Shown: positions 1 through 64,000 of the stretch, one piece after another | Numbering within the stretch: the first letter of the stretch is position 1 | How the letters are laid out: every line of letters starts with the position of its first letter | NCBI GenBank assembly: GCA_944325145.1 | Contig: CALYDL010000003.1 | Location: forward strand, 30,559-94,558 | Direction of reading: 5' to 3' | Length of the DNA: 64,000 nt | Source of the DNA: Candidatus Gastranaerophilales bacterium | Lineage (GTDB): Bacteria > Cyanobacteriota > Vampirovibrionia > Gastranaerophilales > Gastranaerophilaceae | Made by a program: the position numbers and the translations under genes | Notes under the pieces: generated by a model | Seen by the model: only the letters and a program-made list of their open reading frames with translations | Databases searched by the model: none | Told to the model about the DNA's origin: nothing

Positions 1-76
1 CAAAAACGTTATTGAAAAAAAACTTTTGTTGGAATATCTTATTTTTTGTGGGATACAACTTTTTTGGAAAAATAAA

Positions 77-1312
77 ATGAATTCAAAAGAAATTATAGAA
101 AAAGCTGAAAGCGAAATTTTAGATAAATTTAAAGAAATAGATAAAATTGCAGAATTTAACCAAAGAAAAGTTTTAGATGCCTTTTATAAAAATAAAATTG
201 GCGAAGAACATTTTTATACTGTAACAGGCTACGGGCATGATGATTTAGGCAGAGAAGCCCTAGATAATGTTTTTGCAGATGCCTTTAAGGCTGAAGCTGC
301 AATTGTTCGCCCCCATTTTGTATCTGGCACCCACACCCTATCTTGTGTTTTATTTGGGCTTTTACATTCGGGTGATAACCTTGTTTCAATTGCAGGGGCT
401 CCTTATGACACATTAGAAGAAATAATCGGGAAAAGAGAAAACGACCCTTATTTTGAATCGTCTTTAATGGGCCATGGTGTTAGTTATGATGAAGTTCCAT
501 TAAAAAATGATTTTGAAGTTGATTTTGAAAAAATTCCAAACTATATAAAAGAAAACACTAAAATGGTTTTAATTCAAAAATCAAGAGGGTATTCTTTAAG
601 AAAATCTTTAACTTTAGATGATATTAAAAAAATTGTTGAAATTGTAAAGGCTAAAAACCCAAATACAATTTGTTTTGTAGATAATTGTTACGGTGAATTT
701 ACAGATACAAAAGAACCACTTGAAGTTGGCGCAGATATTATGGCAGGCAGCTTAATTAAAAACCCGGGCGGCGGCATTGTTGAAGCAGGGGGCTATATTG
801 CAGGAAAAGAAAGGCTTGTTGAACTTTGTGCAAGAAGATTAACATCCCCTGGAATCGGAAGAGAAGGGGGTGCTATGTTTAATACAACAAGAGTTATCTT
901 GCAAGGGTTTTTTATGGCGCCATCTATTGTTGCAAATGCTCTTAAAGGGGCAATTTTAGCTGCAAAAGTTTTTGAAAATACAGGCTTTTTAACTCATCCT
1001 CATTCAAATGAAAAAAGGGTGGATTTAATTCAAACAATTAAATTTACAAAAGGCGAAGAACAGGAAAAATTTTGTAGAGCCTTGCAAAGGTATTCGCCCG
1101 TTGAAAGCTATTTAACCCCAATTCCTGATGTTGTGCCCGGGTATGAGGATAAATTAATTATGGCAGGCGGCAGTTTTATTGAAGGTTCAACAATTGAACT
1201 ATCAGCAGACGGGCCAATTCGCCCGCCCTATGCAATTTATATGCAAGGGGGGTTAAGCTATTATCACGTTAAAATTGCGCTTGAAGGCGTTTTGGATGAA
1301 CTTAAAAAATAA
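77..1312 (+). CDS. PLP-dependent Cys/Met-metabolism enzyme of the YnbB / 'aluminium resistance protein' (methionine gamma-lyase-like) family
   Basis: ORF 26..1312; likely ATG at 77 (MNSKEIIEK). Family-typical N-terminal region (FYTVTGYGHDDLGREALD, VRPHFVSGTHTLS) and length of about 410 aa. Confidence 0.7.
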   Translation: MNSKEIIEKAESEILDKFKEIDKIAEFNQRKVLDAFYKNKIGEEHFYTVTGYGHDDLGREALDNVFADAFKAEAAIVRPHFVSGTHTLSCVLFGLLHSGDNLVSIAGAPYDTLEEIIGKRENDPYFESSLMGHGVSYDEVPLKNDFEVDFEKIPNYIKENTKMVLIQKSRGYSLRKSLTLDDIKKIVEIVKAKNPNTICFVDNCYGEFTDTKEPLEVGADIMAGSLIKNPGGGIVEAGGYIAGKERLVELCARRLTSPGIGREGGAMFNTTRVILQGFFMAPSIVANALKGAILAAKVFENTGFLTHPHSNEKRVDLIQTIKFTKGEEQEKFCRALQRYSPVESYLTPIPDVVPGYEDKLIMAGGSFIEGSTIELSADGPIRPPYAIYMQGGLSYYHVKIALEGVLDELKK

Positions 1313-1957
1313 TTATTTAGATTCAAATGAAACTTGAAAACAAATTTCATTTGAATTTTTAATTATTTTAAGCTTGCCTTTTATTGCTCTTAATTTCTTT
1401 TTAATAATTTCAAGCCCCATTTTAGTGGAGCATATATTTTGCTGCTTTTCTTCATATGGGTTTGAAAAGCAAATTGTTAAAAAGCCTTCTTTTTTTTCAA
1501 AAATAATTTTTATTGTGCTGTTAATGGGCGTATATTTAACAGCGTTTGTTAAAAGGTTTAAAATTATCTGCCTTATTAAATATTTATCCCCAATTATATA
1601 AGGGTCAAGCGCCTTATCAAGGCTTATAATTACTCTTAAATTTTTTTCTGCTATTAAAAAATTTAAAACCCTTGTTTCTTCTTTTACAATGTTTGCCAAA
1701 TTAACAAGCTCAAACTTTGGGCAATATCTGCCTTTTTGCAAGGAATATGAATTCATCATATTTTCAACATAATTCAAATTATGCCTGTTTATTTTAAAAA
1801 TTTCATCTAAAAATTCATCTCGCCTTATATTTTTAAGTGCAAAATCCATGCTTATAATAGGGGCCTTTAGGTCATGGATTAATTCAAAAATAAAATCGTC
1901 GTTTTTGTTAAATGTTCTCATATTATTTTTTTTAACAAACCCATTTATTTTTATCAT
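1313..1957 (-). CDS. small cytoplasmic histidine kinase (HisKA H-box plus HATPase_c), no sensor or TM domain
   Basis: ORF 1313..1978. H-box LIHDLKAPI, N-box NLLTNAVKYTP. Start uncertain (TTG 1978, ATG 1957 or 1921). Confidence 0.65.
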   Translation of the reverse strand: MIKINGFVKKNNMRTFNKNDDFIFELIHDLKAPIISMDFALKNIRRDEFLDEIFKINRHNLNYVENMMNSYSLQKGRYCPKFELVNLANIVKEETRVLNFLIAEKNLRVIISLDKALDPYIIGDKYLIRQIILNLLTNAVKYTPINSTIKIIFEKKEGFLTICFSNPYEEKQQNICSTKMGLEIIKKKLRAIKGKLKIIKNSNEICFQVSFESK

Positions 1958-2040
1958 TAATAAGTCGGGCAATCTCAACAGTATTTACATCAAAGCTTGC
2001 TCTTAGTATAATTGTTCATAAATTAAGGAATTATAAAATA

Positions 2041-3447
2041 ATGATTAAAATTGATTTCAAAAATGTATCATCAAATGTTATAGGCGAAAAGTTCGGGCTT
2101 GATATTGAATCTGAATTTGGTGTTTATGCCCCTAAAATTGAAGAAATCATAAAAAATCTTAATTTTAATAAAGATAAACAAGGCGCATGGCTTCAGTGGA
2201 TGAATTTAGGGTATAACGAAGAAACCCTTTGGTATGTTAAAGAATATGCAGCCATGGTTGAAAACAGGTTTGATAACGTTCTTGTTTTGGGCATTGGCGG
2301 CTCTGCCTTGGGTGCAATTGCTTTTTGCCACGCACTTTTAAACCCAAATTGGAATTTACTTACAAAAGAAGAAAGAGGCGGATACCCCAGAATTTTCTTC
2401 TTAGATAATATTGACCCTGATGAAATTCAAAGTTTGTTAAATATACTTGACCTTAAAAGAACTCTTGTAAATGTAATCACAAAATCGGGCTCAACCGCAG
2501 AAACAATGGCGCAGTTTATGATAATTAAAGATAAAATGCAAAGTTTGTTGGGCGATGATTACAGAAAAAATATTGTTGCGACAACAGATAAACAATCGGG
2601 TGTTTTAAGGCAAATTGCAAACGAAGAAGGGTATAAAACATTTGTTGTGCCGGATGATGTTGGCGGTAGGTTTTCCGTTTTTTCACCCGTTGGGCTTGTT
2701 CCAATGGCGCTTGTGGGTATAGACATTGATGAAATTATGAACGGCATTAAAACAATGGATTTGGCCCTTAAAAATACAGACATTAATAAAAATATTGCAG
2801 CGCAAAATGCCTTAATTCATTATTTAATGGATACTCAAAAGGGGCATTATATTACAGTTATGATGCCATATTCATCAAGATTAAAATATGTATCGGATTG
2901 GTTTGTTCAGCTTTGGGCGGAATCTTTAGGAAAAGAAGTTGATAGAGATGGAAATATTGTAAATATCGGCCCTGTTCCAATTAAAGCGTTAGGCGCAACA
3001 GACCAGCACTCTCAAATTCAACTTTATAATGAAGGCAAACACGATAAATTAATTAACTTTATAAGAGTTGATGAATTTGACAGTGTGGTTGAAATTCCAA
3101 AAATATTTGAATTTACGGGAATTAATTATTTGGGCGGCAAAACAATTAACGAACTTATAAACGCAGAAGCTGATGCCACAGCAGTTGCGCTATCTGATTT
3201 TAAACGCCCCAATTTAACAATCCATATGCCGAAAGTGAACGCTTATTATATGGCGCAATTATTCTATATGCTTGAAGTTCAAACTGCAATTGCCGGCGAA
3301 TTATATAATATAAATGCATTTAACCAACCGGGCGTTGAACAAGCAAAAAATTATACCTATGCTCTTATGGGCAGATCAGGTTATGAAGAATCAAGACATG
3401 AATTGGAAGAAAAAATAGGAATTAAAAAAGAAGAAATTAGCCAATAA
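2041..3447 (+). CDS. pgi: glucose-6-phosphate isomerase
   Basis: 468 aa. SIS-domain motifs VLVLGIGGSALG, ITKSGSTAET, GGRFSVFSPVGL, DQHSQIQLY. Confidence 0.9.
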   Translation: MIKIDFKNVSSNVIGEKFGLDIESEFGVYAPKIEEIIKNLNFNKDKQGAWLQWMNLGYNEETLWYVKEYAAMVENRFDNVLVLGIGGSALGAIAFCHALLNPNWNLLTKEERGGYPRIFFLDNIDPDEIQSLLNILDLKRTLVNVITKSGSTAETMAQFMIIKDKMQSLLGDDYRKNIVATTDKQSGVLRQIANEEGYKTFVVPDDVGGRFSVFSPVGLVPMALVGIDIDEIMNGIKTMDLALKNTDINKNIAAQNALIHYLMDTQKGHYITVMMPYSSRLKYVSDWFVQLWAESLGKEVDRDGNIVNIGPVPIKALGATDQHSQIQLYNEGKHDKLINFIRVDEFDSVVEIPKIFEFTGINYLGGKTINELINAEADATAVALSDFKRPNLTIHMPKVNAYYMAQLFYMLEVQTAIAGELYNINAFNQPGVEQAKNYTYALMGRSGYEESRHELEEKIGIKKEEISQ

Positions 3448-3450
3448 AAA

Positions 3451-3475
3451 AGGGCCTTATGTAAGACCCTTTTTT
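3451..3475. terminator. hairpin plus T-run between convergent genes
   Basis: AGGGCCTTA-TG-TAAGACCCT followed by TTTTT, directly after the pgi stop and downstream of the minus-strand ORF at 3491. Confidence 0.6.
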
Positions 3476-3490
3476 ATTAAAAGCTATTTT

Positions 3491-3781
3491 TTAAGCGTAT
3501 AATTTTTGTTCAACCGGTTGAGCTTGTTTTGCTTCTTTGTTTTCTGTAATGCATTTTGCGGCTAAGGCAATGCCTGCAACACCTGCTGCAATTGCTGCTA
3601 TAATTTTTCCCTTTGAGCCTGATTTTTTAGCAACTTGTGCAACATCGTCAACAACTGCTAATGCTCCTGAATTTTGCACCATGGGAAGATTTTTTCCAGC
3701 AGTTGTTGCTAATGCGGTTGTGCCTGATTTTACTGCAATAGGCATAGTTTGTAAACTTGATGTTAATGCTCCAACACTCAT
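3491..3781 (-). CDS. hypothetical small Ala/Gly-rich protein with a C-terminal hydrophobic segment
   Basis: ORF 3491..3799. ATG at 3781 (MSVGALT) preceded by GGAAATGGAAG. Preferred over the antisense ORF 3537..3815 because of this RBS and the terminator placement. Confidence 0.4.
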   Translation of the reverse strand: MSVGALTSSLQTMPIAVKSGTTALATTAGKNLPMVQNSGALAVVDDVAQVAKKSGSKGKIIAAIAAGVAGIALAAKCITENKEAKQAQPVEQKLYA

Positions 3782-3878
3782 TCTTCCATTTCCTTTCACG
3801 ATTGTTATATTTTAATTAAGAATTTTTTAATTAAAATATTGCCATGAAAAATTCATGCTGCTTAACAAAACTTAAAAA

Positions 3879-5207
3879 TTAAACTTCTTCCCCAAAAAGA
3901 CACCAAATTGAAGCTTTATTTAATTTCACAAGAACAAAATCGCCCACGTTATGTTTAGTTGATTCAAAATGAACAACTTTATTGTTTCTTAATCTGCCTT
4001 CTAAAAGCCTTTTATTATCTTCAAATTTTTCTTTTTCAACAAGAACTTCTAATGTTTTTCCAACATATTTTTTATTTGAATTAAAGCTTGCTTCTTTAAT
4101 TGTTTCGTTTAATTCAATTAAACGGCGTTTTTTAATATCATCAGCTACAAATTTATCAACCATTTTGCCCGCAGGCGTGTTTGGCCTTGGGGAATATGCT
4201 GCAGTATTTGAATAATCAAGCCCTAAAAGTTTAATTTGTTTAATTGTATCTTGAAATTCTTCTTCTGTTTCAGATGGAAACCCTGCAATAAAATCTGATG
4301 TAACGGTTACATTTTCAATTTCATTTTGAATTTTTTTCACAATTTCTGTATATTTTTGAACATCATATCTTCTGTTCATCATTTTTAAAATTCTATCGTT
4401 ACCTGATTGCATTGGAATGTGAAAGCATTCGCAAATTTTAGAACCCTTTTTAACGGTTTCAATAACATCATCTGTAATATCGGTTGGATATGATGTTGTA
4501 AACCTTATTCTAAAGTTGCCTTCGAGTTTGTCTAATTCCCTTAAAAGGTGCGCAAATGTGGGTTTTCCTTCTAAGTCTTTACCGTAGCTGTCTACATTTT
4601 GCCCCAAAAGAGTAATTTCCCTGAAGCCTTCTTTTATAATTTGTTTTGCTTCTTTTATAATGTTTTCAATTGTTCTGCTTCTTTCTCTTCCCCTTGTATA
4701 AGGCACAACGCAATAGGTGCAAAAGTTGTTGCAGCCTTCCATAATAGGAAGCCAAGCGTTTATATTTTTATTTCTTATAATTTCAAAATCTTTTTCACTA
4801 ACCGCTTTATCTCTAATTGCGCAAACTCTGCCTTCTTTATTTAAAAGGCCGGGAAGTTCATAGATATTGTGAGTTCCAAAAATTAAATCAACGTATGGAT
4901 ATTTTTTAAAGATGTTTTCTTTTTCTTGCTGGGCAACACAACCGCAAATGCCGATTTTAATATCTTCGCCATCTTTTTTTCTTTTGCCCCAGTTGCCTAT
5001 TTTTGAATATGCTTTATCTTCGGATAATTTTCTGATGGAGCAGGTGTTGATAATTAAAAAATCAGCCTCATCTTCACTTGACGGTTCATAGCCAAAGTGG
5101 CTCATAATGCCCATAATTCTTTCGCTGTCAGATTTATTCATCTGACAGCCAAGAGTTTCAATATATAATTTTTTATTTTTGGAATTCAATTTTTTAACCT
5201 TATACAA
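3879..5207 (-). CDS. miaB: tRNA-i6A37 methylthiotransferase (radical SAM)
   Basis: 442 aa. UPF0004 N-domain LYIETLGCQMN, radical-SAM CNNFCTYC, C-terminal TRAM region. Non-ATG start, position uncertain. Confidence 0.9.
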   Translation of the reverse strand: MYKVKKLNSKNKKLYIETLGCQMNKSDSERIMGIMSHFGYEPSSEDEADFLIINTCSIRKLSEDKAYSKIGNWGKRKKDGEDIKIGICGCVAQQEKENIFKKYPYVDLIFGTHNIYELPGLLNKEGRVCAIRDKAVSEKDFEIIRNKNINAWLPIMEGCNNFCTYCVVPYTRGRERSRTIENIIKEAKQIIKEGFREITLLGQNVDSYGKDLEGKPTFAHLLRELDKLEGNFRIRFTTSYPTDITDDVIETVKKGSKICECFHIPMQSGNDRILKMMNRRYDVQKYTEIVKKIQNEIENVTVTSDFIAGFPSETEEEFQDTIKQIKLLGLDYSNTAAYSPRPNTPAGKMVDKFVADDIKKRRLIELNETIKEASFNSNKKYVGKTLEVLVEKEKFEDNKRLLEGRLRNNKVVHFESTKHNVGDFVLVKLNKASIWCLFGEEV

Positions 5208-6510
5208 TAATTGAAGAATTGATGTTTTCTAATCTTTCAATTCTTTCTTTAAGTGCGCCGATTGGTTTATAATATGGTTCTACCGTCATAATTTTTGCTG
5301 CAATATTCGGGTAGAAATAAATAAACCTTAATTCACTTTTTGTTAAAGGCTTTTGAGTGTGAACGTTAGCGTATCTTGCAAGTTCTAAGATGTTTCTTGC
5401 TTCTTCTTCGTCTTTAAATTCAAGTTCTAAGTTTTGATATACGTTTCTAAAACCTTTAATACCTGAATATTCGCCAACTGTAATCATTCTGCCTGTTTCA
5501 ATGATTTCAGGTTCGCCTTTTCCAAGTTCTTCATAATCGTAAAGTTCATAATTTCTTCTGTCTTTTAAGGCGCCATCTGCGTGGATGCCAGATTCATGCG
5601 CAAAAGCGTTGTCGCCAACTGCAACTTGGTTCATAGGAATTGCAACGCCAAAAGCGTAAGCTGTATATTTTGCTAATTTCCAAGCTTTTGATAAATCAAT
5701 TTGAGGGTCAATTTGGTATTTGCCTTCAAAGCCTGAAGATTTTAAAATTGCAAGAATACAAGAAATTAAATCTGCGTTGCCGGCACGTTCTCCCATGCCG
5801 TTTATTGCTGTATTTATCCAAGGGGTAACGCCCGCATCAACTGCTGCTTTTGCACCCATAACAGAGTTTGCAACGGCCATGCCTAAGTCGTTATGGAAGT
5901 GAAGTTCAATATCCATATTTGTTTCTTTTGCAAGGGTGTAAATTCTGTCATATGCTGTTTTTGGGTCGTCATAACCTAAGGTGTCACAATATCTGAACCT
6001 TTTTGCGCCATATCTTTTGCATTCATTTGCATATTTAATAAGGTAGTTTAAATCTGACCTTGAGGCGTCTTCTGCGTTAACGCCGATTATATTTGCATTG
6101 TTTTTAACGGCTTCATTCACTGCTTCTAATGTTTGAGCTAAAATGTCATCTTTTGTTTTTTTGCCGCCGTATTTACCGTTTATCATTTGATCTGATGTAG
6201 ATTGCGACAAATTAATGTTCTTTAATTTAGGAACATTTTTAAAAGATTTATCAACATCTGATGCCAATGCTCTTGACCACCCTGATAAAATTGTTTTATC
6301 AATGGCGCCCCTTTCAACGAGCATTATGTTGCCGTTCAAGTAATTAATTTCATGGCAAGTTGTCGGGAAACCAAACTCTGATTGGGTTATTCCCATATCG
6401 TTTAACATAAGATTTATTATTGTTTTTTGAAGTTTAGCTAAACCAAGCCTTGATGTTTGAACACCGTCACGATTTGTAACATCTACAAATTTAATGTAAT
6501 TTTCAGTCAT
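5200..6510 (-). CDS. HMGL-like 2-isopropylmalate / homocitrate / citramalate synthase family protein
   Basis: 436 aa. DVTNRDGVQ, HFHNDLGMAVAN, HESGIHADG. No long LeuA regulatory domain, so substrate not assignable. Overlaps miaB by 8 nt. Confidence 0.8.
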   Translation of the reverse strand: MTENYIKFVDVTNRDGVQTSRLGLAKLQKTIINLMLNDMGITQSEFGFPTTCHEINYLNGNIMLVERGAIDKTILSGWSRALASDVDKSFKNVPKLKNINLSQSTSDQMINGKYGGKKTKDDILAQTLEAVNEAVKNNANIIGVNAEDASRSDLNYLIKYANECKRYGAKRFRYCDTLGYDDPKTAYDRIYTLAKETNMDIELHFHNDLGMAVANSVMGAKAAVDAGVTPWINTAINGMGERAGNADLISCILAILKSSGFEGKYQIDPQIDLSKAWKLAKYTAYAFGVAIPMNQVAVGDNAFAHESGIHADGALKDRRNYELYDYEELGKGEPEIIETGRMITVGEYSGIKGFRNVYQNLELEFKDEEEARNILELARYANVHTQKPLTKSELRFIYFYPNIAAKIMTVEPYYKPIGALKERIERLENINSSIIV

Positions 6511-6648
6511 ATTCTACCTTTTGATTAATTTATACTGTTAGTTAATATATTAACAGATAAAAAAATACTGGCAATTTTTTTTCATTTGATATAGAATAAG
6601 TCATGTAATTTGATAATATGGCATGAATTTTTCATGCGAAAGGGAAAA

Positions 6649-7479
6649 ATGCCTACTGTCTCGAAAATAACATTCGGTGAGTCGTCATTTAAAAGTTCAA
6701 ATCTACCCGAGCGACATCGAAAGCGACCAATTTTAAACAGTATATCTCAAATGTCGGATGACGAGATTATACAAGCAAGCGCAAAAGATGCAAACAAAAA
6801 AGCGGAAGAATGTAGTGCTGCACGTGCCCTAAATAAGTGGCCTTTAATGTTTATAGCAGCAACAACTGTGGCAGCAGGTGCCTTAACAAAAGGTAAATTA
6901 TCTGATAAAACTTTATCTGCAGCAAAAACTTTAGGTGCAACGGCAACGGTTTATGCTCTTTCAAAACCTGTTGATACAATAACAGACAAACTTTTAAACA
7001 GAGAAGATAAAGAAGGCAATAAAAAAGAAGCTAACCCGTTTGTTCAATTGGCAGTGGGTGTAGCGGCACTTGCAGGAGCTTCCGCTCTTGTTATAGGCGG
7101 TGCTAAAAAAGGCGGCGATAAGCTTGCAAAAATGTTCAGACCAACAGCAGATGCTATGAAAAAAGGTTTAGCACGCCATGCGGATAAATTAGACGGTTCA
7201 ATTTTAGGCAAGGCTGCAGAAAAAATTTCTAAAAGAACATCTGAAATTGCTTCAAGGTATCCGAAATTAGCTTCAGTTACAAGAAATGCAGCACTTTTTG
7301 CTCCTTTTGCAGGTGCTTTGGGCGGCTCTGTTATTTTGGCAAATGAAGTTCAAAAAGAAAGAGAAAATAATTTCTTCTCAAACGTAGAAAAACTTGCAAC
7401 AGTTAGAGAATTTGCAAGAACAGCACTTAAAGATGATGTTCAAGATACAGAAAAATCAAAAGAAGATATTGAAGATTAA
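6649..7479 (+). CDS. hypothetical protein with hydrophobic Ala-rich segments
   Basis: ORF 6610..7479. ATG at 6649 follows AAAGGGAAAA. No recognisable domain. Confidence 0.45.
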   Translation: MPTVSKITFGESSFKSSNLPERHRKRPILNSISQMSDDEIIQASAKDANKKAEECSAARALNKWPLMFIAATTVAAGALTKGKLSDKTLSAAKTLGATATVYALSKPVDTITDKLLNREDKEGNKKEANPFVQLAVGVAALAGASALVIGGAKKGGDKLAKMFRPTADAMKKGLARHADKLDGSILGKAAEKISKRTSEIASRYPKLASVTRNAALFAPFAGALGGSVILANEVQKERENNFFSNVEKLATVREFARTALKDDVQDTEKSKEDIED

Positions 7480-7497
7480 TTAATTTTTATATAAAAA

Positions 7498-7527
7498 ATA
7501 CCGCCTGAATTTTAGGCGGTATTTTTA
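7498..7527. terminator. bidirectional intrinsic terminator
   Basis: ATACCGCCTGAATTTTAGGCGGTAT flanked by an A-run and a T-run, between convergent genes. Confidence 0.7.
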
Positions 7528-7534
7528 TTTTTGT

Positions 7535-9316
7535 TTAGTTTTCTTTTTCTTTTAAAACATTTGACCAATGTTTAAGAGATTCAGCAAGCCAAGGATGTTC
7601 TTTGCTGAAGTTCGGGTTTCTTCTTCTGTTTGCTTCTAAAACTGCTTCAGGAATATTAAGGGCGTCATTATCTTCTAATCTTTTATGATATGTATCTTCA
7701 AAGTTTTCTGTCATTCTTAAAGACCAGTTGTCGCCCCCTGTAACGCCCGGCACATTGTATCTTTCTTTTATGCCAAGTAAATCTGTCCAGAAAACTTGAA
7801 CATTTTTAGCGCCTGAAGAGAATAATTCTATAAATTTATTTCTTCTCTCCATTTTATCGGGGTATAATTCTTTGGCAGAAGCCGTATCATGGTTTGCAAT
7901 CATAGCAGCGTTATTTCCGGGTGCATTCCAAACGTTGTGGGCATCGCACCATTGAGTAACCGTTATGCCGCCAATGCCAAGGTTTTGAAGTGTGTTTTTT
8001 GTATCCCCCGGCATATAGCCCAAATCTTCCGCTATGATGTTTGAGGCATTAAGCCCCGCTTTATTTGCGGCAGGAAGAACTATTTTTCTTAAAATTCTGT
8101 CGCATTTGTCTCCATTCACTCCTCTATATAATTCAGAATATAACCTTCCTTCACGGCCACCGTTTTCAGAATAAACGTATGGATCCATTAAGCCTACAAT
8201 GTGGTCTATTCTAACGCCGCCTTTGTTTTCTTCAAAGGCTCTTTCATATTTATCATATAAAAATTCGCCGGCTTCGCCTAAGGAACCGTCTTGATTGAAC
8301 AATTTTTTAGGGTCCAGCACAAAGAAGCCCCATTTTTGAGGTTTGTCGTTCCAAGGTTCTTTGCAGCCCATTCTAAGGTCATCTAAGAATAAATCTTTAT
8401 TGCCCCAAACTTCAGCATCAGAGAAGGCAACCGGAATATCGCCGATTCCTTTAATGCCGTTTTCTTGAAGGGTTCTATGGCCTTTTTCGATTGTTTTTTT
8501 TGCAAGCATTTGAGAGAAAAGGAATGAATCTATTTCTTTTTTATGATTTTCTCTTAATTCTTTTAATCTTGATGTTCTTTGTTCTTTTTCCCAATCGTTT
8601 CTTGGTTTGCTGAAAAGGTTTTTATCTGTTTCATTTCCCCAATTTGGCCAGTAATCGTTGCCATTTATATCTGTTAAAATGTTATAAAGTGCATTTTTTT
8701 CTTGTTCTTTGCCTTTGGTTTCTTTAAATTCTTGAAAATCGCTCTCTAAGCGTTCAATTCCCCTTCTTTCAACTTCAGGCAGAGAATCCTTATTTTCTCT
8801 TTTTTGAATAAATGTATCATAGGCTTCAGTTAGCGCCTTTTTTGTTTCTTGCACATTATATGTATATGCAGATTTATCTTGCCCTTTTTTAGGGTTGTTA
8901 TTTACAATTTTTCTATACGTTTCTTCGCTTAAAATAGCGCCTGATTCAGGCTTAGTGAGCTCATCCAAATTAATTATTGCAGTATTATATGCGCTTGAAT
9001 TTGAAACGTAAGGCGAAGCGTCTGTTTGTTTGCCAAGGCCTGACGGTTGTTTTTGCTGTGCGCTAAAGCCCCAATTATTTAAAAAGGGATATAAAAGTTC
9101 ATTTGAACTTCTTGAATACGGTTGCCCGACGCCTATGTCGCTTTCTTTATATGAAGGGGAACAATTTGTGGGCAATATGATTGCCATATTTTTGCCCAAT
9201 ATTTTTAAGCCTTCTTCAATATCTCTCTTAACGGCGGGTTTTTCATCTTCTCTTAATTTTCTGCCGAATGCGGGCGAATTTTGACAGTTAAAACCGGTTA
9301 CAGCACCTAACTTCAC
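7535..9316 (-). CDS. malQ: divergent GH77 4-alpha-glucanotransferase (amylomaltase-like)
   Basis: 593 aa. SPYVSNSSAYNTAIINLDEL, GVRIDHIVGL, IIAEDLGYMP, MIANHDTAS resemble the conserved GH77 blocks. Confidence 0.65.
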   Translation of the reverse strand: MKLGAVTGFNCQNSPAFGRKLREDEKPAVKRDIEEGLKILGKNMAIILPTNCSPSYKESDIGVGQPYSRSSNELLYPFLNNWGFSAQQKQPSGLGKQTDASPYVSNSSAYNTAIINLDELTKPESGAILSEETYRKIVNNNPKKGQDKSAYTYNVQETKKALTEAYDTFIQKRENKDSLPEVERRGIERLESDFQEFKETKGKEQEKNALYNILTDINGNDYWPNWGNETDKNLFSKPRNDWEKEQRTSRLKELRENHKKEIDSFLFSQMLAKKTIEKGHRTLQENGIKGIGDIPVAFSDAEVWGNKDLFLDDLRMGCKEPWNDKPQKWGFFVLDPKKLFNQDGSLGEAGEFLYDKYERAFEENKGGVRIDHIVGLMDPYVYSENGGREGRLYSELYRGVNGDKCDRILRKIVLPAANKAGLNASNIIAEDLGYMPGDTKNTLQNLGIGGITVTQWCDAHNVWNAPGNNAAMIANHDTASAKELYPDKMERRNKFIELFSSGAKNVQVFWTDLLGIKERYNVPGVTGGDNWSLRMTENFEDTYHKRLEDNDALNIPEAVLEANRRRNPNFSKEHPWLAESLKHWSNVLKEKEN

Positions 9317-9781
9317 TTAACTTCTCCTTAATTATATATATTAAATTACTTATTTCGACACAAAAAATTTCTTATTCATTTAAAACACAAAAACATTTTT
9401 TTTGCACATGGAAAAATAAAAGTCAAATTTTTGTTAAGAAATGTTAAAATTAAATTTCAAGTATAGATTAATAGTTCTCTATCTTTAAAAAAACAATTGC
9501 ATTTTTTATGTTAAGTAATATGAACAATGTAGGACAAAAACCAAAAAAAATGGTAATATAAATGCATAAAGTGTTCTTTTTACCCATTAAGGGTAAAGCA
9601 GGAAATAGAGATTAATTAACAATAGAAGATATGAAGTTTCGTTAAGCATTGCAACATAAATAAGTCAATTTTTAAGGGAAAAAATTTTTAAAATATATGT
9701 GAAGTGTTTTAGACCTTCGTGTCTTAGTGTCTCAAAAAAAGTAAGAAGTGAAGAAATTGTTATTTGGAGGAATCTGATTAT

Positions 9782-10636
9782 ATGACAATTAGTGTGAACA
9801 ACCGCAAAAAACAGGCTAAAAAAACATTTGATGAATTAATTAAAGATTTACAAACGTCTAATTCAGAAAAAGTTCGTTATAATGCTGCAAGAGTTCTTGG
9901 TGAAATGGGCGATTTTAAGGCCGTTAAACCATTAATCGATGTTTTAAAATATGATAAAAACGGTTCAGTTCGTTTATATGCCGCACGTGCATTGGGCGAA
10001 TTGGGCGATACAAACGCAACTGTTCCTTTAATTGAATCTTTAAGAGAAGATAGAAACGTTGACGTTCGTGTTCGTGCAGCAAGAGCATTAGGCCGTTTGG
10101 GCGGTGCAATTGTTGTAGAACCCCTTGTTGAAGCACTTAATGATGAAAACCCTCAAGTTTGTATTACTGCAACCGATGCCCTAATTGAAATCGGCGATGT
10201 TGCAGCAGATGCTTTAATTGAATCACTTGACCATGAAAAAGTTAACGTTAGATGCGATGCTACAAGAGCATTGGGTGAAATTGGCAACAGAAAAGCTGTT
10301 GAAAAAATTATCACAATGTTAAAAGATGAATGGGTTAACGTTAGAATTTATGCCGTAACTTCACTCGGTAAATTAGGCGATACAAAAGCAGTTCCTGCTT
10401 TAATTGAAGTTATGGAAGATAAAAATGAAAACGACTTGGTTAGAGCTGGTGCAGCAGCTGCACTCGGCGTTTTAAGAGACCAAAGAGCCCTTCTTCCTTT
10501 AAGAAAATTAATTATTGAAGCTGAAGAACTTGGCGAACTTGAAGATACAGCTTTGAAATCATTCAAGAAAATTATGGCTGCTAACTGGGAATCAATCCCC
10601 GGTGCTGCACCCGTTAAAAAACCGGCTTTATTCTAA
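9782..10636 (+). CDS. HEAT-repeat (PBS-lyase type) protein
   Basis: Repeated about 31-aa units (VRxxAARALGExGDxxAVxPLIxxL). GGAGG upstream of ATG 9782. Confidence 0.8.
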   Translation: MTISVNNRKKQAKKTFDELIKDLQTSNSEKVRYNAARVLGEMGDFKAVKPLIDVLKYDKNGSVRLYAARALGELGDTNATVPLIESLREDRNVDVRVRAARALGRLGGAIVVEPLVEALNDENPQVCITATDALIEIGDVAADALIESLDHEKVNVRCDATRALGEIGNRKAVEKIITMLKDEWVNVRIYAVTSLGKLGDTKAVPALIEVMEDKNENDLVRAGAAAALGVLRDQRALLPLRKLIIEAEELGELEDTALKSFKKIMAANWESIPGAAPVKKPALF

Positions 10637-10662
10637 TTTTGTTTAATTAATTCTTTTTATAA

Positions 10663-10695
10663 AACGCCTTTTGGTAATACAAAAGGCGTTTTTTG
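10663..10695 (+). terminator. intrinsic terminator
   Basis: AACGCCTTTTGG-TAATAC-AAAAGGCGTT followed by TTTTT. Confidence 0.7.
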
Positions 10696-10800
10696 CAGGT
10701 TGAAAACATTTTGCTTTAAAAATATAAGGCCATTAGCTCCAAAAAATAGCTTGCTTTTAATTTTTATGGTAATATTTCTTAAAAAAAGAGAAATGGAATT

Positions 10801-11841
10801 ATGATACAATTAACGCAAGCGCATATTTTAGGGGCAATCATTGCCTATCTTTTAGGGGTTTTTATAGTTCCCATTGTTATTTATTATTCAGATAAAATGG
10901 GGCTTGTAGATGTTCCAAACGAAAGAAAAATTCACAAAGGAAAAATTTCAAGGCTTGGTGGCATTGGAATTTGGCTTGCCGTTATGCTCACATTTTTGTT
11001 TTTGGTTTTATTAAGCTATTACCCAAAGGGCCAAGGGTTATCGGGCATTATTGTGGGCGGTTCTTTAATGTTTTTATTGGGGCTTATAGATGACCTTTTC
11101 TGTTTGAACGCAAAATTTAAACTCTTTTTGCAAATTGTAATTGCTACAATGGTGCTTTTATTGGGTGTTAGAATAGATGAAGTTTATAACCCGTTTGGAA
11201 ATAATTTTGAACTCGGCCTATTGGCATATCCCATAACCTTGCTTTGGATTGTAGGCATTACAAATGCAATTAATTTTATAGATGGTATAGACGGTTTGGC
11301 AGGTTCTGTTGTTACGATAGGTTCTGTTGCAATTGCGATAATTTCAATTGTTGCAACGCCATCTTCCCCAATTTCTGCTTTGGTTGCAATAATTTTATCA
11401 GGCGCCATGCTTGCATTTTTAACTTTTAATTATAACCCCGCTAAAATTTTTATGGGAGATTCAGGCGCTTTATTTGCAGGGTTTATGTTATCAACCCTTT
11501 CAATTACGGGTATTATGGACGCTGGAACGCCTTTAATGTATCTTCCTTTCTTAATTTTGGCTATTCCAATTTTAGATGTGGCATATTCATCATTAAGGAG
11601 AATTTCAAAAGGAAAAAGCCCTTTTGTTGCAGATTCTGAACACATTCACCACAAATTGCTGCACCACGGGTTTTCGCAAGATTTGGCAGTTTTAACATTG
11701 TCATCTGTTTCAATGGCATGTGCTATTGTTGCAATAATTATTACAGGCTTTTTGAACAGATACTTTATTTTTGCAATTGCACTTGCTTTTGTTCTTTTTC
11801 TTTTAAATGCAGTTTCAAAAACCATTAAGAAAAAAGCGTAA
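10801..11841 (+). CDS. glycosyltransferase family 4 polyprenyl-phosphate sugar-1-phosphate transferase (MraY/WecA/TagO-like)
   Basis: 346 aa, multi-TM. NAINFIDGIDGLA, FMGDSGALFAGF. Its stop codon lies inside the first repeat unit of array A. Confidence 0.85.
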   Translation: MIQLTQAHILGAIIAYLLGVFIVPIVIYYSDKMGLVDVPNERKIHKGKISRLGGIGIWLAVMLTFLFLVLLSYYPKGQGLSGIIVGGSLMFLLGLIDDLFCLNAKFKLFLQIVIATMVLLLGVRIDEVYNPFGNNFELGLLAYPITLLWIVGITNAINFIDGIDGLAGSVVTIGSVAIAIISIVATPSSPISALVAIILSGAMLAFLTFNYNPAKIFMGDSGALFAGFMLSTLSITGIMDAGTPLMYLPFLILAIPILDVAYSSLRRISKGKSPFVADSEHIHHKLLHHGFSQDLAVLTLSSVSMACAIVAIIITGFLNRYFIFAIALAFVLFLLNAVSKTIKKKA

Positions 11842-12226
11842 AGCCAGAGTGAAGGGCAAAATGATGAATTTTGCCCGAAACTGTTGAATTGCGACGTAGG
11901 ATAATCAAAGCTTGTGAGCGACAACGCTAGTGAAAGCGAACAAAAGCTTTGATACCCACAGGAGCAAAAAAGCATAAAGCCGTGTGTGTAGCCGTTAAAA
12001 ATGGCAAGACGTTATCGTCTTGGCATTTTAGGCGAAACCGTACGATGCCGCTGTTATGACGAAGTGAGCAAATGCGAACGAAGGAATGAACAAATCTTAG
12101 TAAAAATAAGAAGCGGTGCGACTTTGTCGCATAAGCTCTATTTTTACTGATTTGACAGGCGGAAAAAAGCATAAAACCAGAGCGAAGCTCAATGCGTTGA
12201 GCATTGAGCACAGCTATTGAATGTAC
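11836..12226 (+). repeat. modular hairpin-repeat array A
   Basis: Starts AGCGTAAAGCCAGAG overlapping the stop at 11839-11841. Contains hairpin 11854-11876, the core CTGTTGAAT..GACGTAGGATAAT..ATACCCACAGGAGC (11881-11965), a long hairpin module (12083-12163) and a further partial unit (12168-12226). Confidence 0.9.
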
Positions 12227-12286
12227 TAAAAAAATAAGTTGGGGCAAAAACCCCAACATATAAATTTTTCTACACGGTTTATTATT

Positions 12287-12314
12287 AAAAAACCCCTTAA
12301 GTTTAAGGGGTTTT
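12287..12314 (-). terminator. intrinsic terminator of leuS
   Basis: AAAACCCCTTAA-GTT-TAAGGGGTTTT just downstream of the leuS stop. Confidence 0.7.
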
Positions 12315-12318
12315 AATT

Positions 12319-14781
12319 TTATTTAACAACAATGTTTACAATTTTATCAGGAACAACAATTGTTTTAACAACTGTTTTACCATCCATAAATTGTTTTGTT
12401 TTTTCGCTGTTCATTGCCAGTTTTGTTAATTCATCGTTTGTTTGGCCTGCAGTTGTTTCAATTTTATCTCTAATTTTGCCATTAACTTGAACAATTAACA
12501 AAATATTATTTTGTTTGGTTTTTGTCATATCGGCAACCGGCCATTTTTGTTCGTGGATTGAACCAACGCCGCCTAATGTTTGATAAATTTCTTCAGACAT
12601 AAAGACGGCAACGGGTGAAATTAACTTTAACAACGTAACAAGCGCAAAGCTTAAAACATCATAGTTAATTGTTTCTTCGTCTTTAATGTAATCATAAATT
12701 GCATTTGTTAATTCTCTATATTTTGAAACAACCGTATTGAATTGAAATTCGTTTTCAATATCAGATGTTATTTTAGAAATTGATAAATGCACTTCTCTGA
12801 TTAAATCTTCCGCTTTTTTATCAACGGTTTCAGGCAGATTATATTCAAGTTTGATTTTATCTTGGAATTTTGAATATAGCCTGTAAACTCTGCATAAATA
12901 TTTATAGCAGCCTTCAACGCCTGCATCAGACCAATCAAAGTCACGAGCGGGGGGTGAATCTGAAATAATGAATAATCTTGCAGTGTCTGCCCCGTAGTTT
13001 GCAAAGATTTCATCGGGGTCAACCGTATTTCCTTTTGATTTAGACATTTTTGAACCGTCTTTTAAAACCATGCCTTGAGTTAAAAGGTTTTTAAAGGGTT
13101 CATCAAAATCTAATAAACCAATATCTCTCAATGCTTTTGTGAAAAATCTTGAATATAAAAGGTGTAAAATTGCATGTTCAATACCGCCAACATATTGATC
13201 AACCGGCAGCCATTTATTCACAAGTTCTTTACAAAACGGTTTTTTATCATTTTTTGCATCAGCATATCTTAAATAATACCAGCTTGAGCAAATGAAGGTA
13301 TCCATTGTGTCTGTTTCTCTAACTGCAGGAGCGCCGCAGATGGGGCAAACTGCATTTTGGAAAGTTTTGCTTGTTGTAATGGGAGATTTTCCTTGAACCG
13401 AAAAATCAACATCTGTTGGCAATTGAATTGGCAGGTCTTCTTCCCTAACGGGTTGAACGCCGCATTTTTCGCAATATACAACAGGAATGGGGGCGCCCCA
13501 ATATCTTTGCCTTGAAATTAACCAGTCTCTTAATCTGTATTGAACTTTTGAATGCCCAAAGCCCATTTTTTCAGCATATTCGGTTATTTTCTTTTTAGCT
13601 GTTTCATTGTCTATACCTGTAAATTCGCCACTGTTTACAAGAACGCCGGGGTCTTCAAAAACTTTATTTGGGTCATAACCTTCACCATCTATAACTTGAA
13701 TTATAGGAAGGTTGTATTTGGTTGCAAAATCAAAGTCTCTTGAATCATGCGCAGGAACTGCCATAACAGCGCCTGTGCCATAATCTGCAAGGGCGTAATC
13801 TGCAGCCCAAATCGGGCAAACTCTTCCTGTAAATGGGTTTATAATGTGAGTTCCCAAGGGAACGCCCGTTTTAATTCTTTCTGTTGACTGCCTTTCAATT
13901 TCAGACATTTTTTTAGCGTTTTCTCTGTAATTATGAACCGCTTCTAAGTTTTCTTTTGTTGTTAATTTTTCAATGTCTTTATATTCAGGCGCAACAACAA
14001 GATATGTAATACCGTATGCGGTATCAGGCCTTGTTGTGAAAACGGGAATTTCTAAGCCTTCAATTTCTTTTACTTTAAATTTTAAAATTGTGCCGTATGA
14101 TTTTCCAATCCAATTAGCTTGCATTGTTTTAACGTTGTCGCCCCAGCCTTTTAATTTATCAAGGTCATCAAGCAAAACTTCTGCGTAATCTGTTATCTTT
14201 AAAAACCATTGTGAAAGGTTTTTCTTTGTAACTTCAGAATCACATCTCCAGCATTTGCCATCAATTACTTGTTCGTTTGCAAGAACGGTTGCGCATTTTT
14301 CGCACCAGTTAACAGGGGCTTCTTTTTTATATGCTAAGCCTTTTTTAAAAAGTTCAATAAAAAGTTTTTGGGTCCATTTATAATAATCTTCTTTGCAGGT
14401 GGCAACTTCTCTGTCCCAATCAACAGAAAGCCCAAGCATTTTTAATTGCTTTTTCATATATTCAATGTTATCAAGAGTCCATTTTTTGGGGTTTGCGCCG
14501 TGTTGAATAGCAGCGTTTTCAGCAGGCATACCAAATGAATCCCAGCCCATAGGGTGAAGTACATTATAGCCCATTGCCCTTTTAAACCTTGCAATAACAT
14601 CTGTTATTGTATAGTTTCTAACATGCCCCATATGCAATTTGCCTGAAGGATACGGAAACATTGAAAGTGCATAATATTTTGGTTTGTCTGAATCGTCATA
14701 AGTTTTATATGTTTTGTTTTTATCCCAAAATTCAACCCATTTTTTTTCTGTTTTTTGAGGGTAATATTCATTTTCCAACAT
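12319..14781 (-). CDS. leuS: leucine--tRNA ligase
   Basis: 820 aa. HMGHVRNY (HIGH) and KMSKSKGN (KMSKS) motifs. Confidence 0.95.
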   Translation of the reverse strand: MLENEYYPQKTEKKWVEFWDKNKTYKTYDDSDKPKYYALSMFPYPSGKLHMGHVRNYTITDVIARFKRAMGYNVLHPMGWDSFGMPAENAAIQHGANPKKWTLDNIEYMKKQLKMLGLSVDWDREVATCKEDYYKWTQKLFIELFKKGLAYKKEAPVNWCEKCATVLANEQVIDGKCWRCDSEVTKKNLSQWFLKITDYAEVLLDDLDKLKGWGDNVKTMQANWIGKSYGTILKFKVKEIEGLEIPVFTTRPDTAYGITYLVVAPEYKDIEKLTTKENLEAVHNYRENAKKMSEIERQSTERIKTGVPLGTHIINPFTGRVCPIWAADYALADYGTGAVMAVPAHDSRDFDFATKYNLPIIQVIDGEGYDPNKVFEDPGVLVNSGEFTGIDNETAKKKITEYAEKMGFGHSKVQYRLRDWLISRQRYWGAPIPVVYCEKCGVQPVREEDLPIQLPTDVDFSVQGKSPITTSKTFQNAVCPICGAPAVRETDTMDTFICSSWYYLRYADAKNDKKPFCKELVNKWLPVDQYVGGIEHAILHLLYSRFFTKALRDIGLLDFDEPFKNLLTQGMVLKDGSKMSKSKGNTVDPDEIFANYGADTARLFIISDSPPARDFDWSDAGVEGCYKYLCRVYRLYSKFQDKIKLEYNLPETVDKKAEDLIREVHLSISKITSDIENEFQFNTVVSKYRELTNAIYDYIKDEETINYDVLSFALVTLLKLISPVAVFMSEEIYQTLGGVGSIHEQKWPVADMTKTKQNNILLIVQVNGKIRDKIETTAGQTNDELTKLAMNSEKTKQFMDGKTVVKTIVVPDKIVNIVVK

Positions 14782-14883
14782 AAGAAAAAATTCCTTTTAA
14801 ATTTATTGAACCTGTTTATTATAACTTAAAAAAAAATATTGGAAAATAAATAAGGCGCCTTTTATATTTGGCGCCTTTTTATT

Positions 14884-16488
14884 TTATTTTTTTCTGTTTA
14901 TGGCCGCTTTTATAAGCCCTTTAAATAACGGGTGCGCTTCTTCGGGGCGAGATTTAAACTCGGGGTGGAATTGGCAAGCAACGTGCCAATCATTTTTCGG
15001 GTATTCAACAACTTCGGCTAATAACCCGTCAGGTGATGACCCTGAAATTATAAGCCCACTATCTTCAATTAATTTTTTATATTCATTATTAACTTCATAT
15101 CTATGGCGGTGGCGTTCTTCTATAATTTTTTTACCGTATGCTTTTTGTGCTTTTGAACCGTCTTTTAAGTGGCAGGGGTAACTTCCCAATCTCATTGTGC
15201 CACCGTAGCCTGCAACATTTTTTTGTTCAACCATAAGGTCAATTACGGGGTATTTTGTGTTTTCATCAAATTCCGTGCTGTTTGCACCATCTAACCCTGC
15301 AACATTTCTTGCATATTCAATAACCGCACATTGAAGCCCCAAACATAACCCTAAAAACGGCAAATTGTTTTCTCTTGCATATCTTATTGCATTTAACTTG
15401 CCTTCAATGCCGCGAACACCAAAGCCCCCGGGGATTACAAGCGCATCAACATCATTTAATAATTCTTTTGTTTTTTGGGTATCTTTGCAATCTTCACTTG
15501 CAAGCCACTTAATGTTTACTTTTTTATCAAATTCAAGCCCTGCGTGCTTTAGAGATTCAACAACAGAAATGTAAGCGTCGTTTAATTCTGTATATTTTCC
15601 TGCAAGTGCAACGGTTAATTCGCCTTTCGGGTTTTTAATTTTATCAACAAGTTTTTCCCAAGAAGCTAAATTCGGGCGTTTATCTTTCATATTTAAAAGT
15701 TTTAAAACAGCGCCTGCCATATTTTGCGCTTCAAGCGCCAATGGCACTTCATAAATAGATTTCATATCTTTGCATTCAAAAACGCAATCTTTTTGAACCG
15801 AACAAAATAGCGCTATTTTTTCTTTTTCATTTTTATGAATTTCAACAGGGGTTCTGCAAACAAGAATTTCAGGCTGAATGCCATAGCTTCTTAAAACATA
15901 AACGCTATGCTGCGAAGGTTTTGTTTTAAGTTCGCCTGAAGTTTGAAGATAAGGCAATAAAGTAACATGGATTGAAATAGAATTTCCAATGCCTTCTTCA
16001 AGCCTGAATTGTCTGATTGCTTCAATAAAAGGCAAACTTTCAATGTCGCCTATTGTGCCGCCGATTTCTGCTATTAAAAAATCGGGGTTAAATTGTTGTT
16101 TTGCCTTTAATAATCTTGCTTTAATTTCATTTGTAATATGGGGAATTGTTTGAACGGTGGCACCTAAATATTCGCCCCTTCTTTCTTTTTCAATAACCGT
16201 TTGATAAACAGAGCCTGATGTAACATTGTTTATTTGGTGTAATGATGTATTTGTAAACCTTTCATAGTGCCCAAGGTCAAGGTCTGTTTCTGCGCCGTCA
16301 TCTGTTACAAAAACTTCGCCATGTTGAAATGGGCTCATAGTTCCGGGGTCAACATTTATATAAGGGTCAAATTTTTGAATTGCAACACTAAACCCTCTTG
16401 CTCTTAAAAGTTTTCCTAAACTTGCAGCAACAATGCCTTTTCCTAATGAACTGACAACACCGCCTGTAATAAAAATATATTTTGTCAT
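14884..16488 (-). CDS. pyrG: CTP synthase
   Basis: 534 aa. MTKYIFITGGVVSSLGKG, GLCLGLQ glutaminase Cys, HRHRYE. Confidence 0.95.
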   Translation of the reverse strand: MTKYIFITGGVVSSLGKGIVAASLGKLLRARGFSVAIQKFDPYINVDPGTMSPFQHGEVFVTDDGAETDLDLGHYERFTNTSLHQINNVTSGSVYQTVIEKERRGEYLGATVQTIPHITNEIKARLLKAKQQFNPDFLIAEIGGTIGDIESLPFIEAIRQFRLEEGIGNSISIHVTLLPYLQTSGELKTKPSQHSVYVLRSYGIQPEILVCRTPVEIHKNEKEKIALFCSVQKDCVFECKDMKSIYEVPLALEAQNMAGAVLKLLNMKDKRPNLASWEKLVDKIKNPKGELTVALAGKYTELNDAYISVVESLKHAGLEFDKKVNIKWLASEDCKDTQKTKELLNDVDALVIPGGFGVRGIEGKLNAIRYARENNLPFLGLCLGLQCAVIEYARNVAGLDGANSTEFDENTKYPVIDLMVEQKNVAGYGGTMRLGSYPCHLKDGSKAQKAYGKKIIEERHRHRYEVNNEYKKLIEDSGLIISGSSPDGLLAEVVEYPKNDWHVACQFHPEFKSRPEEAHPLFKGLIKAAINRKK

Positions 16489-16546
16489 TTTCTTTCCTTA
16501 CTTAATTTTTTTCATCTTCCGGCACATATATGAAAAGTCCCTAAAA

Positions 16547-16828
16547 TTAACTTATTTTAGGGACTTTAAAATAATCTTGTTCAACTTCGGGGGCATTTGC
16601 CATTAATTCCTCTCTTGTGCTGTCGTATCGGGCAACGTCTTCCCTCATCACATTTGAGAAATCTATCGGGTGATTCATTGGTTCAACCCCTGTTGTGTCA
16701 ACTTCGTTCAACTGTTCCATATATTTTAAAATATCGCCTAATTGTTTTGAAAATTTAACTTTTTCATCTTCCGTTAAATTTAACCTTGCTAAGCGGGCAA
16801 CATGTTCAACGTCTTTAATTTCAATCAT
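16547..16828 (-). CDS. gatC: Asp/Glu-tRNA(Asn/Gln) amidotransferase subunit C
   Basis: 93 aa. VEHVARLARLNLTEDE and the overall pattern are typical of GatC. Confidence 0.85.
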   Translation of the reverse strand: MIEIKDVEHVARLARLNLTEDEKVKFSKQLGDILKYMEQLNEVDTTGVEPMNHPIDFSNVMREDVARYDSTREELMANAPEVEQDYFKVPKIS

Positions 16829-16920
16829 TTTATTTACCTCAACTAAAGATTATAATACAAGAAAAAAAATATGGTTGTAAAGTATTTGTAAAAAAGATAA
16901 AGATTAAATATAATAAAATT

Positions 16921-17571
16921 ATGGAAAAATACAACATTCTTATAGTTGAAGACCACGCTCTCACCCGTTTTGCGCTTTTAACCTCATTAAAAGAGGAAAA
17001 TTTTACAAATGAAATTTTTGAAGCGGAAAATGCGGTTAATGCTTATAAAATTTTAGCTGAAAATAAAGTTGACCTTGTTTTAATGGATTTGGGGCTGCCT
17101 GTTGTAGATGGCGTTCGGGCTTCTTTTGAAATTAAATCAAAATATCCTGATATTAAAATTATTGTAATCACATCTCATAACAACGAAGAAGAAATTGAAG
17201 GCTGCTTGGATGCAGGAATAAATGCATATTGTTCTAAAGATATAAAGCCTGAAAAATTAATTGAACTTATAAAAGATGTTATGGAAGGTTCCCTTTGGTA
17301 TGACCCAACAGCGTCTAAAATTTTAATGAAAAAAACATCTAAAATTAATAAAAATGATGAACAAGAAACTCAAAACAAATATAATTTAACATCAAAAGAA
17401 ATGAAGGTTCTTTTTCTTTTGGCAGAGGGCAATTCCAACCTTGAAATTGCAAGAAAAATGAACATTTCAATAAATACAACAAAAGTTCATATGTGCTCAA
17501 TCTTGCAAAAATTATCCGTTGATGACAGAACCCAAGCTGCAATTAAAGCAATAAGAGAAAATTTAACTTAA
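16921..17571 (+). CDS. response regulator, REC plus LuxR/GerE HTH (NarL type)
   Basis: DLVLMDLGLP receiver Asp. C-terminal LTSKEMKVLFLLAEGNSNLEIARKMNISINTVKVH. Confidence 0.85.
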   Translation: MEKYNILIVEDHALTRFALLTSLKEENFTNEIFEAENAVNAYKILAENKVDLVLMDLGLPVVDGVRASFEIKSKYPDIKIIVITSHNNEEEIEGCLDAGINAYCSKDIKPEKLIELIKDVMEGSLWYDPTASKILMKKTSKINKNDEQETQNKYNLTSKEMKVLFLLAEGNSNLEIARKMNISINTTKVHMCSILQKLSVDDRTQAAIKAIRENLT

Positions 17572-17574
17572 AAA

Positions 17575-18192
17575 ATGAATGAAATTGATGAAATAAAAAA
17601 AATTTTAATCATAGATGATAACCCGAACCCAACTGCTGATATGCTTAATATGTATGGGTTTGAAGTAACAATTGCATTAGATGGCAAGCAAGGTTTAATT
17701 GAATTAAACAAAAACATTGATAAATATGACCTTGTTTTATTGGATGTTATGATGCCTGTAATGGACGGGTGGACAACTTTAAAAAACATTAGAAACCATA
17801 AAATTTTAAGCTCTATTCCAATTATTATGCTGACTGCCATAGATGATGATTATAAGCAAGTTTCAGGCTTAAAATCGGGCGCTGATGATTACATAGTAAA
17901 ACCTTTTGTTTTCCCTAATTTATTAGCAAGAATTGAAGCGCTTCTTCGCCGCTCGAACTGGAACAAAGCGGAAGTTAAAAGAATGGAATCCATAAATTCA
18001 TTAACTTCAAGAGAAAAAGAAATTTTAAAACTTGTTTCTTTGGGCGATTCAAATGCAAAAATTGCAGAAAAGCTTTTTATAAGAGAAATTACCGTTAAAA
18101 CGCATCTTAACAATATTTACAGAAAAATTGGCGTTGATAACCGTGTTCAGGCTGCAATTGCCGCCATTGATGCAGGAATAAAAGATATTTAA
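17575..18192 (+). CDS. response regulator, REC plus LuxR/GerE HTH
   Basis: DLVLLDVMMP receiver Asp. LTSREKEILKLVSLGDSNAKIAEKLFIREITVKTH. Starts 3 nt after the preceding regulator. Confidence 0.85.
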   Translation: MNEIDEIKKILIIDDNPNPTADMLNMYGFEVTIALDGKQGLIELNKNIDKYDLVLLDVMMPVMDGWTTLKNIRNHKILSSIPIIMLTAIDDDYKQVSGLKSGADDYIVKPFVFPNLLARIEALLRRSNWNKAEVKRMESINSLTSREKEILKLVSLGDSNAKIAEKLFIREITVKTHLNNIYRKIGVDNRVQAAIAAIDAGIKDI

Positions 18193-18256
18193 AAAGGCTT
18201 GCGAAGTTATAAAAAATTTAATAAAATACCAATAACAGCGCATTGGAGAAAAATAA

Positions 18257-18793
18257 ATGGCAAATCTTTCAAAAGACAAATGGGTAGATTTAATTTTAAA
18301 CAACAAAGGCGAATATGAAGCCGCAAAATCTCAAACAGATGAAATTTTAGATTTATCCGAAATTGAAGTTTTGTCTTATGAAATATCTGATGTAAATTTA
18401 AACAACATTGATTTTACAGGCTCAACTTTTTCTGAAACTCAATTTACAAACGTAAATTTCACAGACAGCGATTTTACAAGCTGCGATTTTACAAGATGCC
18501 GCTTTGTTGAATGCGATTTTACAAATACAACCCTTTATGGGGCAGATTTTAGCTACGCCGAAGTTCATTATTGCAACTTCCAAGATGCTGATATGGCAGG
18601 TGCTATTTTAAATGAAGCAAATTTAGAAGAATCTGATTTTGCATTGAGTGAAAATTTATCTGCTTGCAGGTTTGATGAAGGCACAATTTGGCCCGATACA
18701 GATAAACTTCCTGAAGATTTTGATTCAACATATAGCTATGACCTATCTTCCCTTCAAGATGAAGAAGAAAAATCAGAAGCAGATTATTACTAA
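18257..18793 (+). CDS. pentapeptide-repeat protein
   Basis: Runs of A(D/N)LxX-type repeats (NLNNIDFTGSTFSETQFTNVNFTDSDFTSCDFTRCRF) and an acidic C-terminus. Confidence 0.8.
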   Translation: MANLSKDKWVDLILNNKGEYEAAKSQTDEILDLSEIEVLSYEISDVNLNNIDFTGSTFSETQFTNVNFTDSDFTSCDFTRCRFVECDFTNTTLYGADFSYAEVHYCNFQDADMAGAILNEANLEESDFALSENLSACRFDEGTIWPDTDKLPEDFDSTYSYDLSSLQDEEEKSEADYY

Positions 18794-18803
18794 ACTGCAA
18801 CTA

Positions 18804-19268
18804 TTAGTTGCCTTTATAGTGGCATCTACATTTGGGGTTGTTACATTTTCCGTCCTTAGTTATCTTTAGGATGTTGTTTGTTATGTATTCGACATCAAAA
18901 TCATATTTTCTGCCAAGATTTTCTACGCGCCTAAAATACACCATTTCTTTTTTAGGATTAGTTAAAATTAAAACAACTTTTCCCTTTTTGCCGGTCATTG
19001 CATTATAGTGTAATGCTTGCCCTATGCTCTCTGCCCACTTTTTGGCAAAATCAAATTCGACTGCATGGGTTTCTGTTAAGCAATCTACCCTTGTGTAGTC
19101 CGAATTTTCATATTCCATAATTCCGTTATGCAAATTGCACCATTCAATTTGGTAACTTGCCTCAGAATGTTTGAAATAATTGTAATTTTTGCAAATTGCC
19201 GGATTGGGTATTTCACAAATAAAGCAAATAAGAAAAAATTTTATATATGGACTGAAATTCCTGTTCAT
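18804..19268 (-). CDS. hypothetical protein with an N-terminal hydrophobic segment
   Basis: 154 aa. Block RVDCLTETHAVEFDFAKKWAESIGQALHY resembles a conserved hypothetical family, possibly a nuclease-like fold. Function not supportable. Confidence 0.4.
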   Translation of the reverse strand: MNRNFSPYIKFFLICFICEIPNPAICKNYNYFKHSEASYQIEWCNLHNGIMEYENSDYTRVDCLTETHAVEFDFAKKWAESIGQALHYNAMTGKKGKVVLILTNPKKEMVYFRRVENLGRKYDFDVEYITNNILKITKDGKCNNPKCRCHYKGN

Positions 19269-19296
19269 AGATAGAATATTAGTCCATTATAGGAAC

Positions 19297-19506
19297 ATGA
19301 GTCAAGTAATTAGACAAAAAATTGCAAATAAAATTTATGAGCTAAGGTTGCAATCTAAGTTGAGCAGAGAGGAATTATCCTTAAGGCTCGGGCTTGATAA
19401 TTCGTATATATCAAAACTAGAGCGTTGTAAAATAAATATTTCAATCGATAGACTTGAGGATATTGCGAATTTTTTCAATATTAAAATTGTAGAATTTTTT
19501 CAGTAG
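19297..19506 (+). CDS. XRE-family HTH transcriptional regulator
   Basis: Within ORF 19189..19506; ATG at 19297 (MSQVIRQK). LSREELSLRLGLDNSYISKLERCK. Confidence 0.75.
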   Translation: MSQVIRQKIANKIYELRLQSKLSREELSLRLGLDNSYISKLERCKINISIDRLEDIANFFNIKIVEFFQ

Positions 19507-19609
19507 ATTTATTGTTTTTGTTTATTGGTTATAAAACTCTTTTACATTTTGGCATAAGGAATTTTATATATTATAATTAAGTAAATTATTTTATATAAGG
19601 AGTTTTTAA

Positions 19610-21268
19610 ATGAAATCTGATGCCATAAAAAAAGGAATTGCCCACGCTCCGCATAGGGCTTTATTATACGCAGGCGGGCTTTCCGATAAAAATATAGAAA
19701 GGCCGTTTATTGGTATTGCTTCAAGCTTTTCCGATTTAGTGCCGGGGCACATCGGTATGAGAGATTTGGAACGCCAAATTGAAAAAGGTATTCATTCTAA
19801 TGGCGGCCAAGCATACATTTTTGGAACACCTGCAATTTGTGACGGTATTTCAATGGGCCACAGTGGCATGAGATATTCTCTTCCAAGTAGAGATTTAATT
19901 GCAGATTGCGTTGAAGCGGTTGCAGGCGCTCACCAATTAGACGGGCTTGTTCTTTTAACAAATTGCGATAAAATCACCCCGGGGATGATTATGGGCGCTT
20001 TAAGGTTAAACATTCCAACAGTTGTTGTAACTGCAGGGCCTTCTTTGGATGGTTTTTGCAAGGGTGAAAAATTAACTTTTATAAGAGGTTCATCTGAAGC
20101 CGTCGGAAGATTTAGAGCGGGCGAATTTGATGAAGCAAGATTAACTGAAATGGAGCATTACGCATGCCCTACAATGGGTGCTTGCCAAGGGTTATATACG
20201 GCAAACACTTTAGCTTGTTTAACGGAAGTTATGGGCTTAAGCTTAGAAGGGTGCGCAACTGCATCTGCCGTTTCAAGCAAAAAAAGAAGAATAGCTTTTG
20301 ATTCAGGATTTTTAGCGGTAGATTTAGTTAAAAACAATGTTTGCCCAAAAGATATAATTACAAAAGATTCAATGAGAAACGCAATTGTTATGGATTTAGC
20401 TTTGGGCGGCTCAACAAATTCAATTCTTCACCTTCTTGCAATTGCAAATACGGCAGGAATTGATTTAACATTGAATGATTTTGAAGAATTAAGCTTTAAA
20501 ATTCCGCAATTAATTAAGCTTGACCCTTCTGCCACATTAACTATGACAGATTTTGATATGGCAGGGGGAATTTCTGGTGCCCTTAAAACAATTTGGGGAA
20601 ATACCCCTGAACTTAAAAATACAATAAATGTTGAAGGCAAAACCGTTGAAGACAGGGCAAAAGGCGCATGGGTTAATAATGATGTTATAAAACCATTTAA
20701 TAACCCGATTACAAAAAACCCGGGGCTTGCAATTTTGCATGGTAATTTAGCAGAATCAGGCGCTGTTGTTAAAATTTCAGGCGTTGCTGAAGAATGCTTT
20801 GAATTTGAAGGAACAGCAAGATGCTATGATAAAGAAGAAGACGCTATGAAAGGCATTGAAGACGATATAGTAAAAGCTGGCGATGTTGTTGTTATAAGAT
20901 ATGAAGGCCCGAAAGGCGGCCCCGGCATGAGGGAAATGCTTGCTCCAACTTCACTTTTAGTTGGAAAGGGTTTGGGCAAAAAATGCGCCCTTATAACAGA
21001 CGGCAGATTTTCAGGCGGCACAAGAGGGCTTTGCATTGGCCATATTTCGCCTGAAGCAGTTGATGGCGGCATAATCGGCTTAATTAAAGACGGCGATAAA
21101 ATTAAAATTGATATAAATAAAAGAACAATTGACCTTTTGGTTTCTGAAAATGAACTAAATGAAAGAAGGAAAAATTTTACCCCTAAAACAAAAGAAGTTG
21201 AAAAAGGCTTTTTAACAAAATATGCAAAGACAGTTTCAGGGGCAGACAAAGGGGCAATTACAGAATAA
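19610..21268 (+). CDS. ilvD: dihydroxy-acid dehydratase
   Basis: 552 aa. [34 protein letters not shown]. Confidence 0.95.
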
Positions 21269-21278
21269 AAAAATTAAA

Positions 21279-21300
21279 GGGGGAATTATCCCCCTTTTTT
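21279..21300 (+). terminator. intrinsic terminator of ilvD
   Basis: GGGGGAATTATCCCCC followed by TTTTTT. Confidence 0.7.
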
Positions 21301-21353
21301 AATTAGCCAAATTGTTGAATTATATTTTTATAAATTAAAGTTATTTTTAATTT

Positions 21354-22358
21354 ATGAAGATAATTTTTTTTGATACAAAAGAATACGAAAAAGAATATTT
21401 AGAAAAAAATTTAAACGGTTCTTATGAAAAAATTTTCTTAAGATACAGTTTAAACGGTAATGTTGAAATTGAAGATAATATAAAAAATGCAGAAGTTATT
21501 TCTTGTTTTATAGATTCAGATTTATCTAAAAAGGCATTAGAAAAATTCCCCAATTTAAAATTCATTGTTTTAAGAAGCGTTGGCTTTTCCCATGTTGATT
21601 TAGCCTATTGCAAAGAAAAAAACATTCATATTTTTAATGCGCCCCATTATGGCGATTCTTCAATTGCAGAATATGTTTTTGCAATTTTATTAACTATAAT
21701 CAGAAAAGTTATTGTTGCAGCCAATGATGTTAAAAAACAAGAAATTGAAGATTCAAAATATTTAGGGTTAGAACTTTTTAATAAAACAATAGGAATTGTG
21801 GGGCTTGGCGCTATCGGTAAAAGAGTTGCGGAAATTGCAAAAGCATTTTCTATGAATGTAATTTATTATGACATTCAAGAAGATGAAAGGTTTAAAAAGG
21901 TTACATTTGATGAACTTTTAAATTTATCTGATGTTATAAGCATTAATTGCAACCTAAACGATAAAACGCTTCATATGTTTAATTCAAACAGTTTTAAAAA
22001 AATGAAAAAAGGCGTTATTATTGTAAACACTGCTCGTGGAGAAATTATTCAAACAACGGCACTTTATGAAGCTTTAATTTCAAAAAAAGTTTCATTTGCA
22101 GCGTTAGATGTTATGGAGTGCGAAGATGTTATATATGAACATGGTGAAAACAAAATTGATATAAATTGCACTAAAGATAACTGCCTTAAAAATTTTTATG
22201 TAGCAAGCAAATTATTAAATATGGAAAATGTTATAATAACGCCGCACATTGCTTATAACACAAAAGAAGCCAAACAAAGAATTTTAGAAATAAGTGTTGA
22301 AAACATTTTTGCGTTAACAAACTTTACAAATAGCGCTAAAAACCTTGTTTTGATATAA
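21354..22358 (+). CDS. D-isomer-specific 2-hydroxyacid dehydrogenase family protein
   Basis: 334 aa. Rossmann GIVGLGAIGKRVA, catalytic region VIITPHIAYNT. Confidence 0.8.
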   Translation: MKIIFFDTKEYEKEYLEKNLNGSYEKIFLRYSLNGNVEIEDNIKNAEVISCFIDSDLSKKALEKFPNLKFIVLRSVGFSHVDLAYCKEKNIHIFNAPHYGDSSIAEYVFAILLTIIRKVIVAANDVKKQEIEDSKYLGLELFNKTIGIVGLGAIGKRVAEIAKAFSMNVIYYDIQEDERFKKVTFDELLNLSDVISINCNLNDKTLHMFNSNSFKKMKKGVIIVNTARGEIIQTTALYEALISKKVSFAALDVMECEDVIYEHGENKIDINCTKDNCLKNFYVASKLLNMENVIITPHIAYNTKEAKQRILEISVENIFALTNFTNSAKNLVLI

Positions 22359-22366
22359 TTTCTTTT

Positions 22367-23020
22367 ATGGAATTAGCAAAATATATTGAACATACAAATT
22401 TGAAACCGGACGCAACGGTTGACGACATTAAAAAATTGGTCGAAGAAGCCATTCAATATGGCTTTTTTGGGGTGTGTGTAAACCCAATTTATGTAAAACT
22501 TGCAAAAAGTTTAATTTTAGAATCAGGCAAAGATATTAAAGTTATCTGCGTTGTAAACTTTCCATTAGGGGCAAATAAAGTTAATACAACGGTTAATCAA
22601 ATTAAAGAAGCAATAATGGATGGTGCCGATGAAATTGACACCGTTATAAACATTGGCGCAATAAAATCGGGCAATTATAAGCAAGCGGCAGATGAAATTA
22701 GCTTACAAAAAGAAGCTGCAGGAGATAAGAATTTAAAAGTTATTTTGGAAACAGACCTTTTAACACCTGCCGAAATTAAAGTTGCTTGCCTAAATTGCGT
22801 AACAGCAGGGGCAGATTTTGTTAAAACTTCAACAGGTTTTGTAAAAAATGGCGTTGGCGCCACTGTTGAAAATGTTAAATTAATGTATTCATCAGTTGCT
22901 AAAAGAAACATTGGTGTTAAAGCATCAGGCGGTATAAAATCTAAATTAATGGCGCTTGATTTAATTTCAGCGGGTGCTACAAGGCTTGGCACAAGCTCAG
23001 GCGTTCAAATTGTTCAATAG
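22367..23020 (+). CDS. deoC: deoxyribose-phosphate aldolase
   Basis: 217 aa. IEHTNLKPDAT, FVKTSTGF (Schiff-base Lys region), VKASGGI. Confidence 0.9.
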   Translation: MELAKYIEHTNLKPDATVDDIKKLVEEAIQYGFFGVCVNPIYVKLAKSLILESGKDIKVICVVNFPLGANKVNTTVNQIKEAIMDGADEIDTVINIGAIKSGNYKQAADEISLQKEAAGDKNLKVILETDLLTPAEIKVACLNCVTAGADFVKTSTGFVKNGVGATVENVKLMYSSVAKRNIGVKASGGIKSKLMALDLISAGATRLGTSSGVQIVQ

Positions 23021-23032
23021 AAGGGAATAAAA

Positions 23033-23218
23033 ATGGACAAAATTACAATCAGGTCTGATAGAAAGACCGATTACACTTTCATCTACAAAGGCGAAGAACA
23101 AGTTTTAAAAGCAGGCAGCATTATAAGCATTGCAAACGGTTTGAATGACGTTGTATTGCCAACGGTTGCCATGAAAATTATGAACAATTTAATTGTAATT
23201 AAGGATGACGTGAAATAA
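23033..23218 (+). CDS. small hypothetical protein
   Basis: 61 aa. TAATG overlap with the downstream ACT-domain gene is the only support. Confidence 0.3.
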   Translation: MDKITIRSDRKTDYTFIYKGEEQVLKAGSIISIANGLNDVVLPTVAMKIMNNLIVIKDDVK

Positions 23219-23496
23219 TGGCAGAAGAAAAAATTATTGTAACCATCACAGGGCAAGACAAAACAGGTATTGTTGCAAAAATTGCAACTACAATGTATGA
23301 AACAGGCGTGAACATTGAAGATATTAAACAAACAATTATGCAAGATTACTTTGTTATGATGATGTTATGCAACATTTCAAATTCAAAAGAATCTTTCAGC
23401 ACAATTAAAGATAAATTGGAAGAAGCCGCAAAAAGCCTTCATATGACTATTTGGGTTCAAAGAAAAGAAATTTTTGATAGGATGCATACAATATAA
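23218..23496 (+). CDS. ACT-domain protein (UPF0237 family)
   Basis: 92 aa. [20 protein letters not shown]. Usual partner of UPF0210 genes. Confidence 0.8.
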
Positions 23497-24866
23497 TGGC
23501 AATGAATTTTGATGTAAATAACATAATGGAAACAATTGAGATGATTAAAGTTCATCATCTCGACATAAGAACGGTTACTTTAGCTTTAAGTTTAAGAGAT
23601 TGCTGCGGTTCTGATACCAAAAAAGTGGCAGCTAAAATTTACGATAAAATCACAAAATATGCTGAAAATTTGGGAAAATTTGCAGATGAACTTGAAGATG
23701 AATATTCAATTCCCATAATAAATAAAAGAATAGCGGTAACGCCGATTTCAATTATAACAGAATCCATTGATAACCCTGATTTTATTCACATTGCAAAAAC
23801 TTTAGATAAAGCGGCAAAAGAAGTGGGCGTTGATTTTTTGGGCGGCTATTCCGCTTTAGTTGAAAAAGGCTGCACAGAAGGCGACAGAAGGTTTATGGCT
23901 TCAATTCCTGAGGCTTTGGCTGCAACGGATAGAATATGTTCATCTGTTAATTTGGCAGGTTCAAAGGCTGGAATTAATATGGTGGGCGTTTATAAAACGG
24001 CAGAAATAATTAAAAAAGCGGCAGAGCTCACAAAAGATAAAGACGGCCTTGGCGCTGCAAAATTTGTTTGCTTTTGTAATTCCGTAACAGATAACCCCTT
24101 TATGGCAGGCGCTTATTGCGGGGTTAATGAACCTGAATGCGCCCTAAATGTTGGTGTTTCAGGCCCCGGAGTTGTAAGATGGGCAATTGAAAATATGCCA
24201 AAAGATGCAGATTTAGGAGAAGTTGCAAACACAATTAAAAAAACGGCTTTTAAAATTACAACAACGGGCGAACTTATAGGCAGAGAACTTGCCAAAAGGC
24301 TTGATATACCTTTTGGCGTTATAGACCTTTCGCTTGCACCAACACCTGCAGAAGGCGACAGTGTTGCAGGCATTTTCCAAGCAATGGGCTTATCTGATGC
24401 AGGCGCCCATGGCACAACGGCAGCACTTGCAATGTTGAATGATGCCGTTAAAAAAGGCGGCATTATGGCATCAAGTTATGTTGGCGGCTTATCAGGCGCT
24501 TTTATTCCTGTTTCGGAAGATGCGGGCATGATAGAAGCTGCAAGAAAAGGTGTTTTAACCATTGATAAACTGGAAGCTATGACAAGCGTTTGTTCTGTTG
24601 GGCTTGATATGATTGCAATACCGGGGGATACACCAACAACAACGATAGCAGGCATGATTGCAGATGAAATGGCAATCGGTATGATTAATAAAAAAACAAC
24701 CGCAGTAAGGGTAATCCCCGTTCCGAACAAAAAAGCGGGCGATTGGGTAAAATTTGGCGGTTTATTGGGTGAAGCACCCGTTATGAAAATGAACAACACG
24801 GATTCATCAGTTTTTATAAACAGGCTGGGTAGAATTCCTGCCCCGATTCACAGTTTGAATAATTAA
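23496..24866 (+). CDS. UPF0210 (DUF711) family protein
   Basis: 456 aa. [34 protein letters not shown]. Start overlaps the ACT gene stop. Confidence 0.8.
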
Positions 24867-24888
24867 AATTTATATAAGGGAGAGAGAA

Positions 24889-25839
24889 ATGAAAAAATAC
24901 AGAATAGGAGTTGATGTTGGCGGCACAAACGTTAAACTTGCGCTTGTAGATTTAAACGGCAAAATAGTTTATTCAAATACAACGCCAACAAGAGCAGACC
25001 TTGGATATGAACATTCAATTGCAAACATTCAAAATGCCATTGAAGAATTAATGAAAGAAACAAACACAAATAAAGATACAGTTGAAGCAATCGGCTTTGG
25101 TTTCCCCGGGCAAATTGATTATACGGCAGGCGTTGTAAGGCTTTTAACAAATATGCCGGGGTGGGTTGAAATTCCTTTGGCAAAAATTATGGAAGATAAA
25201 TTTAAAATTCCAACTAAATTGGATAATGATGTTCGTGTTGCAACGTTAGGCGAATTAAAATATGGTGCCGGCAAAGGCTGCAGCAATTTGGTTTGTATAA
25301 CAGTAGGTACAGGCATTGGTTCGGGGCTTGTTATAAACGGCAAACTTGTTAGAGGTGCAAAAAACGCTGCAGGTGAAATCGGCCACATTAAAATGACTAT
25401 GGGCGATGGCCCCATTTGCGGTTGCGGCGATTACGGGTGCTTAGAAGCTTATGCTTCAGGCCCATCTATTGTAGCTGAAGCAAAAGAATATATTAAAGGC
25501 GGAAAATCATCCAAATTTAAAGAACTTGCAACAGAAGAATTAAGCCCTTATATTGTGGCACAAGCTGCACTTCAAGGGGATGCCGTTGCAAAAAGAATTT
25601 ATGCTAAAATGGGCGAAATAATAGGCCTTGGTTTAACATCAGTTATTAACCTTTTAAACCCTGAAAGAGTTATTATAGGCGGCGGTGTTGCTGATGCAGG
25701 CGATATTTTGTTTAACCCGATTAAAGAAACAATTGCAAAACGTGCAATGCCAATTCAAGCAAAAAGCGTTGAAATTGTTCCTGCGCAATTAGGAAACACA
25801 GCAGGTGTCATCGGCGCAAGCTTATTAATTGAATCGTAA
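24889..25839 (+). CDS. glk: ROK-family glucokinase
   Basis: 316 aa. GVDVGGTNVKL, GTGIGSGLV, Zn motif GHIKMTMGDGPICGCGDYGCLE. Confidence 0.85.
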   Translation: MKKYRIGVDVGGTNVKLALVDLNGKIVYSNTTPTRADLGYEHSIANIQNAIEELMKETNTNKDTVEAIGFGFPGQIDYTAGVVRLLTNMPGWVEIPLAKIMEDKFKIPTKLDNDVRVATLGELKYGAGKGCSNLVCITVGTGIGSGLVINGKLVRGAKNAAGEIGHIKMTMGDGPICGCGDYGCLEAYASGPSIVAEAKEYIKGGKSSKFKELATEELSPYIVAQAALQGDAVAKRIYAKMGEIIGLGLTSVINLLNPERVIIGGGVADAGDILFNPIKETIAKRAMPIQAKSVEIVPAQLGNTAGVIGASLLIES

Positions 25840-25844
25840 AGAAT

Positions 25845-26048
25845 GCGTAAGCCAGAGCGAAGCTCAATGCGTTGAGCATTGAGCGCAGCTGTTGAATGGC
25901 GACGTAGGATAATCAAAGCTTGCGAACGACAACGCTAGTGGAAGTGAGCAAAAGCTTTGATACCCACAGGAGCAAAAAAGCGTAAGCCAGAGTGTAGGCA
26001 GGAGTGTTGAACTCCTGCCGAAACTGTTGATAGCCGCCGTTAAAAAAT
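25845..26048 (+). repeat. modular hairpin-repeat array B
   Basis: GCGTAAGCCAGAGCG starts 6 nt after the glk stop. Contains hairpin 25862-25884, core to 25973 and a second unit with hairpin 25997-26019. Confidence 0.9.
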
Positions 26049-26056
26049 AAAAAAGC

Positions 26057-26086
26057 AAAGCCCATCTTTTTTTGATGGGCTTTTTT
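26057..26086. terminator. bidirectional terminator
   Basis: AAAGCCCATC-TTTTTTT-GATGGGCTTTTTT between convergent glk/array B and the minus-strand pilin gene. Confidence 0.7.
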
Positions 26087-26088
26087 AA

Positions 26089-26101
26089 AATGAAAGGATA
26101 A
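26089..26101. repeat. 13-nt box AATGAAAGGATAA (copy a)
   Basis: On the minus strand it reads TTATCCTTTCATT, 2-3 nt after the stop of pilin 26104..26832. It is the inverted partner of the RBS box at 26837-26848. Confidence 0.7.
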
Positions 26102-26103
26102 TT

Positions 26104-26832
26104 CTATTTCTTAGCCTGAGCCTGATACATCGCTCTTTGCGCTGCAACGCCATAAGGAATTGCAGCTTTTTCTGTAATCATTATAGAAAAAATATCTGTC
26201 AATTTTGTCCCCAAGGGGTCAGCTTGTTTGTAATAGTTGTCAATGGCGCAATCATATGATTTGCAACTTGCATTTTGGGGTGACGGTTTTCTGTCACCGT
26301 TAACATCAACCATAATTATACAAGGTGGTTTTGTTGTGCCATCGGGGTTATTGTTTAATCCATATGATCCACAATAGCAAGGCGTTCCGCCTTCTGCATA
26401 AGTTTTTGTAGTAATAGTGCACAAAGAAATTGCAGGGTTTTCATACAATGGAAAAGATTTTGTATAATGAGGCCCCGACCAATTCCAAAATTCAAAACGC
26501 ATTCCATCCGTAGTATAAAATGCACTATTTCTCCTTTGTCCTTTTGAATCATATGAAATAAATTGCTCAGTCATATGGGGAACAACGCGAGAAACGCTCA
26601 TATGGCGCATTAAAAAAGCCATTAAATCTGCATTATCATAAGGAGATTCGCCATCAATTGCCATATTCATTGTAATGGCACTGTTAAGCACGCTTACTGC
26701 TTTTCTTAATCCTGTTTTAAATTCTTGTTGTTGAGAATTACTGATTACAGATGGTATAGATATTGCTGCAACAACACCAATAATTGCAAGCGTGATAAGC
26801 ACTTCTGCCAGTGTAAAACCTCTTTTTTTCAT
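26104..26832 (-). CDS. type IV pilin-like protein (prepilin N-terminal cleavage/methylation domain), paralog 1
   Basis: 242 aa. MKKRG|FTLAEVLITLAIIGVVAAISIPS, conserved CGSYGLNNNP..PPCIIMVDVNGDRKP and C-terminal AIPYGVAAQRAMYQAQ. Confidence 0.85.
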   Translation of the reverse strand: MKKRGFTLAEVLITLAIIGVVAAISIPSVISNSQQQEFKTGLRKAVSVLNSAITMNMAIDGESPYDNADLMAFLMRHMSVSRVVPHMTEQFISYDSKGQRRNSAFYTTDGMRFEFWNWSGPHYTKSFPLYENPAISLCTITTKTYAEGGTPCYCGSYGLNNNPDGTTKPPCIIMVDVNGDRKPSPQNASCKSYDCAIDNYYKQADPLGTKLTDIFSIMITEKAAIPYGVAAQRAMYQAQAKK

Positions 26833-26836
26833 AAAC

Positions 26837-26848
26837 TATCCTTTCATT
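26837..26848. repeat. box TATCCTTTCATT (copy b), the RBS region of pilin paralog 1 on the minus strand
   Basis: Minus strand reads AATGAAAGGATAGTTTATG. Confidence 0.7.
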
Positions 26849-26919
26849 GTTTTGTTTATTATTCTTTTGCTTTTTTTACTTTTCTTCTTTTTCATCTTTT
26901 ATTTTTTTATCTACCAAAA

Positions 26920-27213
26920 TACTTTTAAAATCATCTGTCTCTACCGAAAGGTGAAGTGGAGGGGCGAGAGTGACCTTTTTTGGGTTTAACATATCACTTT
27001 TAAAATTAATCTTCTTAATTAATAACGCAGCCCCGACTCTGAACAACTTAGGGGACAGATGATTTTAAAAGAAAAGATTAAACTTATTCATTAAGCCTTG
27101 TTTTCTTTTCTTTTTGGTTCGTTTTTCTTTTCTTTGATAGGCGTATGAAAAAAGAAAAGAAAAATGAACGAAAGGAAAAAAATACCTTTCAATAAAAGTT
27201 GGTTTTAAAAGTA
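26920..27213. promoter_or_regulatory. pilin-upstream segment S (locus 1), inverted relative to its homolog at locus 2
   Basis: Plus-strand sequence is homologous to plus-strand 47895-48148, although this pilin gene is on the minus strand. Outer 11-bp IR TACTTTTAAAA (26920-26930) / TTTTAAAAGTA (27203-27213). Inner perfect 18-bp IR 26922-26939 / 27054-27071. Confidence 0.8.
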
Positions 27214-27224
27214 CGAGCTACTTT

Positions 27225-27415
27225 CAAACGCAACAAAATATTCATTATGTTGTAATGGGCTGAAAAAGCTTGAATTAATTGAATGAAAGAAAGTTAAAAA
27301 TATAAAAATAAATAAAAAACCAAACCTTGAAGAAAGGTTTAAAGAATGGTATTATAAAGAAAAGAAAACAAAATGCACCAAAATGAATATTATGGTGCAT
27401 TTTTATTTATTAAAA
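27225..27415. promoter_or_regulatory. conserved far-upstream block X of pilin locus 1
   Basis: Aligns by eye to the reverse complement of 47690-47875, so it has the same orientation relative to each pilin gene. Confidence 0.7.
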
Positions 27416-27439
27416 AACCGCCTTTTTAGGCGGTTTTTA
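27411..27439 (-). terminator. intrinsic terminator of recA
   Basis: AAAAACCGCCTAAAAAGGCGGTTTTTT on the minus strand, directly after the recA stop. Confidence 0.75.
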
Positions 27440-27448
27440 TGGTTTTGA

Positions 27449-28507
27449 TTAAGCTTCTTCTTTAACTTCAACTTTATTATTATTTGCCAATTTTTCCCTT
27501 ACTTTTTGTTCAATTTCTTTTAAAAGTTCGGGGTTTTCAGATAAAAATTCTTTTGATTTATCTCTGCCTTGGCCTAATTTTTCATCGTTATAGCTAAACC
27601 ATGCGCCTGCTTTTTTCACAATATCCATATTAACGGCAACATCTAAAATGTTTCCTATTGCGCAAATGCCTTTACCGTATACAATGTCAAATTCTGCTGT
27701 TCTAAAAGGCGGCGCTACTTTGTTTTTAGCAACTTTAACTCTTACACGGTTTCCTATATCTTCGCCTTCTTTATTTTTAACAGAATCAAATCTTCTTATG
27801 TCTAAACGAACTGAAGCATAATATTTAAGGGCATTACCACCTGTTGTTGTTTCGGGGTTACCATACATAACGCCGATTTTTTGCCTTAATTGGTTAATGA
27901 AAATAACGGTTGTGTTGGTTTTGCCTACAATTGCGGTTAATTTTCTTAAAGCTTTGCTCATAAGCCTTGCTTGAAGCCCCATTTGCTGTTCATCCATTGC
28001 TTTTTCAATTTCGGCTTTCGGAACAAGAGCAGCAACTGAGTCTATAACAATAACATCAATTGCGCCACTTCTTACAAGTTCTTCTGCAATTTCCAGGGCT
28101 TGTTCGCCTGTGTCAGGTTGAGATATTAAAAGTTCATCAACATTAACGCCCAAATTTCTTGCATATTCAGGGTCTAGAGCATGTTCAGCGTCTATAAAAG
28201 CTGCAATGCCCCCTCTTTTTTGGGCTTCAGCTACAATATGCTGAGCTAATGTCGTTTTACCTGATGATTCAGGCCCATAAATTTCAATAATTCTTCCCCT
28301 TGGAACGCCGCCAACGCCAAGGGCTATATCAAGCGCCAAGGCGCCTGTTGGAATGCAATCCACTTGAACTGAGGGTCTATCCCCCAATTTCATAATAGAA
28401 CCTTTTCCGTAATCTTTTTCAATTTTATCTAAAGCCATTTTTAAGGCTTTGTCTTTTCCTGCTTTTATTTCATCTATTGCATCTTTTGCTTTTGTTTCAG
28501 CTGCCAT
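27449..28507 (-). CDS. recA: recombinase A
   Basis: 352 aa. Walker [30 protein letters not shown]. Confidence 0.97.
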
Positions 28508-28556
28508 TTTATTTTTCCTCTATACACAAACTTAAAATCATTATATAATAAATTTT

Positions 28557-29369
28557 ATGAAAACGATAAAACTTAACAATTTCGAAATCGGAGGAGATAA
28601 GCTTACAATTTTAGCGGGCCCATGCGCTATGGAATCAAAAGAAATTTGCGCTGCTGTTTGTAAAAAATTAAAAGAAGTAACCGAAAAATTGGGCATTAAT
28701 TACATTTTTAAAGTTTCCTTCGACAAGGCAAACCGTTCTTCACTTGCATCATACAGGGGCTTAGGGGTTGAAGAAGGGCTGAAAATAATCGGTGAAATTA
28801 AAGAAGAATTTCAAGTTCCCGTTGTAACAGATATCCACGAACCCTACCAAGCAGAAATGGCTGCTAAAGTGGCAGATATTTTGCAAATTCCTGCGTTTTT
28901 GTGCAGGCAAACAGATTTGCTTGTTGCGGCCGCCAAAACAGGGAAAATTGTGAACATTAAAAAAGGGCAGTTTTTATCGCCCTATCAAATGAAATCAATT
29001 GCAAAAAAAGTTATTGATTCAGGGAACGACAACATTTTAATAACTGAACGAGGTGCAAGCTTTGGCTATAACAACCTTGTTTCTGATATGAGAAGCATTA
29101 AAATTATGCAAGATATGGGCTATCCTGTTATTTTTGATGCAACTCATTCTGTTCAAATTCCAGGCGGCAAAGGTGAATCATCAGGCGGTGAAAGGCAGTT
29201 TGTTCCTTTGCTTGCAAAATCTGCCGTTGCAGCAGGCGCTAAAGGGTTATTTTTTGAAATTCACCCGGAACCATCTTGCGCTCTTTGCGACGGCGACAAT
29301 ATGCTTCCGTTAAGTGAAGCTGAAAAACTTTTTACAACATTAAATGAGATTTTTAGAATAGTAAATTAA
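28557..29369 (+). CDS. kdsA: 3-deoxy-8-phosphooctulonate (KDO-8-P) synthase
   Basis: 270 aa. FKVSFDKANRSS, IPAFLCRQTDL, DATHSVQIPGG. Confidence 0.9.
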   Translation: MKTIKLNNFEIGGDKLTILAGPCAMESKEICAAVCKKLKEVTEKLGINYIFKVSFDKANRSSLASYRGLGVEEGLKIIGEIKEEFQVPVVTDIHEPYQAEMAAKVADILQIPAFLCRQTDLLVAAAKTGKIVNIKKGQFLSPYQMKSIAKKVIDSGNDNILITERGASFGYNNLVSDMRSIKIMQDMGYPVIFDATHSVQIPGGKGESSGGERQFVPLLAKSAVAAGAKGLFFEIHPEPSCALCDGDNMLPLSEAEKLFTTLNEIFRIVN

Positions 29370-29371
29370 TT

Positions 29372-30199
29372 ATGTTAGATTTAACTGCAAAATATGAAGT
29401 TTTATCATATATGACAGGCGACACAAAAGCCGGCACCAAAATGGGCAAAATGCAACTTAAAAATTTGTCTAATGATTCAATCTTAAATTGCATTCTTTGG
29501 GAAGAAGCTTTAAACAGGCTTGATTCTAAGCTTTTTAAAACAGGAAACATTGTTAAAATAATAACTGCAAGCTACAATGAAAAATTTAACAATTGCCTTG
29601 TTAATAATATGGAACTTTTAGTTGAAGCAAAAGCAGGCATTACAAAAGAAGAAAGAGAAGAACTTTTCAATTTTATAAAATCTACAATTGAAGGTTTTTC
29701 AGATAATGAATTAAAAGAATTTGTAACTTCTGCAATTGAAAAGAATAAAGAAAAATTTATGATTGCTCCTGCTGCAAAAGTTATGCACCACAACTATTTG
29801 GGGGGCTTATTGGTTCATATAACAGAATGCATTAAATTTGCTTTGGCAATTTATCCTGTTTGTTTTAAAAAAATTGATAAAGATATTTTGCTTGCTGCCT
29901 GCATTTTGCATGATATAGGGAAAATTTATGAATATGAAATAGACCCTGAAACAGGCTTTGTTGAATATTCAAACGAATTTCAAAAAGATTGGTTAAGCCA
30001 CTCTCAATATGGCTTTTCGCTTTGTATGGCAAATAATCAGCCAATGATAGCTAAAATGATAGCATCTCACCATGGAAGAGCCGATTGGGGCGCTATGATA
30101 GACTTAGGCGAAAAAGATTTAGACAATTTTTACTATATAGTTCATCATATAGATGACCTTTCGGCAAAATTCGGAAGAACAAGTGTGAACGATTTATAA
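29372..30199 (+). CDS. OB-fold plus HD-domain 3'-5' exoribonuclease, YhaM-like
   Basis: 275 aa. N-terminal OB-like region, HHNYLGGLLVH and ILHDIGK HD motifs. Confidence 0.7.
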   Translation: MLDLTAKYEVLSYMTGDTKAGTKMGKMQLKNLSNDSILNCILWEEALNRLDSKLFKTGNIVKIITASYNEKFNNCLVNNMELLVEAKAGITKEEREELFNFIKSTIEGFSDNELKEFVTSAIEKNKEKFMIAPAAKVMHHNYLGGLLVHITECIKFALAIYPVCFKKIDKDILLAACILHDIGKIYEYEIDPETGFVEYSNEFQKDWLSHSQYGFSLCMANNQPMIAKMIASHHGRADWGAMIDLGEKDLDNFYYIVHHIDDLSAKFGRTSVNDL

Positions 30200-30208
30200 G
30201 GGGGATAG

Positions 30209-30904
30209 ATGAAAAAGTTATTGCTTTTTTTAAGCTTATTTACAATTCTAACGGCGTTTTTTATAAACGAAGCTTCCGCCTATCAAATAACGGCAGATGC
30301 TAAAACAAAAAGAATACCTTTAGGAACAAAACTTGAACTTGAAATGGCGCATAACGTTTCATTAGATTCAGCCAACACGGGCGATATGTTTAGCGCATAT
30401 TTAACAAGAGATGTAAGAACCCCAACCACAATGATTTTACCCAGAGGAACAGTCGTAAGGGGCAATGTTTCAAATGTTGTTGAACCAAAAAGGCTTTCTC
30501 GTTCAGGTGTTTTATATTTGAATTTTGACCACGTTGTAGCGCCAAACGGTGCGCAGTTGCCAATAAAAGCGGGCCTATGCGAAGATTTCAGGCTTGATGA
30601 TAACGGCGGCATTAAAGGCGGCGGCGGTTACGGCGAAGCAGTTAAAGAAAATTGGTCTAATTCAGGGGCAATTATTAAGAAATCTACAAAATGGGGAATC
30701 ACATCCGGCGAAGATTTATTTAAAGGCGGAAAATACCTTGTAACTCCTTTTGCTGCGGTGGGTGGCACCGTTGCAGGGGCAGGTTATTTTGTTGGAACAA
30801 CCGTTGCCGATTTGTTTCATAAAGGTAAAGGGGTTGACCTGGCAAAAGGACAGGTGTTTAATATTTTATTATTAGAGTCATTGGATGTACCGGTAAGTGA
30901 ATAG
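30209..30904 (+). CDS. hypothetical secreted protein
   Basis: 231 aa. Signal peptide MKKLLLFLSLFTILTAFFINEASA; no recognisable domain. Confidence 0.5.
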   Translation: MKKLLLFLSLFTILTAFFINEASAYQITADAKTKRIPLGTKLELEMAHNVSLDSANTGDMFSAYLTRDVRTPTTMILPRGTVVRGNVSNVVEPKRLSRSGVLYLNFDHVVAPNGAQLPIKAGLCEDFRLDDNGGIKGGGGYGEAVKENWSNSGAIIKKSTKWGITSGEDLFKGGKYLVTPFAAVGGTVAGAGYFVGTTVADLFHKGKGVDLAKGQVFNILLLESLDVPVSE

Positions 30905-31373
30905 CGTAGAAAAAATAAAAGACATTTTAATAAAGAAGAACTTAAAGCTCTCTGTTGGCGAATCTTGCACAGGCGGGCTTATAAGTTCAATTCTTACTGA
31001 TATTGATGGTGCTTCAAAATTTATTGAAGTAAACTTTGTAACATATTCAAAATTTGCTAAAATAAGATTTTTGGATGTTCCCGAATTTGTAATTGAAAGA
31101 TACGGCGTTGTTTCAAACGAAACTGCATATTGCATGGCAACGGGCTTATTGCAATATTCGGGCGTTTCAATTGCAACAACGGGCTATGTGGGCCCCACAG
31201 GCGGTGATGAAAAAAACCCGATAGGCACCGTTTATTATGCTTTTGGCTACAAAAACAAAGTTAAAGTTTTAAAATATATTTCAGAAAAAACAGACAGAAA
31301 AGAAATTAAACAAGATATGGCAAACTTTATTTTAGATGGTTTTGTCGGTTTTCTTGAAGAACTTTTTAACTAA
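30897..31373 (+). CDS. pncC: CinA C-terminal-type nicotinamide-nucleotide amidohydrolase
   Basis: 158 aa. SVGESCTGGLISS, TGYVGPTGG. GTG start overlapping the preceding gene. Confidence 0.8.
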   Translation: MNSVEKIKDILIKKNLKLSVGESCTGGLISSILTDIDGASKFIEVNFVTYSKFAKIRFLDVPEFVIERYGVVSNETAYCMATGLLQYSGVSIATTGYVGPTGGDEKNPIGTVYYAFGYKNKVKVLKYISEKTDRKEIKQDMANFILDGFVGFLEELFN

Positions 31374-31392
31374 AAGAAATTTAATTCACCTA

Positions 31393-31421
31393 AAAGCCCT
31401 TTAACTAAGGGGCTTTTTTTG
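31393..31421 (+). terminator. intrinsic terminator
   Basis: AAAAGCCCTTTAACTAAGGGGCTTTTTTT. Confidence 0.65.
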
Positions 31422-31533
31422 TTTGTTAATAAATGTAACGAAAAATTGATTATTCCTAAAGTTTAATTAAAAGTTATCCGATAGCCTTCATATAAGAACA
31501 AGGATTAAAGAACTTAAATTAAAGGAGGCTCAA

Positions 31534-31911
31534 ATGAGCGAAGTACATTTTAATGGTCTTTCAGGTAATTATAACTATTACCAGAATGACAATTCAAACA
31601 AAAAGGCGGAAGAAAACAATTTCCATCAAGCTTCTGTTGCACCCGAAGCAAAAAGTGCAGATCCAAGCAAAGTTTTAGATGCACTTTCATTTATGGGCGC
31701 TCAAAATTTCGTAAAAGTGGCGGGAAAAGCACCTGTTAACCCTTCAGATTTTCTATCGGATGATAGAATTAAAGGCATTGAAGATTCAATGAAATTATTT
31801 GAAGAAGGAACAGAAAAATATGCCGATGCAATTAAAGCTGAATTCGGCAATACGTTTAGTGAAGATACGGTTTATGCCCTTGCGGCAAACGCCTTCGCAC
31901 TTGACGCATAA
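31534..31911 (+). CDS. hypothetical protein
   Basis: 125 aa. AGGAGG RBS upstream; no recognisable domain. Confidence 0.45.
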   Translation: MSEVHFNGLSGNYNYYQNDNSNKKAEENNFHQASVAPEAKSADPSKVLDALSFMGAQNFVKVAGKAPVNPSDFLSDDRIKGIEDSMKLFEEGTEKYADAIKAEFGNTFSEDTVYALAANAFALDA

Positions 31912-31971
31912 GTCAAATGAAGGAATGAAAAGTATTTCTCTCTCCTCCTTATCTCTATAGTTCTTTAAGAT

Positions 31972-32006
31972 TTCACCCGAGGATTTTCTTCCTCGGGCTT
32001 TTTTTG
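31972..32006 (+). terminator. intrinsic terminator
   Basis: CACCCGAGGA-TTTTCTT-CCTCGGGC followed by TTTTTTT. Confidence 0.7.
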
Positions 32007-32126
32007 CGAAACCCGCCAATGCAAGCGCTGAAGCGGCTGAAACTAAAAACAAAACTAAAAAATGAAATTGCACTTGAAATACATTTTGGTGCAATATTTT
32101 TTATGCTTTATTATATAATTTAATTT

Positions 32127-32966
32127 ATGCTAAACGAATACATTTTAAGAGCAAAAAAATTCAGAACAAAAAAATCTTTGGGGCAAAATTTTTTAATTTC
32201 AAAAGATGTTATTGATGAAATTTTAAATAATGTATCTCATTCTGATAACATTTTAGAAATTGGTCCGGGGGTTGGTTTTGTAACAGAAAAACTTGTTCAA
32301 AAGGCAAAAAAAGTTGTTGCTGTTGAACTGGATAATGATGCCATAAATGTTTTAGAAAAAAATTTATCAGAATATAAAAATTTCACCTTAATTAAAAACG
32401 ACATCTTAAAAACAGATATTCCAACCCTTTTTAATCATGATGAAAAAATTAAAGTAATTGCAAACATTCCATATTATATAACTACACCCATTCTTGTTCA
32501 CCTTTTAGGCGAAATTGATGATATAAACCACAAAACAAGAAATAAAATAACAGAAATTGTTTTAATGGTGCAATATGAAGTTGCAAAAAGAATTGTTGCG
32601 GATAATACTTCAAAAAATAAAGAATACGGGCTTTTGTCTATTTTATCCAACTTTTTTGCAGATACAAAAATTATAAAAAAAGTGGGCAAAAGGTGTTTTT
32701 ATCCATCCCCAAAGGTAGATTCAGCCCTTGTTAAATTCAAAATAAATAAAACCCCAAGGGTTAAAATCACTCCAAACCTTAAACAAACAATAAAAGCTGC
32801 ATTTTCAATGCGAAGAAAAAATATTAAAAATTGCTTGAATGCAGCAGGCTTTATAAACGTGGTTGAAGCACTTGAAAATTGCGGAATTAACCCCAACCTT
32901 AGGGGTGAAAACCTTTCTTATGAAGATTTTTACAAACTGTCGCTTGAATTAAAGAGGGAAAATTAA
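32127..32966 (+). CDS. rsmA: 16S rRNA (adenine1518/1519-N6)-dimethyltransferase
   Basis: 279 aa. KSLGQNFL, ILEIGPGVG, ANIPYYITTPI. Confidence 0.9.
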   Translation: MLNEYILRAKKFRTKKSLGQNFLISKDVIDEILNNVSHSDNILEIGPGVGFVTEKLVQKAKKVVAVELDNDAINVLEKNLSEYKNFTLIKNDILKTDIPTLFNHDEKIKVIANIPYYITTPILVHLLGEIDDINHKTRNKITEIVLMVQYEVAKRIVADNTSKNKEYGLLSILSNFFADTKIIKKVGKRCFYPSPKVDSALVKFKINKTPRVKITPNLKQTIKAAFSMRRKNIKNCLNAAGFINVVEALENCGINPNLRGENLSYEDFYKLSLELKREN

Positions 32967-33743
32967 ATGTTAAAAATTATGTGCCCTGCAAAAATAAATT
33001 TAACTCTAAAAGTTTTTAAAAAAGATGAAATAACAGGCTTTCACCCAATAAAAAGCATAATGCAGACAGTAAGCCTTTTTGATTATTTAACTTTTGAATT
33101 AACAAATTCAGGAAAAATTGAATTAACGGGCAATAACAATGAAATTGAATATAACGAAAACAATTTAATAATAAAAGCGGCGCTTGAATTTTATAAAAAA
33201 ACAAACTTGCCTATCTTGGGGCTTAAAATTTATTTAGAAAAAAATATCCCGATAGCAGCAGGCTTGGCAGGCGGTTCAACAGACGCTGCAGGCACAATTT
33301 TTGCCCTTAATCAATTGCACAATAACATTTTAAAAAAAGAAGAAATATTCGAAATTAATTCAAAACTTGGTTCAGACATTAATTTTTGCTATTTTGGGGG
33401 AAAAGCGCTTGCTGAAGGCAAAGGCGACAATTTAACCCCCCTTGAATTTGAACCGTTTAATTTAACAATTATAAAGCCAAAAAACCTTAAAATTTCAACA
33501 AAACTTGCCTATGAAACTTTTGATAATTTGAAAGAAACATCAAACTTAAAAAACGACCTTGAATTTGCCATGCTGCCACATTATAAAGAACTTCAAACCC
33601 TTCATAATCTTGGTTTTCAAATGTCAGGCTCTGGGCCTTCGTTTTTCATTTTAAATAAAACCATAAATGAAACCCTTAAAACCCAAGAATATCAAGTTTT
33701 TGAAAACCTAAGGGCAACAAAAAAAGGTGTTGAAATTGTTTAA
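32967..33743 (+). CDS. ispE: 4-diphosphocytidyl-2-C-methyl-D-erythritol kinase
   Basis: 258 aa. PAKINLTLKV, GHMP motif IPIAAGLAGGSTDAA. Confidence 0.9.
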   Translation: MLKIMCPAKINLTLKVFKKDEITGFHPIKSIMQTVSLFDYLTFELTNSGKIELTGNNNEIEYNENNLIIKAALEFYKKTNLPILGLKIYLEKNIPIAAGLAGGSTDAAGTIFALNQLHNNILKKEEIFEINSKLGSDINFCYFGGKALAEGKGDNLTPLEFEPFNLTIIKPKNLKISTKLAYETFDNLKETSNLKNDLEFAMLPHYKELQTLHNLGFQMSGSGPSFFILNKTINETLKTQEYQVFENLRATKKGVEIV

Positions 33744-33942
33744 AATCAACAAAATTTCCCGTTCGGGAAAATTTACCACTTTTTAACCCCAAAAACAATA
33801 AAAATTTCCCGTTCGGGAAAATTTACCCTTTTTTATCTCCAAAAACAATAAAAATTTCCCGCTTTTGGAAAATTCCTTCAATTGTCTTTTAAATAAAGCT
33901 TACCAGCCCCATTTTATATGCCCGAATTTTGCTATTTTATAA
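33741..33942 (+). repeat. left direct repeat with three palindromic boxes
   Basis: TTTCCCGTTCGGGAAA at 33755-33770 and 33805-33820. Variant TTTCCCGCTTTTGGAAAA at 33855-33872. Tail ..CCAGCCCCATTTTATATGCCCGAATTTTGCTATTTTATAAT. Confidence 0.9.
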
Positions 33943-34162
33943 TATTATTATGTAGTAATTAATAAATATTATGCTAATGTTAACAAATGTTTCAAAATTA
34001 AAGATTGTAAAAAGCTGTCCTATCCTACAAATAGACCAAACTTACAACAAAAAAAGTAAAAAATGTTATAATTCTATTGTGCAGGACCGATTGATGCAAA
34101 CTTTCGTCATTGTTTGTGTTAAGCTATTATTGATGTGTTTTGAATGGATACAAGAGGCTTAA

Positions 34163-34663
34163 ATGAATGAGTTTGAATTAATTTTGTGTAGAGTATTATC
34201 TGACTTTGAAATAGACTTTAGAAAGTTCATGGTAGATAAAGATGAAAGAATTAAAGCCCATAAATATTGTTACTTAGTTAGTAAATTTTACAAGTTTCCA
34301 ATAGATGGTTGTTTTTCTCTATATATAAATGGGCCATATAATCATCATTTGACAGATGTTTTGTTTGATATAGCCAGAAATTATGACGATATGCACTGTA
34401 GTTCTCAAAAAATAGAATTGAGCAAAATACATGGCTTAAACAATCTTATTGCTCGGATTATTGAACTATTTCCACCTAAGGATAGCGATGTAGTGTCAAG
34501 ATTAGAAATATTTACTACGTTTGATTTCATTTGTACTAACTATCCAAGTATGTCTGATAACGAAAAATTTGACATGCTTAGAAGAATTAAGGGACATTTA
34601 TTTAATAATGAAACTACGTTGCAAAATTTAATGCATATCAGAGAAGCGCTGAATTCAAGATAA
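34163..34663 (+). CDS. hypothetical protein (weak resemblance to the DUF4065/Panacea-type region, KxxKYCYL..INGPY)
   Basis: 166 aa. AAGAGG RBS. Its 3' end overlaps the convergent HD gene by 9 nt. Confidence 0.5.
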   Translation: MNEFELILCRVLSDFEIDFRKFMVDKDERIKAHKYCYLVSKFYKFPIDGCFSLYINGPYNHHLTDVLFDIARNYDDMHCSSQKIELSKIHGLNNLIARIIELFPPKDSDVVSRLEIFTTFDFICTNYPSMSDNEKFDMLRRIKGHLFNNETTLQNLMHIREALNSR

Positions 34664-36166
34664 AATATTTTCAAAATTGTATACTCTAAAGATTTTTAGA
34701 GTTTTTCGTGCTGTATTTTGTTCATCGGTGTTGTTTTCACTATTTTCATTTGTTATGAATTGCTGAAAGAAGTGATTTGGCATATCGATGATTTTTTTAC
34801 ATTTTAATTTGTCTGATACTTGAATAAAAATATCGTCACAGACAATTTTTTCACTAATTGGAGTGCCGTATAAAAATTTTTTTTCTTTTTTATTTAATTC
34901 TTTAATTTTATTTTCAAAACAAGCTTTAGCTTTTTTGTATTCTGTTTCGTTGCCAGTAATTTGACAATGAGAATTAATTAGGTTGGAGTTTGAAAAATGC
35001 TTATTAAAAAAATTTTGTTTTTCGACTTCTGGAAATTGTCTATTTACAAGCATATTTGCTAATTTGTATGTCATATTTTTTTGTTTACTAGACAGAATCT
35101 TATGGATTTGCTTCCAAAAATAATCATCATTAAAAAAGAAAAATTTATTAGGGCTATTTTCTAATAATGATTTAAAATTGTTAACAGTAGAATATTCTTC
35201 ATCTATTTTTTTATCAATCAATAATTTTGTGTACAATCTTTTTGCAATATTATTTACAATATACGTTTTGTCATAATATAAAATATTCGAATACCAGTAA
35301 TATTTAGCTAAAATAAATTGTTCTATAACTTGTAGAGCCTCTTCTTTGAATGCAACCCTTTCTGTTTTTATACCATTTATTTCTATTTTATATGGAATCA
35401 TATTTTTGATAATAAAATCAATATCTACTGATGCAAGTATCCCAGTATTTATGGTATCTCTTTTCATATAATCCATTTGATCTGCATCTAGTCTGGAATT
35501 AATCAAATCTGAAGCTATAAAATATTCTTTATTGACCGGCTGACCAACAATTAAGCTTGCAATTATTTCAATGTCGCTATCATTTATTTCATGAAACAAT
35601 TTTTTAAAATTTTCTTTAAATGGCCCGCTTTGTAATATATATTTTGCAAATGTTTCATGATGGAGTTCTGATTGATTAACTTTTTCTTGATGCATCAAAA
35701 AAGTTTGTATATCATTGCTGTCACATATTTTTTTTAGTGATGGCTGTTCTGTTATGCCAGTGTTTTCAACTAATAAGCTTTTTAATGACTGCTGTTGCTC
35801 TGCAAGCTGATACTCCTTGTATGAACTTTCTATAGTGTGTGATAGTGGATAATGCCCGATATCATGTAACAATGCAGCCAACCTTGTTATCTGGTGATTT
35901 TTATAGTCATTAAAAAAAGTGCAATTCTTGGCTTTTAATCTTTGAATCATTTTTTCTACAATGTGAAGAACTCCAAGAGAATGAGAAAATCTCGTGTGTA
36001 CTGCACCTGGAAAAACAAAATGTGACAAGCTTAGCTGTTTGATGAAATTTAGCCTTTGAAAGTAGCTGGTATTTAATAGCTCTTTTTCTTCTTTTGTTAG
36101 TGAAATAAAGCCATGAACATTATCATAAATTTTTTCTGTTAAATTATCTTCAAAACGCTTTCTCAT
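34655..36166 (-). CDS. HD-domain phosphohydrolase of the SAMHD1/EF1143-like (COG1078) dNTP triphosphohydrolase type, with a roughly 200-aa C-terminal extension of unknown function
   Basis: 503 aa. IYDNVHGFISL, FQRLNFIKQL, HTRFSHSLGV, LLHDIGHYPLSHT, RLDADQMDYMKRD. Confidence 0.75.
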   Translation of the reverse strand: MRKRFEDNLTEKIYDNVHGFISLTKEEKELLNTSYFQRLNFIKQLSLSHFVFPGAVHTRFSHSLGVLHIVEKMIQRLKAKNCTFFNDYKNHQITRLAALLHDIGHYPLSHTIESSYKEYQLAEQQQSLKSLLVENTGITEQPSLKKICDSNDIQTFLMHQEKVNQSELHHETFAKYILQSGPFKENFKKLFHEINDSDIEIIASLIVGQPVNKEYFIASDLINSRLDADQMDYMKRDTINTGILASVDIDFIIKNMIPYKIEINGIKTERVAFKEEALQVIEQFILAKYYWYSNILYYDKTYIVNNIAKRLYTKLLIDKKIDEEYSTVNNFKSLLENSPNKFFFFNDDYFWKQIHKILSSKQKNMTYKLANMLVNRQFPEVEKQNFFNKHFSNSNLINSHCQITGNETEYKKAKACFENKIKELNKKEKKFLYGTPISEKIVCDDIFIQVSDKLKCKKIIDMPNHFFQQFITNENSENNTDEQNTARKTLKIFRVYNFENILS

Positions 36167-36267
36167 GCTTTTATTCTAGCATATTATTTGAAAAAGAAAA
36201 TGAAAAATCATTTTATTTAGAAAAATCTGCCCTTAACCCCTTATGGCTACAAAAACAAGAAAGCCTA

Positions 36268-36363
36268 TATTTCGCTATATTCAAAATGCAATTTTCCTTC
36301 TTCGTTTTGGTTTAAATAGCCGGCTAATTCTCCATAAAGCCAAACAGAAAGGGGTTTTTTCAT
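36268..36363 (-). pseudogene. hipA: hipA N-terminal remnant (31 codons then a stop)
   Basis: ATGA start/stop overlap with hipB. MKKPLSVWLYGELAGYLNQNEEGKLHFEYSEI* matches the HipA N-terminal coupling-domain pattern. No continuation found in any frame. Confidence 0.55.
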
Positions 36364-36569
36364 AGGTCAATAACCTCAAATTCAATTCCAAGAGAATTTA
36401 AAATTTTTAAAACTTTTCCAATTTGTGCGGTTTCTTTGCCGTTTTCAAATTCAACAATAAACCTCACCCCAACGCTACTTGCAAGCGCAAGCTCGCTTTG
36501 AGTGAGCCCAAGGCTTTTTCTTTTTTCTTTTGCAAATTTCCCTAAATCGCTTGTCGAAGTAATTTTCAA
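36360..36569 (-). CDS. hipB: HipB-like XRE-family antitoxin/regulator
   Basis: 69 aa. LGLTQSELALASSVGVRFIVEFENGKETAQIGKVLKILNSLGIEF (y4mF/HipB-type pattern). Confidence 0.75.
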   Translation of the reverse strand: MKITSTSDLGKFAKEKRKSLGLTQSELALASSVGVRFIVEFENGKETAQIGKVLKILNSLGIEFEVIDL

Positions 36570-36577
36570 AATAATTT

Positions 36578-36774
36578 CCTAAAATTTTCCCGTTCGGTAA
36601 AATTATAACCTTTTTTAACATTAAAATCAACAAATTTTCCCGTTCGGGAAATTTTACCACTTTTTAACCCCAAAAATAATAAAAAATTTCCCGCTTTTGG
36701 AAAATTCCTTCAATTGTCTTTTAAATAAAGCTTTCCAGCCCCATTTTATATGCCCGAATTTTGCTATTTTATAA
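36578..36774 (+). repeat. right direct repeat with three palindromic boxes
   Basis: TTTTCCCGTTCGGTAAAA at 36585-36602, TTTCCCGTTCGGGAAA at 36636-36651, TTTCCCGCTTTTGGAAAA at 36687-36704. Same tail as the left repeat. Lies between divergent hipB and the recombinase gene. Confidence 0.9.
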
Positions 36775-36809
36775 TTTTTATATGCGGTAAATAACCAAAA
36801 GGGGCAATT

Positions 36810-37349
36810 ATGACAACAGTTGAACCCATCAGAAATTTATCCGACCTGAAAAAGGTTGAATTTTTGCTTGAAAAAAATAAAAGAAATTTGCTGCTTTTCA
36901 CTCTTGGAATTAACTCCGGCCTTAGAATTTCAGACATTTTAGCTTTAAATGTTCAAGATGTGAAAGACAAAAAATTTATTCAAATAACAGAAAAAAAGAC
37001 AGGCAAATTCAAAAAAATTCCAATAAATTCAAAATTAAGACCAATGATTTTTGAATTTACCAAAAACAAAAGCCCAAATTCACCCTTGTTTGAAACCGTT
37101 TTTAAAAACAGGCTGGATAGATTTGCTGCTTATGAAATAATAAAAACTGCCTGCAAAAAAGCAGGAATTGAAGGCAAAATAGGCACGCACACTTTAAGAA
37201 AAACTTTTGGCTACCACCATTATAAAAAGTTTAAAGATGTTGCGATATTGCAAAAAATTTTCAACCATTCAAGCCCTTCAATCACTCTAAGATACATTGG
37301 AATTGAACAAGATGAAATTTTTGAAAGCTACGAAAATTTTATTTTGTAA
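36810..37349 (+). CDS. small tyrosine recombinase, catalytic domain only (similar in size to FimB/FimE-type invertases)
   Basis: 179 aa. GLRISD (Arg), HTLRKTFGYH (His-x-x-Arg), NHSSPSITLRYIG (His, Tyr). Confidence 0.8.
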   Translation: MTTVEPIRNLSDLKKVEFLLEKNKRNLLLFTLGINSGLRISDILALNVQDVKDKKFIQITEKKTGKFKKIPINSKLRPMIFEFTKNKSPNSPLFETVFKNRLDRFAAYEIIKTACKKAGIEGKIGTHTLRKTFGYHHYKKFKDVAILQKIFNHSSPSITLRYIGIEQDEIFESYENFIL

Positions 37350-37620
37350 AAAATAAAAAAACTAAACTACATAACATTTTTTAAACACCACATAATGTTT
37401 AAAATGTTATATAGTAACTGTTTAATAATATCATAAATAATATAATACTGGAATTTTCTTATTTATATATTTATATTCTTTCAAATTTCTAAAATAAAAA
37501 ATGTTGTGAACTTAGAAAAATTATTTTCTTTTTAGTCCTGAAACTCTTTAAAAATGGGCGTGTTCCTCTATCACCACATTTTAAACAAAATGTTGTGTTT
37601 ATTTTAAAAAGGAGTATATT

Positions 37621-38583
37621 TTGAAAGAAAAAATAGATTTGGTTTACCTTTGGTGCAACCTTGATGACCCAAACTTTAAACAAAGAAAAGAAAGTTTCCT
37701 AAACGGGCAAATTGTAGATAAAGAAGCAAACAACCCATGCCGTTTTACAGATAATGGCGAATTAAAATATTCTCTAAGGTCTGTTGAACTATATGCCCCT
37801 TGGGTGAATAAAATTTATATTGTAACAGATAACCAAATTCCCGATTGGTTAAATTTAAATCATCCAAAAATTCAAATTATTAACCAAAGTGAAATTATGC
37901 CTAAATCTGCCCTTCCTTCTTTTAATTCAATTGCAATTGAACATTGCATAAAAAATATTCCAAATCTAGAAGAACACTTTATATATGCAAATGACGACAC
38001 TTTTTTTAATGATTACATAACGCCTGAATTTTTCTTTAATAAAAATGGCCACCCCATTTCAAGGTTTAGAAAAAAGCGCAAAAAACGCTATTATACAATT
38101 TATGAATACGCTTTAAATAATGCAGAAAATTTAATATATAAAAAATTTAATTTAATGCTGAATTTTGAACCGCACCATAATATAGATGCATATTTAAAAT
38201 CGGAAGTTATTAATTGCTATGAAACATTTAAAAATGAAATAGATAAAACAATTAATTCCCATTTTAGAAATAAAGAAAATGTTGAACGTGCAATTTATCA
38301 AAAATATTTTATAGCACATAAAAAAGGCGAATTTAAAAGGGTTTCAAGAGTTGATTGCAAATTAAACCCAATTAAAAGGCTTATAAATTTAATTAAAAAA
38401 GAATATAAAAAAGATTCTTGTTTAATTTCGCCCCAAGGAAGAAACATAGAAGAAATTTTAAACAAATTTAAACCCTATCTTTTTTGCCTGAATGACAATG
38501 AAAACACGACAAAAGAGGATATAGAACTTATGAAAGAATTTCTTCAAAAAAGATATCCAAATAAATCGGCTTTTGAAATTTAA
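37621..38583 (+). CDS. Stealth-family capsular polysaccharide hexose-1-phosphate transferase
   Basis: 320 aa. TTG start after AAAGGAG. CR1 IDLVYLWCNLDDP, CR2 LKYSLRSVELYAPWVNKIYIVTDNQIPDWL. Confidence 0.8.
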   Translation: MKEKIDLVYLWCNLDDPNFKQRKESFLNGQIVDKEANNPCRFTDNGELKYSLRSVELYAPWVNKIYIVTDNQIPDWLNLNHPKIQIINQSEIMPKSALPSFNSIAIEHCIKNIPNLEEHFIYANDDTFFNDYITPEFFFNKNGHPISRFRKKRKKRYYTIYEYALNNAENLIYKKFNLMLNFEPHHNIDAYLKSEVINCYETFKNEIDKTINSHFRNKENVERAIYQKYFIAHKKGEFKRVSRVDCKLNPIKRLINLIKKEYKKDSCLISPQGRNIEEILNKFKPYLFCLNDNENTTKEDIELMKEFLQKRYPNKSAFEI

Positions 38584-39469
38584 AAGGGGGCATGGTTTGC
38601 AAAATAAAAAAATATTAGTGCATCTGCACCTTTATTATCAAAACCAATTAAATTATTTTATAAAAAAATTAAAAAATATAACTTGCGAATTTGATTTAAT
38701 TGTTACCCTTGCAAATGAAAACCCCAAATTAACGGAAAAAATTAAACAATTTAAACCTAATGCCAAAATTTTGGTTGTTGAAAATTTGGGCTATGATGTT
38801 TACCCGTTTATTCAAGCCATAAATGAAACCGAACTTAAAAATTACGATTATATTTTAAAAATTCACACAAAAAACAAAAGAAAAGAATATAAGAAATTTA
38901 AAAAACTTCTTCACCATGGCTTTGATTGGCGCAATTTGCTTGTTTCTTCCTTAATTGGTTCTAAAAAAGTTTTTAACAACAATTTAAAACTTTTGGAAAA
39001 CGAAAAAACAGGCATGGTTTCAGACAATATTTTTATACATAAAATTCAAAATCAAAGCGTCAGAAATTTTGAATATACAAATGAAATTATGCAAAAATTT
39101 GCTTGCATGGATGACAAAGCAACATTTTCAACAGGCACAATGTTTCTTATTAAAAGAGAAATAGTTGAAAAAATAAAAAGTTTTAATTTTACAAAAGAAG
39201 ATTTTACATCCCATGGCGACAAACAAATGAAAACAGGCAATTTGGGGCAATTTGCCCATGCCATGGAAGCTTTTTTCGGCGCAGTTGTAGCTGATATGGG
39301 ATATGAACATATAGGCGCTTCTGATTTTTGGCAGCATTTCTTCTTTTATTTAAAACAGCCCTATTACAGAATTAAAAGGGGAATTTTTTCAATTGAACAC
39401 AAGTTTGACGGAACTGTTGTTTTAATCATCTTGTTTAAAAAAATGAAACTAAAACAAAAGAAAAAATAA
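38573..39469 (+). CDS. rhamnan-synthesis protein F (RgpF)-like protein
   Basis: 298 aa. ILVHLHLYYQNQL..FDLIVT pattern. Start uncertain: TTG 38573, or TTG 38597 after AAAGGGGG. Confidence 0.55.
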   Translation: MKFKRGHGLQNKKILVHLHLYYQNQLNYFIKKLKNITCEFDLIVTLANENPKLTEKIKQFKPNAKILVVENLGYDVYPFIQAINETELKNYDYILKIHTKNKRKEYKKFKKLLHHGFDWRNLLVSSLIGSKKVFNNNLKLLENEKTGMVSDNIFIHKIQNQSVRNFEYTNEIMQKFACMDDKATFSTGTMFLIKREIVEKIKSFNFTKEDFTSHGDKQMKTGNLGQFAHAMEAFFGAVVADMGYEHIGASDFWQHFFFYLKQPYYRIKRGIFSIEHKFDGTVVLIILFKKMKLKQKKK

Positions 39470-39632
39470 AAATCCATGCCAAAATTAATGTTTGAATAAG
39501 ATTTTAAATCCCAAAAAATAAAAATAAAACTAAAATAAAAAATATGGACATGGGAAAATGGTTGCTATATTTGAATTTTAGAATAATTATTAACAAATGT
39601 TAAACAGTTACAAAATAATTTTAAAAAAACGC

Positions 39633-39660
39633 TTGCAATTTTTTCTTGAAGAGTTAAATT
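39633..39660 (+). promoter_or_regulatory. rRNA promoter candidate P1
   Basis: TTGCAA, 16 nt spacer, TAAATT, preceded by an A-run. Confidence 0.45.
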
Positions 39661-39758
39661 AATAATCATTGAAAGACAGCACATTCTCAAACGAATCACC
39701 ACACTAAGTTAAACATTAACAACGAGAGAACCAAGTGAAATAAAATTTAAAAAATCAC

Positions 39759-39786
39759 TTGACAATAAATTTTGAGATGTTAAGCT
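39759..39786 (+). promoter_or_regulatory. rRNA promoter candidate P2
   Basis: TTGACA, 16 nt spacer, TAAGCT, preceded by an A-run. Shares the ..CTTGAC..TTGAGATG.TAAG.. frame with P3 and P4. Confidence 0.55.
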
Positions 39787-39873
39787 GTTAAAGCTGACCT
39801 TTTACAAGCTAACATTTTAAACTGGAAAAATTTCTCAAGTTTCAACAATTAAGTTGATTTAAAAAATAACCGC

Positions 39874-39901
39874 TTGACATTAAAACTTGAGATGATAAGC
39901 T
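39874..39901 (+). promoter_or_regulatory. rRNA promoter candidate P3
   Basis: TTGACA, 16 nt spacer, TAAGCT, preceded by AAAAAATAACCGC. Confidence 0.55.
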
Positions 39902-39972
39902 TGTTAAGCACGGGTTACCAAAACCCAAAATCTTGAGTGTAAACTTAAGTTAAGAAAATAAAAAATTAACGC

Positions 39973-40000
39973 TTGACTTTAAAACTTGAGATGATAAGAT
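39973..40000 (+). promoter_or_regulatory. rRNA promoter candidate P4
   Basis: TTGACT, 16 nt spacer, TAAGAT, preceded by AAAAAATTAACGC. Confidence 0.6.
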
Positions 40001-40097
40001 ACTAAAGGCGGTTGAAACGCCTTCTGGTAAAGGGATGGTTAAAGCTGATTAAAGGCTTATTTTAAAGCGCCCTTTATAATGTAAAAGATTTATTCTT

Positions 40098-40109
40098 GAA
40101 CATTGAAAA
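40098..40109 (+). promoter_or_regulatory. BoxA-like antitermination motif in the rRNA leader
   Basis: GAACATTGAAAA, compared with the cyanobacterial BoxA GAACCTTGAAAA. Confidence 0.5.
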
Positions 40110-40235
40110 TAGAATAACATAATACAAACGACAAATACCTGTTGATTTTTTTAAGAAAAACAATCGGACAAAAGCTAAAGCTTTAAATTTTGAGTCAATC
40201 ACTTCTTTCTGAAGTGTCAGACATAAATTTCTGAC

Positions 40236-41754
<1,519 letters not shown>

Positions 41755-41944
41755 TAGGGAGATTTCGGTAGCGATTGAATTTCAATCAGCGTATAAAACC
41801 GACATCCCAAGGTCGATACCGATATAAAGATTAATTTGTTTATGATTGTTTTATCAAGTTAATCAAGGTATCAAAAAAATCGACAGGTATTTGCAGTTTG
41901 TTTTTGTTTATGTTATTCTTCTTTCAGTGTTCAAACTGAAAACC

Positions 41945-41956
41945 GCACATTGAAAA
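41945..41956 (+). promoter_or_regulatory. BoxA-like motif in the 16S-23S spacer
   Basis: GCACATTGAAAA, just 5' of the outer 23S processing-stem strand. Confidence 0.45.
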
Positions 41957-42040
41957 TTACATATAGATAATAAGCGTAAGTTAACTAAATCGAAATTATT
42001 TTCTGAAAAGTTAATAACGTAATTGAACCAATGTAAGAAA

Positions 42041-42169
42041 GCGTAAGCCGGTGCTGATATGAGCCGTGTTGAACGGCGAATGAAGCACTACGATGGCGAC
42101 GTAGGATAATTGAACCTTGCGAACGACAGCGAATGCGAAGTGAGCAAAAGGTGAAATACCCACAGGAGC
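42041..42169 (+). repeat. diverged copy (E) of the hairpin-repeat core inside the 23S leader
   Basis: GCGTAAGCCGG..hairpin GCCGT-GTTGA-ACGGC (42063-42077)..GGCGACGTAGGATAAT..GCGAAC..GTGAGC..ATACCCACAGGAGC. Confidence 0.85.
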
Positions 42170-42187
42170 CATAAAAGGTTTACGACA

Positions 42188-45192
<3,005 letters not shown>

Positions 45193-45311
45193 TGAATCTT
45201 AGCAAAACACCAAAATGCTAAGTTTATTGGTTCAAAATATTATCTGTATGTAACTTTCAGCGTGTTGGCTGTGAGTTCAATCTCAAAATCAGCTGAACAC
45301 TAACCGGATTT

Positions 45312-45427
45312 TCTGGTGGCCAGGCGGCAGGATCCCACCCGTTCCCATCCCGAACACGGTCGTAAAGACTGCTTGCGCTGACAATACTTGGAGGGTAGCC
45401 TCCTGGGAAGATAAGTAGCTGCCAGAT
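45312..45427 (+). rRNA. rrf: 5S ribosomal RNA
   Basis: TCTGGTGGCC..CCCGTTCCCATCCCGAACACGG..GCTGCCAGA; termini pair. Confidence 0.9.
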
Positions 45428-45443
45428 TCTATATTTAAAAAAA

Positions 45444-45476
45444 TAACCTTTAAGAAATATCTTAGAGGTTATTTTT
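45444..45476 (+). terminator. rRNA operon terminator
   Basis: TAACCTTTAAG-AAATAT-CTTAGAGGTTA followed by TTTTTT. Confidence 0.7.
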
Positions 45477-45500
45477 TATCTATTTTTTATATCAGCCTTC

Positions 45501-45670
45501 GCTCCCCCTCACAATACTTTTAGGGTAGTCGCTCCTTTTGAAGATAAAGTAGCTTTCAAATTCTATATTAAAAAAAAGTAACCTTTAAGAATTATCTTAG
45601 AGGTTATTTTTTATCTATTTTTTTATCAGCCTTCGATTCCCCTAACAATACTTTTAGGGTAGTCGCTTTT
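45501..45670 (+). repeat. degenerate tandem copies of the 5S 3' half plus terminator
   Basis: CACAATACTTTTAGGGTAGTCGCTCCTTTTGAAGATAAAGTAGCTTTCAAATTCTATATT.. mirrors 45380-45500, including a second terminator hairpin at about 45578-45611. A third partial copy starts about 45634. Confidence 0.8.
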
Positions 45671-45699
45671 ACTATTTATGTTTTTCTTCTCCAAACTTT

Positions 45700-46072
45700 A
45701 AAAGTTCAAACGGTTCAACACCTAATTTATCTGCTTGTTTTGCCTCTGTTAATTCTGAAGTATTTGATATTGATGAAAACCAAACAGTTACTGTTTGTGG
45801 CGGCTGTGGTTCATATGGAATGAAGCATAATCCAAATAGTACAAATAAAGTTCCTTGTGCAATTATAGTTGATGTAAATGGTGACAGAAAGCCTACACCA
45901 CAATTTGCTTGTGCAACTGAAGAAGAATGTGGAAGTAATAGTTTTAAATATTTTTCACCTGATATTAAAACTAAAAAAAATCCATGATATTTTTACGATT
46001 TTAATCACTGAAGATAGGGCAATTCCCTATGGCGTTGCAGCGCAAAAAGCTATGTATCAAGCACAGAAATAG
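45700..46072 (+). pseudogene. 5'-truncated, frameshifted pilin paralog
   Basis: Encodes ..VTVCGGCGSYGMKHNPNSTNKVPCAIIVDVNGDRKPTP.., then stops after an A8 run (45973-45980). The +1 frame continues DIFTILITEDRAIPYGVAAQKAMYQAQK*. No N-terminal prepilin segment. 5' boundary approximate. Confidence 0.8.
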
Positions 46073-46090
46073 TTTATTTTGGTGCTAAAT

Positions 46091-46408
46091 TTATTTTTCA
46101 AATTCAATTGCTTTATAAAATTTATAAATTGCCTTTAAAATTTTCTTGTCTTTAATAGCCTTAATAATTTCTTCTTCCATTTCTTCTTCGCAAACGGGGT
46201 CAAAATAATAAAATTCATATGGCTTAACATTCATAACTTCTGAAAGCTTTTGCAGAGTATCGGGCGATGGGGCAAATTTCCCTGTTTCAATATAGCTTAA
46301 ACTTTGTGGTTCAATTCCAATAAGTTCGCTTAATTGCTCTTGGGTAAAACCTCTGTTTTTTCTAATAGCTTTAATTTTTTGCCCAATAAAAACTTTTATG
46401 TCTTTCAT
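46091..46408 (-). CDS. XRE-family HTH regulator
   Basis: 105 aa. RGFTQEQLSELIGIEPQSLSYIETGK. Divergent from pilin paralog 2. Confidence 0.8.
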   Translation of the reverse strand: MKDIKVFIGQKIKAIRKNRGFTQEQLSELIGIEPQSLSYIETGKFAPSPDTLQKLSEVMNVKPYEFYYFDPVCEEEMEEEIIKAIKDKKILKAIYKFYKAIEFEK

Positions 46409-46545
46409 TAAAAAACTCCATTTTGAAAAGTAATAACAGAATTTACCCCTTAATTACATAGACTAATTGTTTAAAATATAATGAAAAATAAAATAAATAC
46501 TTTATAATATATAAAGAAATAGTTTAAATTTTGGAGAATTTTTAA

Positions 46546-47280
46546 ATGTATAAATTAAAAGCTTTCACACTGGCAGAAGTTTTAATAACTCTTGCTATCA
46601 TTGGCGTAGTTGCAGCAATATCTATTCCAAGTGTTATTTCAAACTCTCAACAACAAGAATTTAAAACTGGATTAAGAAAAGCCGTCAGCGTGCTAAATTC
46701 AGCTATTACTATGAATATGGCAATTGATGGCGAAACACCATATGAAAATAAAGATTTATACTATTATCTACAAAGGCATATGGGGGTTTTAAAAACAACG
46801 TTAAGGATGCCATATAATACAGTAACAAAAAGGAATGACGGCAGAACTAATTCAAATACTGACAATGCTGCTTTTTATACAACAGATGGTTTTAGATATG
46901 AATTTAACATCTCAAAAGTTGGTGACACCGCAGAAACACTAAAACTCCATGAAAGCAACGTTTATGCTTGTTCGGCAACTCACCCTGTAAATTTAGGCTG
47001 GGTTACTTGCGGCGGGTGCGGTAGCTATGGGCTAAACCATAATCCAAATGGCACAACAAAACCCCCTTGTCTTATTATGGTTGATGTAAACGGCGATAAA
47101 AAACCAACGCCATCAAATGTTAATTGCCAAAGTCCGGAGTGTGTTTCTCAAAATTTGTACAAAGTGCCACTTCCGGCTGAAAAGAAAGTTCGCGATATAT
47201 TTTCAATTTTAATAACAGAAGATAGGGCGATTCCTTACGGGGTGACAGCACAAAAAGCAATGTATCAGGCACAAAAGTAA
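46546..47280 (+). CDS. type IV pilin-like protein, paralog 2
   Basis: 244 aa. MYKLKA|FTLAEVLITLAIIGVVAAISIPS (Ala at -1), CGGCGSYGLNHNPNGTTKPPC, C-terminal AIPYGVTAQKAMYQAQK. Confidence 0.85.
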   Translation: MYKLKAFTLAEVLITLAIIGVVAAISIPSVISNSQQQEFKTGLRKAVSVLNSAITMNMAIDGETPYENKDLYYYLQRHMGVLKTTLRMPYNTVTKRNDGRTNSNTDNAAFYTTDGFRYEFNISKVGDTAETLKLHESNVYACSATHPVNLGWVTCGGCGSYGLNHNPNGTTKPPCLIMVDVNGDKKPTPSNVNCQSPECVSQNLYKVPLPAEKKVRDIFSILITEDRAIPYGVTAQKAMYQAQK

Positions 47281-47281
47281 T

Positions 47282-47620
47282 GCGTAAGCCAGAGCGAAGC
47301 TCAATGCGTTGAGCATTGAGTGCAGCTGTTGAATGGCGACGTAGGATAATCAAAGCTTGTGAGCAAGAACGCAAGTGAAAGCGAACAAAAGCTTTGATAC
47401 CCACAGGAGCAAAATAAAAGGTGTGTGAAGTTTTTAAAGTGTGATGAACACTTTAAAAACGAAACCGTTCCAAACCGCCGTTATGAAGCGGAGTTGAAAA
47501 CGAAGCGGAATGAACAAATCTTAGTAAAAATAAGAAGCGGTGCGACTTTGTCGCATAAGCTCTATTTTTACTGATTTGACAGGCGGAAGAAAGAAAGCAT
47601 AAAGCCAGATTGGAAATAAT
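47282..47620 (+). repeat. modular hairpin-repeat array C
   Basis: GCGTAAGCCAGAGCG starts 2 nt after the pilin stop. Contains hairpin 47299-47321, core to 47410, hairpin with TGATGAA loop at about 47431-47459, and the long hairpin module 47507-47587. Confidence 0.9.
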
Positions 47621-47635
47621 TTTATCCTTTCATTT
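47621..47635. repeat. box TTTATCCTTTCATTT (copy c)
   Basis: Complement of the pilin RBS box. Sits between array C and the terminator. Confidence 0.7.
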
Positions 47636-47640
47636 ATAAA

Positions 47641-47675
47641 AGCTCAAAGAATTATTCTTTGAGCTTATTTTTTTT
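47641..47675 (+). terminator. intrinsic terminator
   Basis: AGCTCAAAG-AATTATT-CTTTGAGCT followed by TATTTTTTTT. Confidence 0.75.
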
Positions 47676-47689
47676 ACCCATAAAAAATG

Positions 47690-47875
47690 CCCCATAATGT
47701 TCATTATGTTGCATTCAAGTTCTATAACCTTATATTATCATTATTTTAACCTTTGTTCAAGACTTGTTTTTTTATTATTTTTTATATTTTTCATTTTCTT
47801 TCATTCAATAATATCAACATTTTCTACCCCAACGCAACAAATTGAACATTTTGTTGCGTTTAAAAATTAATCGCA
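47690..47875. promoter_or_regulatory. conserved far-upstream block X of pilin locus 2
   Basis: Reverse complement aligns by eye to 27225-27415. Confidence 0.7.
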
Positions 47876-47894
47876 CATTAAAAAACAAATAAGC

Positions 47895-48148
47895 CTTTTA
47901 AAATTGTTTACTTTTACTGAAAGGCGAGGCGTCGGGGCGGGAGTGACCTTTATAGAGAATAAGCAATATTCTTTTAAAATCTAATTTTCTTAATTAATAA
48001 CGAAGCCCCGACTCTGAGCAACTTAAGGAGTAAACAATTTTAAAAGAAAAGATTAAACTTATTCATTTAAGCCAACGTTTCTTTCTTTTCCTGCCTATTT
48101 TCTTTCTTTGCGTGCGGCGTTTGAGCCAAAGAAAGAAAATAGGCAAAG
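47895..48148. promoter_or_regulatory. pilin-upstream segment S (locus 2)
   Basis: A perfect 18-bp IR (47895-47912 / 48029-48046) encloses a 116-nt core. It is followed by conserved GAAAAGATTAAACTTATTCATTTAAGCC and a long polypyrimidine/polypurine hairpin (about 48078-48148). Confidence 0.8.
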
Positions 48149-48159
48149 AGCAATTAAAT

Positions 48160-48173
48160 AATGAAAGGATAAA
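48160..48173. repeat. box AATGAAAGGATAAA (copy d), the RBS region of pilin paralog 3
   Basis: Immediately upstream of ATG 48176. Inverted partner of copies c and e. Confidence 0.7.
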
Positions 48174-48175
48174 TT

Positions 48176-48907
48176 ATGAAAAGATTTTATGGGTTTACAT
48201 TAGCGGAAGTGCTTATCACGCTTGCTATCATTGGCGTAGTTGCCGCAATTTCTATTCCAAGTGTTATTTCAAACTCTCAACAACAAGAATTTAAAACAGG
48301 CTTAAGAAAAGCAGTTTCTGTTTTAAATAGTGCCATAACTATGAATATGGCAATAGATGGCGAAACACCATATGATAATAAAGATTTATTTGGATATTTA
48401 ACAAGACATATGAGCACCTTGAAAGCTCCTGCAACAATTGATTTTGCTTATTATTATAAGTCTCATGACGGCAGCGTGACTGTTGGCGGACATAATTATG
48501 GTTTTTATACAACTGATGGTATTAGATTTGAGTATTATGGTTCTGCAAAAAATACCAATTTCCCTGGGCCAAAACTTCATGAAAGCGGTGTTAGGTCGTG
48601 TGTAAATAATGCTGATGGTTTTTGCGGCGGTTGTGGGTCATATGGCCTCAATCATAATCCCAATGGTACAACTAAACCCCCATGCGCTATTTTAGTTGAT
48701 GTAAATGGCGACAAAAAACCATATCCGGGCAATGTAAATTGCAAGTGGGCAGATGGTGTGAAATGTTTTGGTAAATATAATGTATTAAAAGGCCCGCTTC
48801 CGGGTGAAAAGAAAATTAAAGATATTTTTACAATTTTAATCACAGATGAAAAAGCCATTCCCTATGGCGTAACTGCGCAAAAGGCAATGTATCAGGCACA
48901 GAAGTAA
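48176..48907 (+). CDS. type IV pilin-like protein, paralog 3
   Basis: 243 aa. MKRFYG|FTLAEVLITLAIIGVVAAISIPS, CGGCGSYGLNHNPNGTTKPPC, C-terminal AIPYGVTAQKAMYQAQK. Confidence 0.85.
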   Translation: MKRFYGFTLAEVLITLAIIGVVAAISIPSVISNSQQQEFKTGLRKAVSVLNSAITMNMAIDGETPYDNKDLFGYLTRHMSTLKAPATIDFAYYYKSHDGSVTVGGHNYGFYTTDGIRFEYYGSAKNTNFPGPKLHESGVRSCVNNADGFCGGCGSYGLNHNPNGTTKPPCAILVDVNGDKKPYPGNVNCKWADGVKCFGKYNVLKGPLPGEKKIKDIFTILITDEKAIPYGVTAQKAMYQAQK

Positions 48908-48908
48908 T

Positions 48909-49135
48909 GCGTAAGCCAGAGCGAAGCTCAATGCGTTGAGCATTGAGCGCAGCTGTTGAATGGCGACGTAGGATAATCAAAGCTTGTGAGCAAGAACGCA
49001 AGTGAAAGCGAACAAAAGCTTTGATACCCACAGGAGCAAAATAAAAGGTGTGTGAAATTTTTAAAGTGTGATGAACACTTTAAAAATGAAACCGTTCCAA
49101 GCTGCCGTTATGAAGCGAAGTTGAAAACGAAGGAA
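48909..49135 (+). repeat. modular hairpin-repeat array D
   Basis: GCGTAAGCCAGAGCG starts 2 nt after the pilin stop. Contains hairpin 48926-48948 and core to about 49037. Same as array C but lacks the long hairpin module. Confidence 0.9.
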
Positions 49136-49143
49136 AAAACAAA

Positions 49144-49157
49144 TTTATCCTTTCATT
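49144..49157. repeat. box TTTATCCTTTCATT (copy e)
   Basis: Between array D and the terminator. A degenerate further copy, TATCTTTTCATTC, is at 49261-49273. Confidence 0.7.
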
Positions 49158-49162
49158 AAATA

Positions 49163-49192
49163 AGCTCATCATTTGATGGGCTTTGCTTTTTT
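49163..49192 (+). terminator. intrinsic terminator
   Basis: AGCTCATC-ATTT-GATGGGCT followed by TTGCTTTTTT. Confidence 0.65.
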
Positions 49193-49322
49193 ATTAAAGG
49201 CAGTTGGTTGTTGGGCTGAAAGCCCAACCTATTTTCTAGAAAGGCTGAGATAGCTTAATTTATCTTTTCATTCATAAAAGCCCATCATTTGATGGGTTTT
49301 ATTTTTGTTCATAACAATATTT

Positions 49323-50105
49323 TTATTTGTATTCAACAACCAAAATTTCAGGCGGGCAATTAAACCTTAGGTGCAAAATGCTTGTGCCAAGGCCTTTTGT
49401 TGTATATGTAAAATTATCAACAAAGCCTTGGGCATATTTTTTCCCATATTTAGACGGCACAATAACGGGGCCAATAAATGGAATTCTAACCTGTCCCCCG
49501 TGGGTGTGGCCCGATAAAACAAGGTTTACTCTGCCTTTTGCTTTCGGTGTAATATCAGGCGAATGCGAAACTAAAATTATAGGCGGTTTTGTTCCTTTTA
49601 AGGCCTTATCAAGGTCATAAAAGGTTGTTTGCATATCAGAAATTCCTGCAATATAAATGGGGTTTCCATTGTGCATAATTTTTTCATTTTCATTTTCCAA
49701 AACTTTTATGCCGTTTTTTACAAGTGCTTGTTTTATATATTTATTATCCTTGTGGTAATCGTGGTTTCCCATAACGGAATATATGCCGTATTTTGCCTTC
49801 ATTTCAGAAATTTTTTTAGCAGCATAATCCATATCCATTGAAAATTTGGCATTGTGCATAATAACGTAATCGCCGCCAGAAATTATAACATCGGGGTTTT
49901 GTTCGTTCACCTTTTTGATAATTCTATCCAGTCTTGATTTTGCCTGTTTTGAAAGGTGAAAATCTGAAACAAAAACAATTTTCAAATCTTTAATTTCATC
50001 CGATTTTAAGGTTAATTTTTTAACCGTAATTAAATTTGGCTCTATTAAAAATCCGTAAATTGCTAATAATAAAATTATAGAAATTATAATTTGTTTTATT
50101 GTCAT
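49323..50105 (-). CDS. membrane-anchored metallophosphoesterase (calcineurin-like, YkuE/YaeI type)
   Basis: 260 aa. N-terminal TM, VSDFHL, GGDYV, GNHDY, SGHTHGGQ. Confidence 0.8.
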   Translation of the reverse strand: MTIKQIIISIILLLAIYGFLIEPNLITVKKLTLKSDEIKDLKIVFVSDFHLSKQAKSRLDRIIKKVNEQNPDVIISGGDYVIMHNAKFSMDMDYAAKKISEMKAKYGIYSVMGNHDYHKDNKYIKQALVKNGIKVLENENEKIMHNGNPIYIAGISDMQTTFYDLDKALKGTKPPIILVSHSPDITPKAKGRVNLVLSGHTHGGQVRIPFIGPVIVPSKYGKKYAQGFVDNFTYTTKGLGTSILHLRFNCPPEILVVEYK

Positions 50106-50186
50106 AAGTTAAGTTTACAATAAAATTTTGAAAATATCTTATTTTAAGGGTATACTTTTTATAAAATATTTTTTTGGAGTTTAAAA

Positions 50187-50744
50187 ATGCCTTTTGAATT
50201 TGAAAAAACTGAACTGGATGGTGTTATTTTAGTAAAACCAAAAGTTTTTGGCGATAACAGGGGCTTTTTTCTTGAAACATACAAGAAAAAAGATTTGATT
50301 TCAGCCGGAATAAACGAAGATTTTATTCAAGATAACCATTCAAAGTCAAGCTATGGCGTTTTAAGGGGGCTTCATTTTCAAAAAAACCCTAATGCTCAAG
50401 CTAAACTTGTTCGCTGCACAAAAGGCGAAATAATTGATGTTGCTGTGGATATAAGGGTTAATTCCCCCACGTTTTTAAAATGGACAAAAAGAAGGCTTAC
50501 AGAAGAAAACAAACATCAGCTCTTTATTCCAAAAGGCTTTGCCCATGGGTTTGTTGCTTTATCTGATGTTGTTGAAGTTATGTATAAAGTTTCAGGCGAA
50601 TATAGCCCAAAAGATGAAATGGGCATTTTGTGGTCTGATAAAGATATAAATGTTGATTGGGGCATAGATTTTGAACCAAATTTATCTGAAAAAGATAAAA
50701 ATGCAAAAACAATTAAAGAAATAAACAAAGAGGACTTATTATGA
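50187..50744 (+). CDS. rfbC: dTDP-4-dehydrorhamnose 3,5-epimerase
   Basis: 185 aa. FGDNRGFFLETY, RGLHFQ, LFIPKGFAHGF. Confidence 0.9.
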   Translation: MPFEFEKTELDGVILVKPKVFGDNRGFFLETYKKKDLISAGINEDFIQDNHSKSSYGVLRGLHFQKNPNAQAKLVRCTKGEIIDVAVDIRVNSPTFLKWTKRRLTEENKHQLFIPKGFAHGFVALSDVVEVMYKVSGEYSPKDEMGILWSDKDINVDWGIDFEPNLSEKDKNAKTIKEINKEDLL

Positions 50745-51565
50745 AAGTTTTAATAACAGGCGCAAAAGGAATGCTCGGGCAAGACCTTTGCCCAACATTG
50801 GAAGATTTAGGGTGTTTTTTAATTGAAACAGATATTGATAACCTAGACATTACAAAAAAAGAAGATGTTGAAGATTTTGTTTCAAAAGCACATCCTGATT
50901 TAATTATTCACCTTGCAGCCTACACAAATGTTGATAGGGCGGAAGAAGAGGAAGAAAAAGCAGAATTAATTAATGCAATTGGAACTGAAAATGTTGCGCT
51001 TGCTGCAAGCAAAATTGATGTTCCTCTTATCTACATTTCAACAGATTACGTTTTTGATGGGAGCAAAAATTCACCATATTTACCATCTGACAAGGTGAAC
51101 CCCATAAACGCTTATGGCAGAACAAAATTAAAGGGGGAAGAGCTTGTTCAAAAACATTGCAAAAAATATTACATTGCAAGAACAAGCTGGCTTTATGGTA
51201 TGTATGGCAAAAATTTTGTTGATACAATGCTTTCTTTAAAAGATAAAGAAGAATTAAAAGTTGTTGACGACCAATGGGGAACGCCAACTTGGACAATGGA
51301 TTTAGCGGGTGCTATTATGACATTGTTAAATAAGCCTTATGGAATTTACCACCTCTCCGGTGGCGGCAAACCAACCACTTGGTATAATTTTGCAAAAACA
51401 ATTTTTGAATTAAGCAATTTAAAAGTTAACCTTAAACCTTGCACAACAGAAGAATTTAAAAGGCCTGCAAACCGCCCGAAATATTCTGTTATGGATAACG
51501 GCAAAATGTTAAGGGATTGGAAACTTGCCTTAAAAGATTATTTAAGTTTAAAATTTGAAGATTAA
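50741..51565 (+). CDS. rfbD: dTDP-4-dehydrorhamnose reductase
   Basis: 274 aa. ITGAKGMLG, ISTDYVFDG, YGRTKLKGE. Overlaps rfbC by 4 nt. Confidence 0.9.
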   Translation: MKVLITGAKGMLGQDLCPTLEDLGCFLIETDIDNLDITKKEDVEDFVSKAHPDLIIHLAAYTNVDRAEEEEEKAELINAIGTENVALAASKIDVPLIYISTDYVFDGSKNSPYLPSDKVNPINAYGRTKLKGEELVQKHCKKYYIARTSWLYGMYGKNFVDTMLSLKDKEELKVVDDQWGTPTWTMDLAGAIMTLLNKPYGIYHLSGGGKPTTWYNFAKTIFELSNLKVNLKPCTTEEFKRPANRPKYSVMDNGKMLRDWKLALKDYLSLKFED

Positions 51566-51569
51566 AAAA

Positions 51570-51592
51570 AAGGGTTTAAAAGCCCTTTTTTT
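51570..51592. terminator. bidirectional terminator
   Basis: AAGGGTTTAAAAGCCCTT flanked by an A-run and a T-run, between convergent genes. Confidence 0.65.
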
Positions 51593-53231
51593 AATAAAGC
51601 CTGTTTTCTTGCGTATAAGAAACATTTGGGTGTTTTTTAAAATGTTCTTTAAATAAATCATGGATATTTATATTTAAAGGCTTTGAAGAAGCATACAGTT
51701 CTTTAATTTTTTCATTTGTTGTTTTTGTAAAATATTTTTCAACATTTGCTATTCTGTATTTTTTATTCGGGTCAATTTGTTCATTGGTATCTGCCAAAGT
51801 TATATATTGACACAATTCTTCGCCAAAAATTCCCCTGTCATAAGCTGCCATAAGCCCCGTTTTATCTATTTTTAACCCCGAATAATGAATAAGAGGGTTT
51901 TTTTCGGTATCAAGCCTATTAAATAAGAAATTATCCAAAACCATATAAGAAAGTTCTTTGCCTGAAACATCATTCACCACAACATTTGCAACTTTATGGT
52001 TAATGCCGATTAAGCAATTTGCAATTTCTATGGGGGATGTTTTTGGAGAATCTTTTGAAACTTTAAAGCCGCCTCTTATTGCACTTGCATTCAGTGCAAA
52101 AATTTGAACATCAGGGTCATATTCTTTAATTTCATCTCTTATAGAATCTAAAACAAAATTTGCCAAGTGGCTGTTTCTGTTTCTGATGTTATCTGTTGAA
52201 AGGCCGGTTAGCCCGTCTGCTTGAATTGAATATATAGGAATAACATCTTTTTCAAAAAGCGTTTTATAAAATTTGCCTAAATCTCCCTGTTGAATTGAAC
52301 CTTCATTTGGTCTTAATTCTTTAATTTTAATTTCTTTTTTATTGTTATCATCAACAACAATTTTAGCGTTTACCATTTTTTGAAAATTTTGAGAGAGCGC
52401 AACAATGGGGGTTCCATTTACATATCTTGTTTCATCTTTATGTTCATGGGCATCAAATATAAGGTCAACATCTGCTTCTCTTGCAATATCATCTGCCAAA
52501 TTAACCCCTGTATGGCAAGTTAAAACAACAATTCCGTTTGGGTTTTCACCCTTAAATTCTTCAATTCTTTTCTTAATTAATTCTCTTGTTTTTTGGGTTT
52601 GGTTTGAACTTACATATTTTTGCGGAAGCCTGCAATTTTCAATCAATTCAAGGCCATTGTGGTTATTTAAGTAAAATTCAAGATTGGTTGGCATTACCCC
52701 CAAATTTAAAACTGGATATTTTTTGTTTGGGTCTTTATCATCTTGAACAACGGTTATTTTTTCACTAACAACTCTTCCTTCATCAATTGCATCTTTTAAA
52801 AGGTAAGAATTTTTGAAATCTAAATTTGTTATAACAACATCTGCATCAATATTTTTCATCGCTTGGCCGAAAATTTCAATGCCGCCGTCTGTTTCGTGGT
52901 TCCCCGGAACAAAAATGCTTTTTGTCATCGGGTATTTTTCTTTAACTTTGCCTATAAATTTGTTCAGCATCTCCCCTTGAAATTTCATTAAGGGTTTGTT
53001 AGGGTCTGTTAAAAAGCCTGTTTTCCCGCCTGAAATGAACCAATCGCCCCCAATAATTAAAAAGTTTTGTTTCCCTTTTTCTTCTTTTTCAAAAACATCT
53101 TTTTCATTTTTCATTAAAGTTTGAAACCCTCTGTCAGCAAGTTCTAAATTGCCATGGGTATCAGACAGCGCATTTATATTAATTGTTGCGCCTCTAAAAT
53201 TTATTAAGTTTGAAGAAGGGTTAATTTTCAT
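51591..53231 (-). CDS. bifunctional metallophosphatase / 5'-nucleotidase family protein
   Basis: 546 aa. ALSDTHGN, GGDWF, PGNHE in the N-terminal half; C-terminal substrate-binding-like half. Confidence 0.7.
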   Translation of the reverse strand: MKINPSSNLINFRGATININALSDTHGNLELADRGFQTLMKNEKDVFEKEEKGKQNFLIIGGDWFISGGKTGFLTDPNKPLMKFQGEMLNKFIGKVKEKYPMTKSIFVPGNHETDGGIEIFGQAMKNIDADVVITNLDFKNSYLLKDAIDEGRVVSEKITVVQDDKDPNKKYPVLNLGVMPTNLEFYLNNHNGLELIENCRLPQKYVSSNQTQKTRELIKKRIEEFKGENPNGIVVLTCHTGVNLADDIAREADVDLIFDAHEHKDETRYVNGTPIVALSQNFQKMVNAKIVVDDNNKKEIKIKELRPNEGSIQQGDLGKFYKTLFEKDVIPIYSIQADGLTGLSTDNIRNRNSHLANFVLDSIRDEIKEYDPDVQIFALNASAIRGGFKVSKDSPKTSPIEIANCLIGINHKVANVVVNDVSGKELSYMVLDNFLFNRLDTEKNPLIHYSGLKIDKTGLMAAYDRGIFGEELCQYITLADTNEQIDPNKKYRIANVEKYFTKTTNEKIKELYASSKPLNINIHDLFKEHFKKHPNVSYTQENRLY

Positions 53232-53351
53232 ATATTTTTAAACCCCAAACAAATAAAAAGTTGTTATTAAAGGCATTAAATTTGCTTTCATTTACAAAAC
53301 AACATCTTTATAGTATATTTAACTTGTAAAAAGTTTTAAGGAGCTTATCTT

Positions 53352-54179
53352 ATGGGGATAATGGACGGTAAAAAAGGCATTATTTTTGGTGTTTCAAATA
53401 AATTTGGTATTGCAAACGCAATAGCCGAACAAATTTATAAAGAAGGCGGCGAAATTGCTTTCACATATGCAAACGAAGCAATGGAAAAAAGAGTTCGCCC
53501 GATTGCAGATTCAATGAATGCTAAACTTTGCTTAGAATGCGATGTTACAAAAGACGAAGATGTTAAAAAAGTTTTTGAAGAATATCAAAAAACATATGAT
53601 AGATTAGATTTTGTAATCCACGCCGTTGCGTTTGCAAATAAAGAAGATTTAATGGGCGATTTTTACACAACAACCCGTGAAGGCTGGGATTTAGCAATGC
53701 ATGTTAGTGCATATTCACTTCTTACAATGTCAAAATATGCTAAACCCCAAATGGAATTAACAGGCGGCGGCTCAATTTTAGCTTTAACATATTTGGGCTC
53801 AACAAAAGCCGTTGCAAACTATAACATTATGGGTGTTGCAAAAGCAGCTTTGGAATCTTCCATGAGATTTATTGCGGCAGATTTAGGCAAATTCAACATC
53901 AGATGCAACTGCTTATCGGCAGGCCCTGTTAAAACAATGGCTGCAAAAGGTATTGGCGGGTTTGACAGAATGTTAAAAGCAAATACTTTAAAAGCACCCC
54001 TAAAAAGAACACCATCTTTAGAAGATGTCGGTAAAGCAGGCTTATACTTAGCTTCAGATTTATCTTCAGGTGTAACAGGCGAAGTTCACTTTGTAGATTG
54101 CGGCGCACACAGCGTTTTTGCTTCATTAGATGAAATGGAACTTATGTGCCAAACACAAAAAGAAACAGCTAATGTTTAA
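53352..54179 (+). CDS. fabI: enoyl-[acyl-carrier-protein] reductase (NADH)
   Basis: 275 aa. GVSNKFGIANAIA, YNIMGVAKAALE, SAGPVKT. Confidence 0.9.
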   Translation: MGIMDGKKGIIFGVSNKFGIANAIAEQIYKEGGEIAFTYANEAMEKRVRPIADSMNAKLCLECDVTKDEDVKKVFEEYQKTYDRLDFVIHAVAFANKEDLMGDFYTTTREGWDLAMHVSAYSLLTMSKYAKPQMELTGGGSILALTYLGSTKAVANYNIMGVAKAALESSMRFIAADLGKFNIRCNCLSAGPVKTMAAKGIGGFDRMLKANTLKAPLKRTPSLEDVGKAGLYLASDLSSGVTGEVHFVDCGAHSVFASLDEMELMCQTQKETANV

Positions 54180-54334
54180 TTAAATAAATTTATTCTATTA
54201 AAATGCTCTGTTATTTAAGTGACAGGGCTTTTAATATTTTTAAAGCATCTTGTATTCAATTGTAAAAAAGTTTATAATATAGGTAGATAAACCTTTTTTG
54301 GCAATAGCTTGTTTGAAAGGCAATATATAAGTTT

Positions 54335-55933
54335 ATGAGTGAAGTTCAATTTCAAAATGACCTCACCAAATTAATTGAAATTTTACCTCCGAAAATTAAA
54401 AGAAATATTTATGACGGGCTTTTAGATGAAGCCATTGAAATTGTTCTTGATATTGGAAGACTTCCTGAAGTTAGAATCGGGAACGGGAAGATTGAATATT
54501 TAGGAACTGACACCGTTACATCAGATGACATTGATTATATAACATCAAAAATCCCCGAATTTACATCTGATAACCGTTCAGGCATTGCAGGCACACTGCA
54601 TAGAATAAGTGCCATAAGAAACAGGCAAGGGAAAATCATAGGCCTTACTTGCCGTATAGGGCGTGTTATTACAGGCACTATAACTTGCATTAAAGATTTT
54701 GTTATGCAAAATAAAAGCATTCTCTTTTTGGGGCGCCCCGGTGTTGGCAAAACAACAAAATTAAGGGAAATAAGCCGCCTTGTTGCAGATGAACTGGGCA
54801 AAAGAGTTGTTGTTGTAGATACATCAAATGAAATTGCAGGCGATGGCGATGTTGCGCACCCTGCAATAGGAAAAGCAAGAAGAATGCAAGTTCCGCAGCC
54901 TGAATTTCAAAAAGATATTATGATTGAAGCGGTTGAAAACCACACCCCTGAAGTTATAGTTGTAGATGAAATAGGAACGGAATTAGAGGTTGCTGCCGCA
55001 AGAACAATAGCAGAACGTGGTGTTATGTTAATTGCAACAGCCCATGGCAACACCTTGGATAACTTAATTAAAAACCCCGCTATGTCAGATTTAGTAGGCG
55101 GTGTAAGCTCTGTTACTTTGGGCGATGAAGAAGCAAAACACAGGGGCTGCCAAAAAACCGTGTTAGAAAGGGAAAAACAGCCCACATTTGACATTGTAAT
55201 TGAAATTATAGACAGAAACACTTTAGCCGTATATAAAGACACGGCAGAAGCTGTTGACTGCATTTTAAGGGGCTGGCCCGTTACGCCTGAAATTAGAAAA
55301 GTGGATGGCGTTTATAATGATAAAATTCCAACCAAAACAGAACTTGAAAAAACAATTGATAAGGTAAACGAGCTTGATAACAGGGCCCAAAACCCAATGA
55401 ATTTTTCATTCAACAGGCAAGCTTACATTAAAAAAGTTAAAAACCATAAAAAAGTTTATATATACGCAGTTTCAAGGTCTATTGTAAATAAAATAATAGA
55501 AAGGCTTGATATAGATGTTGAAATTGTAAGAAATGTAGAAGATGCAGACATTGTTATTGCTCATAAAAACTTTGCAAAAGGCGGGTGTAAAATTTTATCA
55601 ATAGCAAATGAATATAGATTGCCTGTTTATTTTGTTCGAACAAATACAATGTCGCAAATTCAAAAAGTTTTAAAAGATGCTCTGCATTTAGCCGAAAACC
55701 CTGATTTTAAAGAAGTTACGGTTAATTATAAAGATGAAACGGAACTTGCGCTTGATGAAGCAAAAGCTGCCATTGCAAAAGTTATGGAAGGGGCAGAAAC
55801 TGTTGAATTAGAGCCGCAGCCGCAGAATATAAGAAAATTGCAGCATGAACTTGCAGATTCATACAACCTGCAATCAAAAAGTGTTGGTGAAGGCGAAAAT
55901 CGAAGAATTCAAATTTCAAGAAACGATGATTAA
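54335..55933 (+). CDS. R3H-domain AAA ATPase, Ycf45 / SpoIIIAA-like
   Basis: 532 aa. Walker A GRPGVGKTT, VVDTSNEIAGDGDVAHPAIG, Walker B VIVVDEIG, C-terminal R3H (RKLQHELA). Confidence 0.8.
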   Translation: MSEVQFQNDLTKLIEILPPKIKRNIYDGLLDEAIEIVLDIGRLPEVRIGNGKIEYLGTDTVTSDDIDYITSKIPEFTSDNRSGIAGTLHRISAIRNRQGKIIGLTCRIGRVITGTITCIKDFVMQNKSILFLGRPGVGKTTKLREISRLVADELGKRVVVVDTSNEIAGDGDVAHPAIGKARRMQVPQPEFQKDIMIEAVENHTPEVIVVDEIGTELEVAAARTIAERGVMLIATAHGNTLDNLIKNPAMSDLVGGVSSVTLGDEEAKHRGCQKTVLEREKQPTFDIVIEIIDRNTLAVYKDTAEAVDCILRGWPVTPEIRKVDGVYNDKIPTKTELEKTIDKVNELDNRAQNPMNFSFNRQAYIKKVKNHKKVYIYAVSRSIVNKIIERLDIDVEIVRNVEDADIVIAHKNFAKGGCKILSIANEYRLPVYFVRTNTMSQIQKVLKDALHLAENPDFKEVTVNYKDETELALDEAKAAIAKVMEGAETVELEPQPQNIRKLQHELADSYNLQSKSVGEGENRRIQISRNDD

Positions 55934-57315
55934 ATTTGAATATTTTTTAATTCAACCAAAATGCCTTGTTTGATTTCAAGCGTGTCTGTTCCTAAATTTT
56001 CCAAAATTTTCATTGCAACACAATCGGTTAATTTTGTAATTGCATACAAAATGTGTTCAGACATAATTTTTTCTTTGCCGTGGTTTTTTGCAACTTCATA
56101 AGCAATTTCTAAAAGGTTTTTTCCTTTTTTGGTATATTTCATTGAAGCTTCACTGCCTTCTTCAACGTCATCTCCTATTAAATTAAGCGCTTCACGCCTT
56201 GCATCTTTTAGGGTTATTCCCAATTTATCCAAAACTTCCGCAGCAACGCCATTTTTATAAGCCAAAATGCCAAGTAAAATCATTTCTGTTCCGATTGTTG
56301 TTTTGTTTAAGTTTTTGGCTTCTGCTTTAGCGAGCCTTAAAATAGCAAGGGTTTCAGGCATGGTTTTTGCGCCTGTGTTTAATTCTTTTGTTAATTGGTC
56401 AATAAAATCTGTTTTATAGCCTGTTAATTCTTTTATAATTTTATAAGCAATGCCTGTTTTTGCCTTTAAAACACCCATAATAATGTGTTCGGGCTTAATT
56501 TCAACGCTGCCCATTTCTTTTGCCGCTTCAACGGCATTTAACATTACTCTAAAGGCGTTTGGCGTGAATATAATTTGCCTTTCGCCATATTCTTCCTCTC
56601 TGTTTGAAAAATTCTTTAATTTTTCATCAAAAGATTCTTTTGTAATGCCATATTTGGCTAAAATTTTTGTAATGTCGGTTTCTTCATCCAAAACAGATTC
56701 AATAATTTGTTCCGTTCCTAAAATTTCATAACCGTATGTAGATAATTTTGCTTTAGCGGAACTTAAAAGCTTTGATAAATTATTTTCCGTAAAAATGGTA
56801 TCAACTTTTTTAAAGAAATTATCTTGTTTTAAGGTTTTGTCATCTTCTTCGGGGTGTTTAAACTGTTTCTTTTTCTTTTTCTTGCTCAATAACCCTTGAA
56901 TATTTGAAATAGCTTTTTCTTCATCAAAATTAAATTCTTTTAAAATTTCATAAGCACCTGAATTTTTTGAATTAAAAATTGCAAGGGCGATATAATAAGG
57001 AATTACAAGAGAGTTATTATAAAGCCTTGAAATTTCCATTGTTTTTTCTAAAATTTCTCTTGCGCTTGTTGAAAAAGGAATAAATTCACCGTTTTTCGGT
57101 TCTTTTTTAAGCTCAATTTTGTTGTCTATTTTTTGTTTTAATTCATCAATGTTGATTTCATTCAACCCTAAAAGCCTTCCTTGCACGCCTTTCAAGGAAT
57201 TTACAAGGCCTATTAAAAAATGTTCCGAATAAACTTTATCTGCACCGGAATTTCCCGCTTCAATTTGAGCGTTAACAACAATATCCAAAGCTTTCTGGGT
57301 GAATTTCTCAAACAT
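55930..57315 (-). CDS. Clp N-terminal (Clp_N / R-domain) repeat protein without an ATPase module
   Basis: 461 aa. Three Clp_N-like repeat regions (FTQKALDIVVNAQIEA..EHFLIGLV; FTPNAFRVMLNAVEAA..EHIIMGVL; TMPETLAILRLAKAEA..EMILLGIL). No Walker motifs. Confidence 0.7.
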   Translation of the reverse strand: MFEKFTQKALDIVVNAQIEAGNSGADKVYSEHFLIGLVNSLKGVQGRLLGLNEINIDELKQKIDNKIELKKEPKNGEFIPFSTSAREILEKTMEISRLYNNSLVIPYYIALAIFNSKNSGAYEILKEFNFDEEKAISNIQGLLSKKKKKKQFKHPEEDDKTLKQDNFFKKVDTIFTENNLSKLLSSAKAKLSTYGYEILGTEQIIESVLDEETDITKILAKYGITKESFDEKLKNFSNREEEYGERQIIFTPNAFRVMLNAVEAAKEMGSVEIKPEHIIMGVLKAKTGIAYKIIKELTGYKTDFIDQLTKELNTGAKTMPETLAILRLAKAEAKNLNKTTIGTEMILLGILAYKNGVAAEVLDKLGITLKDARREALNLIGDDVEEGSEASMKYTKKGKNLLEIAYEVAKNHGKEKIMSEHILYAITKLTDCVAMKILENLGTDTLEIKQGILVELKNIQI

Positions 57316-57420
57316 TTTGCTTAATTTTACTACAAAATCAATTAAAAGTATAGCTAATAAATTGTAAAATGCGCCCTAATAATGTAAAATAAAAATGGCT
57401 AGGTTGTTAAGAAGATTGAT

Positions 57421-59142
57421 ATGAAAGAAAAAATTTATCCCGTCTACACACTTTCAAATAAGTGCCATGATTGCTACAAGTGTGTTAGAGAATGTTTTGT
57501 TAAGTCGATTGAAGTTATTGATTCTCAGGCAAAAATCATAAAAGATAAATGTATTGCTTGCGGCCATTGCGTTCGGGTTTGCCCATCAAGCGCAAAAAGA
57601 ATCAGATATGATATAGATAAGGTTAAATCTCTTTTAATTTCAGGCAAAAAAGTTATAGTTTCTCTTGCGCCTTCTTGGGCAGGCGTTTATGACTATTCTC
57701 AGCCTGTTATGATTTCTCTTTTAAAAACTTTAGGGTTCTATGGAGTCAGCGAAACTGCCTTGGGGGCGGAATCTGTTTCTATTGAAACAACAAAAACTTT
57801 AAATGAAATGGAAAAAGGGCTTTTAATTTCATCTTGCTGCCCTGTTGTTGTGGATTATATCAGAAATTATAAACCTGAATTTACAAAATATATTGCAAAA
57901 ATCGCATCTCCTGCCTTAACCCATGCAAAATATTTAAAAGATTTTTATAAAGATGAAGATATAAGAGTTGTTTTCATTGGCCCTTGTATCGCAAAGAAAA
58001 ACGAAGCAGACAGAAACCCCGATTTAATCTATGCTTCTTTAACTTTTGATGAACTAAACTATTGGATTAAAGATTCAAGCATTGATATTAATTCAATTGA
58101 ACCGACAAAAGAAGATGTTTTCATTCCAAAACTTGCCCACGAAGGCGGTTTATACCCAATTGAAGGCGGCATGAATGAAACAATTAAAATGGATAAAATT
58201 AAAAAAGATGTTCGCTTAATAAGCTTATCTTCCCTTCCTGCTCTAAAAAGGGCTCTGCAAAATTTAAAAGCGGAAAACATTGAAGGCAAAATATTTTTAG
58301 AAGCGCTTGCTTGCGAAGGCGGCTGCGTGAATGGGCCTGCCGTACCAACTAAAAAATCAGGGTTAATTGTTAATTCAAACATTTTATCTAAAGTGAAAAA
58401 AAGAAGCGATATTCCAAAAACCCCTGATACTGTTTTAGAAATGGAATATGAGCCGGTTCCAAAATCTGATAAGAAAATATCTTTAATTGATATGTCAGAT
58501 GCAATGAAATCAATAGGCAAAACCTCTGATGAAGACGAACTAAATTGCGGCGGCTGCGGATATTCAACCTGCAGAGAACTTGCAGCTGCAATTTTGGATA
58601 AAAAAGCAGAACCTTCTATGTGCGTTTCTTATATGAGAAAATTAGCCATGAAAAAAACGGCAATGCTTTTAAGAACAATGCCATCTGCTATGGTTATGGT
58701 AAATAGCAAGCTTGAAATTATGGAAACAAACGATGCTTTCATTAAAATGTTTGCACCTGATATGTATGACATTTTCTCAAAACGCCCCGATGGCATGAAG
58801 GGTGCTTTATTGGATAGAATTTTACCTTTCTATTCTTTGTTTGAAACGGCTTTAATGAAAAATACGGAAATTCACAAAGAAAGATATCAAATTAAAGATA
58901 AATTATATGATATAAATGTTTTTGTTATAGAAGAAAATACCCTGACAGGCGCCATTATAACAGATGTTACAACATCTGAAATAAACAGAGAAAAAGTGGC
59001 AAGAAAAGCAAGAGAAGTTATAAATAAAAATATAGAAACCGTTCAAAATATAGCAAGCTTATTAGGGGAACATATGGTTGATGTTGAAACCCTTTTAAGC
59101 TCAATTGCAGAAGATTATTCAAGCGAGGATGATAACAAATAA
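57421..59142 (+). CDS. hydS: sensory [FeFe]-hydrogenase-like protein (group C, HydS/HfsB type) with C-terminal PAS-like domain
   Basis: 573 aa. 2x CxxCxxCxxxC ferredoxin motifs. Altered H-cluster motifs SSCCPVV, GPCIAKKNE, ACEGGCVNGP. Extra CGGCGYSTC. Confidence 0.8.
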   Translation: MKEKIYPVYTLSNKCHDCYKCVRECFVKSIEVIDSQAKIIKDKCIACGHCVRVCPSSAKRIRYDIDKVKSLLISGKKVIVSLAPSWAGVYDYSQPVMISLLKTLGFYGVSETALGAESVSIETTKTLNEMEKGLLISSCCPVVVDYIRNYKPEFTKYIAKIASPALTHAKYLKDFYKDEDIRVVFIGPCIAKKNEADRNPDLIYASLTFDELNYWIKDSSIDINSIEPTKEDVFIPKLAHEGGLYPIEGGMNETIKMDKIKKDVRLISLSSLPALKRALQNLKAENIEGKIFLEALACEGGCVNGPAVPTKKSGLIVNSNILSKVKKRSDIPKTPDTVLEMEYEPVPKSDKKISLIDMSDAMKSIGKTSDEDELNCGGCGYSTCRELAAAILDKKAEPSMCVSYMRKLAMKKTAMLLRTMPSAMVMVNSKLEIMETNDAFIKMFAPDMYDIFSKRPDGMKGALLDRILPFYSLFETALMKNTEIHKERYQIKDKLYDINVFVIEENTLTGAIITDVTTSEINREKVARKAREVINKNIETVQNIASLLGEHMVDVETLLSSIAEDYSSEDDNK

Positions 59143-60302
59143 TGTTTATAAAAATAGGAAAATCTTCTCTTAAAAAAGATAATCAAAACGCTTGCGGCGA
59201 TTGTATTTTAACTAAAAGATACAAAGATTCCGACAAAATTACGGCAGTTTTATCAGACGGGCTTGGAAGCGGGATTAAAGCGAACATTTTATCTACAATG
59301 ACATCTGTTATGCTTTCTGGGTTTGCAGAAAACAATGCAGATTTGGTTAAATCCGCAGAAATTGTTATGAATTCACTTCCCGTTTGCAAGGTTAGAAACA
59401 TAAGCTATTCAACATTTTCTGTTGTTGTAGCCGATAATGAAGGCAATGTTAATATAATTGAAGAAGGTAACCCCGATTTTATCTACTATACAAAAGGCAA
59501 CATCGTTGAACAAACTCCTGAAATTATTGATTCAAAAAACCATAAAGACAGGCACTTAAAAATTTATAATTTAACTTTAGAAGAAAATGATGTTCTTGTT
59601 TTTGTATCAGATGGCGTAACGCAAGCGGGGCTTGCATCCGAACAATTAAGGGATGGTATTACAAGAGATGGTTTAAAAAGAATTGTGAAAGAATATATTG
59701 AAAAAACGCCCGATTTCAACCCCGATGATTTAGCCCGCCATATTACAAACATTGCAAAATACGTTTCAGGCGACCACAAGCCGCAAGATGACATTTCTGC
59801 ACTTATATTAAAGGCGGCAACGCCAAAAAAAGCCTTAATTTATACAGGCCCCCCATATAACAGCGACAAAGATTTTGAATGGGCAAGAATTTTTGATGAA
59901 TTTGAAGGCAAAAAAGGCGTTGCAGGCGGCACAACGGCAGGAATTTTGGCAAGAGAATTAAACAGAGAAATATATATAAACCAAAATTCAGGGGGTTCTT
60001 TGCCTGCGGTTTCTTTTATGGAAGGCGCAGACATTGTGACAGAAGGCATTTTAACCTTAACAAGAGTTTCTGAATATTTATCTGACGGCGATTTTGAAGA
60101 TAAAAAAGATGCAGCCAAAGATTTAATTGATTTTCTTTTGGATGCAGATTGTATTGATTTTGTTGTTGGTGCAAAGGTTAATTCAGCCCACTATGACCCG
60201 AATTTGCCAATTGAAATTGAACTAAGGCGAGATGTTGTGAAAAAAATATCAAAAACCCTGAAAGACAAGTATTTAAAAAAGGTTGCCATTCAATATATGT
60301 AA
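59142..60302 (+). CDS. PP2C/SpoIIE-family Ser/Thr phosphatase (HfsC-like)
   Basis: 386 aa. GDCIL..VLSDGLGSGIKA, VFVSDGV, QDDIS. TAATG overlap with hydS. Confidence 0.75.
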   Translation: MFIKIGKSSLKKDNQNACGDCILTKRYKDSDKITAVLSDGLGSGIKANILSTMTSVMLSGFAENNADLVKSAEIVMNSLPVCKVRNISYSTFSVVVADNEGNVNIIEEGNPDFIYYTKGNIVEQTPEIIDSKNHKDRHLKIYNLTLEENDVLVFVSDGVTQAGLASEQLRDGITRDGLKRIVKEYIEKTPDFNPDDLARHITNIAKYVSGDHKPQDDISALILKAATPKKALIYTGPPYNSDKDFEWARIFDEFEGKKGVAGGTTAGILARELNREIYINQNSGGSLPAVSFMEGADIVTEGILTLTRVSEYLSDGDFEDKKDAAKDLIDFLLDADCIDFVVGAKVNSAHYDPNLPIEIELRRDVVKKISKTLKDKYLKKVAIQYM

Positions 60303-60350
60303 ATTATTTGATTATGGCTTAAAAATATATTATTATAATTAAGTTAGTTT

Positions 60351-60863
60351 GTGGGGATTAGAAAGAAAATGACGGAGTTAAAAGGCTCTATTGATTTTAG
60401 TAAAATCGATAAAATTTTAAATGATTGCGGTTATGAAAAAACAAATCTTATAACCATTTTGCAAAAAGTTCAGGAAATATATAAGTTCTTGCCCGAAGAT
60501 GCCATAATCTACATTGGCGATAAAATTGAAGGGCTTTCTCCTGCAACTGTTTTGGGTGTTGCAACTTTTTATGCACAATTTAGCCTTGAGCCTAAAGGCA
60601 AATATGAAATAAAGGTTTGCGACGGAACAGCATGCCATGTTAGGGGGTCACTCCCTGTGTTAGAAGCAATAAAGGCAAAATTACCTATGGAAAACGGCAA
60701 AATGACAACAAAAGACGGGCTTTTTTCCGTTGAAACGGTTAGCTGCCTTGGCGCATGCGGTTTGGCTCCGGTTGTTGTCATAAATGAAAAGGTTTATCCT
60801 CAAATGACGCCTGAAGCAATCGAAGTCATTATAGACACCTTAATTAGAGAGGAAGCCAACTAA
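60351..60863 (+). CDS. hydC: NuoE-like [2Fe-2S] subunit of NAD(P)-dependent [FeFe] hydrogenase
   Basis: 170 aa. CDGTACHV..VSCLGACGLAP. Start GTG 60351 or ATG 60369. Confidence 0.85.
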   Translation: MGIRKKMTELKGSIDFSKIDKILNDCGYEKTNLITILQKVQEIYKFLPEDAIIYIGDKIEGLSPATVLGVATFYAQFSLEPKGKYEIKVCDGTACHVRGSLPVLEAIKAKLPMENGKMTTKDGLFSVETVSCLGACGLAPVVVINEKVYPQMTPEAIEVIIDTLIREEAN

Positions 60864-62725
60864 TGGAAAAATTAGCATTAAACGTAAATATAAAAGATGA
60901 GCAAAAGAAAGCTCAGGAATTAATTCAAAATCAAGGCTTAAGGGTTTTAGTTTGCGCAGGAACAGGTTGTGTTGCAAACGGTTCAATGCAAGTTATTGAA
61001 AAATTCAAAGAACTTGGCGCAGATGTTGCAATATTAAACGAAAAAGACAAAATGACAACAGTTCCAACGGGCTGCCACGGCTTTTGCGAACAGGGCGTTT
61101 TGGTTACAATTCCAAAATTAAAAGTAACTTATGTAAAAGTTAAAGTTTCTGATGTTGAAGAAATTTTTGAAAGCCATATTAAAGGCGGAAAACCTGTTGA
61201 AAGGCTTTTATATGTTGACCCTATGACTCATAACCACGTTATGGATGATGAACACATTAATTTTTACGCTAAACAAACAAGAACAGCTCTTAAAAATTGC
61301 GGAAACATTGATGCTGAATCAATTGATGAAGCAATTGCAGTTAGAGGGTATGAAGCACTTTATAATGTTTTGGAAGAAAATGACCCTGATAAAGTTATTG
61401 AAACAATTGAAAAATCAGGCTTAAGAGGCCGTGGCGGCGGCGGGTTCCCAACCGGCAGAAAATGGCGCTTTACTGCAGCAAATAAAGGCGGAAAATCTTA
61501 TGTTATTTGTAACGGCGACGAAGGCGACCCCGGCGCTTTTATGGATAGATCCGTTATGGAAGGCGACCCCCATAAATTATTGGAAGGCATTGCAATTGCA
61601 GCATTTGCCGTTGGCGCAGATGAAGCCTACATTTATGTAAGGGCAGAATATCCGCTTGCAATTAAACGTTTAAGAAAAGCCATTAAAGATGCCGAAGAAA
61701 GAAATTTCTTAGGCAATAACATAATGGGCACAAACTTTAATTTAACCATTCATATAAGAGAAGGCGCAGGCGCTTTTGTTTGCGGTGAAGAAACAGCTTT
61801 AATAGCATCAATTGAAGGCGAACGCGGCATGCCAAGGCCAAAACCGCCGTTCCCTGCAAACAAAGGTTTGTTTGGAAGGCCCACACTTATAAATAACGTT
61901 GAAACTTTGGCAAATGTTCCCGTTATTATTTTAAACGGTGCCGAATGGTTCAATAAAATGGGAACAGAAACCTCTAAAGGTACAAAAACATTTGCTCTAA
62001 CAGGCGAAGTTAATAATACAGGTTTAATTGAAGTTCCAATGGGAACCACCTTAAGGCAAATTATTTTTGATATAGGCGGCGGCATGAGAGAAGGCAAAAA
62101 ATTTAAAGCCGTTCAAATCGGCGGGCCTTCAGGCGGCTGTTTAACAGAAGAACACCTTGATATTCCAATGGATTATGACAACTTAATTAAAGCAGGAGCA
62201 ATGGTTGGTTCAGGCGGTTTGGTTGTTATGTCCGATAAAACTTGTATTGTTGAAGTTGCAAGGTTCTTTATGAACTTTACAACCAATGAATCTTGCGGCA
62301 AATGTGTTCCTTGCCGTGAAGGAACCAAAAATATGCTTGCAATTTTGCAAAAAATTGTTAAAGGCAATGGCACTATGGAGGATTTGGATAAACTGGAAGA
62401 ACTTGCAGAAGTTGTAAAAGCAGGGTCACTTTGCGGCCTTGGAAAAACTGCACCAAACCCCGTTTTATCCACTCTTAAATATTTTAGAGATGAATATATA
62501 GCGCACATTCAAGATAAAAAATGCCCTGCCGGCGTTTGCAAAGCCTTAAAGAGAATTGTAATCAAAGAAGAACTCTGCAAAGGCTGCACAAAATGTGCAA
62601 GAAATTGCCCTGTGGGTGCAATTGACGGAACGGTTAAAAACCCTCACAAAATTAACCAATCTAAATGTATTAAGTGCGGTGCTTGCTTGAATGCTTGCCC
62701 GTTTAAGGCCATTGTTAGCGAATAA
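60863..62725 (+). CDS. hydB: NuoF-like FMN/NAD-binding Fe-S subunit of [FeFe] hydrogenase
   Basis: 620 aa. GRGGGGFPTG, CNGDEGDPGAF, ESCGKCVPCREG, C-terminal 2x[4Fe-4S]. Confidence 0.9.
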   Translation: MEKLALNVNIKDEQKKAQELIQNQGLRVLVCAGTGCVANGSMQVIEKFKELGADVAILNEKDKMTTVPTGCHGFCEQGVLVTIPKLKVTYVKVKVSDVEEIFESHIKGGKPVERLLYVDPMTHNHVMDDEHINFYAKQTRTALKNCGNIDAESIDEAIAVRGYEALYNVLEENDPDKVIETIEKSGLRGRGGGGFPTGRKWRFTAANKGGKSYVICNGDEGDPGAFMDRSVMEGDPHKLLEGIAIAAFAVGADEAYIYVRAEYPLAIKRLRKAIKDAEERNFLGNNIMGTNFNLTIHIREGAGAFVCGEETALIASIEGERGMPRPKPPFPANKGLFGRPTLINNVETLANVPVIILNGAEWFNKMGTETSKGTKTFALTGEVNNTGLIEVPMGTTLRQIIFDIGGGMREGKKFKAVQIGGPSGGCLTEEHLDIPMDYDNLIKAGAMVGSGGLVVMSDKTCIVEVARFFMNFTTNESCGKCVPCREGTKNMLAILQKIVKGNGTMEDLDKLEELAEVVKAGSLCGLGKTAPNPVLSTLKYFRDEYIAHIQDKKCPAGVCKALKRIVIKEELCKGCTKCARNCPVGAIDGTVKNPHKINQSKCIKCGACLNACPFKAIVSE

Positions 62726-62736
62726 GGATTTAAAAA

Positions 62737-64000
62737 ATGACTGATAACGATAAAAAAACACTTTTTATAAATGATATTGAAGTTGAATTTGATAATGAAA
62801 AATCAATTTTAGAGGTTGCAAAAAAAGCGGGAATTGAAATTCCAACTTTTTGCTACCGCCCCGATTTAACCCAATTCGGCGCTTGCAGAATGTGTGTTGT
62901 TGAAATCGAAAAAAGGGGAATTCAAGCCTCTTGCACAATGCCGCCGGAAGCAGGTTTAAGGGTTTATACCAATACTAAAAAGGTTAGAAAAATAAGAAAA
63001 ACCATTTTAGAATTATTGCTTGCTCACCATAACAGAGAATGCACAATGTGCAATAAATCAGGTTCTTGCGAACTTCAAAAATATGCTTTTGAATACGGCA
63101 TAACAAATATTACATTTGAAAAACTTAAAGAAGAAGACCTTCTTCCAATAGATTCATCAAGCTATTCAATTCAAAGAGATATGAACAAATGCATTTTGTG
63201 CGGTGCTTGCGTTAGAGCTTGCCATGAATTTCAAGGCTTAGGCGTTCTTGATTTTTATAATAGAGGCTACAAGGCTAAAGTTCAAACAATGTCAAACAAA
63301 AATATGCTTGATGTAGATTGTGTAAATTGCGGCCAATGCGCTGCTAATTGCCCAACAGGCGCTTTAACAATTAAATCAAATATAGATTGCGTTTATGACC
63401 TTTTAGGCGATAGAGAAGTTAAAACTGCAATTCAATTTGCACCATCTGTTAGGGTTGCTTTGGGTGAAATGTTTGGCTTAAAGCCAGGTGAAAATTCCAT
63501 CAAAAAAATGTATGCTGCTGCAAGAAAATTGGGCTTTGACCTTGTTTTTGACACCAATTTTTCAGCAGACCTTACAATTATGGAAGAAGCAAACGAATTT
63601 GTTCAAAGAGTGGTTAAAAACGAAAACCTTCCTATTTTTACCTCTTGCTGCCCTGCTTGGGTAAGGTATATGGAATTAAAACACCCGGATATGCTAAACC
63701 ACTTATCAACTGCAAAATCGCCGCAAGAAATGTTATCTTCCACAATAAAAGAATTTGTTCCAAAATTTTATGAAGGCTTTACAAAAGAAAACTTAAAAGT
63801 GGTTTCTGTTATGCCTTGCAGTGCTAAAAAATATGAAGCAAAAAGAGAAGAATTGCAAGGTCAAACAGACGTTGTTTTAACAACGGTTGAATTTGCAAAA
63901 ATGATTCAAGCGGAAGGCATTGATTTTAAAAACTTAAAAGAAGAAGAAGCAAATTCACCCTTTGGCGGTTATTCAGGCGGCGCTACAATATTTGGAGCTT
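62737..64000 (+). CDS. hydA: [FeFe] hydrogenase catalytic subunit, 3'-partial at the window edge
   Basis: Read by hand; open to the window end and absent from the ORF track. MTDNDKKTLFINDIEVEF.., NuoG-like 2Fe-2S (CYRPDLTQFGACRMC), FTSCCPAW, MPCSAKKYE. Confidence 0.85.
   Translation, partial: MTDNDKKTLFINDIEVEFDNEKSILEVAKKAGIEIPTFCYRPDLTQFGACRMCVVEIEKRGIQASCTMPPEAGLRVYTNTKKVRKIRKTILELLLAHHNRECTMCNKSGSCELQKYAFEYGITNITFEKLKEEDLLPIDSSSYSIQRDMNKCILCGACVRACHEFQGLGVLDFYNRGYKAKVQTMSNKNMLDVDCVNCGQCAANCPTGALTIKSNIDCVYDLLGDREVKTAIQFAPSVRVALGEMFGLKPGENSIKKMYAAARKLGFDLVFDTNFSADLTIMEEANEFVQRVVKNENLPIFTSCCPAWVRYMELKHPDMLNHLSTAKSPQEMLSSTIKEFVPKFYEGFTKENLKVVSVMPCSAKKYEAKREELQGQTDVVLTTVEFAKMIQAEGIDFKNLKEEEANSPFGGYSGGATIFGA

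Follow-up and report, generated by a model that had tools for sequence, protein, structure and literature searches.

Invertible promoter-like elements and a putative structured leader cassette upstream of type IV pilin-like genes in a Gastranaerophilales bacterium

The stretch of Candidatus Gastranaerophilales DNA analysed here (64,000 nucleotides, hereafter the window) encodes three paralogous pilin-like proteins, a small tyrosine recombinase and the head of a polysaccharide locus (Table 1). Profile matches identify pilins 1 and 3 as N_methyl pilin-like proteins, and residues 6–62 are identical across all three paralogues. The homologues of these proteins form more than 1,200 clusters at 90% identity (E ≤ 1e-20). 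A pilin fragment with a truncated 5' end is also present in the window. The upstream regions of pilins 1 and 3 have in common an RBS box (AATGAAAGGATA), as stated in the first-pass annotation, a distal block (X) and a segment (S) that consists of a core, a conserved box (c27) and a polypyrimidine/polypurine (Py/Pu) hairpin. Copies of S were sought by the c27 pattern in genome and metagenome contig collections, and 87 loci (denoted by L-numbers) were fetched for comparison. In the genome collection, which comprises 185,579 species genomes, the matches to S come from only four contigs, all of Candidatus Galligastranaerophilus intestinigallinarum.

Table 1. Features of the pilin and recombinase loci, in window coordinates (IR, inverted repeat).
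Feature	Position	Strand	Details
Pilin-like paralogue 1	26104..26832	minus	242 aa; prepilin N-terminal methylation motif; Pfam PF07963, NCBIfam TIGR02532
Leader L, A-rich, with RBS box	26833..26919	minus	confined to modules with the IRL side of the core toward the gene
Outer S repeat, gene-side arm TACTTTTAAAATCATCT	26920..26936		overlaps IRL; 15/17 with 27197-27213
S core, locus 1	26922..27071	plus (structured strand)	18-bp perfect IRs enclosing 114 nt
Conserved box c27, AAAAGATTAAACTTATTCATTAAGCC	27072..27097	plus	kept in all tail-bearing S copies
Py/Pu hairpin, tail type 1	27098..27185	plus	
Outer S repeat, X-side arm AGTTGGTTTTAAAAGTA	27197..27213		15/17 with gene-side arm
X1 inverton	27231..27397		sites 27231-27252 (CAACAAAATATTCATTATGTTG) and 27376-27397 (CACCAAAATGAATATTATGGTG); ~123 bp between
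Promoter-like TTGAAG-17-TATTAT in X1, TG-extended	27327..27355	plus	away from pilin 1 (OFF)
Tyrosine recombinase, candidate invertase	36810..37349	plus	179 aa; Phage_integrase domain, PF00589, 1.4e-24
P inverton	37382..37601		26-nt IRs 37382-37407 and 37576-37601; between recombinase stop and Stealth polysaccharide gene
X3 inverton	47690..47856		sites 47690-47711 (CCCCATAATGTTCATTATGTTG) and 47835-47856 (CAACAAATTGAACATTTTGTTG)
Promoter-like TTGAAC-17-TAATAT in X3	47732..47760	minus	away from pilin 3 (OFF)
S core, locus 3	47895..48046	plus (direct relative to gene)	IR type 3
c27 box (48047-48073) and Py/Pu hairpin type 3 (48078-48149)	48047..48149	plus	
RBS box (48160-48171) and pilin-like paralogue 3 (48176-48907)	48160..48907	plus	N_methyl pilin-like

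The two copies of S align by blastn on the same strand (26922–27114 with 47895–48089, plus/plus, 79% identity, E 1e-39), whereas the X-side blocks align on opposite strands (27199–27417 with 47888–47670, 75% identity, E 4e-39). Given that X and the pilin gene change strand from one locus to the other while S does not, S is inverted at locus 1 relative to locus 3, in agreement with the original proposal that S is flipped with respect to both X and the gene. The 18-bp perfect IRs described within S are likewise present at both loci (26922–26939/27054–27071 and 47895–47912/48029–48046). The plus/plus homology had been drawn out to position 27176 but, past 27114, what is conserved of the Py/Pu tract is the hairpin and not the sequence, the type 1 and type 3 tails being different in sequence with a hairpin in both. 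The 11-bp IR reported to bound S at locus 1 is present as well, each of its arms (TACTTTTAAAA at 26920 and TTTTAAAAGTA at 27203) occurring once in the 64-kb window, and extends to 15 matches in 17 positions. Alone, this repeat is weak evidence because eight of its 11 bases make up TTTTAAAA, a palindrome with 44 occurrences in the window; it gains weight because six other modules with a flipped S carry IRs of 14–24 nt, with at most two mismatches, at the equivalent junctions.

Block X had served as the fixed landmark against which the inversion of S was read, but homologous X is found in both orientations at identical loci of different metagenomes, and X, not S, is the element with direct two-state evidence. 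X elements consist of ~125 bp between 22–23 bp near-palindromic IRs and hold a conserved promoter-like motif, TTGAAN-17-TAWWAT. The sites conform to the consensus CA(C/A)CA(A/T)AAT, an asymmetric centre of 4–6 nt (in the window copies, ATTC/GAAT or GTTC/GAAC), and ATT(T/A)TG(G/T)TG; the two IRs match at 18 of 22 positions in X1, at 17 of 22 in X3, and perfectly over 23 bp in L031 and L070. Such site pairs surround every X examined, and the motif is present in most of them. Within the 2-kb regions around each locus, only the IRs of X and of the S core reach 18/22 at a spacing of 100–220 nt.

The motif in X, which judging from its sequence presumably acts as a promoter, faces the pilin gene in only three of the loci (L032, L043 and L075), and it is these three that differ in orientation from their relatives. 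At one locus represented in three samples, a stretch of 166 nt that is 100% identical between L032 and L031/L034 is inverted between perfect 23-bp IRs, and the motif faces the pilin ATG in L032 alone. In L075, which represents a second locus, the segment enclosed by the perfect 23-bp IRs is, by inspection, the exact reverse complement of that in L070, L071 and L073. The interior of X in L043 is reversed compared with window X3 (80% identity) and with L019 (87%), and its sites are exactly the hybrids that a crossover anywhere in positions 8–14 of the locus-3 sites in the window would generate. The window copies of X themselves are in the OFF orientation in 10/10 contigs for locus 1 and 2/2 for locus 3.

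The second element with two states, P, adjoins the recombinase gene, and the recombinase–P–glycan gene order is conserved. The IRs of P are 88% complementary. In L064, which encodes an identical recombinase protein and has collinear flanks, 219 nt of P are inverted (97% identity); the 13 other contigs that encode an identical or 98%-identical recombinase have P in the window orientation, i.e. P is inverted in one of 14. An 801-nt counterpart of P is inverted in L051 relative to L050 and L052–L055. The arm CACCACATAATGTT of P is similar to CACCATAATATT and CCCCATAATGTT, which are arms of X. The promoter scan assigned no promoter to P.

The recombinase itself belongs to a family of 179–180 aa proteins with 70–80% identity, and its catalytic residues R, H-x-x-R, H and Y align to those of the XerC-like structure 4a8e. 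The FimB/FimE-type models PRK09870 and PRK09871 match it over nearly their full length (positions 26–172 of 198) but with scores of 37.9 and 28.5 bits, far short of the respective cut-offs (222 and 221); the recombinase family is separate from FimB/FimE, with a similar size and domain content. The candidate invertase of the first-pass annotation is thus a credible one, being FimB/FimE-sized, endowed with the catalytic residues and adjacent to an inverton that is seen flipped; described at first as a catalytic domain only, it belongs to a conserved full-length family. No serine invertase or second recombinase was found among ten further ORFs tested, which are part of the ORFs in the window. As to which enzyme acts on which element, we infer that the 179-aa recombinase is likely to be the invertase for P and plausibly that for X.

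The arrangement of X, S and the gene falls into three module types. In the D module, exemplified by locus 3, the order is X, S(+), RBS and gene; in the F module, exemplified by locus 1, it is X, S(−), leader L, RBS and gene, with S flanked by IRs of 14–24 nt around TTTTAAAA; in the G module, it is X, core(+), L and gene. Every D and F module has S in the interval from X to the pilin ATG. Leader L, with homologues in L017, L018, L019, L021, L022, L027, L040 and L081, accompanies every flipped copy of S but none of the direct (D) copies. The orientation of the core relative to c27 is constant in all 34 S copies that have c27, so that inversion of the core alone is rejected for tail-bearing modules. 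Cores (A1, A2 and B) and tails (1 and 3) are assorted in a mosaic manner, and near-identical cores are found in D and F contexts (L043 and L033 differ by 1 nt, L042 and L027 by 3 nt, as counted by eye), which implies that the two contexts often exchange sequence. In the G modules L081–L083 and L085, the 150-bp core is inverted relative to leader L and the gene start of window locus 1 (88% identity on the opposite strand for the core, 87% on the same strand for L and the gene start), an architecture indicating that rearrangement at the TTTTAAAA repeats happened more than once. Small IR-ended insertions, namely element E and a hairpin insert, are also scattered in the pilin upstream regions.

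Alleles that differ in the orientation of S at the same locus differ in more than orientation. At the recA locus, an F allele (L001) and a D allele (L002) have flanks that are 98.6–99.5% identical, and nucleotides 181–729 of the pilin gene are 100% identical, but there are 24 differences among the first 180 coding nucleotides, all silent at the protein level, and the entire S region is different. Opposite-S alleles of pilin P0069 likewise differ in the 5' module. Because the core, tail, leader and N-terminal coding sequence differ along with the orientation, these cases look like replacement with another paralogous module through recombination, not a clean flip. At no locus is S cleanly in both states in the consensus assemblies. 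The ON/OFF switch originally placed at S stands inasmuch as the pilins are located behind inversion switches, but those with two-state evidence are the X elements.

S is a structured leader cassette, composed of the 150-bp core with its 18-bp stem, c27 and the Py/Pu hairpin. The predicted fold has a minimum free energy of −81.6 kcal/mol with a z-score of −6.8 on the plus strand (−70.2 on the minus strand), and the G-U pairs also favour the plus strand as the structured one. Compared with locus 1, the locus-3 copy carries eight compensatory pairs, two of these outside the perfect IR. The c27 box is partly complementary to the RBS box and, in the predicted fold of locus 3, where the hairpin stops ~10 nt before the RBS box, pairing with AATGAA is present; c27 may therefore pair with the RBS box in the leader, and S would have its role in the mRNA.

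A strongly structured core with compensatory changes would also be expected of an autonomous unit, such as an sRNA gene or a divergent regulatory region, equipped with one or more promoters of its own, the orientation of which is irrelevant to the pilin and which pilin genes or X blocks can join on either side. Two contigs have this appearance: in L018, S lies between two divergent pilin genes, with no X, and in L015, it lies between two inverted copies of X, with no adjoining pilin. These are, however, single short or MAG contigs, possibly chimeric through the ~270-bp S repeat of the D and F modules, and the model with a pilin or X on each side of S was downgraded on this account. A weak promoter-like match is present on the plus strand inside the locus-3 core, in a scan where the counts of such matches were no higher than in shuffled sequences, but no promoter-like motif is common to core variants A and B on either strand. 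The promoter first proposed within S, TTGTTC-17-ATTAAT, does exist on the minus strand, but it fails the sigma-70 scan, and core variant B, found in several flipped modules, lacks its −10 part. The terminator scan detected no terminator after the S hairpins on either strand. Rfam 15 gave no match at the gathering score for S, X or element E, only rRNAs passing it in the window, and permissive Rfam searches of S and six related loci yielded just chance hairpin-type matches. Furthermore, the hairpin of the D module abuts the RBS box, which favours a role as a leader in cis. Autonomy of S is, accordingly, improbable.

Even less probable, to the point of being very hard to credit, is that S is a MITE-like non-autonomous element with 18-bp terminal IRs that inserted independently in either orientation. 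The perfect IRs at the ends of the 150-bp core are compatible with such an origin, the TTTTAAAA in each arm can be read as a duplicated target, and element E and the hairpin insert are other small IR-ended insertions in these regions. Nevertheless, nearly all copies of S are located in pilin upstream modules, the exception being L015 with its two X blocks, and none is at an unrelated site, the 185,579 species genomes contributing four copies in one related genome. Moreover, the unit that changes orientation (core, c27 and hairpin) is larger than the IR-bounded core, the compensatory changes of the locus-3 IR variant continue inside the element, which fits selection on pairing, and there is no transposase nearby.

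The alternative that deserves more weight, although it is to be held tentatively, is that S is an active second-tier switch: in F modules such as locus 1, a site-specific recombinase would invert the whole cassette at the repeats centred on TTTTAAAA, so that the interval between X and the pilin gene is occupied either by the structured leader in its sense, permissive orientation or by the non-permissive complement. The enzyme would be the same one or encoded elsewhere, and D and G would be locked deletion derivatives. Several features of the modules are in line with such activity. Seven F modules have the 14–24 nt flanking IRs at the cassette boundaries. The X-side flank of the F modules L027 and L040 is identical to that of the D modules L002 and L043 up to CTTTTAAAATCA and then diverges, which is what recombination at the S repeats would leave. 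The G module corresponds to the unflipped state from which c27 and the hairpin have been lost by deletion between two direct repeats, IRR and Rterm (the latter closing the S cassette behind the hairpin), and the tail-to-RBS junction of D looks as the unflipped one would without the distal IR and L. Judged by its structure and G-U pairs, the plus strand would be the functional RNA, which F modules cannot make from X, and the sole S-containing module with X in the ON orientation, L043, is a D module with direct S. Finally, many contigs end inside S, as fits repeats and also heterogeneity.

Other observations argue against an active S. In the unflipped state, S would be direct and followed by L, with the predicted junctions X-TACTTTTAAAATCATCTGTC(core) and (hairpin)GTTGGTTTTAAAAGTATTTTGGTAG(L) and the alternative-junction sequences TCGTACTTTTAAAATCATCTGTC and AAGTTGGTTTTAAAAGTATTTTGGTAG. 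The combination of direct S, distal IR and L is absent from the 87 fetched loci, with ~12 independent F loci and ~40 contigs, in assemblies that give the majority orientation per sample and a look-up that collapses similar places, such that a minority S state would escape; for comparison, under similar sampling, minority orientations were seen for X at three loci and for P in two sets. The S repeats are unlike the recombination sites of X and P in that they have no symmetric arms around the centre, and they are devoid of polarity because this centre, TTTTAAAA, is palindromic. X-type sites are missing from S and L (at most two mismatches allowed across the window and one in the fetched loci), and flipping of S by the X enzyme at such sites is therefore rejected. 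The ORFs tested in the window include no second recombinase to act in its place, and the same-locus differences in S orientation come with other variants of the N-terminal coding sequence, core and tail. Two invertible elements in series at each pilin locus, the promoter X followed by the RNA-structured leader S inverting independently at the TTTTAAAA repeats, are accordingly a possibility on the doubtful side. Should it be true, the expression of each pilin paralogue would need two switches to be set, and deletion at the TTTTAAAA repeats would create the locked D and G alleles.

The explanation that we prefer, with somewhat better than even confidence, is that X is a fimS-like pilin promoter switch, whereas S is a structured leader with an orientation that is fixed for each module type. 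Hypervariable type IV pilin-like paralogues would be phase-varied by the invertible X promoters: a tyrosine recombinase would swap strands in the asymmetric centre of the X sites and so make the promoter face the pilin gene or point away from it, the latter being the present state of both copies in the window. The recombinase next to P, at the head of the polysaccharide locus, would invert P and plausibly X. The whole S cassette may have been inverted in the past at the TTTTAAAA repeats. D and G are best taken for products of deletion from the unflipped state, and homologous recombination within X and the N-terminal coding sequence, both conserved, would then have carried the module types from locus to locus. 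Under this history, the difference in orientation between loci 1 and 3 reflects fixed module types and not two states of a switch.

Among known systems, the type 1 fimbrial switch fimS of E. coli is inverted by FimB/FimE at 9-bp IRs and has a single target, a chaperone-usher fimbria. Similarly to fimS, X and P are short IR-flanked segments, presumed to carry promoters, directly upstream of appendage or glycan genes, and, similarly to FimB/FimE, the recombinase is a tyrosine recombinase of ~180–200 aa without a large N-terminal domain. The differences are that the IRs in the window are near-palindromes of 22–26 bp, that the targets are dispersed over 64 kb and include at least two pilin loci and one glycan locus, that the recombinase adjoins the glycan inverton and not the pilin invertons, and that the appendage is a type IV pilin-like protein. 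Type IV pilus proteins are diversified by DNA inversion in the R64 shufflon (Rci), which has multiple repeat sites in both orientations within one locus, and in the Moraxella Piv system. There, coding segments are inverted and the C-terminal ends of the pilin swapped; here, the segments that invert are non-coding, and the C-terminal diversity resides in separate paralogues.

A further parallel comes from the Bacteroidales, where dispersed promoter invertons with shared IRs, subject to a trans-acting invertase, are located at capsular polysaccharide and fimbrial loci. As in these gut commensals, the invertons described here are dispersed, precede polysaccharide and pilus genes, and are OFF in most consensus copies, and a single family of IRs would be served by a conserved invertase acting in trans; the phylum (Vampirovibrionia/Melainabacteria-type) and the recombinase family are different. 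The Bacteroidales promoter invertons have been charted in PhaseFinder-type surveys (e.g. PMC11892184 and PMC11602134). A literature search returned no paper that links invertons to the pilins of Gastranaerophilales or Melainabacteria.

If S is active, its closest model is provided by the flagellar (Cdi4) and cwpV switches of C. difficile, with RecV (154 bp, 21-bp IRs, in the 5' UTR), in which a promoterless cassette located downstream of the promoter acts after transcription initiation (PMC5386303). In both cases, an IR-flanked cassette of at most a few hundred bp is situated between the promoter and the start codon. S differs from the C. difficile cassettes in that no locus has yielded it in both states, that it would lie in series with a separate invertible promoter, and that it is flanked by palindrome-centred repeats and has a long conserved RNA-like structure. 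Gene conversion at pilE/pilS of Neisseria (PMC3547852) is another system suited for comparison. The likeness consists in constant N-terminal coding sequences beside variable bodies, the re-assortment of 5' modules and bodies, structured upstream DNA and a 5'-truncated pilin fragment. The pilin loci analysed here differ from the Neisseria system in having full-length paralogues, each with its own switchable promoter, and recombination between them is deduced from alleles.

The Gastranaerophilales and the Melainabacteria are uncultured gut relatives of cyanobacteria, and, to our knowledge, almost nothing is known of their surface biology. The locus described here points to a Bacteroides-like programme of phase variation in these bacteria, with related promoter invertons preceding a very large hypervariable pilin set and a polysaccharide locus, with a conserved tyrosine recombinase of small size, and with pilin bodies and 5' control modules re-assorted through recombination. 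It also illustrates that a block taken as a fixed reference, here X, can be the moving part. With the sites defined to the base, the proportion of each orientation can be obtained from metagenomic reads that already exist and compared with host, diet or inflammation. If S switches as well, a single transcript would be governed by two consecutive inversion switches, an unusual situation.

The three pilins of the window are prepilin-type N_methyl proteins in which residues 6–62 are identical, and they belong to a very large family (1,245 clusters at 90% identity, E<=1e-20). Paralogues 1 and 3 (loci 1 and 3) are each preceded by a far-upstream block, X, and a segment, S, in which a perfect 18-bp inverted repeat (arms IRL and IRR) closes a core of 114–116 nt, followed 3' by a conserved box of 26–27 nt (c27) and a long polypyrimidine/polypurine hairpin. 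In blastn comparison of the pilin upstream regions with the window, the S match lies on the same strand (26922–27114 versus 47895–48089, 79%, E 1e-39) and the X match on the opposite strand (27199–27417 versus 47888–47670, 75%, E 4e-39); given the gene strands, S is therefore flipped at locus 1 relative to X and the gene. The orientation noticed in the first-pass annotation is thus confirmed, and the interpretation given there, an ON/OFF inversion switch at the pilin genes, is partly supported. The outer 11-bp repeat reported around S at locus 1 (TACTTTTAAAA/TTTTAAAAGTA) is present and unique within the window but is, alone, weak evidence, since the palindrome TTTTAAAA, present there 44 times, makes up 8 of its bases. 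The DNA pattern of the IRR–c27 junction matches only four contigs in the species-genome collection, from the MAG Candidatus Galligastranaerophilus intestinigallinarum, and four metagenome contigs. Rfam has no match in S, X or related loci; within the window it matches the rRNA operon only.

Paralogue 2 lacks both X and S upstream; the gene in front of it is a divergent Xre-type HTH gene (46091–46408), and its control would therefore differ from that of paralogues 1 and 3. Directly 3' of the 5S rRNA gene lies a 5'-truncated, frameshifted pilin fragment (45658–46072, plus strand; about aa 110–244 only), a promoterless, silent-cassette-like copy, the end of which overlaps an X-like half site, CACAGAAATAGTTTATTTTGGTG (46062–46084). 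The rRNA operon itself (16S-23S-5S, 40234–45427) has no tRNA gene in its spacer, and there is none elsewhere in the 64-kb window. The RBS box AATGAAAGGATA recurs inverted some 5–340 nt 3' of each pilin stop, within a conserved motif of about 33 nt that is followed by a terminator; this copy could pair in the mRNA with the 5' RBS box or could act as a flank at which pilin cassettes recombine.

Features of the pilin and recombinase loci (window positions unless a fetched contig, L-number, is given)
Feature	Location	Description
Pilin paralogue 1	26104-26832 (minus)	locus 1
Pilin paralogue 2	46546-47280	
Pilin paralogue 3	48176-48907 (plus)	locus 3
X1	sites 27231-27252 and 27376-27397	motif TTGAAG-17-TATTAT, 27327-27355 (+)
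X3	sites 47690-47711 and 47835-47856	motif TTGAAC-17-TAATAT, 47732-47760 (-)
S-core inverted repeat, locus 1	26922-26939/27054-27071	
S-core inverted repeat, locus 3	47895-47912/48029-48046	
Inverted downstream RBS-box copies	26089-26100 (+), 47623-47634 (-), 49146-49157 (-)	
P inverton	26-nt inverted repeats 37382-37407 and 37576-37601	between recombinase stop and Stealth/RgpF polysaccharide genes
Module D	window locus 3, L002, L016, L042, L043	X - S(+) - RBS box - pilin
Module F	window locus 1, L013, L017, L019-L023, L027, L031, L040, L076	X - S(-) - A-rich leader L - (element E) - RBS box - pilin
Module G	L081-L083, L085	X - core(+) - L - pilin, without c27 or hairpin
Module G in detail	L081 363-512 with 495-663; also L082, L083, L085	X(OFF) - IR type 3 - core(+) - IR type 1 - leader L - pilin
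Element E copies	L002 2617-2747; L013 4323-4445; L019 659-781 and 1420-1551; L022 2335-2457; L031 3543-4037; L040 2335-2457	
Insert in hairpin arm	L002 2828-2905; L040 ~1975-2055; also L045	

Evidence for two states is found not at S, the proposed switching element, but at X (contigs L032, L075 and L043), the inversion of which was noticed when the contexts of S were compared among contigs encoding identical pilin proteins. At a locus common to three samples (S16 gene - pilin - X - S - pilin P0097), a 166-nt stretch upstream of the first pilin is inverted, with 100% identity, in L032 compared with L031 and L034; perfect 23-bp repeats, CACCAAAATGTTATATTTTGGTG and CACCAAAATATAACATTTTGGTG, lie at its ends, and within it is the motif TTGAAT-17-TAATAT, which points toward the pilin start in L032 only. 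The clpX - pilin P0074 locus gives a second case, in which X has opposite orientations in L075 and in L070, L071 and L073, again between perfect 23-mer repeats, with TTGAAC-17-TATGAT directed toward the gene in L075 only. Both window copies of X share this anatomy, and the X sites are near-palindromes around a short asymmetric centre, as core sites of tyrosine recombinases usually are. L043 has an X whose interior runs opposite to that of window X3 (80% identity) and of L019 (87%). The sites that flank it, CCCCATAATGTTCAATTTGTTG and CAACATAATGAACATTTTGTTG, are exactly those that a crossover at any point in positions 8–14 of the two window locus-3 sites would yield, the hallmark of conservative site-specific recombination. 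Both window loci and every other locus examined have the putative promoter motif directed away from the pilin. X thus appears to be a fimS-like promoter inverton, caught in both orientations in homologues and recognized in the window by homology and the hybrid-site match; both window copies would be in the OFF state.

The tyrosine recombinase ORF (36810–37349), proposed as the invertase of S, adjoins a different inverton. Rather than a truncated gene, it is a member of a family of 179–180-aa proteins with 70–80% identity across Gastranaerophilaceae assemblies. The Phage_integrase domain is present, FimB/FimE-type invertase models match over nearly the whole length with scores far below the cut-offs, and the catalytic R, H-x-x-R, H and Y are in place in an alignment with the XerC-like 4a8e. 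The gene is always followed by a spacer of about 270–285 nt and then by a polysaccharide gene (Stealth or GT2), with other neighbours variable. The spacer element P is an inverton, and for the species of the window this is confirmed: of 14 contigs encoding an identical (as in L064) or 98%-identical recombinase, one, L064, has a 219-nt stretch inverted at 97% identity between collinear flanks. Beside a 74%-identical homologue, L051 likewise differs from five other contigs by inversion of an 801-nt segment at the equivalent position. A search for a promoter of P identified none. The similarity of the P arm CACCACATAATGTT to the X arms CACCATAATATT and CCCCATAATGTT makes action of the same enzyme on X plausible, and no serine recombinase was found among ten further window ORFs. 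Upstream of the recombinase gene are three TTTCCCGTTCGG(T/G)AAA-like repeats (36360–36720) and a divergent 69-aa HTH_3 ORF (36360–36569), which is followed by an HD-domain gene in the window and by hipA in other strains (e.g. L056).

The orientation of the S core relative to c27 and the hairpin is constant in 34 of 34 c27-bearing copies (18 distinct complete cores), which points to a rigid unit of core, c27 and hairpin that occurs in distinct module types (see table). Leader L accompanies every flipped copy of S and no direct copy with a tail. The flipped cassettes of F modules are bounded by inverted repeats of 14–24 nt with at most 2 mismatches (in L040, CCAACAAGCCTTTTAAAATCAACT and CCAACCAGCCTTTTAAAATCATCT), D and F modules are identical on the X side up to CTTTTAAAATCA and diverge exactly there, and G modules match window locus 1 on the same strand in the leader and gene start (87%) and on the opposite strand in the 150-bp core (88%), so that the core is inverted relative to L. 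Together these features indicate past rearrangement at TTTTAAAA repeats, probably on more than one occasion. The inner 8 nt of the two repeat arms are no longer complementary in G modules. Deletions from an unflipped state, X - S(+) - distal repeat - L - gene, could have given rise to D and G.

Several modules carry additional insertions. Element E (about 125–165 nt; conserved interior GTAGCACG...GAAGTGCGCCAAGG...GAGCCGCTAG, variable terminal stem) lies within an S core, between duplicated RBS boxes or, in inverted orientation, 3' of pilins; Rfam has no match for it, and the window has no copy. Some alleles, in D and F modules alike, have about 78 nt inserted in the polypyrimidine arm of the hairpin. 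Two further arrangements, S between two divergent pilin genes (L018, 1–620) and S between two inverted X copies lacking a pilin (L015, 3600–4360), may be chimeras joined via the S repeat, or genuine.

Among about 40 contigs, which represent about 12 independent F loci, none had S unflipped together with L; comparable sampling caught minority states of X at three loci and of P in two sets. All of this population evidence comes from consensus assemblies, in which minority orientations are invisible, and similar places were collapsed in the look-up. Many contigs end inside S or X, as expected for repeats and uninformative on heterogeneity. Alleles with the same pilin protein and opposite S differ in much beyond orientation. 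The recA locus is an example: between L001 (F, the window allele) and L002 (D), identity is 98.6–99.5% in the flanks and 100% over pilin nt 181–729, whereas the first 180 coding nt contain 24 differences that leave the protein unchanged. Their cores are of different variants, and they differ further by an inserted element and by an insert in the hairpin. Alleles of pilin P0069 show the same pattern in different genomic contexts, and nearly all combinations of cores A1, A2 and B with tails 1 and 3 occur. The simplest reading is that whole 5' modules were replaced by homologous recombination, the exchanges ending, on this view, within conserved sequence of X and of the N-terminal coding region. 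The X and P sites have symmetric arms, which the S repeats lack, and the centre of the S repeats, unlike theirs, is palindromic. The -10 of the promoter suggested within S (TTGTTC-17-ATTAAT) is poor, a promoter scan does not call the element, and core variant B, that of several F modules, has other sequence in its place. The opposite orientations at the two window loci thus appear to reflect two module types, and present-day flipping of S seems rather unlikely.

S behaves like a structured RNA leader read on the plus strand. That strand folds at -81.6 kcal/mol (z -6.8), compared with -70.2 kcal/mol for the minus strand; eight base pairs, two of them outside the perfect repeat, are kept by two-sided changes in the divergent locus-3 S, and several pairs are G-U on the plus strand only. 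This covariation, from one divergent sequence, is suggestive of a plus-strand RNA structure. Both the locus-3 fold and direct reading predict pairing of c27 (…CTTATTCATT…) with AATGAA of the RBS box, and UCUUUUC in the polypyrimidine arm could pair with the GAAAGGA Shine-Dalgarno region; S in D modules may therefore act on translation or stability. Transcription from X in F modules would instead yield the complement of the S plus strand, which keeps the idea of a two-tier switch alive.

Taken together, the pilin loci seem to be under inversion control of a known kind, by promoter invertons and a small tyrosine recombinase, with X as the likely working switch, P at the glycan locus, and S as an apparently separate leader cassette bounded by inverted repeats. 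Judging from the literature searched, such promoter-inverton control is newly seen in this clade.

Follow-up and report, generated by a model that had tools for sequence, protein, structure and literature searches.

The Gastranaerophilales are non-photosynthetic gut relatives of the cyanobacteria. Several described systems are close to the locus reported here. Invertible promoter switches worked by small tyrosine recombinases include fimS with FimB/FimE in E. coli and the RecV switches of C. difficile, and in gut bacteria 'invertons' occur in front of capsule loci. Prokaryotic SAMHD1-like dNTPase/dGTPase defence genes are also known, and are represented by the PADLOC dGTPase model. Finally, four-fold palindromic operators are found upstream of hipBA, namely four copies of TATCC-N8-GGATA in E. 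coli and four of GTGTA-N6-TACAC in Shewanella oneidensis (PMC4150777).

The locus lies between ispE and surface-polysaccharide genes, in a 64-kb stretch of DNA which was analysed as a whole and is called the window here. As in known hipBA operons, it has a small helix-turn-helix antitoxin gene that overlaps hipA, and three to four phased palindromic boxes 5' of hipB, with the proximal box at the promoter. The box is different from that of E. coli and Shewanella, being TTTCCCG-N2-CGGGAAA and associated with a Y4mF-type HipB. Unlike known hipBA operons, only 32 codons of hipA are left, and most of the operator array is repeated 2.8 kb away.

We consider it likely that this is a duplicated hipBA control region around a two-gene module, with homologous exchange between the copies, and that the adjacent tyrosine recombinase belongs to a separate switch. 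The initial annotation described an integron-like cassette, captured or excised at the attachment region of the recombinase. The locus appears instead to be rearranged but ordinary, because the repeats are the hipBA control region and the recombinase most likely serves the separate switch.

Structure of the repeats and of the DNA between them

Self-comparison and alignment of the window confirmed that a block of about 200 bp is present twice in direct orientation (Table 1). Each copy has three sub-repeats, as originally proposed, although they measure 50 bp rather than 48 bp. The units carry the palindrome TTTCCCGTTCGGGAAA, and are followed by a stretch of about 100 bp which is nearly identical between the copies. 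Both tails end in the TATAAT-containing stretch that had been noted. The left copy starts at the stop codon of ispE (33741-33743), and the right copy ends 35 nt before the start codon of the 179-residue recombinase, in agreement with the first description. The difference in sub-repeat content (a-b-c on the left, 0-a-c on the right) was also described correctly, because the units L1 and R2 are 96% identical and u3 plus tail, about 103 bp, differs between the copies by one substitution and one 1-nt indel. The units are thus u1-u2-u3 on the left and R1-u1-u3 on the right, the left copy being without the hipB-proximal unit R1. With one mismatch or fewer, TTTCCCGTTCGGGAAA has four matches in the window, all within the repeat blocks; the chance expectation with up to three mismatches is 0.7 matches.

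Table 1. Features of the locus, in coordinates of the 64-kb window.
Feature	Coordinates	Strand	Remarks
ispE (GHMP kinase)	32967..33743	+	Left anchor of the variable locus
Left repeat copy (U)	33742..33943	+	u1-u2-u3 and ~70-bp tail ending in TATAAT
Left-copy units	u1 33742-33791; u2 33792-33841; u3 + tail 33842-33943
Left-copy HipB-type boxes	33755-33770; 33805-33820; 33855-33871		Last box degenerate
Cargo leader, non-coding	33944..34162	+	Extended -10 TGTTATAAT at 34064-34072, conserved
ORF166, small partner of the HD module, 166 aa	34163..34663	+	No Pfam family
HD503, HD-domain protein	34655..36166	-	SAMHD1/EF1143-like dNTP triphosphohydrolase superfamily
HD503 upstream region	36167..36261	-	Right end of inserted DNA at ~36261/36262
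hipA remnant, 32 codons	36265..36363	-	N-terminal end of 408-aa HipA
hipB, antitoxin/repressor, 69 aa	36360..36569	-	Y4mF family, TIGR03070
Right repeat copy	36573..36775	+	Native hipB/recombinase intergenic region
Right-copy units	R1 36573-36622; u1 36623-36672; u3 + tail 36673-36775
Right-copy boxes	R1 36586-36601; u1 36636-36651; u3 36687-36703		Box in u3 degenerate
Promoter-like site at R1	-35 36630-36625; -10 36607-36602	-
Right-copy tail TATAAT	36770-36775
Tyrosine recombinase, 179 aa	36810..37349	+	Catalytic domain only; likely invertase of the downstream switch
IRL, left inverted-repeat arm	37382..37407	.	Inverted-repeat search
Invertible segment, 168 bp	37408..37575	.	Opposite orientation in L008 and L155
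IRR, right inverted-repeat arm	37576..37601	.	Inverted-repeat search
Surface-polysaccharide genes (Stealth, RgpF)	37621..39469	+	Downstream of the switch

Four genes had been reported between the repeats. These are two intact cargo genes (ORF166 and HD503), hipB, and the pseudogene remnant of hipA. ORF63 (33971-34162), within the leader, is not kept as an open reading frame in the collinear homologous module of locus L170 and is probably not a gene. HipB scores 72.0 bits against TIGR03070 (couple_hipB; cut-off 71.65) and also matches Pfam HTH_3. The start of the hipA remnant overlaps the hipB stop codon (ATGA), and the remnant carries an 8-bp deletion. An intact HipA kinase gene after hipB is absent from the window, in which the 32 codons and about five further homologous bases are left; allelic contigs encode the full 408-residue HipA, with Couple_hipA and HipA_C. 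Homology to hipA begins at about 36262, and the right boundary of the cargo is inside hipA, not at the repeat. This junction of the inserted DNA with hipA is illegitimate.

Metagenomes were scanned for pairs of boxes at a distance of 44-56 bp, which gave 69 loci, in unrelated organisms with GC contents from 30 to 71%. A homologue of hipB (38-56% identity) is present at 60 of the 69, and at all 60 the boxes are upstream of it. At these loci a gap of typically 10-15 nt separates the end of the box from the estimated start of hipB, and in the great majority hipA follows hipB. By contrast, a recombinase homologue occurs at only one of the 69, L155, which is the present locus itself. In the window the R1 box comes directly after a promoter-like site on the minus strand (TTGATT-17-TATAAT) that reads into hipB. 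By this comparative association the 50-bp units are HipB operators, with the palindrome TTTCCCG-N2-CGGGAAA, and HipB is predicted to bind the boxes. The boxes would all be on one face of the helix, because a phasing of about 50 bp is about five helical turns. These loci provide an operator consensus for Y4mF-type HipB that holds across phyla (this box at a spacing of about 50 bp), and for which we found no published description.

Alleles in relatives and the history of the locus

Contigs encoding an identical recombinase were compared within the gut Gastranaerophilales species. The locus is polymorphic, with three arrangements, which agrees with the earlier view that the segment between the repeats is accessory. 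Type A is that of the window, and is identical in more than 10 assemblies made independently, with different assemblers and in different projects. Type B, with intact hipBA, is the commonest alternative allele: the full 408-codon hipA abuts ispE, and there is a single repeat, consisting of R1 and two to three units, with no left copy. Type C is the 'empty' site with a single repeat (ispE / u1-u2-u3-tail / recombinase), which had been suggested as a check and was found in L009 and L010, on short contigs, with low coverage in at least L009 (about 3x), that could in principle be assembler joins across the 205-bp repeat. In L021, a close relative or sister lineage (97% identity in the recombinase, about 89% nucleotide identity in rsmA-ispE), hipA shows a different pattern of decay, and hipB and the boxes are present.

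The ancestral order in this Gastranaerophilales lineage would be ispE / hipA-hipB / R1-u1-u2-u3-tail / recombinase, with the tail as the promoter-proximal part of the recombinase gene, which is transcribed divergently. In the allele of the window, the 3' 1.1 kb of hipA would have been replaced by a second u1-u2-u3-tail and the two-gene module. The junction with hipA and the 8-bp deletion are common to both strain backgrounds that carry arrangement A, which indicates that this arrangement has a single origin. No simple event in a single step, whether homologous or illegitimate, yields the structure with the left copy.

The present copies would be ordinary homologous direct repeats, exchanging sequence by gene conversion. 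There are two tail haplotypes, and within any one type A genome the left and right copies have the same one. Strain backgrounds that differ by 3-6% in the flanks are only about 0.2% apart in the cargo. The concerted evolution and the single-copy allele suggest that the copies probably recombine homologously. We infer homologous rather than site-specific exchange, although repeated site-specific exchange would also give concerted evolution. If the two copies recombined with each other, the module and hipB would be lost, and exactly the 'empty' allele observed would result. The recombinase would not be needed for insertion, exchange or loss of the module.

About 63 bp of the tail, in a diverged form, is also found 5' of the partner gene in the module of L170 (Smith-Waterman score 36, compared to 22 +/- 2.9 and a maximum of 32 for shuffled sequences; z about 4.8), so the module, and not the recombinase promoter, may be the source of part of the tail. 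It is thus conceivable, if rather unlikely, that the module came with a tail-like upstream region of its own and recombined at this locus through it, and that gene conversion from the right copy later replaced the sequence of the left one. The L170 score fits such a history, as do the concerted evolution of the copies and a blastn HSP to 33911, by which the L170 upstream region is collinear with the window through the junction of tail and cargo. However, L021 (z 22.7) and L022 do not have the module and conserve the recombinase-proximal tail 5' of the recombinase gene, and L175 shows no clear tail 5' of its partner gene. In addition, the left copy holds intact HipB boxes, and conversion from the right copy requires homology on the ispE side, which is absent.

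The two-gene module

HD503 belongs to the same HD dNTP-triphosphohydrolase fold family as the SAMHD1-like dNTPase/dGTPase defence genes, but its match to dGTPase models is weak (30 bits) and below the NCBIfam cut-offs. Its homologues adjoin restriction-modification and other defence or mobile-element genes, as dGTPase defence genes do; the neighbours include HsdR, MutH with a methylase, SNF2, a KAP NTPase and transposition genes. Unlike dGTPase defence genes, the HD503 type is always paired with a partner of about 160-170 residues, and in homologous modules the ORF166 homologue is always convergent with the HD gene. The pair is found without boxes, hipB or recombinase at a different site in the same species (L170-174), and directly after ispE in another species (L175/176); it recurs also in L177 and L180-186. 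Relatives with the cargo but without recombinase or repeats had been named as evidence that would count against a cassette, and they exist for the two genes ORF166 and HD503. The conserved pair, often near restriction-modification or mobile-element genes, is a candidate defence system.

HipB might have been kept as the regulator of the HD/partner module that replaced its toxin, with operators on both sides, in a toxin swap that would yield a defence-like unit under HipB control. We regard this functional arrangement as improbable. It would account for the intact hipB beside a destroyed hipA, and for the perfect boxes kept in the left copy. There is also a parallel on the unrelated contig L179, where hipA is absent. 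An orphan HipB (54% identity) is encoded there next to two boxes with a spacing of 49 bp, and an HD homologue (49%) and its partner follow directly downstream. However, most contexts of the pair are without hipB, ORF166 and HD503 each have promoter-like sequences of their own, the left boxes are more than 290 bp from the start of ORF166, and orphan antitoxins are common as relics. The further proposal that the operator duplication is adaptive, HipB and its arrays having been co-opted after the loss of HipA to control this defence-type module from both sides, is likewise improbable. If true, the flanking 200-bp repeats would let the module go and return as a unit, and the arrangement in L179 may be a sign that replacement of HipA by HD modules is recurrent.

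The recombinase and the invertible segment

The recombinase scores 87 bits against Pfam Phage_integrase, and when aligned to XerA (4a8e) has all the catalytic residues: R (in GLRISD), K, HTLR (HxxR), H (NHS) and Y (LRYIG). Its gene is directly beside the right repeat copy, which speaks for reading the repeats as its attachment sites. The centre of the palindromic boxes is asymmetric, and recombinase core sites can have such a shape as well; an 'empty' allele, homogenised copies within each genome and near-identical cargo across backgrounds could all follow from site-specific exchange. Nevertheless, the comparative data largely refute the model, and we give it very little credence. The boxes are linked to hipB at all 60 hipB loci of the metagenome scan, and no scanned locus except the present one has a recombinase; the boxes are absent from about 75 homologous recombinase loci in other species. 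These loci show no comparable long upstream duplication, but only repeats of 56-141 bp (L062, L067, L087). The cargo boundary in hipA and the hipBA allele without a left copy speak against capture or excision at the repeats, and the single-copy site is equally a product of homologous recombination. The repeat is also dissimilar to the inverted-repeat arms beside the recombinase.

The likeness to integrons is one of topology only, in that the recombinase gene reads away from a variable block starting at its upstream region. There is no IntI-specific domain: an IntI-type integrase has about 320 residues, and the 179-residue protein scores 45.6 bits against TIGR02249 (cut-off 265) and 23.6 bits against PRK15417 (cut-off 435). 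No attC or attI site and no match to a structured RNA/DNA family was found at the locus. Other differences from integrons are that the repeats consist of operators, that one boundary of the cargo falls in a pseudogene, and that the genes are in mixed orientation with promoter-like sequences of their own. The recombinase is better matched to the invertible segment downstream. An integrative element, which carries its integrase between short identical att cores and is often located at a tRNA gene, also fits poorly: the recombinase gene is outside the repeats, the repeat consists of regulatory DNA about 200 bp long, and there is no tRNA gene in the 30-47 kb region of the window.

Mis-assembly of the repeat is very improbable as a source of the duplication or of the alternative alleles, for although the type C contigs are short, with low coverage in L009, and many cargo contigs end at repeats, type A recurs identically in its independent assemblies, its two copies differ in unit content, and type B includes hipA sequence that is unique.

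The recombinase gene is followed by two inverted-repeat arms of 26 nt (23/26 complementary), the only two such sites in the window. The 168-bp segment between them is inverted in L008 and L155, which are independent contigs, with the flanks unchanged. The orientation of the window is found in about 15 other loci, several of which are the same contigs fetched twice; the two orientations come from different samples and not from a single population. Strains that differ in their polysaccharide genes are conserved as far as IRR, and other strains have a GT2 gene in place of Stealth/RgpF. A simple scan found no consensus promoter on the plus strand of the segment. By eye, TGATATTAT can be recognized on the minus strand at 37433-37425; only with the segment turned as in L008/L155 would it point towards the polysaccharide genes.

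Of 80 homologous loci, about half have inverted repeats of 16-37 nt shortly after the recombinase gene, which enclose 77-337 bp, mostly about 100-240 bp. In ten such loci the next gene encodes GT2 (two), GT1, RgpF or polysaccharide pyruvyl transferase in five, and in the rest a methyltransferase, an MFS transporter, a radical SAM protein (two) or an unassigned protein. In many Gastranaerophilales species, members of this recombinase family thus appear to be encoded beside a short segment that has inverted repeats at its ends and precedes glycan or surface genes. Adjacency and the recurrence of inverted repeats at these loci point to the recombinase as the likely enzyme that inverts the segment, which would give phase variation of Stealth/RgpF.

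As in fimS, RecV switches and invertons, a catalytic-domain-only tyrosine recombinase of about 180 residues is next to a short segment flanked by inverted repeats, and both orientations occur in nature; as in invertons, the segment is upstream of surface-polysaccharide genes. The differences are that the recombinase is not an orthologue of FimB/FimE (37.9 bits, cut-off 222), that the host is a member of the Gastranaerophilales (Melainabacteria), and that the promoter in the segment is putative.

These results remove a tempting reading of the locus as a new integron-like system, and show how a toxin-antitoxin control region can imitate attachment sites. In its place, the Gastranaerophilales have a documented invertible switch, and a conserved family of small putative invertases in front of glycan genes.

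Palindromic units of the direct repeat

The initial annotation described a block of sequence present twice in direct orientation, with the right copy next to the recombinase gene. This direct repeat is genuine and far above chance, since the two copies can be aligned along their whole length (coordinates in the table below). The units are 50 bp long in both copies. The first unit of the left copy is 96% identical to the second unit of the right copy, and from the third unit onward, over about 103 bp, the copies differ by one substitution and one 1-nt indel. With at most one mismatch allowed, the palindrome TTTCCCGTTCGGGAAA has four occurrences in the 64-kb window, all of them at the repeats; even with up to three mismatches, only 0.7 matches would be expected by chance. 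The left copy starts at the ispE stop codon, and 35 nt separate the end of the right copy from the gene for the 179-aa tyrosine recombinase. Because hipB lies directly beside the right copy on the minus strand, the right copy is the divergent hipB/recombinase intergenic region.

Features of the locus (window coordinates) and genomic contexts of the HD/partner module
Feature	Coordinates	Strand	Description
Left repeat copy	33742-33943		units u1, u2, u3, with tail; full-length alignment with right copy
ORF166	34163-34663	+	intact; new at this position; no Pfam family
HD503	34655-36166	-	503-aa HD-domain protein; intact; convergent and overlapping with ORF166; new at this position
hipB	36360-36569	-	69-aa HTH protein
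Right repeat copy	36573-36775		units R1, u1, u3, with tail; full-length alignment with left copy
Switch arms	37382-37407 and 37576-37601		26-nt inverted repeats between recombinase and Stealth gene
L170-174			module in same species (98.6% nucleotide identity around recA), different site
L175/176			other Gastranaerophilales species; order rsmA-ispE-partner-HD-rRNA leader
L177			module adjoins TniB and Mu-type transposition genes
L179			module adjoins HsdR, PLDc, Nmad3
L180			module two genes away from HepT/MNT-like pair
L181-184			module adjoins MutH, cytosine methylase, SNF2
L185-186			module adjoins KAP NTPase and serine recombinase

The metagenome collection was searched for pairs of the palindromic box TTTCCCG-N2-CGGGAAA 44-56 bp apart, which yielded 69 loci with GC contents from 30 to 71%. 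A hipB homologue (38-56% identity) was found by tblastn in 60 of these, and in all 60 the boxes are upstream of hipB, typically ending 10-15 nt before its estimated start. These 60 loci have one to three strict boxes at a spacing of 49-50 bp, and hipB is followed by hipA in the large majority. The other nine gave no hipB match: in L102, L118 and L129 the boxes are less than 100 bp from the end of the fetched sequence, L116, L127 and L150 look like chance matches, and L113, L114 and L125 have clear box arrays with no hipB match at the tblastn threshold used. The Gastranaerophilales locus is itself one of the 69 (L155), and a recombinase homologue was found in none of the other 68. In E. coli and Shewanella, hipBA is preceded by fourfold palindromic operators of different sequence (PMC4150777). 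Given the linkage of boxes to hipB across loci, the 50-bp sub-repeats are read as the operator array of a Y4mF-type HipB, and not as recombinase sites.

The units were rejected as a family trait of the recombinase, as TRF and a regular expression for the box detected none in the upstream regions of some 75 homologues from other species. A comparable duplication of the upstream region was likewise absent from these loci, and is found at type A loci (the arrangement in the window) only. Loci L062, L067 and L087 have short repeats unrelated to that in the window. The tail (the stretch after u3) was also rejected as a regulon motif: its sole other match in the window, at 19100, falls within a coding region, and among about 80 loci from other species L021 and L170 alone matched it. 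Between 33.6 and 37.7 kb there is no tRNA integration target, and a single sub-threshold match to RNA families (Atu_C10, 20.8 bits against 60).

The box and its 49-50-bp spacing are kept across L101-L169, over the whole 30 to 71% range of GC content. Conservation in these loci is limited to the boxes, whereas in the window the entire 50-bp units are alike, which suggests that the latter arose by local tandem duplication.

Arrangements of the locus and origin of the insert

Metagenome contigs encoding an identical recombinase protein were collected by exact-protein look-up, and fall into three arrangements; their source metagenomes include ERZ24773436, ERZ28614180 and ERR11474118. Type A is that of the window (L001, L005, L006). 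In type B (L002-L004, L007, L008), a full 408-aa hipA abuts the ispE stop codon and is followed by hipB, one repeat copy and the recombinase gene; the left copy is absent, and R1 is accompanied by two or three units. Type C (L009 and L010, both short contigs, L009 at low coverage) consists of ispE, a single repeat copy (u1-u2-u3-tail) and the recombinase gene, and represents the empty site that had been anticipated. The accessory nature of the insert is also borne out, in that the three types share the recombinase and differ in the insert. R1 is invariably found together with hipB; it contributes the -10 element to a promoter-like site on the minus strand, and the R1 box follows directly downstream. 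The organism is a Candidatus Gastranaerophilales bacterium of the gut. In L021, from a close relative or sister lineage (recombinase 97%), ispE is followed by an internally deleted hipA, then by hipB, two boxes and the recombinase gene. This implies that hipBA is old at this site, and we take the ancestral arrangement to be type B-like, with a long-established hipBA operon. When contigs with an exact match to HD503 were inspected for a precursor arrangement, 10 of 10 distinct places (24 contigs) among the matches listed were of type A.

The four genes originally counted between the repeats need revision. ORF166 and HD503 are intact newcomers and hipB is a gene, its product scoring above the NCBIfam Y4mF/HipB antitoxin cut-off (72.0 bits against 71.65), but at its stop codon hipB runs into the start of an ORF of 32 codons, which corresponds to the N-terminus of HipA and is thus a remnant. 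Homology between types A and B restarts at about 36262, within hipA, which marks the right boundary of the cargo. Both type A strain backgrounds have this junction, and also the same 8-bp deletion within the remnant, which points to a single origin, by a one-time illegitimate join within hipA.

The u3-plus-tail sequence has two haplotypes in the species, and within each type A genome left and right haplotypes are the same. L011, from the second background, has u1-u2-u3-tail on the left and R1 followed by an identical u1-u2-u3-tail on the right, so that about 205 bp are cleanly duplicated. Divergence between backgrounds is about 0.2% in the cargo, compared to 3-6% in the flanks, repeats included. 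These observations fit a cargo that has spread recently through recombination, with gene conversion also acting between left and right copies. Recombination between the two copies would generate type C exactly; alternatively, a deletion with two TTAAAA hexamers as its endpoints could turn type B into type C. A site-specific enzyme would be unnecessary for haplotype matching, cargo spread or type C. One-step origins of the left copy by Campbell integration, double crossover, or insertion into type B or type C do not reproduce the structure. L021 and L022 keep the recombinase-proximal part of the tail ahead of their recombinase gene, so this part is native there. The diverged module in L170 has about 63 bp of tail-like sequence before the partner gene, collinear across the junction, so homology between the tail and the upstream region of the module may have guided insertion.

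HD503 belongs to the superfamily of SAMHD1/EF1143-like HD dNTP-triphosphohydrolases, although dGTPase models match weakly. For the HD/partner family, 2,377 homologues were found. Searches of ORF166 against PADLOC, NCBIfam and Pfam gave a lone 15-bit DarG match, too weak to interpret. Its homologues (the partner, 157-172 aa, 36-66% identity) are convergent with the HD gene in every homologous context examined. The tyrosine recombinase occurs in none of the module contexts tabulated above, and boxes or hipB occur in L179 only. For ORF166 and HD503, this counts directly against the proposal that the cargo is tied to the recombinase and repeats. Neighbours of the module in diverse organisms include restriction-modification, SNF2, KAP NTPase, toxin-antitoxin and transposition genes, which makes this conserved pair (34163-36166 in the window) a candidate defence system.

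A general link between hipB and HD genes was rejected, hipB being adjacent in 2 of about 8 module contexts. In L179 (4466-7114), two boxes at a distance of 49 bp accompany an orphan HipB homologue (54% identity); there is no hipA, and directly downstream come an HD homologue (49%) and its convergent partner. This is a second, independent hipB-HD juxtaposition, here among defence-type genes. In L175 (1-591, compared with window 39612-40151), the pair lies directly between ispE and the rRNA operon leader; relative to L175, the window has an insertion of hipB, recombinase, switch and polysaccharide genes that separates the HD gene from the rRNA operon.

The recombinase and the adjacent switch

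Alignment of the recombinase to XerA/XerC-type proteins covers their catalytic domain alone; its catalytic residues are complete, and it scores far under the cut-offs of integron-integrase and FimB/E models. Downstream of its gene, the two arms enclose a 168-bp segment. There are no further such sites in the window, and none in or near the direct repeats at up to three mismatches. The segment is reversed in L008 and L155, from separate projects, with arms and flanks unchanged. Since both orientations occur in independent metagenome contigs, 37382-37601 (8356-8574 in L008) is an invertible switch, probably for phase variation of the polysaccharide genes. Strains with Stealth and RgpF and strains with GT2 genes share conserved sequence precisely as far as the right arm, as though sets of glycan genes had been exchanged behind a fixed switch. 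L002, L007, L009 and L010 have the same recombinase and switch, with different polysaccharide genes (Stealth and RgpF, or GT2 plus others).

Among 80 homologous loci in other Gastranaerophilales genomes, about half have 16-37-nt inverted repeats just after the recombinase gene, enclosing 77-337 bp (mostly about 100-240 bp). The next gene is glycan-related in five of ten such loci (GT2 in two, GT1, RgpF and polysaccharide pyruvyl transferase); the other five have a methyltransferase, an MFS transporter, radical SAM proteins (two) and one protein without assignment. Inversion of the adjacent switch is the best-supported role for the recombinase.

Many other Gastranaerophilales genomes have a second, distant paralogue (28-37% identity) 250-520 bp downstream of the recombinase homologue (L033, L038, L040, L041, L044, L045, L047, L053, L056, L059, L066, L083, L096, L098), and some MAGs have at least two loci of this family. 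In L067, 141-bp inverted copies, 90% identical (about 5770-5910 and 6554-6694), flank the recombinase gene, which may itself be inside an invertible segment. In L062, a 65-bp element is directly repeated 2.4 kb apart (3325-3389 and 5794-5858) upstream of the recombinase homologue. It includes a GTCGGATT...AATCCGAC hairpin, shows no relation to the HipB boxes, and could be a terminator or REP-like repeat.

The integron-like interpretation, with the repeats as attachment sites of the recombinase, is therefore not upheld: elsewhere the boxes lie upstream of hipB, the right boundary is within hipA, and some 75 recombinase homologues have no comparable upstream duplication. Instead, the locus is a combination of three known kinds of thing. 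These are a hipBA module in decay, whose operator array has been duplicated in part; the HD/partner pair as an inserted accessory module; and an invertible switch with its putative invertase, upstream of surface-polysaccharide genes.

What the first reader, a model, noticed from the sequence alone, without database searches (positions are those of the whole stretch)
34163..36166. SAMHD1-like HD phosphohydrolase with a convergent, 3'-overlapping unknown ORF as cassette cargo: candidate nucleotide-depletion defence module
ORF 34655..36166 has the full COG1078/SAMHD1-type motif set: HGFISL, FQRL..IKQL, HTRFSHSLGV, LLHDIGHYPLSH, RLDADQMDYMKRD. It also has a roughly 200-aa C-terminal region with no recognisable similarity.

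Its stop overlaps by 9 nt the stop of a convergent 166-aa ORF (34163..34663). The only hint for that ORF is a KxxKYCYL...INGPY stretch reminiscent of DUF4065/Panacea antitoxin-type domains.

dNTP-hydrolysing enzymes are an established antiphage strategy for the Dgt-type dGTPases and dCTP deaminases. A COG1078-type enzyme in a mobile cassette beside a TA remnant fits the defence-island pattern. The convergent overlap would also give mutual antisense transcription.
Basis: partly seen in the sequence, partly recalled or inferred. Interest (0 to 1): 0.6.

Follow-up and report, generated by a model that had tools for sequence, protein, structure and literature searches.

The report
SAMHD1-like dNTPase with DarG-like partner
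A chicken-gut Gastranaerophilales bacterium carries a mobile two-gene module, a SAMHD1-type nucleotide-degrading enzyme plus a small protein resembling the toxin-binding half of the DarG antitoxin, which looks like an uncatalogued toxin-antitoxin-style antiphage system.

Summary
Both ORFs are real and overlap by 9 nt at their 3' ends. The 503-aa protein is a SAMHD1/EF1143-type (COG1078) HD phosphohydrolase with every catalytic residue intact. Its "unknown" C-terminus is part of the SAMHD1 fold.

The 166-aa ORF belongs to a conserved family (about 197 cluster representatives). It is not Panacea/DUF4065. It is a stand-alone homologue of the DarT-binding C-terminal domain of the antitoxin DarG, supported by the top fold match 7yk3 and by the PADLOC DarG HMM in 40 of 52 members.

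The two genes are adjacent wherever a small-gene homologue was checked and the contig gave room, apart from one phage-like contig that carries the small gene alone. Three gene orders occur, and the two proteins co-diverge (r = 0.93). Neighbours are often restriction-modification or McrBC genes or a prophage end.

The HD is absent from 11 same-genus genomes, and the sister species has an empty site. Here the module replaced hipA downstream of hipB. It is about 0.1-0.3% diverged between strains whose flanks differ by 3-8%.

Metatranscriptomes show transcription, and the small gene has its own extended -10 promoter.

Best reading: a TA-like nucleotide-depletion defence. Function is inferred, not shown.

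The parts
34655..36166 (-). HD effector gene, 503 aa: SAMHD1/EF1143-type (COG1078) predicted dNTP triphosphohydrolase
   Evidence: ORF. Pfam HD 5.9e-9. PDB phmmer: 2hek 5e-30, EF1143 1e-23, SAMHD1 about 1e-18. AF2 pLDDT 91.5 and Foldseek to SAMHD1, EF1143 and 2hek. Invariant H57, H101, D102, H105, H110, H170, E171, D227.
34163..34663 (+). Small partner gene, 166 aa: stand-alone DarG C-terminal-domain-like protein and predicted neutraliser of the HD enzyme
   Evidence: ORF. Conserved family. AF2 pLDDT 93.9. Foldseek top hits are 7yk3 D and B (prob 1.00, TMq 0.62 and 0.58), and nothing else exceeds TMq 0.3. PADLOC DarG HMM matched by 40 of 52 family members, best 1.5e-11, at model positions about 164-269 of 329.
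34655..34663 (.). 9-nt convergent overlap of the two 3' ends, leaving no room for an intergenic terminator
   Evidence: In related Gastranaerophilales loci the 3' ends lie between a 15-nt overlap and an 11-nt gap.
34064..34072 (+). Extended -10 promoter TGTTATAAT for the small gene (inferred)
   Evidence: Sequence. Metatranscriptome contigs begin at 34085 (X25) and 34089 (X28), 13-17 nt downstream. The same motif lies at the same distance in L004 and L030.
36265..36363 (-). 32-codon HipA N-terminal stump, coupled to the hipB stop by an ATGA overlap; it lies between hipB and the HD gene
   Evidence: Translation. Pfam Couple_hipA positions 1-27, E 0.0045. Sister species G001 keeps a different hipA remnant.
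36360..36569 (-). HipB/Y4mF-type HTH gene, upstream of and co-oriented with the HD gene; probable transcriptional controller
   Evidence: NCBIfam TIGR03070, 72 bits. Pfam HTH_3. A single RNA contig spans 34085-36650 in X25. L034 has a 54%-identical HTH directly upstream of its HD, with similar palindromes.
36573..36794 (.). Repeat R2: hipB/recombinase intergenic region with palindromes at 36586-36601 and 36636-36651 flanking a TTGATT-17-TATAAT promoter match on the - strand
33742..33962 (.). Repeat R1: partial direct copy of R2 (87% identical) at the left end of the inserted segment, with palindromes at 33755-33770 and 33805-33820
   Evidence: These are the only two copies in the genome.
33914..36272 (.). 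Cargo segment that is almost identical between strains whose flanks are diverged
   Evidence: read laying on DNA runs X5, X8 and X10. Cargo: 3 differences in 2359 nt in X5 and X8; in X10 9 letter differences plus 8 gap positions over a 2745-nt contig that reaches 36650. Flanks: ispE 32/606 and 52/959 differences, recombinase about 2.6%, Stealth about 7.7%.
36810..37349 (+). 179-aa tyrosine recombinase next to the module (context; no demonstrated role in moving it)
   Evidence: Pfam Phage_integrase 1.4e-24. phrog_216 4.6e-59. Multi-copy family in the genus. Present at the same place in G001 without the pair.

Best explanation
The two genes form one horizontally mobile, toxin-antitoxin-like antiphage module.

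The 503-aa protein is a SAMHD1/EF1143-type dNTP triphosphohydrolase. When free, it would drain the dNTP pool and stop phage (and host) DNA synthesis.

The 166-aa protein is a stand-alone version of the DarG C-terminal domain. In DarTG that domain binds and blocks the DarT toxin. Here it is inferred to bind the HD enzyme and keep it inactive in uninfected cells. Infection would release the enzyme, by loss or titration of the small protein or by a phage cue.

In this genome the module replaced the hipA toxin gene of a hipBA locus. The HD gene now lies downstream of hipB and its palindromic operators. The small gene is transcribed convergently from its own extended -10 promoter.

Shown here: identity and integrity of both folds, strict linkage and co-divergence, accessory and mobile status, defence-gene neighbourhoods, and transcription.

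Inferred: dNTPase activity, physical inhibition by the small protein, the trigger, and antiphage function.
For: 1. The HD enzyme is intact. The SAMHD1-family sequence, fold and catalytic residues are all conserved.

2. The small protein is homologous to the DarG toxin-binding domain. 7yk3 is the only meaningful fold match (prob 1.00, TMq 0.62). The PADLOC DarG HMM is hit by 40 of 52 family members in the non-macrodomain part of the model. The role of the DarG C-terminal domain in binding and inhibiting DarT is stated in PMC11825919, PMC12170906 and PMC8832971.

3. Linkage is strict.
- Every locus with room shows the pair adjacent.
- In 301 genomes of the class, the close HD clade occurs in exactly 5, each with the small gene adjacent.
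- Three gene orders exist: convergent; small then HD, abutting or 55 nt apart, in Cellulosilyticum lentocellum and L051; and HD then small in G110 and G136.
- Pairwise identities of the two proteins correlate, r = 0.935, with 0 of 5000 Mantel permutations reaching that value.

4. The module is accessory and mobile.
- It is single-copy here, absent from 11 same-genus and 13 same-family genomes, and G001 has an empty site.
- It sits at different loci in relatives.
- The cargo is 0.1-0.3% diverged between strains whose flanks are 2.6-7.7% diverged.

5. Neighbours are often defence genes: type I RM, PLD and Nmad3 (L034); Dcm, MutH-like and SNF2 (L035-37, L046); HsdS (L041); McrBC (L039/40); Eco57I-like (L043); a prophage lysis end plus Mrr (L047); and a type III methyltransferase (L051).

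6. A phage-like contig carries the small gene alone. L004 (Erf 1e-44, SSB 3e-28, IMG/VR relatives) holds the gene with its promoter and only the last roughly 20 codons of the HD gene. This is what an orphan-antitoxin counter-defence would look like.

7. RNA evidence. In X25 the segment 34085-36650 has depth 13.5 against 2.5 or less in the flanks. In X27 only the small gene is covered (depth 11.8) and the HD gene is at 0.

8. There is a precedent for a defensive dNTPase restrained by a partner gene: Clover CloA/CloB (PMC12265719).
Against: - There is no functional test of any kind. dNTPase activity, toxicity, binding and phage protection are all inferred.
- The HD matches the catalogued defensive dGTPase models only weakly (PADLOC 30 bits over the HD motif region; NCBIfam far below cut-off). 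Two of the closest solved relatives (2hek, BT4208) have no assigned activity.
- The DarG link rests on a remote HMM match for the window protein itself (E 0.0032) and a TM-score of 0.62. A sequence profile of the family did not recover 7yk3 from PDB sequences.
- The orphan phage copy is one 3.35-kb Logan contig that could not be re-checked in reads. No homologue was found in IMG/VR or GenBank phages.
- Some contexts contain no defence genes (L001 between ispE and the rRNA operon; L030 near recA; L006 near flagellin).
- Contig-derived RNA depth is a poor measure of expression and carries no strand information.
Confidence: 0.55

Rival explanations
1. The module is a defence system, but the small protein is a sensor or activator rather than an inhibitor. 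It would recognise a phage component, for example an ssDNA-binding or recombination protein, and switch the HD enzyme on.
For: The linkage, co-divergence and defence contexts fit a sensor-effector pair equally well. The DarG C-terminal domain is reported to mimic ssDNA (title of Deep et al. 2023, cited in PMC11825919), so a relative could bind phage ssDNA-binding proteins. The phage-like contig L004 carries the small gene next to Erf and SSB genes.
Against: The one known role of the homologous domain is inhibition of its partner enzyme. A phage would gain nothing from carrying an activator of a host defence, whereas an orphan inhibitor is useful to it. The gene order with the small gene first and abutting the HD gene in Firmicutes is the classical antitoxin-toxin layout. 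In one metatranscriptome the small gene is expressed without detectable HD transcript.
Confidence: 0.17
2. The pair is a plain addiction (toxin-antitoxin) module that stabilises mobile DNA, with no role in phage defence.
For: It replaced the toxin gene of a hipBA locus next to a recombinase. It spreads between strains as a 2.4-2.7 kb unit. It lies at a prophage end in Cellulosilyticum. Some contexts lack defence genes.
Against: It is repeatedly embedded among RM, McrBC, PLD and Nmad3 genes in independent contexts. A phage-like element appears to carry the neutraliser alone. Nucleotide depletion is an established antiviral effector mechanism (10.1101/2021.04.26.441389; PMC12265719). The two roles are not mutually exclusive.
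Confidence: 0.12
3. The HD enzyme is an effector with a different substrate, such as a nuclease or a hydrolase of another nucleotide or signalling molecule. The system would then not work by dNTP depletion.
For: The HD superfamily is chemically diverse. 2hek and BT4208, among the best matches, have no assigned activity. Nucleic-acid binding by SAMHD1 is documented in structures that match the model (6u6x, 8d94). The PADLOC dGTPase match is weak.
Against: The full SAMHD1/EF1143 motif set is invariant, including the H-E pair (the dyad named for dNTPases in PMC12265719) and the Q/R and D-x-x-D-Y-x-x-R-D residues. The best-characterised relatives by sequence and by fold are dNTPases: EF1143 and SAMHD1 by both, and Rhizophagus SAMHD1 (9mr6) as a sequence match named by the fold search.
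Confidence: 0.12
4. The HD is an ordinary housekeeping dNTP-pool regulator, and the small ORF is an unrelated or non-functional neighbour.
For: COG1078 enzymes are common. 185 of 301 genomes of the class carry a distant homologue without a partner. In L001 the pair lies between ispE and the rRNA operon, as it does here.
Against: It is absent from all 11 other species of the genus and 13 other genera of the family. G001 has an empty site. Linkage and co-divergence with the small gene are perfect. The small protein folds confidently and has 31 invariant columns.
Confidence: 0.03

Closest known systems
SAMHD1 / EF1143 (COG1078) dNTP triphosphohydrolases
   Same: Same fold over about 500 columns. 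Same H...HD...D metal site, H-E pair and substrate-contacting residues. In animals SAMHD1 is an antiviral dNTP-depleting restriction factor that viruses counter with a dedicated protein.
   Different: There is no SAM domain. About 16-20% identity in the structural alignments. Allosteric activation and tetramerisation were not examined. The enzyme is partnered with a dedicated small protein, which SAMHD1 and EF1143 lack.
Bacterial defensive dGTPases (Dgt-type; Tal et al. 2022) and Clover CloA/CloB (PMC12265719)
   Same: A nucleotide-depleting HD enzyme as antiphage effector. In Clover a partner gene restrains the dNTPase so that it is not toxic before infection.
   Different: Those enzymes belong to the Dgt branch. 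The PADLOC dGTPase HMM gives only 30 bits over the HD motif region, NCBIfam dGTP_triPase gives 23.6 bits against a cut-off of 152, and SpdGTPase 9p8w gives E 0.012. CloB is a nucleotidyltransferase that makes an inhibitory nucleotide. Here the partner is a small non-enzymatic-looking helical protein.
DarTG2 toxin-antitoxin / defence system (DarG antitoxin)
   Same: The small protein shares the fold and the HMM signal of the DarG C-terminal domain, which binds and inhibits the toxin. Phages are known to carry orphan DarG-like or antitoxin-like genes as counter-defence (PMC11825919, PMC11481870). This parallels the orphan copy on L004.
   Different: There is no macrodomain (166 aa, no Pfam hit) and no DarT ADP-ribosyltransferase. 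The partner is an HD phosphohydrolase. The small protein cannot act enzymatically in the way the DarG macrodomain does.
PanA (Panacea, DUF4065) antitoxins (PMC8832971)
   Same: Conceptually similar: a small antitoxin domain paired with varied toxins, and a similar-looking K-x-x-K-x-x-Y-L ...
   Different: None of 52 family members matches Pfam PF13274 or any Pfam family consistently. The paper lists no HD toxin.
Restriction-modification units with a controller (C) protein and convergent R and M genes (own knowledge)
   Same: The layout in the window and in L034 is an HTH regulator with palindromic operators, then the toxic enzyme in one operon, with the protective gene convergent on its own promoter.
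   Different: The chemistry and proteins are different. The HTH is present in only 2 of about 11 contexts, and here it predates the insertion, being the hipB of a hipBA locus.

Membership tests
SAMHD1/EF1143-type (COG1078) dNTP triphosphohydrolase | HD-domain metal site H...HD...D | tested here: met
   H57, H101-D102 and D227 are invariant in 50 homologues. Pfam HD 5.9e-9.
SAMHD1/EF1143-type (COG1078) dNTP triphosphohydrolase | Catalytic H-E pair and the extra histidines of the HDxGHxPxSH block | tested here: met
   H170-E171, H105 and H110 are invariant. They align to 2hek and EF1143.
SAMHD1/EF1143-type (COG1078) dNTP triphosphohydrolase | Overall fold including the C-terminal lobe | tested here: met
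   AF2 pLDDT 91.5. Foldseek E 3e-16 to 1e-14, TMq 0.57-0.65, to 2hek, 9mr6, 2o6i and human SAMHD1.
SAMHD1/EF1143-type (COG1078) dNTP triphosphohydrolase | dNTP to deoxynucleoside plus triphosphate activity, with allosteric nucleotide activation | not testable with these tools
   Needs a biochemical assay.
Catalogued defensive dGTPase (PADLOC dGTPase / NCBIfam dGTP_triPase, Dgt branch) | Full-length match to the family model above its cut-off | tested here: not met
   PADLOC PDLC02374 gives 30.4 bits, covering only model positions 48-121 of 395. TIGR01353 gives 23.6 bits against a cut-off of 152.35. The same holds for five related HDs.
DarG antitoxin (DarTG2) | N-terminal ADP-ribosylglycohydrolase macrodomain | tested here: not met
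   The protein is 166 aa with no Pfam family. HMM matches fall only on DarG model positions of about 164-269.
DarG antitoxin (DarTG2) | C-terminal toxin-binding domain | tested here: met
   Foldseek top hits are 7yk3 D and B, prob 1.00, TMq 0.62 and 0.58. The PADLOC DarG HMM is matched by 40 of 52 family members, best 1.5e-11. The window protein itself scores only E 0.0032. That chains B and D are the DarG C-terminal domain is inferred from their length (187-188 aa) and from the HMM region.
DarG antitoxin (DarTG2) | Adjacent DarT ADP-ribosyltransferase | tested here: not met
   The neighbour is an HD phosphohydrolase in every context examined.
Panacea / DUF4065 (PF13274) antitoxin | Match to the Pfam model | tested here: not met
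   0 of 52 family members at E <= 0.01. The window protein has no Pfam hit.
Type II toxin-antitoxin module | Adjacent, co-inherited toxin and small antitoxin genes | tested here: met
   Adjacency in all loci. Abutting small-then-HD operon in L047. Co-divergence r = 0.935.
Type II toxin-antitoxin module | Toxicity of the enzyme and neutralisation by protein-protein binding | not testable with these tools
   Needs expression and rescue experiments and a pull-down.
Antiphage defence system | Enrichment next to known defence genes | tested here: inconclusive
   7 of about 11 distinct contexts carry RM, McrBC, PLD, Nmad3 or Mrr genes within about 5 kb. No genome-wide background statistic was computed.
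Antiphage defence system | Protection against phage infection | not testable with these tools
   Needs a plaque or efficiency-of-plating assay.
Integron gene cassette | IntI-type integrase with attI and an attC-bounded cassette | tested here: not met
   The recombinase is 179 aa. Integron-integrase models score far below cut-off (TIGR02249 45.6 against 265). The insertion replaced hipA rather than entering at the repeat, and the hipB gene lies between R1 and R2. The pair in L001 has no such repeats.
Clover (CloA/CloB) | Partner nucleotidyltransferase that makes an inhibitory nucleotide | tested here: not met
   The partner is a 166-aa helical protein with no NTase match.

The most novel reading that the evidence does not exclude
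A SAMHD1-clade dNTPase held in check by a DarG-C-terminal-domain-like protein is a widespread, uncatalogued antiphage toxin-antitoxin system found in Gastranaerophilales, Clostridia and other groups. Some phages carry the inhibitor alone as a counter-defence. That would be a bacterial parallel to a virus-encoded SAMHD1 antagonist. It would also show that the DarG toxin-binding domain is a portable antitoxin module that has switched toxin partners.
Probability: 0.4. Interest if true: 0.8.

Novelty: new variant of a known kind. Interest (0 to 1): 0.66.

Why it matters
Known bacterial nucleotide-depletion defences use Dgt-type dGTPases or dCTP deaminases. A 2026 review still lists true SAMHD1-like bacterial defence proteins as unidentified (PMC13276650).

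This pair would supply three things:
- A much closer bacterial relative of SAMHD1 acting as an effector.
- A protein-based way of restraining a toxic dNTPase, to set beside the nucleotide-based restraint of Clover.
- Evidence that the toxin-binding domain of DarG exists as a free-standing module paired with an unrelated toxin. That is the partner-swapping behaviour described for Panacea antitoxins.

It also gives a directly testable candidate for a phage-borne inhibitor of a dNTPase.

The family has about 200 cluster representatives and includes a cultured Firmicute (Cellulosilyticum lentocellum). Experiments therefore need not rely on the uncultured gut host.

Tried and rejected
- **Panacea/DUF4065 identity of the small ORF:** rejected. 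0 of 52 Pfam hits.
- **Sequence searches of the small protein against PDB:** nothing useful for the single sequence or the 9-sequence profile. The 52-sequence profile gave only weak ferritin matches (domain E about 0.2), judged to be spurious helix similarity.
- **PHROGs, NCBIfam and BFVD viral structures for the small protein:** nothing.
- **Small-gene homologues in IMG/VR and GenBank phages:** none.
- **Longer contigs for the L004 phage-like element:** none.
- **PADLOC candidate systems:** the HDs hit only weak dGTPase. PDC-M19A was hit by 2 of 52 small proteins and was not pursued.
- **Integron-cassette reading:** rejected. See the membership test.
- **Excision joint between R1 and R2:** the one joint found (33823 to 36739 in X8, depth 4.45, 31 unrelated letters between) is better read as a diverged single-R allele than as an excision product.
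- **Consensus promoter scan:** not above chance, 18 found against 17.7 expected.
- **Terminator-like hairpin after the small gene (34679-34711; stem-loop 34685-34702):** -7.9 kcal/mol, z = -2.2 in the window, but not conserved in L001, L004 or L035, so not claimed as a feature.
- **63-aa ORF 33971..34162:** no homologues. The RNA contigs start inside it and the promoter lies within it, so it is treated as non-coding.
- **Profile scan with the 52-sequence alignment in genome contigs:** It was repeated with the 12-sequence alignment.
Full report
**1. Observation**

The window holds a 166-aa ORF at 34163..34663 (+) and a 503-aa ORF at 34655..36166 (-). They are convergent and share 9 nt at their 3' ends. 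The window comes from a 1.88-Mb, roughly 33% G+C genome. Record titles of related loci place it in Candidatus Gastranaerophilales, and it is abundant in chicken and bird gut metagenomes.

The locus order is:
- ksgA and ispE;
- repeat R1 (33742-33962);
- the small ORF (+) and the HD gene (-);
- a 32-codon hipA stump (-) and a hipB-like HTH gene (-);
- repeat R2 (36573-36794);
- a 179-aa tyrosine recombinase (+);
- Stealth and RgpF glycosyl genes;
- the rRNA operon.

**2. The HD protein**

It matches Pfam HD. Among solved structures by sequence it matches Aquifex 2hek (5e-30), Enterococcus EF1143 (1e-23), Bacteroides BT4208, and human and mouse SAMHD1 (about 1e-18); the fungal SAMHD1 9mr6 (7.5e-20) is identified as such by the fold search.

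In a 50-sequence alignment the residues H57, H101, D102, H105, H110, H170, E171, D227, D229, D232, Y233, R236 and D237, together with R38 and Q44, are invariant. The active site is therefore intact.

An AlphaFold2 model (pLDDT 91.5) aligns with SAMHD1, EF1143 and 2hek over about 500 columns at TMq 0.57-0.65. The C-terminal third, which has no sequence match, is thus the normal C-terminal lobe of this fold and not an unknown extension.

The protein does not belong to the Dgt branch that holds the catalogued defensive dGTPases:
- PADLOC dGTPase gives 30 bits, over the HD motif region only.
- TIGR01353 gives 23.6 bits against a cut-off of 152.
- Shewanella dGTPase 9p8w gives E 0.012.

**3. The small protein**

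It has no Pfam, NCBIfam or PHROG match, but it is a real, conserved protein.
- There are 8 clusters at 46-99% identity, and 12 aligned sequences have 31 invariant columns.
- A profile search of 1.84 billion representatives finds 197 proteins of about 150-185 aa.
- The AlphaFold2 model is confident (pLDDT 93.9).
- The only meaningful PDB fold matches are chains D and B of 7yk3, the M. tuberculosis DarT-DarG complex (prob 1.00, TMq 0.62 and 0.58). Every other hit has TMq below 0.3.
- Independently, 40 of 52 sampled family members match the PADLOC DarG HMM (best 1.5e-11), always in model positions of about 164-269 of 329, outside the macrodomain.
- None of the 52 matches Panacea/DUF4065.

DarG2 is known to neutralise DarT both enzymatically, through its macrodomain, and by direct binding through a second, C-terminal domain (PMC11825919, PMC12170906, PMC8832971, all citing Deep et al. 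2023). The small ORF is thus a free-standing version of the toxin-binding half of DarG. It has no macrodomain and no DarT next to it.

**4. Linkage of the two genes**

Every related locus with room shows both genes adjacent.

Within Gastranaerophilales they are always convergent, with 3' ends between a 15-nt overlap and an 11-nt gap.

In a sample of 301 genomes of the class, the close HD clade (E <= 1e-155) is present in exactly five genomes, and each has the small gene beside it. Two genomes of other families (G110, G136) have the order HD then small on one strand.

Distant family members sit directly upstream of their HD gene on the same strand. These are P0150 in Cellulosilyticum lentocellum (abutting) and P0200 in L051 (55 nt apart).

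Association across three gene orders argues for a functional partnership rather than a local accident. It also shows that the convergent overlap is a clade-specific layout. Pairwise identities of the two proteins across 12 loci correlate at r = 0.935, and 0 of 5000 Mantel permutations reach this value. The small protein evolves faster than the HD.

**5. Accessory and mobile status**

- The HD is single-copy here. It is absent from 11 other species of the genus and 13 other genera of the family.
- By contrast, 185 of 301 genomes of the class, all but five of them outside this family, carry only a distant, unpartnered COG1078 homologue. That is presumably the housekeeping enzyme.
- Sister species G001 (about 85% nt identity) has ispE, a hipA remnant, hipB, R, the recombinase and Stealth, with no pair. 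In the window, most of hipA has been replaced by R1 plus the pair, leaving a 32-codon HipA N-terminal stump.
- Relatives carry the pair at other places: between ispE and the rRNA promoters without hipB or the recombinase (L001), near recA (L030), next to flagellin (L006), and inside restriction-gene clusters (see section 6).
- In chicken, bird and other gut metagenomes from other studies (X5, X8, X10), the cargo 33914-36272 differs from the window at 3 of 2359 positions. In X10 there are 9 letter differences plus 8 gap positions over a 2745-nt contig. The flanks differ far more: ispE by 5.3-5.4%, the recombinase by about 2.6% and Stealth by about 7.7%. The segment has therefore spread recently between diverged strains.
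- I found no evidence that the neighbouring recombinase moves it. The insertion is not at the repeat, the one R1/R2 'joint' is better explained as a diverged single-R allele, and integron models fail.

**6. Neighbourhoods**

| Locus | Neighbouring genes |
|---|---|
| L034 | type I hsdRMS, PLDc_2, Nmad3 and an HTH |
| L035-37, L046 | Dcm methylase, MutH-like endonuclease, SNF2 helicase, integrase fragment |
| L041 | HsdS |
| L039/40 | McrB-like AAA_5 plus McrC (3e-72) |
| L043 | Eco57I-type enzyme |
| L047 | end of a prophage lysis module, then Mrr |
| L051 | type III methyltransferase |

About 7 of 11 distinct contexts are defence-rich. No background statistic was computed.

**7. An orphan copy on a phage-like contig**

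L004 (3.35 kb) encodes an Erf-like annealing protein (1e-44), an SSB (3e-28) and a phage replication-type protein. Its Erf has 46-54% identical relatives on 9.5-48-kb IMG/VR viral contigs.

Between these genes sits a small-gene copy that is 96% identical in DNA to that of L030 over 617 nt. This span covers 65 nt upstream, the ORF and 57 nt downstream, and includes only the last roughly 20 codons of the HD gene. Further upstream it also shares the window's promoter motif.

This is what an orphan-antitoxin counter-defence looks like, as known for DarTG (PMC11825919, PMC11481870). It rests on a single assembled contig that I could not re-check.

**8. Expression and regulation**

- In metatranscriptome X25, one contig covers 34085-36650 at depth 13.5 while the flanks are at 2.5 or less.
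- In X27 only 34151-34679 (the small gene) is covered, at depth 11.8, and the HD gene is at 0.
- In X28 contigs begin at 34089 and end at 34679.
- A perfect extended -10 (TGTTATAAT, 34064-34072) lies 13-17 nt upstream of the contig starts. It recurs at the same distance in L004 and L030.
- On the other side, the best promoter match (TTGATT-17-TATAAT, - strand, 36630-36602) sits between two TTTCCCGTTCGG(G/T)AAA palindromes upstream of hipB. The X25 contig runs from there through hipB into the HD gene.
- L034 has a 54%-identical HTH directly upstream of its HD, preceded by similar palindromes (TTTACCGTACGGGAAA). This favours reading the palindromes as HTH operators.

The layout is a regulator plus the toxic enzyme in one unit, with the protective gene convergent on its own promoter. 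It recalls controller-protein restriction-modification units (own knowledge). The HTH is not a constant part of the module.

**9. Mechanism and confidence**

I commit to a toxin-antitoxin-like nucleotide-depletion defence. The HD enzyme hydrolyses dNTPs. The DarG-C-terminal-domain-like protein binds and silences it. Infection frees it. Confidence is 0.55.

Rivals are:
- small protein as sensor or activator (0.17);
- pure addiction module (0.12);
- HD with another substrate (0.12);
- housekeeping enzyme (0.03).

Enzyme activity, binding, trigger and protection are all inferred.

**10. Novelty**

I found no description of this pair in PADLOC 2.0 or in the searchable literature. The nearest precedents are single-gene Dgt-type dGTPases, Clover (a dNTPase plus a nucleotidyltransferase; PMC12265719) and DarTG.

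I class it as a new variant of a known kind: a known effector logic and a known antitoxin domain in a new combination, with an effector from the SAMHD1 branch proper.

Noticed in passing
window 33742-33962 and 36573-36794: A direct repeat of about 220 nt (87% identical), found at only these two places in the genome. It is built from 50-nt units, each carrying the palindrome TTTCCCGTTCGGGAAA. R2 is the hipB/recombinase intergenic region. R1 is a partial copy lacking the hipB-proximal unit. How R1 arose together with the insertion is unexplained.
   Followed up: partly
window 36810-37349; G000 C8:6068-6607, C8:6920-7399, C13:31475-32008: The 179-aa tyrosine recombinase belongs to a multi-copy family. 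There are 4 copies in this genome and up to 6 in relatives, and it is present in 25 of 41 related genomes. Its targets and role are unknown.
   Followed up: no
L009 (G001:C37) 758-1066: The sister species keeps hipB followed by a hipA gene with a different, internal deletion (an N-terminal 21 codons, then an out-of-frame C-terminal piece). The hipBA locus has therefore decayed independently in two lineages.
   Followed up: partly
L035 6730-9617; L046 6524-9387: In one sub-clade a Dcm-type cytosine methylase gene lies immediately upstream of the HD gene on the same strand, about 12 nt away, next to a MutH-like endonuclease and an SNF2 helicase. This suggests a larger composite island.
   Followed up: no
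window 34677: In DNA run X8 one contig matches up to 34677 (14 nt past the small-gene stop) and then continues into unrelated sequence. Two RNA contigs (X27, X28) end at 34679. This could be another context of the small gene without the HD gene, or a short spurious match.
   Followed up: no
small-protein family, profile positions 97-157: A 52-sequence profile gives weak matches to ferritin heavy chains (whole-sequence E 5.6e-4, domain E about 0.2). This is probably incidental helix similarity.
   Followed up: no
window 37621-39469: Stealth (CR1, CR2, CR4) and RgpF-like surface-polysaccharide genes lie in the lowest-G+C part of the window (25-28%). They are about 7.7% diverged between strains, so this is a variable surface-glycan locus just upstream of the rRNA operon.
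   Followed up: no
L047 (Cellulosilyticum lentocellum CP002582, 1128265-1136771): A cultured Firmicute carries the small-then-HD operon at the end of a prophage lysis module (XhlA-like and Amidase_2 genes) and before an Mrr-type nuclease. This makes it a tractable source for experiments.
   Followed up: partly

Follow-up and report, generated by a model that had tools for sequence, protein, structure and literature searches.

Why should a repeat unit that otherwise follows protein-coding genes also lie inside an rRNA precursor, and do the two settings reflect one function? The window, by which we mean the whole 64,000-nt stretch of Gastranaerophilales DNA analysed here, carries a single rRNA operon on its + strand, with 16S rRNA at 40234-41753, 23S rRNA at 42188-45194 (Rfam RF02541, 2803 bits, model positions 1-2925) and 5S rRNA at 45312-45427; ARAGORN found no tRNA or tmRNA in the window. 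An initial annotation had claimed that a complete repeat unit sits in the 23S leader and had linked it to the copies in 3' UTRs through a common RNA-processing context. The leader does hold a complete unit, which a covariance model of the repeat matches at full length (42040-42172, 110 bits, E 5e-26), and we regard a putative RNA-processing module shared by the 3'-UTR and leader copies as plausible. Below we describe the repeat family, its fold, the leader copy and the contexts of the remaining copies, and weigh the functions that these might reflect.

A repeat family of the Gastranaerophilales

Within the window, GGCGACGTAGGATAAT occurs five times against 0.22 expected, always on the + strand, and ATACCCACAGGAGC occurs five times on the + strand against 0.09 expected, with one additional match at two mismatches on the - strand. 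A covariance model based on 43 diverse copies was run unfiltered over the whole window. It found exactly five full-length copies of 108-114 bits, all on the + strand, together with a few partial units, and no copies on the - strand. We also searched one-genome-per-species bacterial contigs with an exact two-block pattern, which yielded 111 loci with more than 130 copies, a sample in which conservation of the core is overstated because the loci were gathered by exact match. Among the 80 of these 111 loci that were listed, every taxon name is Gastranaerophilales, Melainabacteria or Cyanobacteria; the rest are animal-gut MAGs. The window accordingly belongs to a gut-dwelling Gastranaerophilales genome, that of a non-photosynthetic relative of the cyanobacteria from a lineage of which very few members have been cultured.

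We then compared the repeat with described RNA families. At gathering thresholds, an Rfam 15 scan of the window returned the rRNAs only, and the repeat matched no family. With the threshold relaxed to E = 10, the leader copy, the best-scoring copy and the minimal copy gave chance-level matches of 18 bits or less; the families without a match included the hammerhead, twister, pistol, hatchet, hairpin and HDV ribozymes and group II D5-D6, as well as the HEARO/IS605 RNAs, riboswitches and Bacillaceae-1. The repeat likewise had no blastn match among GenBank phages or PLSDB plasmids, and we found nothing relevant in the literature on ncRNAs, structured RNAs or repeats in Melainabacteria or Gastranaerophilales. 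The repeat is an undescribed structured RNA family specific to the order Gastranaerophilales.

Fold and covariation of the element

As a transcribed RNA module, the element measures about 97-155 nt and folds on its own. It consists of a mini-hairpin of the form GC-GNNA-GC (P1), a variable hairpin (P2), a short joiner and a long irregular hairpin (P3). We assign P1 only tentatively: it has just two base pairs, most commonly closing a GUAA loop, and among the 118 copies with a recognisable 5' piece the loop is of the GNRA type in 50 and contains a stop triplet in 81. P2 ranges in size from GGUGC-GNRA-GCACU up to 60 nt, the longer forms having GAA/GAA internal loops and a CGWUGAG loop. The base of P3 is formed by pairing of the invariant block GCGACGUAGGAUAAU with the invariant block GAUACCCACAGGAGC, and this helix contains tandem G.A pairs and bulged A residues, with the sequence AGGAG buried inside.

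Double changes in rare variants prove that the two invariant blocks pair with each other. A C-G pair has become G-C in locus L009, a U-A pair has become C-G in L081, and in L042 an A-U and a U-A pair have become G-C and C-G; L035 has a U-A to U.G change. Over the 131 distinct copies aligned to the model, standard pairs fill 93.4% of cells, and 16 of the 20 pairs show changes on both sides. None of 500 shuffles reached the observed values, and slid controls were 29-55% paired, which is strong support for the fold and for constraint acting on the RNA. High stability is predicted for the folds, with free energies of -43 to -47 kcal/mol and z-scores between -4 and -5.8. The frequent G.U pairs, GNRA loops and tandem (sheared) G.A pairs indicate that the structure is one of RNA from the transcribed strand rather than of DNA.

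A first model of the fold, in which RNAalifold paired the 5' sequence GCGUAAGCC (GCGU..GCC) with GGCGACGU (GGC.ACGU) in the five window copies, was rejected: its 5' strand varies without compensation. Neither does a small ORF or coding repeat fit, given that the conserved block has stops in two frames and that helix lengths vary. A CsrA sponge, k-turn, T-box, hammerhead-like CUGAUGA/GAAAC motif, integron attC site, IS200/IS605 element and omega-RNA were also set aside, their defining features being absent or the flanking genes being housekeeping genes.

A sister module, which we denote type 2, has the same 5' domain as the units described above (type 1) joined to the 3' domain CCGCCGUUG...UUUGAUUUSACAGGCGG. 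The type-2 3' domain shares a bulged A and GU/AC pairs with type 1, and the module ends in ACAGGCGG, which has a poorer likeness to a Shine-Dalgarno sequence.

The leader copy and the 23S rRNA processing stem

The leader copy is a type-1 unit at 42040-42169 on the + strand, with covariation-supported pairs and a fold z-score of -4.2. It comprises P1 (42041-42048, GC-GUAA-GC), P2 (42050-42089), the joiner (42090-42095) and P3 (42096-42169, with AGGAG at 42164-42168), and 18 nt separate its 3' end from the mature 23S 5' end at 42188. Around the 23S gene, a bipartite processing stem had been described in which 41957-41972 pairs with 45238-45253 and 42023-42032 with 45226-45235, and both halves are present in the sequence exactly so. 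When leader and trailer were folded together, as the initial annotation had proposed, the stem was predicted with most pair probabilities at 0.9-1.0, and the lowest values, 0.72 and 0.87, lay at the ends of the halves. The outer half is predicted to continue outward through 41945-41955, reaching 41945/45265; its 5' strand thus spans 41945-41972 and pairs with 45238-45265 at probabilities of 0.87-1.0. The 5' strand of the inner half is UUGAACCAAUG (42023-42033), which pairs with 45225-45235 at probabilities of 0.72-1.0 over 42023-42032, and the 3' strands of the two halves together occupy 45225-45265. Such complementarity of the 23S flanks, seen here in the sequence and in the predicted fold, is the mark of a bacterial leader/trailer processing stem of the RNase III type.

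The minimum free energy (MFE) structure contains two further hairpins, one in the trailer (45199-45223), between the 23S 3' end and the processing stem, and one in the leader (41973-42022), which bulges from the stem. A second occurrence of AGCGTAAG that had been noted at 41973-41980 is indeed present and belongs to this separate leader hairpin, whose 5' strand holds the second AGCGUAAG with the partner UAACGU at 42015-42021. By eye, leaders L115 and L116, from the two other species introduced below, have a counterpart of this hairpin in the form GCG...hairpin...ACGUAA before AACCAAUG. A boxA-like ACAUUGAAAA and a boxB-like hairpin, distinct from the repeat, lie upstream in the leaders.

The copy had been placed within the processing stem. 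It does lie between the stem and the mature 5' end, but it occupies the multiloop that the stem encloses, where it folds independently in the joint fold of leader and trailer, and not the stem itself. Because the copy sits inside the leader/trailer stem and before the mature 23S 5' end, we agree with the initial annotation that it is co-transcribed with the rRNA and removed during maturation. In both MFE and centroid folds, GGUUUACG at 42177-42184 pairs with CGUAAGCC (42042-42049) in a helix that we call P0 and that is predicted to close the whole leader element 1 nt before helix 1 of the 23S rRNA. The corresponding strand in L115 and L116 is GGCAUACG, of which 7 of 8 positions pair in the same kinds of fold. 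P0 is predicted in the leader copies of all three species, and we did not find it in the mRNA copies.

The leader copy had also been regarded as the diverged one. The peculiarities on which this was based are real: the G-C to C-G flip of its hairpin 2 is there, and its hairpin-1 stem differs around an unchanged GUUGA loop. Compared across the order, however, it is the leader copy that stays nearer the consensus, keeping GGUGC/GCACU-ACGAU and the UGA/GAA tandem G.A, whereas the four 3'-UTR copies of this genome have in common a derived CAAAG/CUUUG block that the leader copy lacks.

We next asked if the leader copy exists in relatives. The 111 MAG loci say nothing about rRNA context because none of them carries rRNA; MAG contigs break at rRNA operons, and the 19 contigs with the neighbouring RgpF-like gene are all at most 3.1 kb long and end before the operon. 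In metagenome contigs we looked for the 3' block with the conserved start of 23S lying 20-50 nt further on. The scan gave five matches, of which three (L112, L115 and L116) are true leader copies and two (L113 and L114) were rejected as GC-rich chance matches. L112 comes from the window's own species and has an almost identical spacer, and L115 and L116 come from two other Gastranaerophilales species, the first 400 nt of whose 23S rRNAs are 93% identical to each other. Loss of the element from relatives, which had been named as a sign of a neutral insertion, was not what these contigs showed: all three carry a full copy in the same leader position, beginning 2-5 nt past ...AACCAAUGUA and stopping 18-25 nt before GGUAAAGC. 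The species share an unvarying core, and their P2 and distal P3, wholly different in sequence, retain the helices; the AACCAAUG of the inner stem 5' strand is conserved in L115 and L116. Because 16S rRNA is absent within about 600 nt upstream in L115 and L116, it is 23S, and not the spacer itself, with which the leader copy is associated. The copy is an old feature whose position has been kept in at least three species. It offers a concrete handle on 23S 5' maturation, the stem here lying 155 nt from the mature end.

Genomic contexts and candidate functions

The other four full-length copies in the window, all on the + strand and all type 1, follow genes for a glycosyltransferase family 4 protein, a ROK kinase and two pilin-like proteins. 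The first (11836-11965) begins within the glycosyltransferase gene (10801-11841), whose stop codon is the UAA inside the motif, and is followed by a type-2 unit (11972-12162), a truncated P1-P2 unit (12169-12231) and terminator-like hairpins. The second (25844-25973) starts 5 nt past the stop of the ROK kinase gene (24889-25839); a truncated second unit of P1-P2 plus GCCGCCGUUA (25979-26059, covariance-model E 2e-4) comes next, with a terminator at about 26055-26087. The third (47281-47410) starts 1 nt past the stop of the pilin-like paralog p1 (46546-47280) and leads into a type-2 unit (47420-47586) and a truncated P1-P2a, which together end at 47620, before the native 3' UTR and its terminator (47640-47666). 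The fourth (48908-49037), 1 nt past the stop of the paralog p2 (48176-48907), is followed by a truncated type-2 unit (49047-49140) and a terminator (49162-49183). The dispersed unit in this genome is a composite of a type-1, a type-2 and a truncated unit. Intrinsic terminators come after the arrays, and four of the five window copies sit where an operon ends, immediately ahead of an intrinsic terminator with convergent genes on its far side.

Similar relationships appear in the wider sample. By heuristic gene calls, and over loci some of which are orthologous to each other, copy and upstream gene share a strand in 77 cases and lie on opposite strands in 33, and between co-directional genes 32 copies are sense versus 5 antisense. 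For 23 non-redundant copies an upstream ORF ends nearby, and in 21 of them the distance from its stop codon falls between -8 and +5 nt: in 8 of the 23 the motif's own UAA (GCG-UAA-GCC) is the upstream stop, and in 12 the motif starts 1-5 nt after the stop. The upstream genes are mutually unrelated (46 proteins in 39 clusters). The downstream genes fall into 18 clusters, among which only a Mu-type transposase recurs; most copies follow genes, most have no ORF start within 70 nt downstream, and we saw no placement of the riboswitch type, upstream of a functionally coherent gene set. The transposase (Mu-transpos_C plus rve) has a 97-nt minimal copy as its 5' UTR in at least 13 loci, with the AGGAG of that copy serving as its Shine-Dalgarno sequence 6-9 nt before the ATG, and AGGAG is also the Shine-Dalgarno sequence of a dnaG-like and a gltD-like gene. 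On a phage contig, a copy lies between a tail-tube-type gene, itself after the sheath gene, and a tail assembly chaperone gene, and again contains the stop codon of the upstream gene.

Taken as a whole, the element looks like a shared RNA-processing or stability signal. The reading that we favour, to which we give a probability of about one in three, is that it is a cis-acting signal for processing and 3'-protection, recognised by an RNase III-family enzyme (RNase III or Mini-III) or by a dedicated binding protein. A double-strand-specific endoribonuclease would read the element, possibly alongside a dedicated RNA-binding protein, and would cut in the 3' strand of P3. Such a cut would cap the upstream RNA, immediately behind its stop codon, with a very stable structure that would bar 3' exonucleases; it would also unpair AGGAG on the released downstream RNA, making it available to the downstream gene, and would uncouple adjacent cistrons. 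In pre-23S rRNA, stem cleavage would leave a leader segment of 155 nt, which the same cut would take off; exonucleases would then have about 25 nt to trim before reaching helix 1.

Several of the contexts are shared with known RNase III-type signals, namely the rRNA leader, a phage operon after an abundant structural gene, and a transposase leader with a masked Shine-Dalgarno sequence. The early RNase III sites of phage T7 are cut between cistrons, leaving a protective 3' hairpin, and cutting can free a downstream ribosome-binding site. The T7 early-mRNA and rRNA-operon signals and the Mini-III sites are likewise irregular hairpins that lie between cistrons or in rRNA precursors. Unlike them, the element adds a conserved 5' domain (P1 and P2) and a 30-nt invariant helix, is order-wide with more than 100 sampled copies, and lies in the loop inside the leader/trailer stem rather than forming the stem. 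Classical RNase III substrates are not known to need 30 invariant nucleotides, which counts against recognition by an RNase III-family enzyme. The end of the type-2 module, ACAGGCGG, being less like a Shine-Dalgarno sequence, counts against it too. A lead toward Mini-III is that the invariant helix holds ACCC opposite AGG(A)U: Mini-III matures 23S rRNA and prefers ACC^U in double-stranded RNA (PMC4357697). Spacer tRNAs offer another comparison, as structured punctuation inside the rRNA precursor that directs endonucleolytic separation in the way suggested for the element, although the element has neither a cloverleaf fold nor a CCA-type end. To our knowledge, no dispersed structured repeat is a conserved part of an rRNA precursor in other bacteria.

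Alternatively, the element could be a selfish or neutral interspersed repeat of the BOX, ERIC or REP type, homogenised by recombination or gene conversion, with a fold that serves its own propagation or is merely tolerated; the leader copy would then be an old insertion that persists in a leader that is discarded anyway. We consider this possible, if rather doubtful. The pilin-like paralogs make plain that the array is an insertion: in a third paralog, p3, the stop codon is followed directly by AAUUAUCCUUUCAUU and a terminator, and in p1 and p2 the array lies exactly between the stop codon and AAUUAUCCUUUCAUU with the native 3' UTR and terminator. We saw no target-site duplication at these filled and empty sites, nor terminal inverted repeats, the consensus ends GCGUAAGCC... 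and ...CACAGGAGC not being complementary; on this inspection of the consensus, both absences speak against a selfish element, as does our failure to find an associated transposase. The mutually unrelated upstream genes and the copies in a phage contig and a Mu-type transposon fit a selfish repeat, as does the recurring composite of type-1, type-2 and partial units. Unrelated loci of this genome carry variable helices that are nearly identical, which shows that intragenomic spread or conversion has been recent. On the other hand, the sense orientation and the tight stop-codon register are not expected of a selfish repeat, and neither is the persistence of the leader position in three species, with the core unchanged and with P0 as a closing helix specific to the leader.

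The behaviour of orthologous loci bears on the same question. Two or three species keep the element downstream of the same gene. Its arrays change by duplication and deletion of units and by exchange of 3' domains, with identical tandem units and truncated units both occurring, and these changes in the arrays would suit a repeat propagating for itself. Against this, orthologous first units are 0.77-0.93 identical versus 0.49-0.82 at the fourfold-degenerate sites of the adjacent gene, and the slower divergence points to constraint on single copies or to homogenisation by gene conversion. Because near-identical copies occur at unrelated loci, together with truncated units and domain swaps, gene conversion could mimic purifying selection, and the conservation of the core could stem from it in part.

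How closely does the family resemble described interspersed repeats? Like the REP elements and BIMEs of enterobacteria, it consists of high-copy structured repeats in transcribed 3' intergenic regions, and it shares with REPs the high copy number, the transcription, the location 3' of genes and the stable fold. REPs act as barriers to 3' exonucleases and evolve by gene conversion. They are, however, palindromes of about 35 nt that occur in both orientations within BIMEs, are linked to RAYT transposases and are not known to have long invariant irregular helices, and the element, with three hairpins over 97-155 nt, is not a short palindrome with a GTAG head. We know of no REP in an rRNA leader. 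BOX of Streptococcus pneumoniae, ERIC and Correia (NEMIS) elements are, like the element, modular, multicopy, intergenic, co-transcribed and folded as RNA, and the shuffled modules of BOX resemble the type-1, type-2 and partial units. Among these, Correia hairpins serve as RNase III substrates, and ERIC elements influence mRNA decay. Correia and ERIC elements differ from ours in their inverted-repeat ends and occurrence in both orientations, and the element shows none of the inverted repeats, target duplication or dual orientation of MITE-type repeats (Correia, ERIC, Nezha). Nor are BOX, ERIC and Correia elements known to have a strict stop-codon register, order-wide sequence invariance or a conserved copy in an rRNA leader. 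The family resembles REP and BOX in its ecology and differs from them in its long invariant helix, strict stop-codon register and conserved rRNA-leader copy.

The same register could instead reflect a translation-linked device, in which the fold at the stop codon stalls or positions terminating ribosomes and the locked AGGAG damps or uncouples the next gene. Consistent with this are the position of 21 of 23 copies within -8 to +5 nt of the stop, the location of AGGAG within the base helix of P3, and the use of AGGAG as Shine-Dalgarno sequence by the Mu-type transposase (13 loci) and the dnaG-like and gltD-like genes. A precedent exists in REP elements, many of which lie within 15 nt of stop codons and affect translation, as summarised in PMC12306157, which cites Liang 2015 (PMC4427526). 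We nevertheless think such a device unlikely. No ORF starts within 70 nt downstream of most copies, many are followed by terminators only, the sister module, type 2, offers no good Shine-Dalgarno sequence, and the leader copy sits in untranslated rRNA.

It is more improbable still that the element represents a new ribozyme class, one that would punctuate transcripts, pre-23S rRNA included, by cleaving itself in a protein-free manner. About 30 invariant nucleotides in an irregular helix and junction, surrounded by freely covarying helices, are suggestive of a ribozyme, and a spot just upstream of a mature rRNA end would suit a cleaving element. Hammerhead and twister ribozymes are also distributed much as the repeat is, being multicopy, sense, intergenic and present in phage. 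Yet no known ribozyme family was matched even at E = 10, we cannot name a candidate cleavage site, and the invariant nucleotides, instead of making up an open catalytic core, are for the most part base-paired. We would give equally little credence to a broader proposal that the element is a single invariant signal for universal transcript punctuation in Gastranaerophilales, whether a self-cleaving ribozyme of a new class or the dedicated substrate of a sequence-specific double-strand RNase, that would mature the 23S 5' end and set the 3' ends or cistron boundaries of more than 100 mRNAs and phage transcripts. Least probable of all is an RNA for processive antitermination or polymerase modification, like put, EAR or boxA-boxB, which the presence of copies in the rRNA leader, in the Mu-type early leader and inside operons might suggest but which is unlikely because most copies lie just before terminators (four of the five in the window, at operon ends), and the leaders have the separate boxA-like ACAUUGAAAA with its boxB-like hairpin upstream.

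For the processing and 3'-protection signal that we favour, the idea of one signal common to rRNA processing and the formation of mRNA 3' ends is directly testable with a 97-nt minimal construct. The strong covariation, the 30-nt invariant irregular helix and the strict stop-codon register make the element a good candidate for a new RNA-protein or RNA-RNase recognition system, or a ribozyme. The motif is in addition a specific marker for the DNA of Gastranaerophilales and their phages, and a likely cause of contig breaks in Gastranaerophilales assemblies.

Module composition and insertion sites of the repeat

We found that the ~130-nt structured element (type-1) has a sister module, denoted type-2, which has the 5' domain (GCGNNAGCC plus the P2 hairpin) in common with it and differs in its 3' domain. 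The latter reads CCGCCGUUGYGA...AAAUCUUUGAUUUSACAGGCGG-AAAA, is closed by CCGCC/GGCGG and, as in type-1, contains a bulged A and GU/AC pairs. Type-2 modules are found in the window at 11972-12162 and 47420-47586, in truncated form at 25979-26045 and 49047-49140, and at the further loci L007, L011, L016, L048, L053, L085, L088 and L116.

Inspection of these positions reveals that the dispersed unit of this genome is a composite, [type-1][type-2][truncated P1-P2], situated behind two unrelated genes (11836-12231 and 47281-47620). This placement implies that a block of ~390 nt underwent spread or conversion. The pilin-like (N_methyl) paralogs offer both filled and empty sites. All three (26104-26832, minus strand; 46546-47280 and 48176-48907, plus strand) have common N and C termini and a common native 3' UTR, AUUUAUCCUUUCAUU followed by a terminator. 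In two of the three, a repeat array occupies the exact junction of stop codon and AUUUAUCCUUUCAUU as an insertion, while the remaining paralog is an "empty site" that carries no array.

CCCUGGUAGCUCAGCU was repeatedly found immediately 5' of some element copies (L018, L046 and L084), and is probably the 3' end of a further module type.

Copies at Mu-type transposase and phage genes

A minimal, 97-nt copy of the motif forms the 5' UTR of a Mu-type transposase gene encoding 650-684 aa (Mu-transpos_C plus rve). Such copies are found at L070 (6813-6909, minus strand) and at 12 or more additional loci, including L002, L012, L029, L043, L055, L059, L066, L083, L089, L094 and L102. At these loci the AGGAG of the copy lies 6-9 nt upstream of the transposase ATG, and a small HTH gene is encoded opposite the copy. 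Another copy, on the IMG/VR phage contig L117, lies between genes at 9495-9944 and 8939-9340 (both minus strand). Its flanking genes encode a tail protein (next after the sheath gene) and a tail assembly chaperone, and the stop codon of the upstream gene falls within the motif.

Surroundings of the rRNA genes

Upstream of the 16S gene are three promoter-like direct repeats (39745-40007), ~49 nt each and 99-115 nt apart; each contains TTGACA/TTGACT, and together they are probably tandem rRNA promoters. Downstream of the 5S gene is a ~135-nt tandem duplication (45413-45533 and 45547-45667) that includes a 5S 3'-end remnant and an 18-pair terminator hairpin.

Located at the base of the outer processing stem (41920-41960) is a boxB-like hairpin (UUUCAGUGUUCAAACUGAAA) with a conserved ACAUUGAAAAUURCAUA on its 3' side; the latter is likely a boxA-type antitermination site. 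The same arrangement is present in the 23S leaders of two other Gastranaerophilales species, L115 and L116. No 16S gene lies within about 600 nt upstream of their 23S genes; 560-650 nt upstream, a promoter-like region and the end of another repeat unit are found instead. The 16S and 23S genes of these species thus appear not to be linked, in contrast to those of the window. The L115 leader also contains a P2-like module (UAGGAUGUGAG...GACACUGGACU) ~230-330 nt upstream of the element. Both flanks of this module carry a 28-nt direct repeat, CGATAATTTTTTCGAGCAAAATTTGTTT, which may be a footprint of the mechanism by which modules are inserted.
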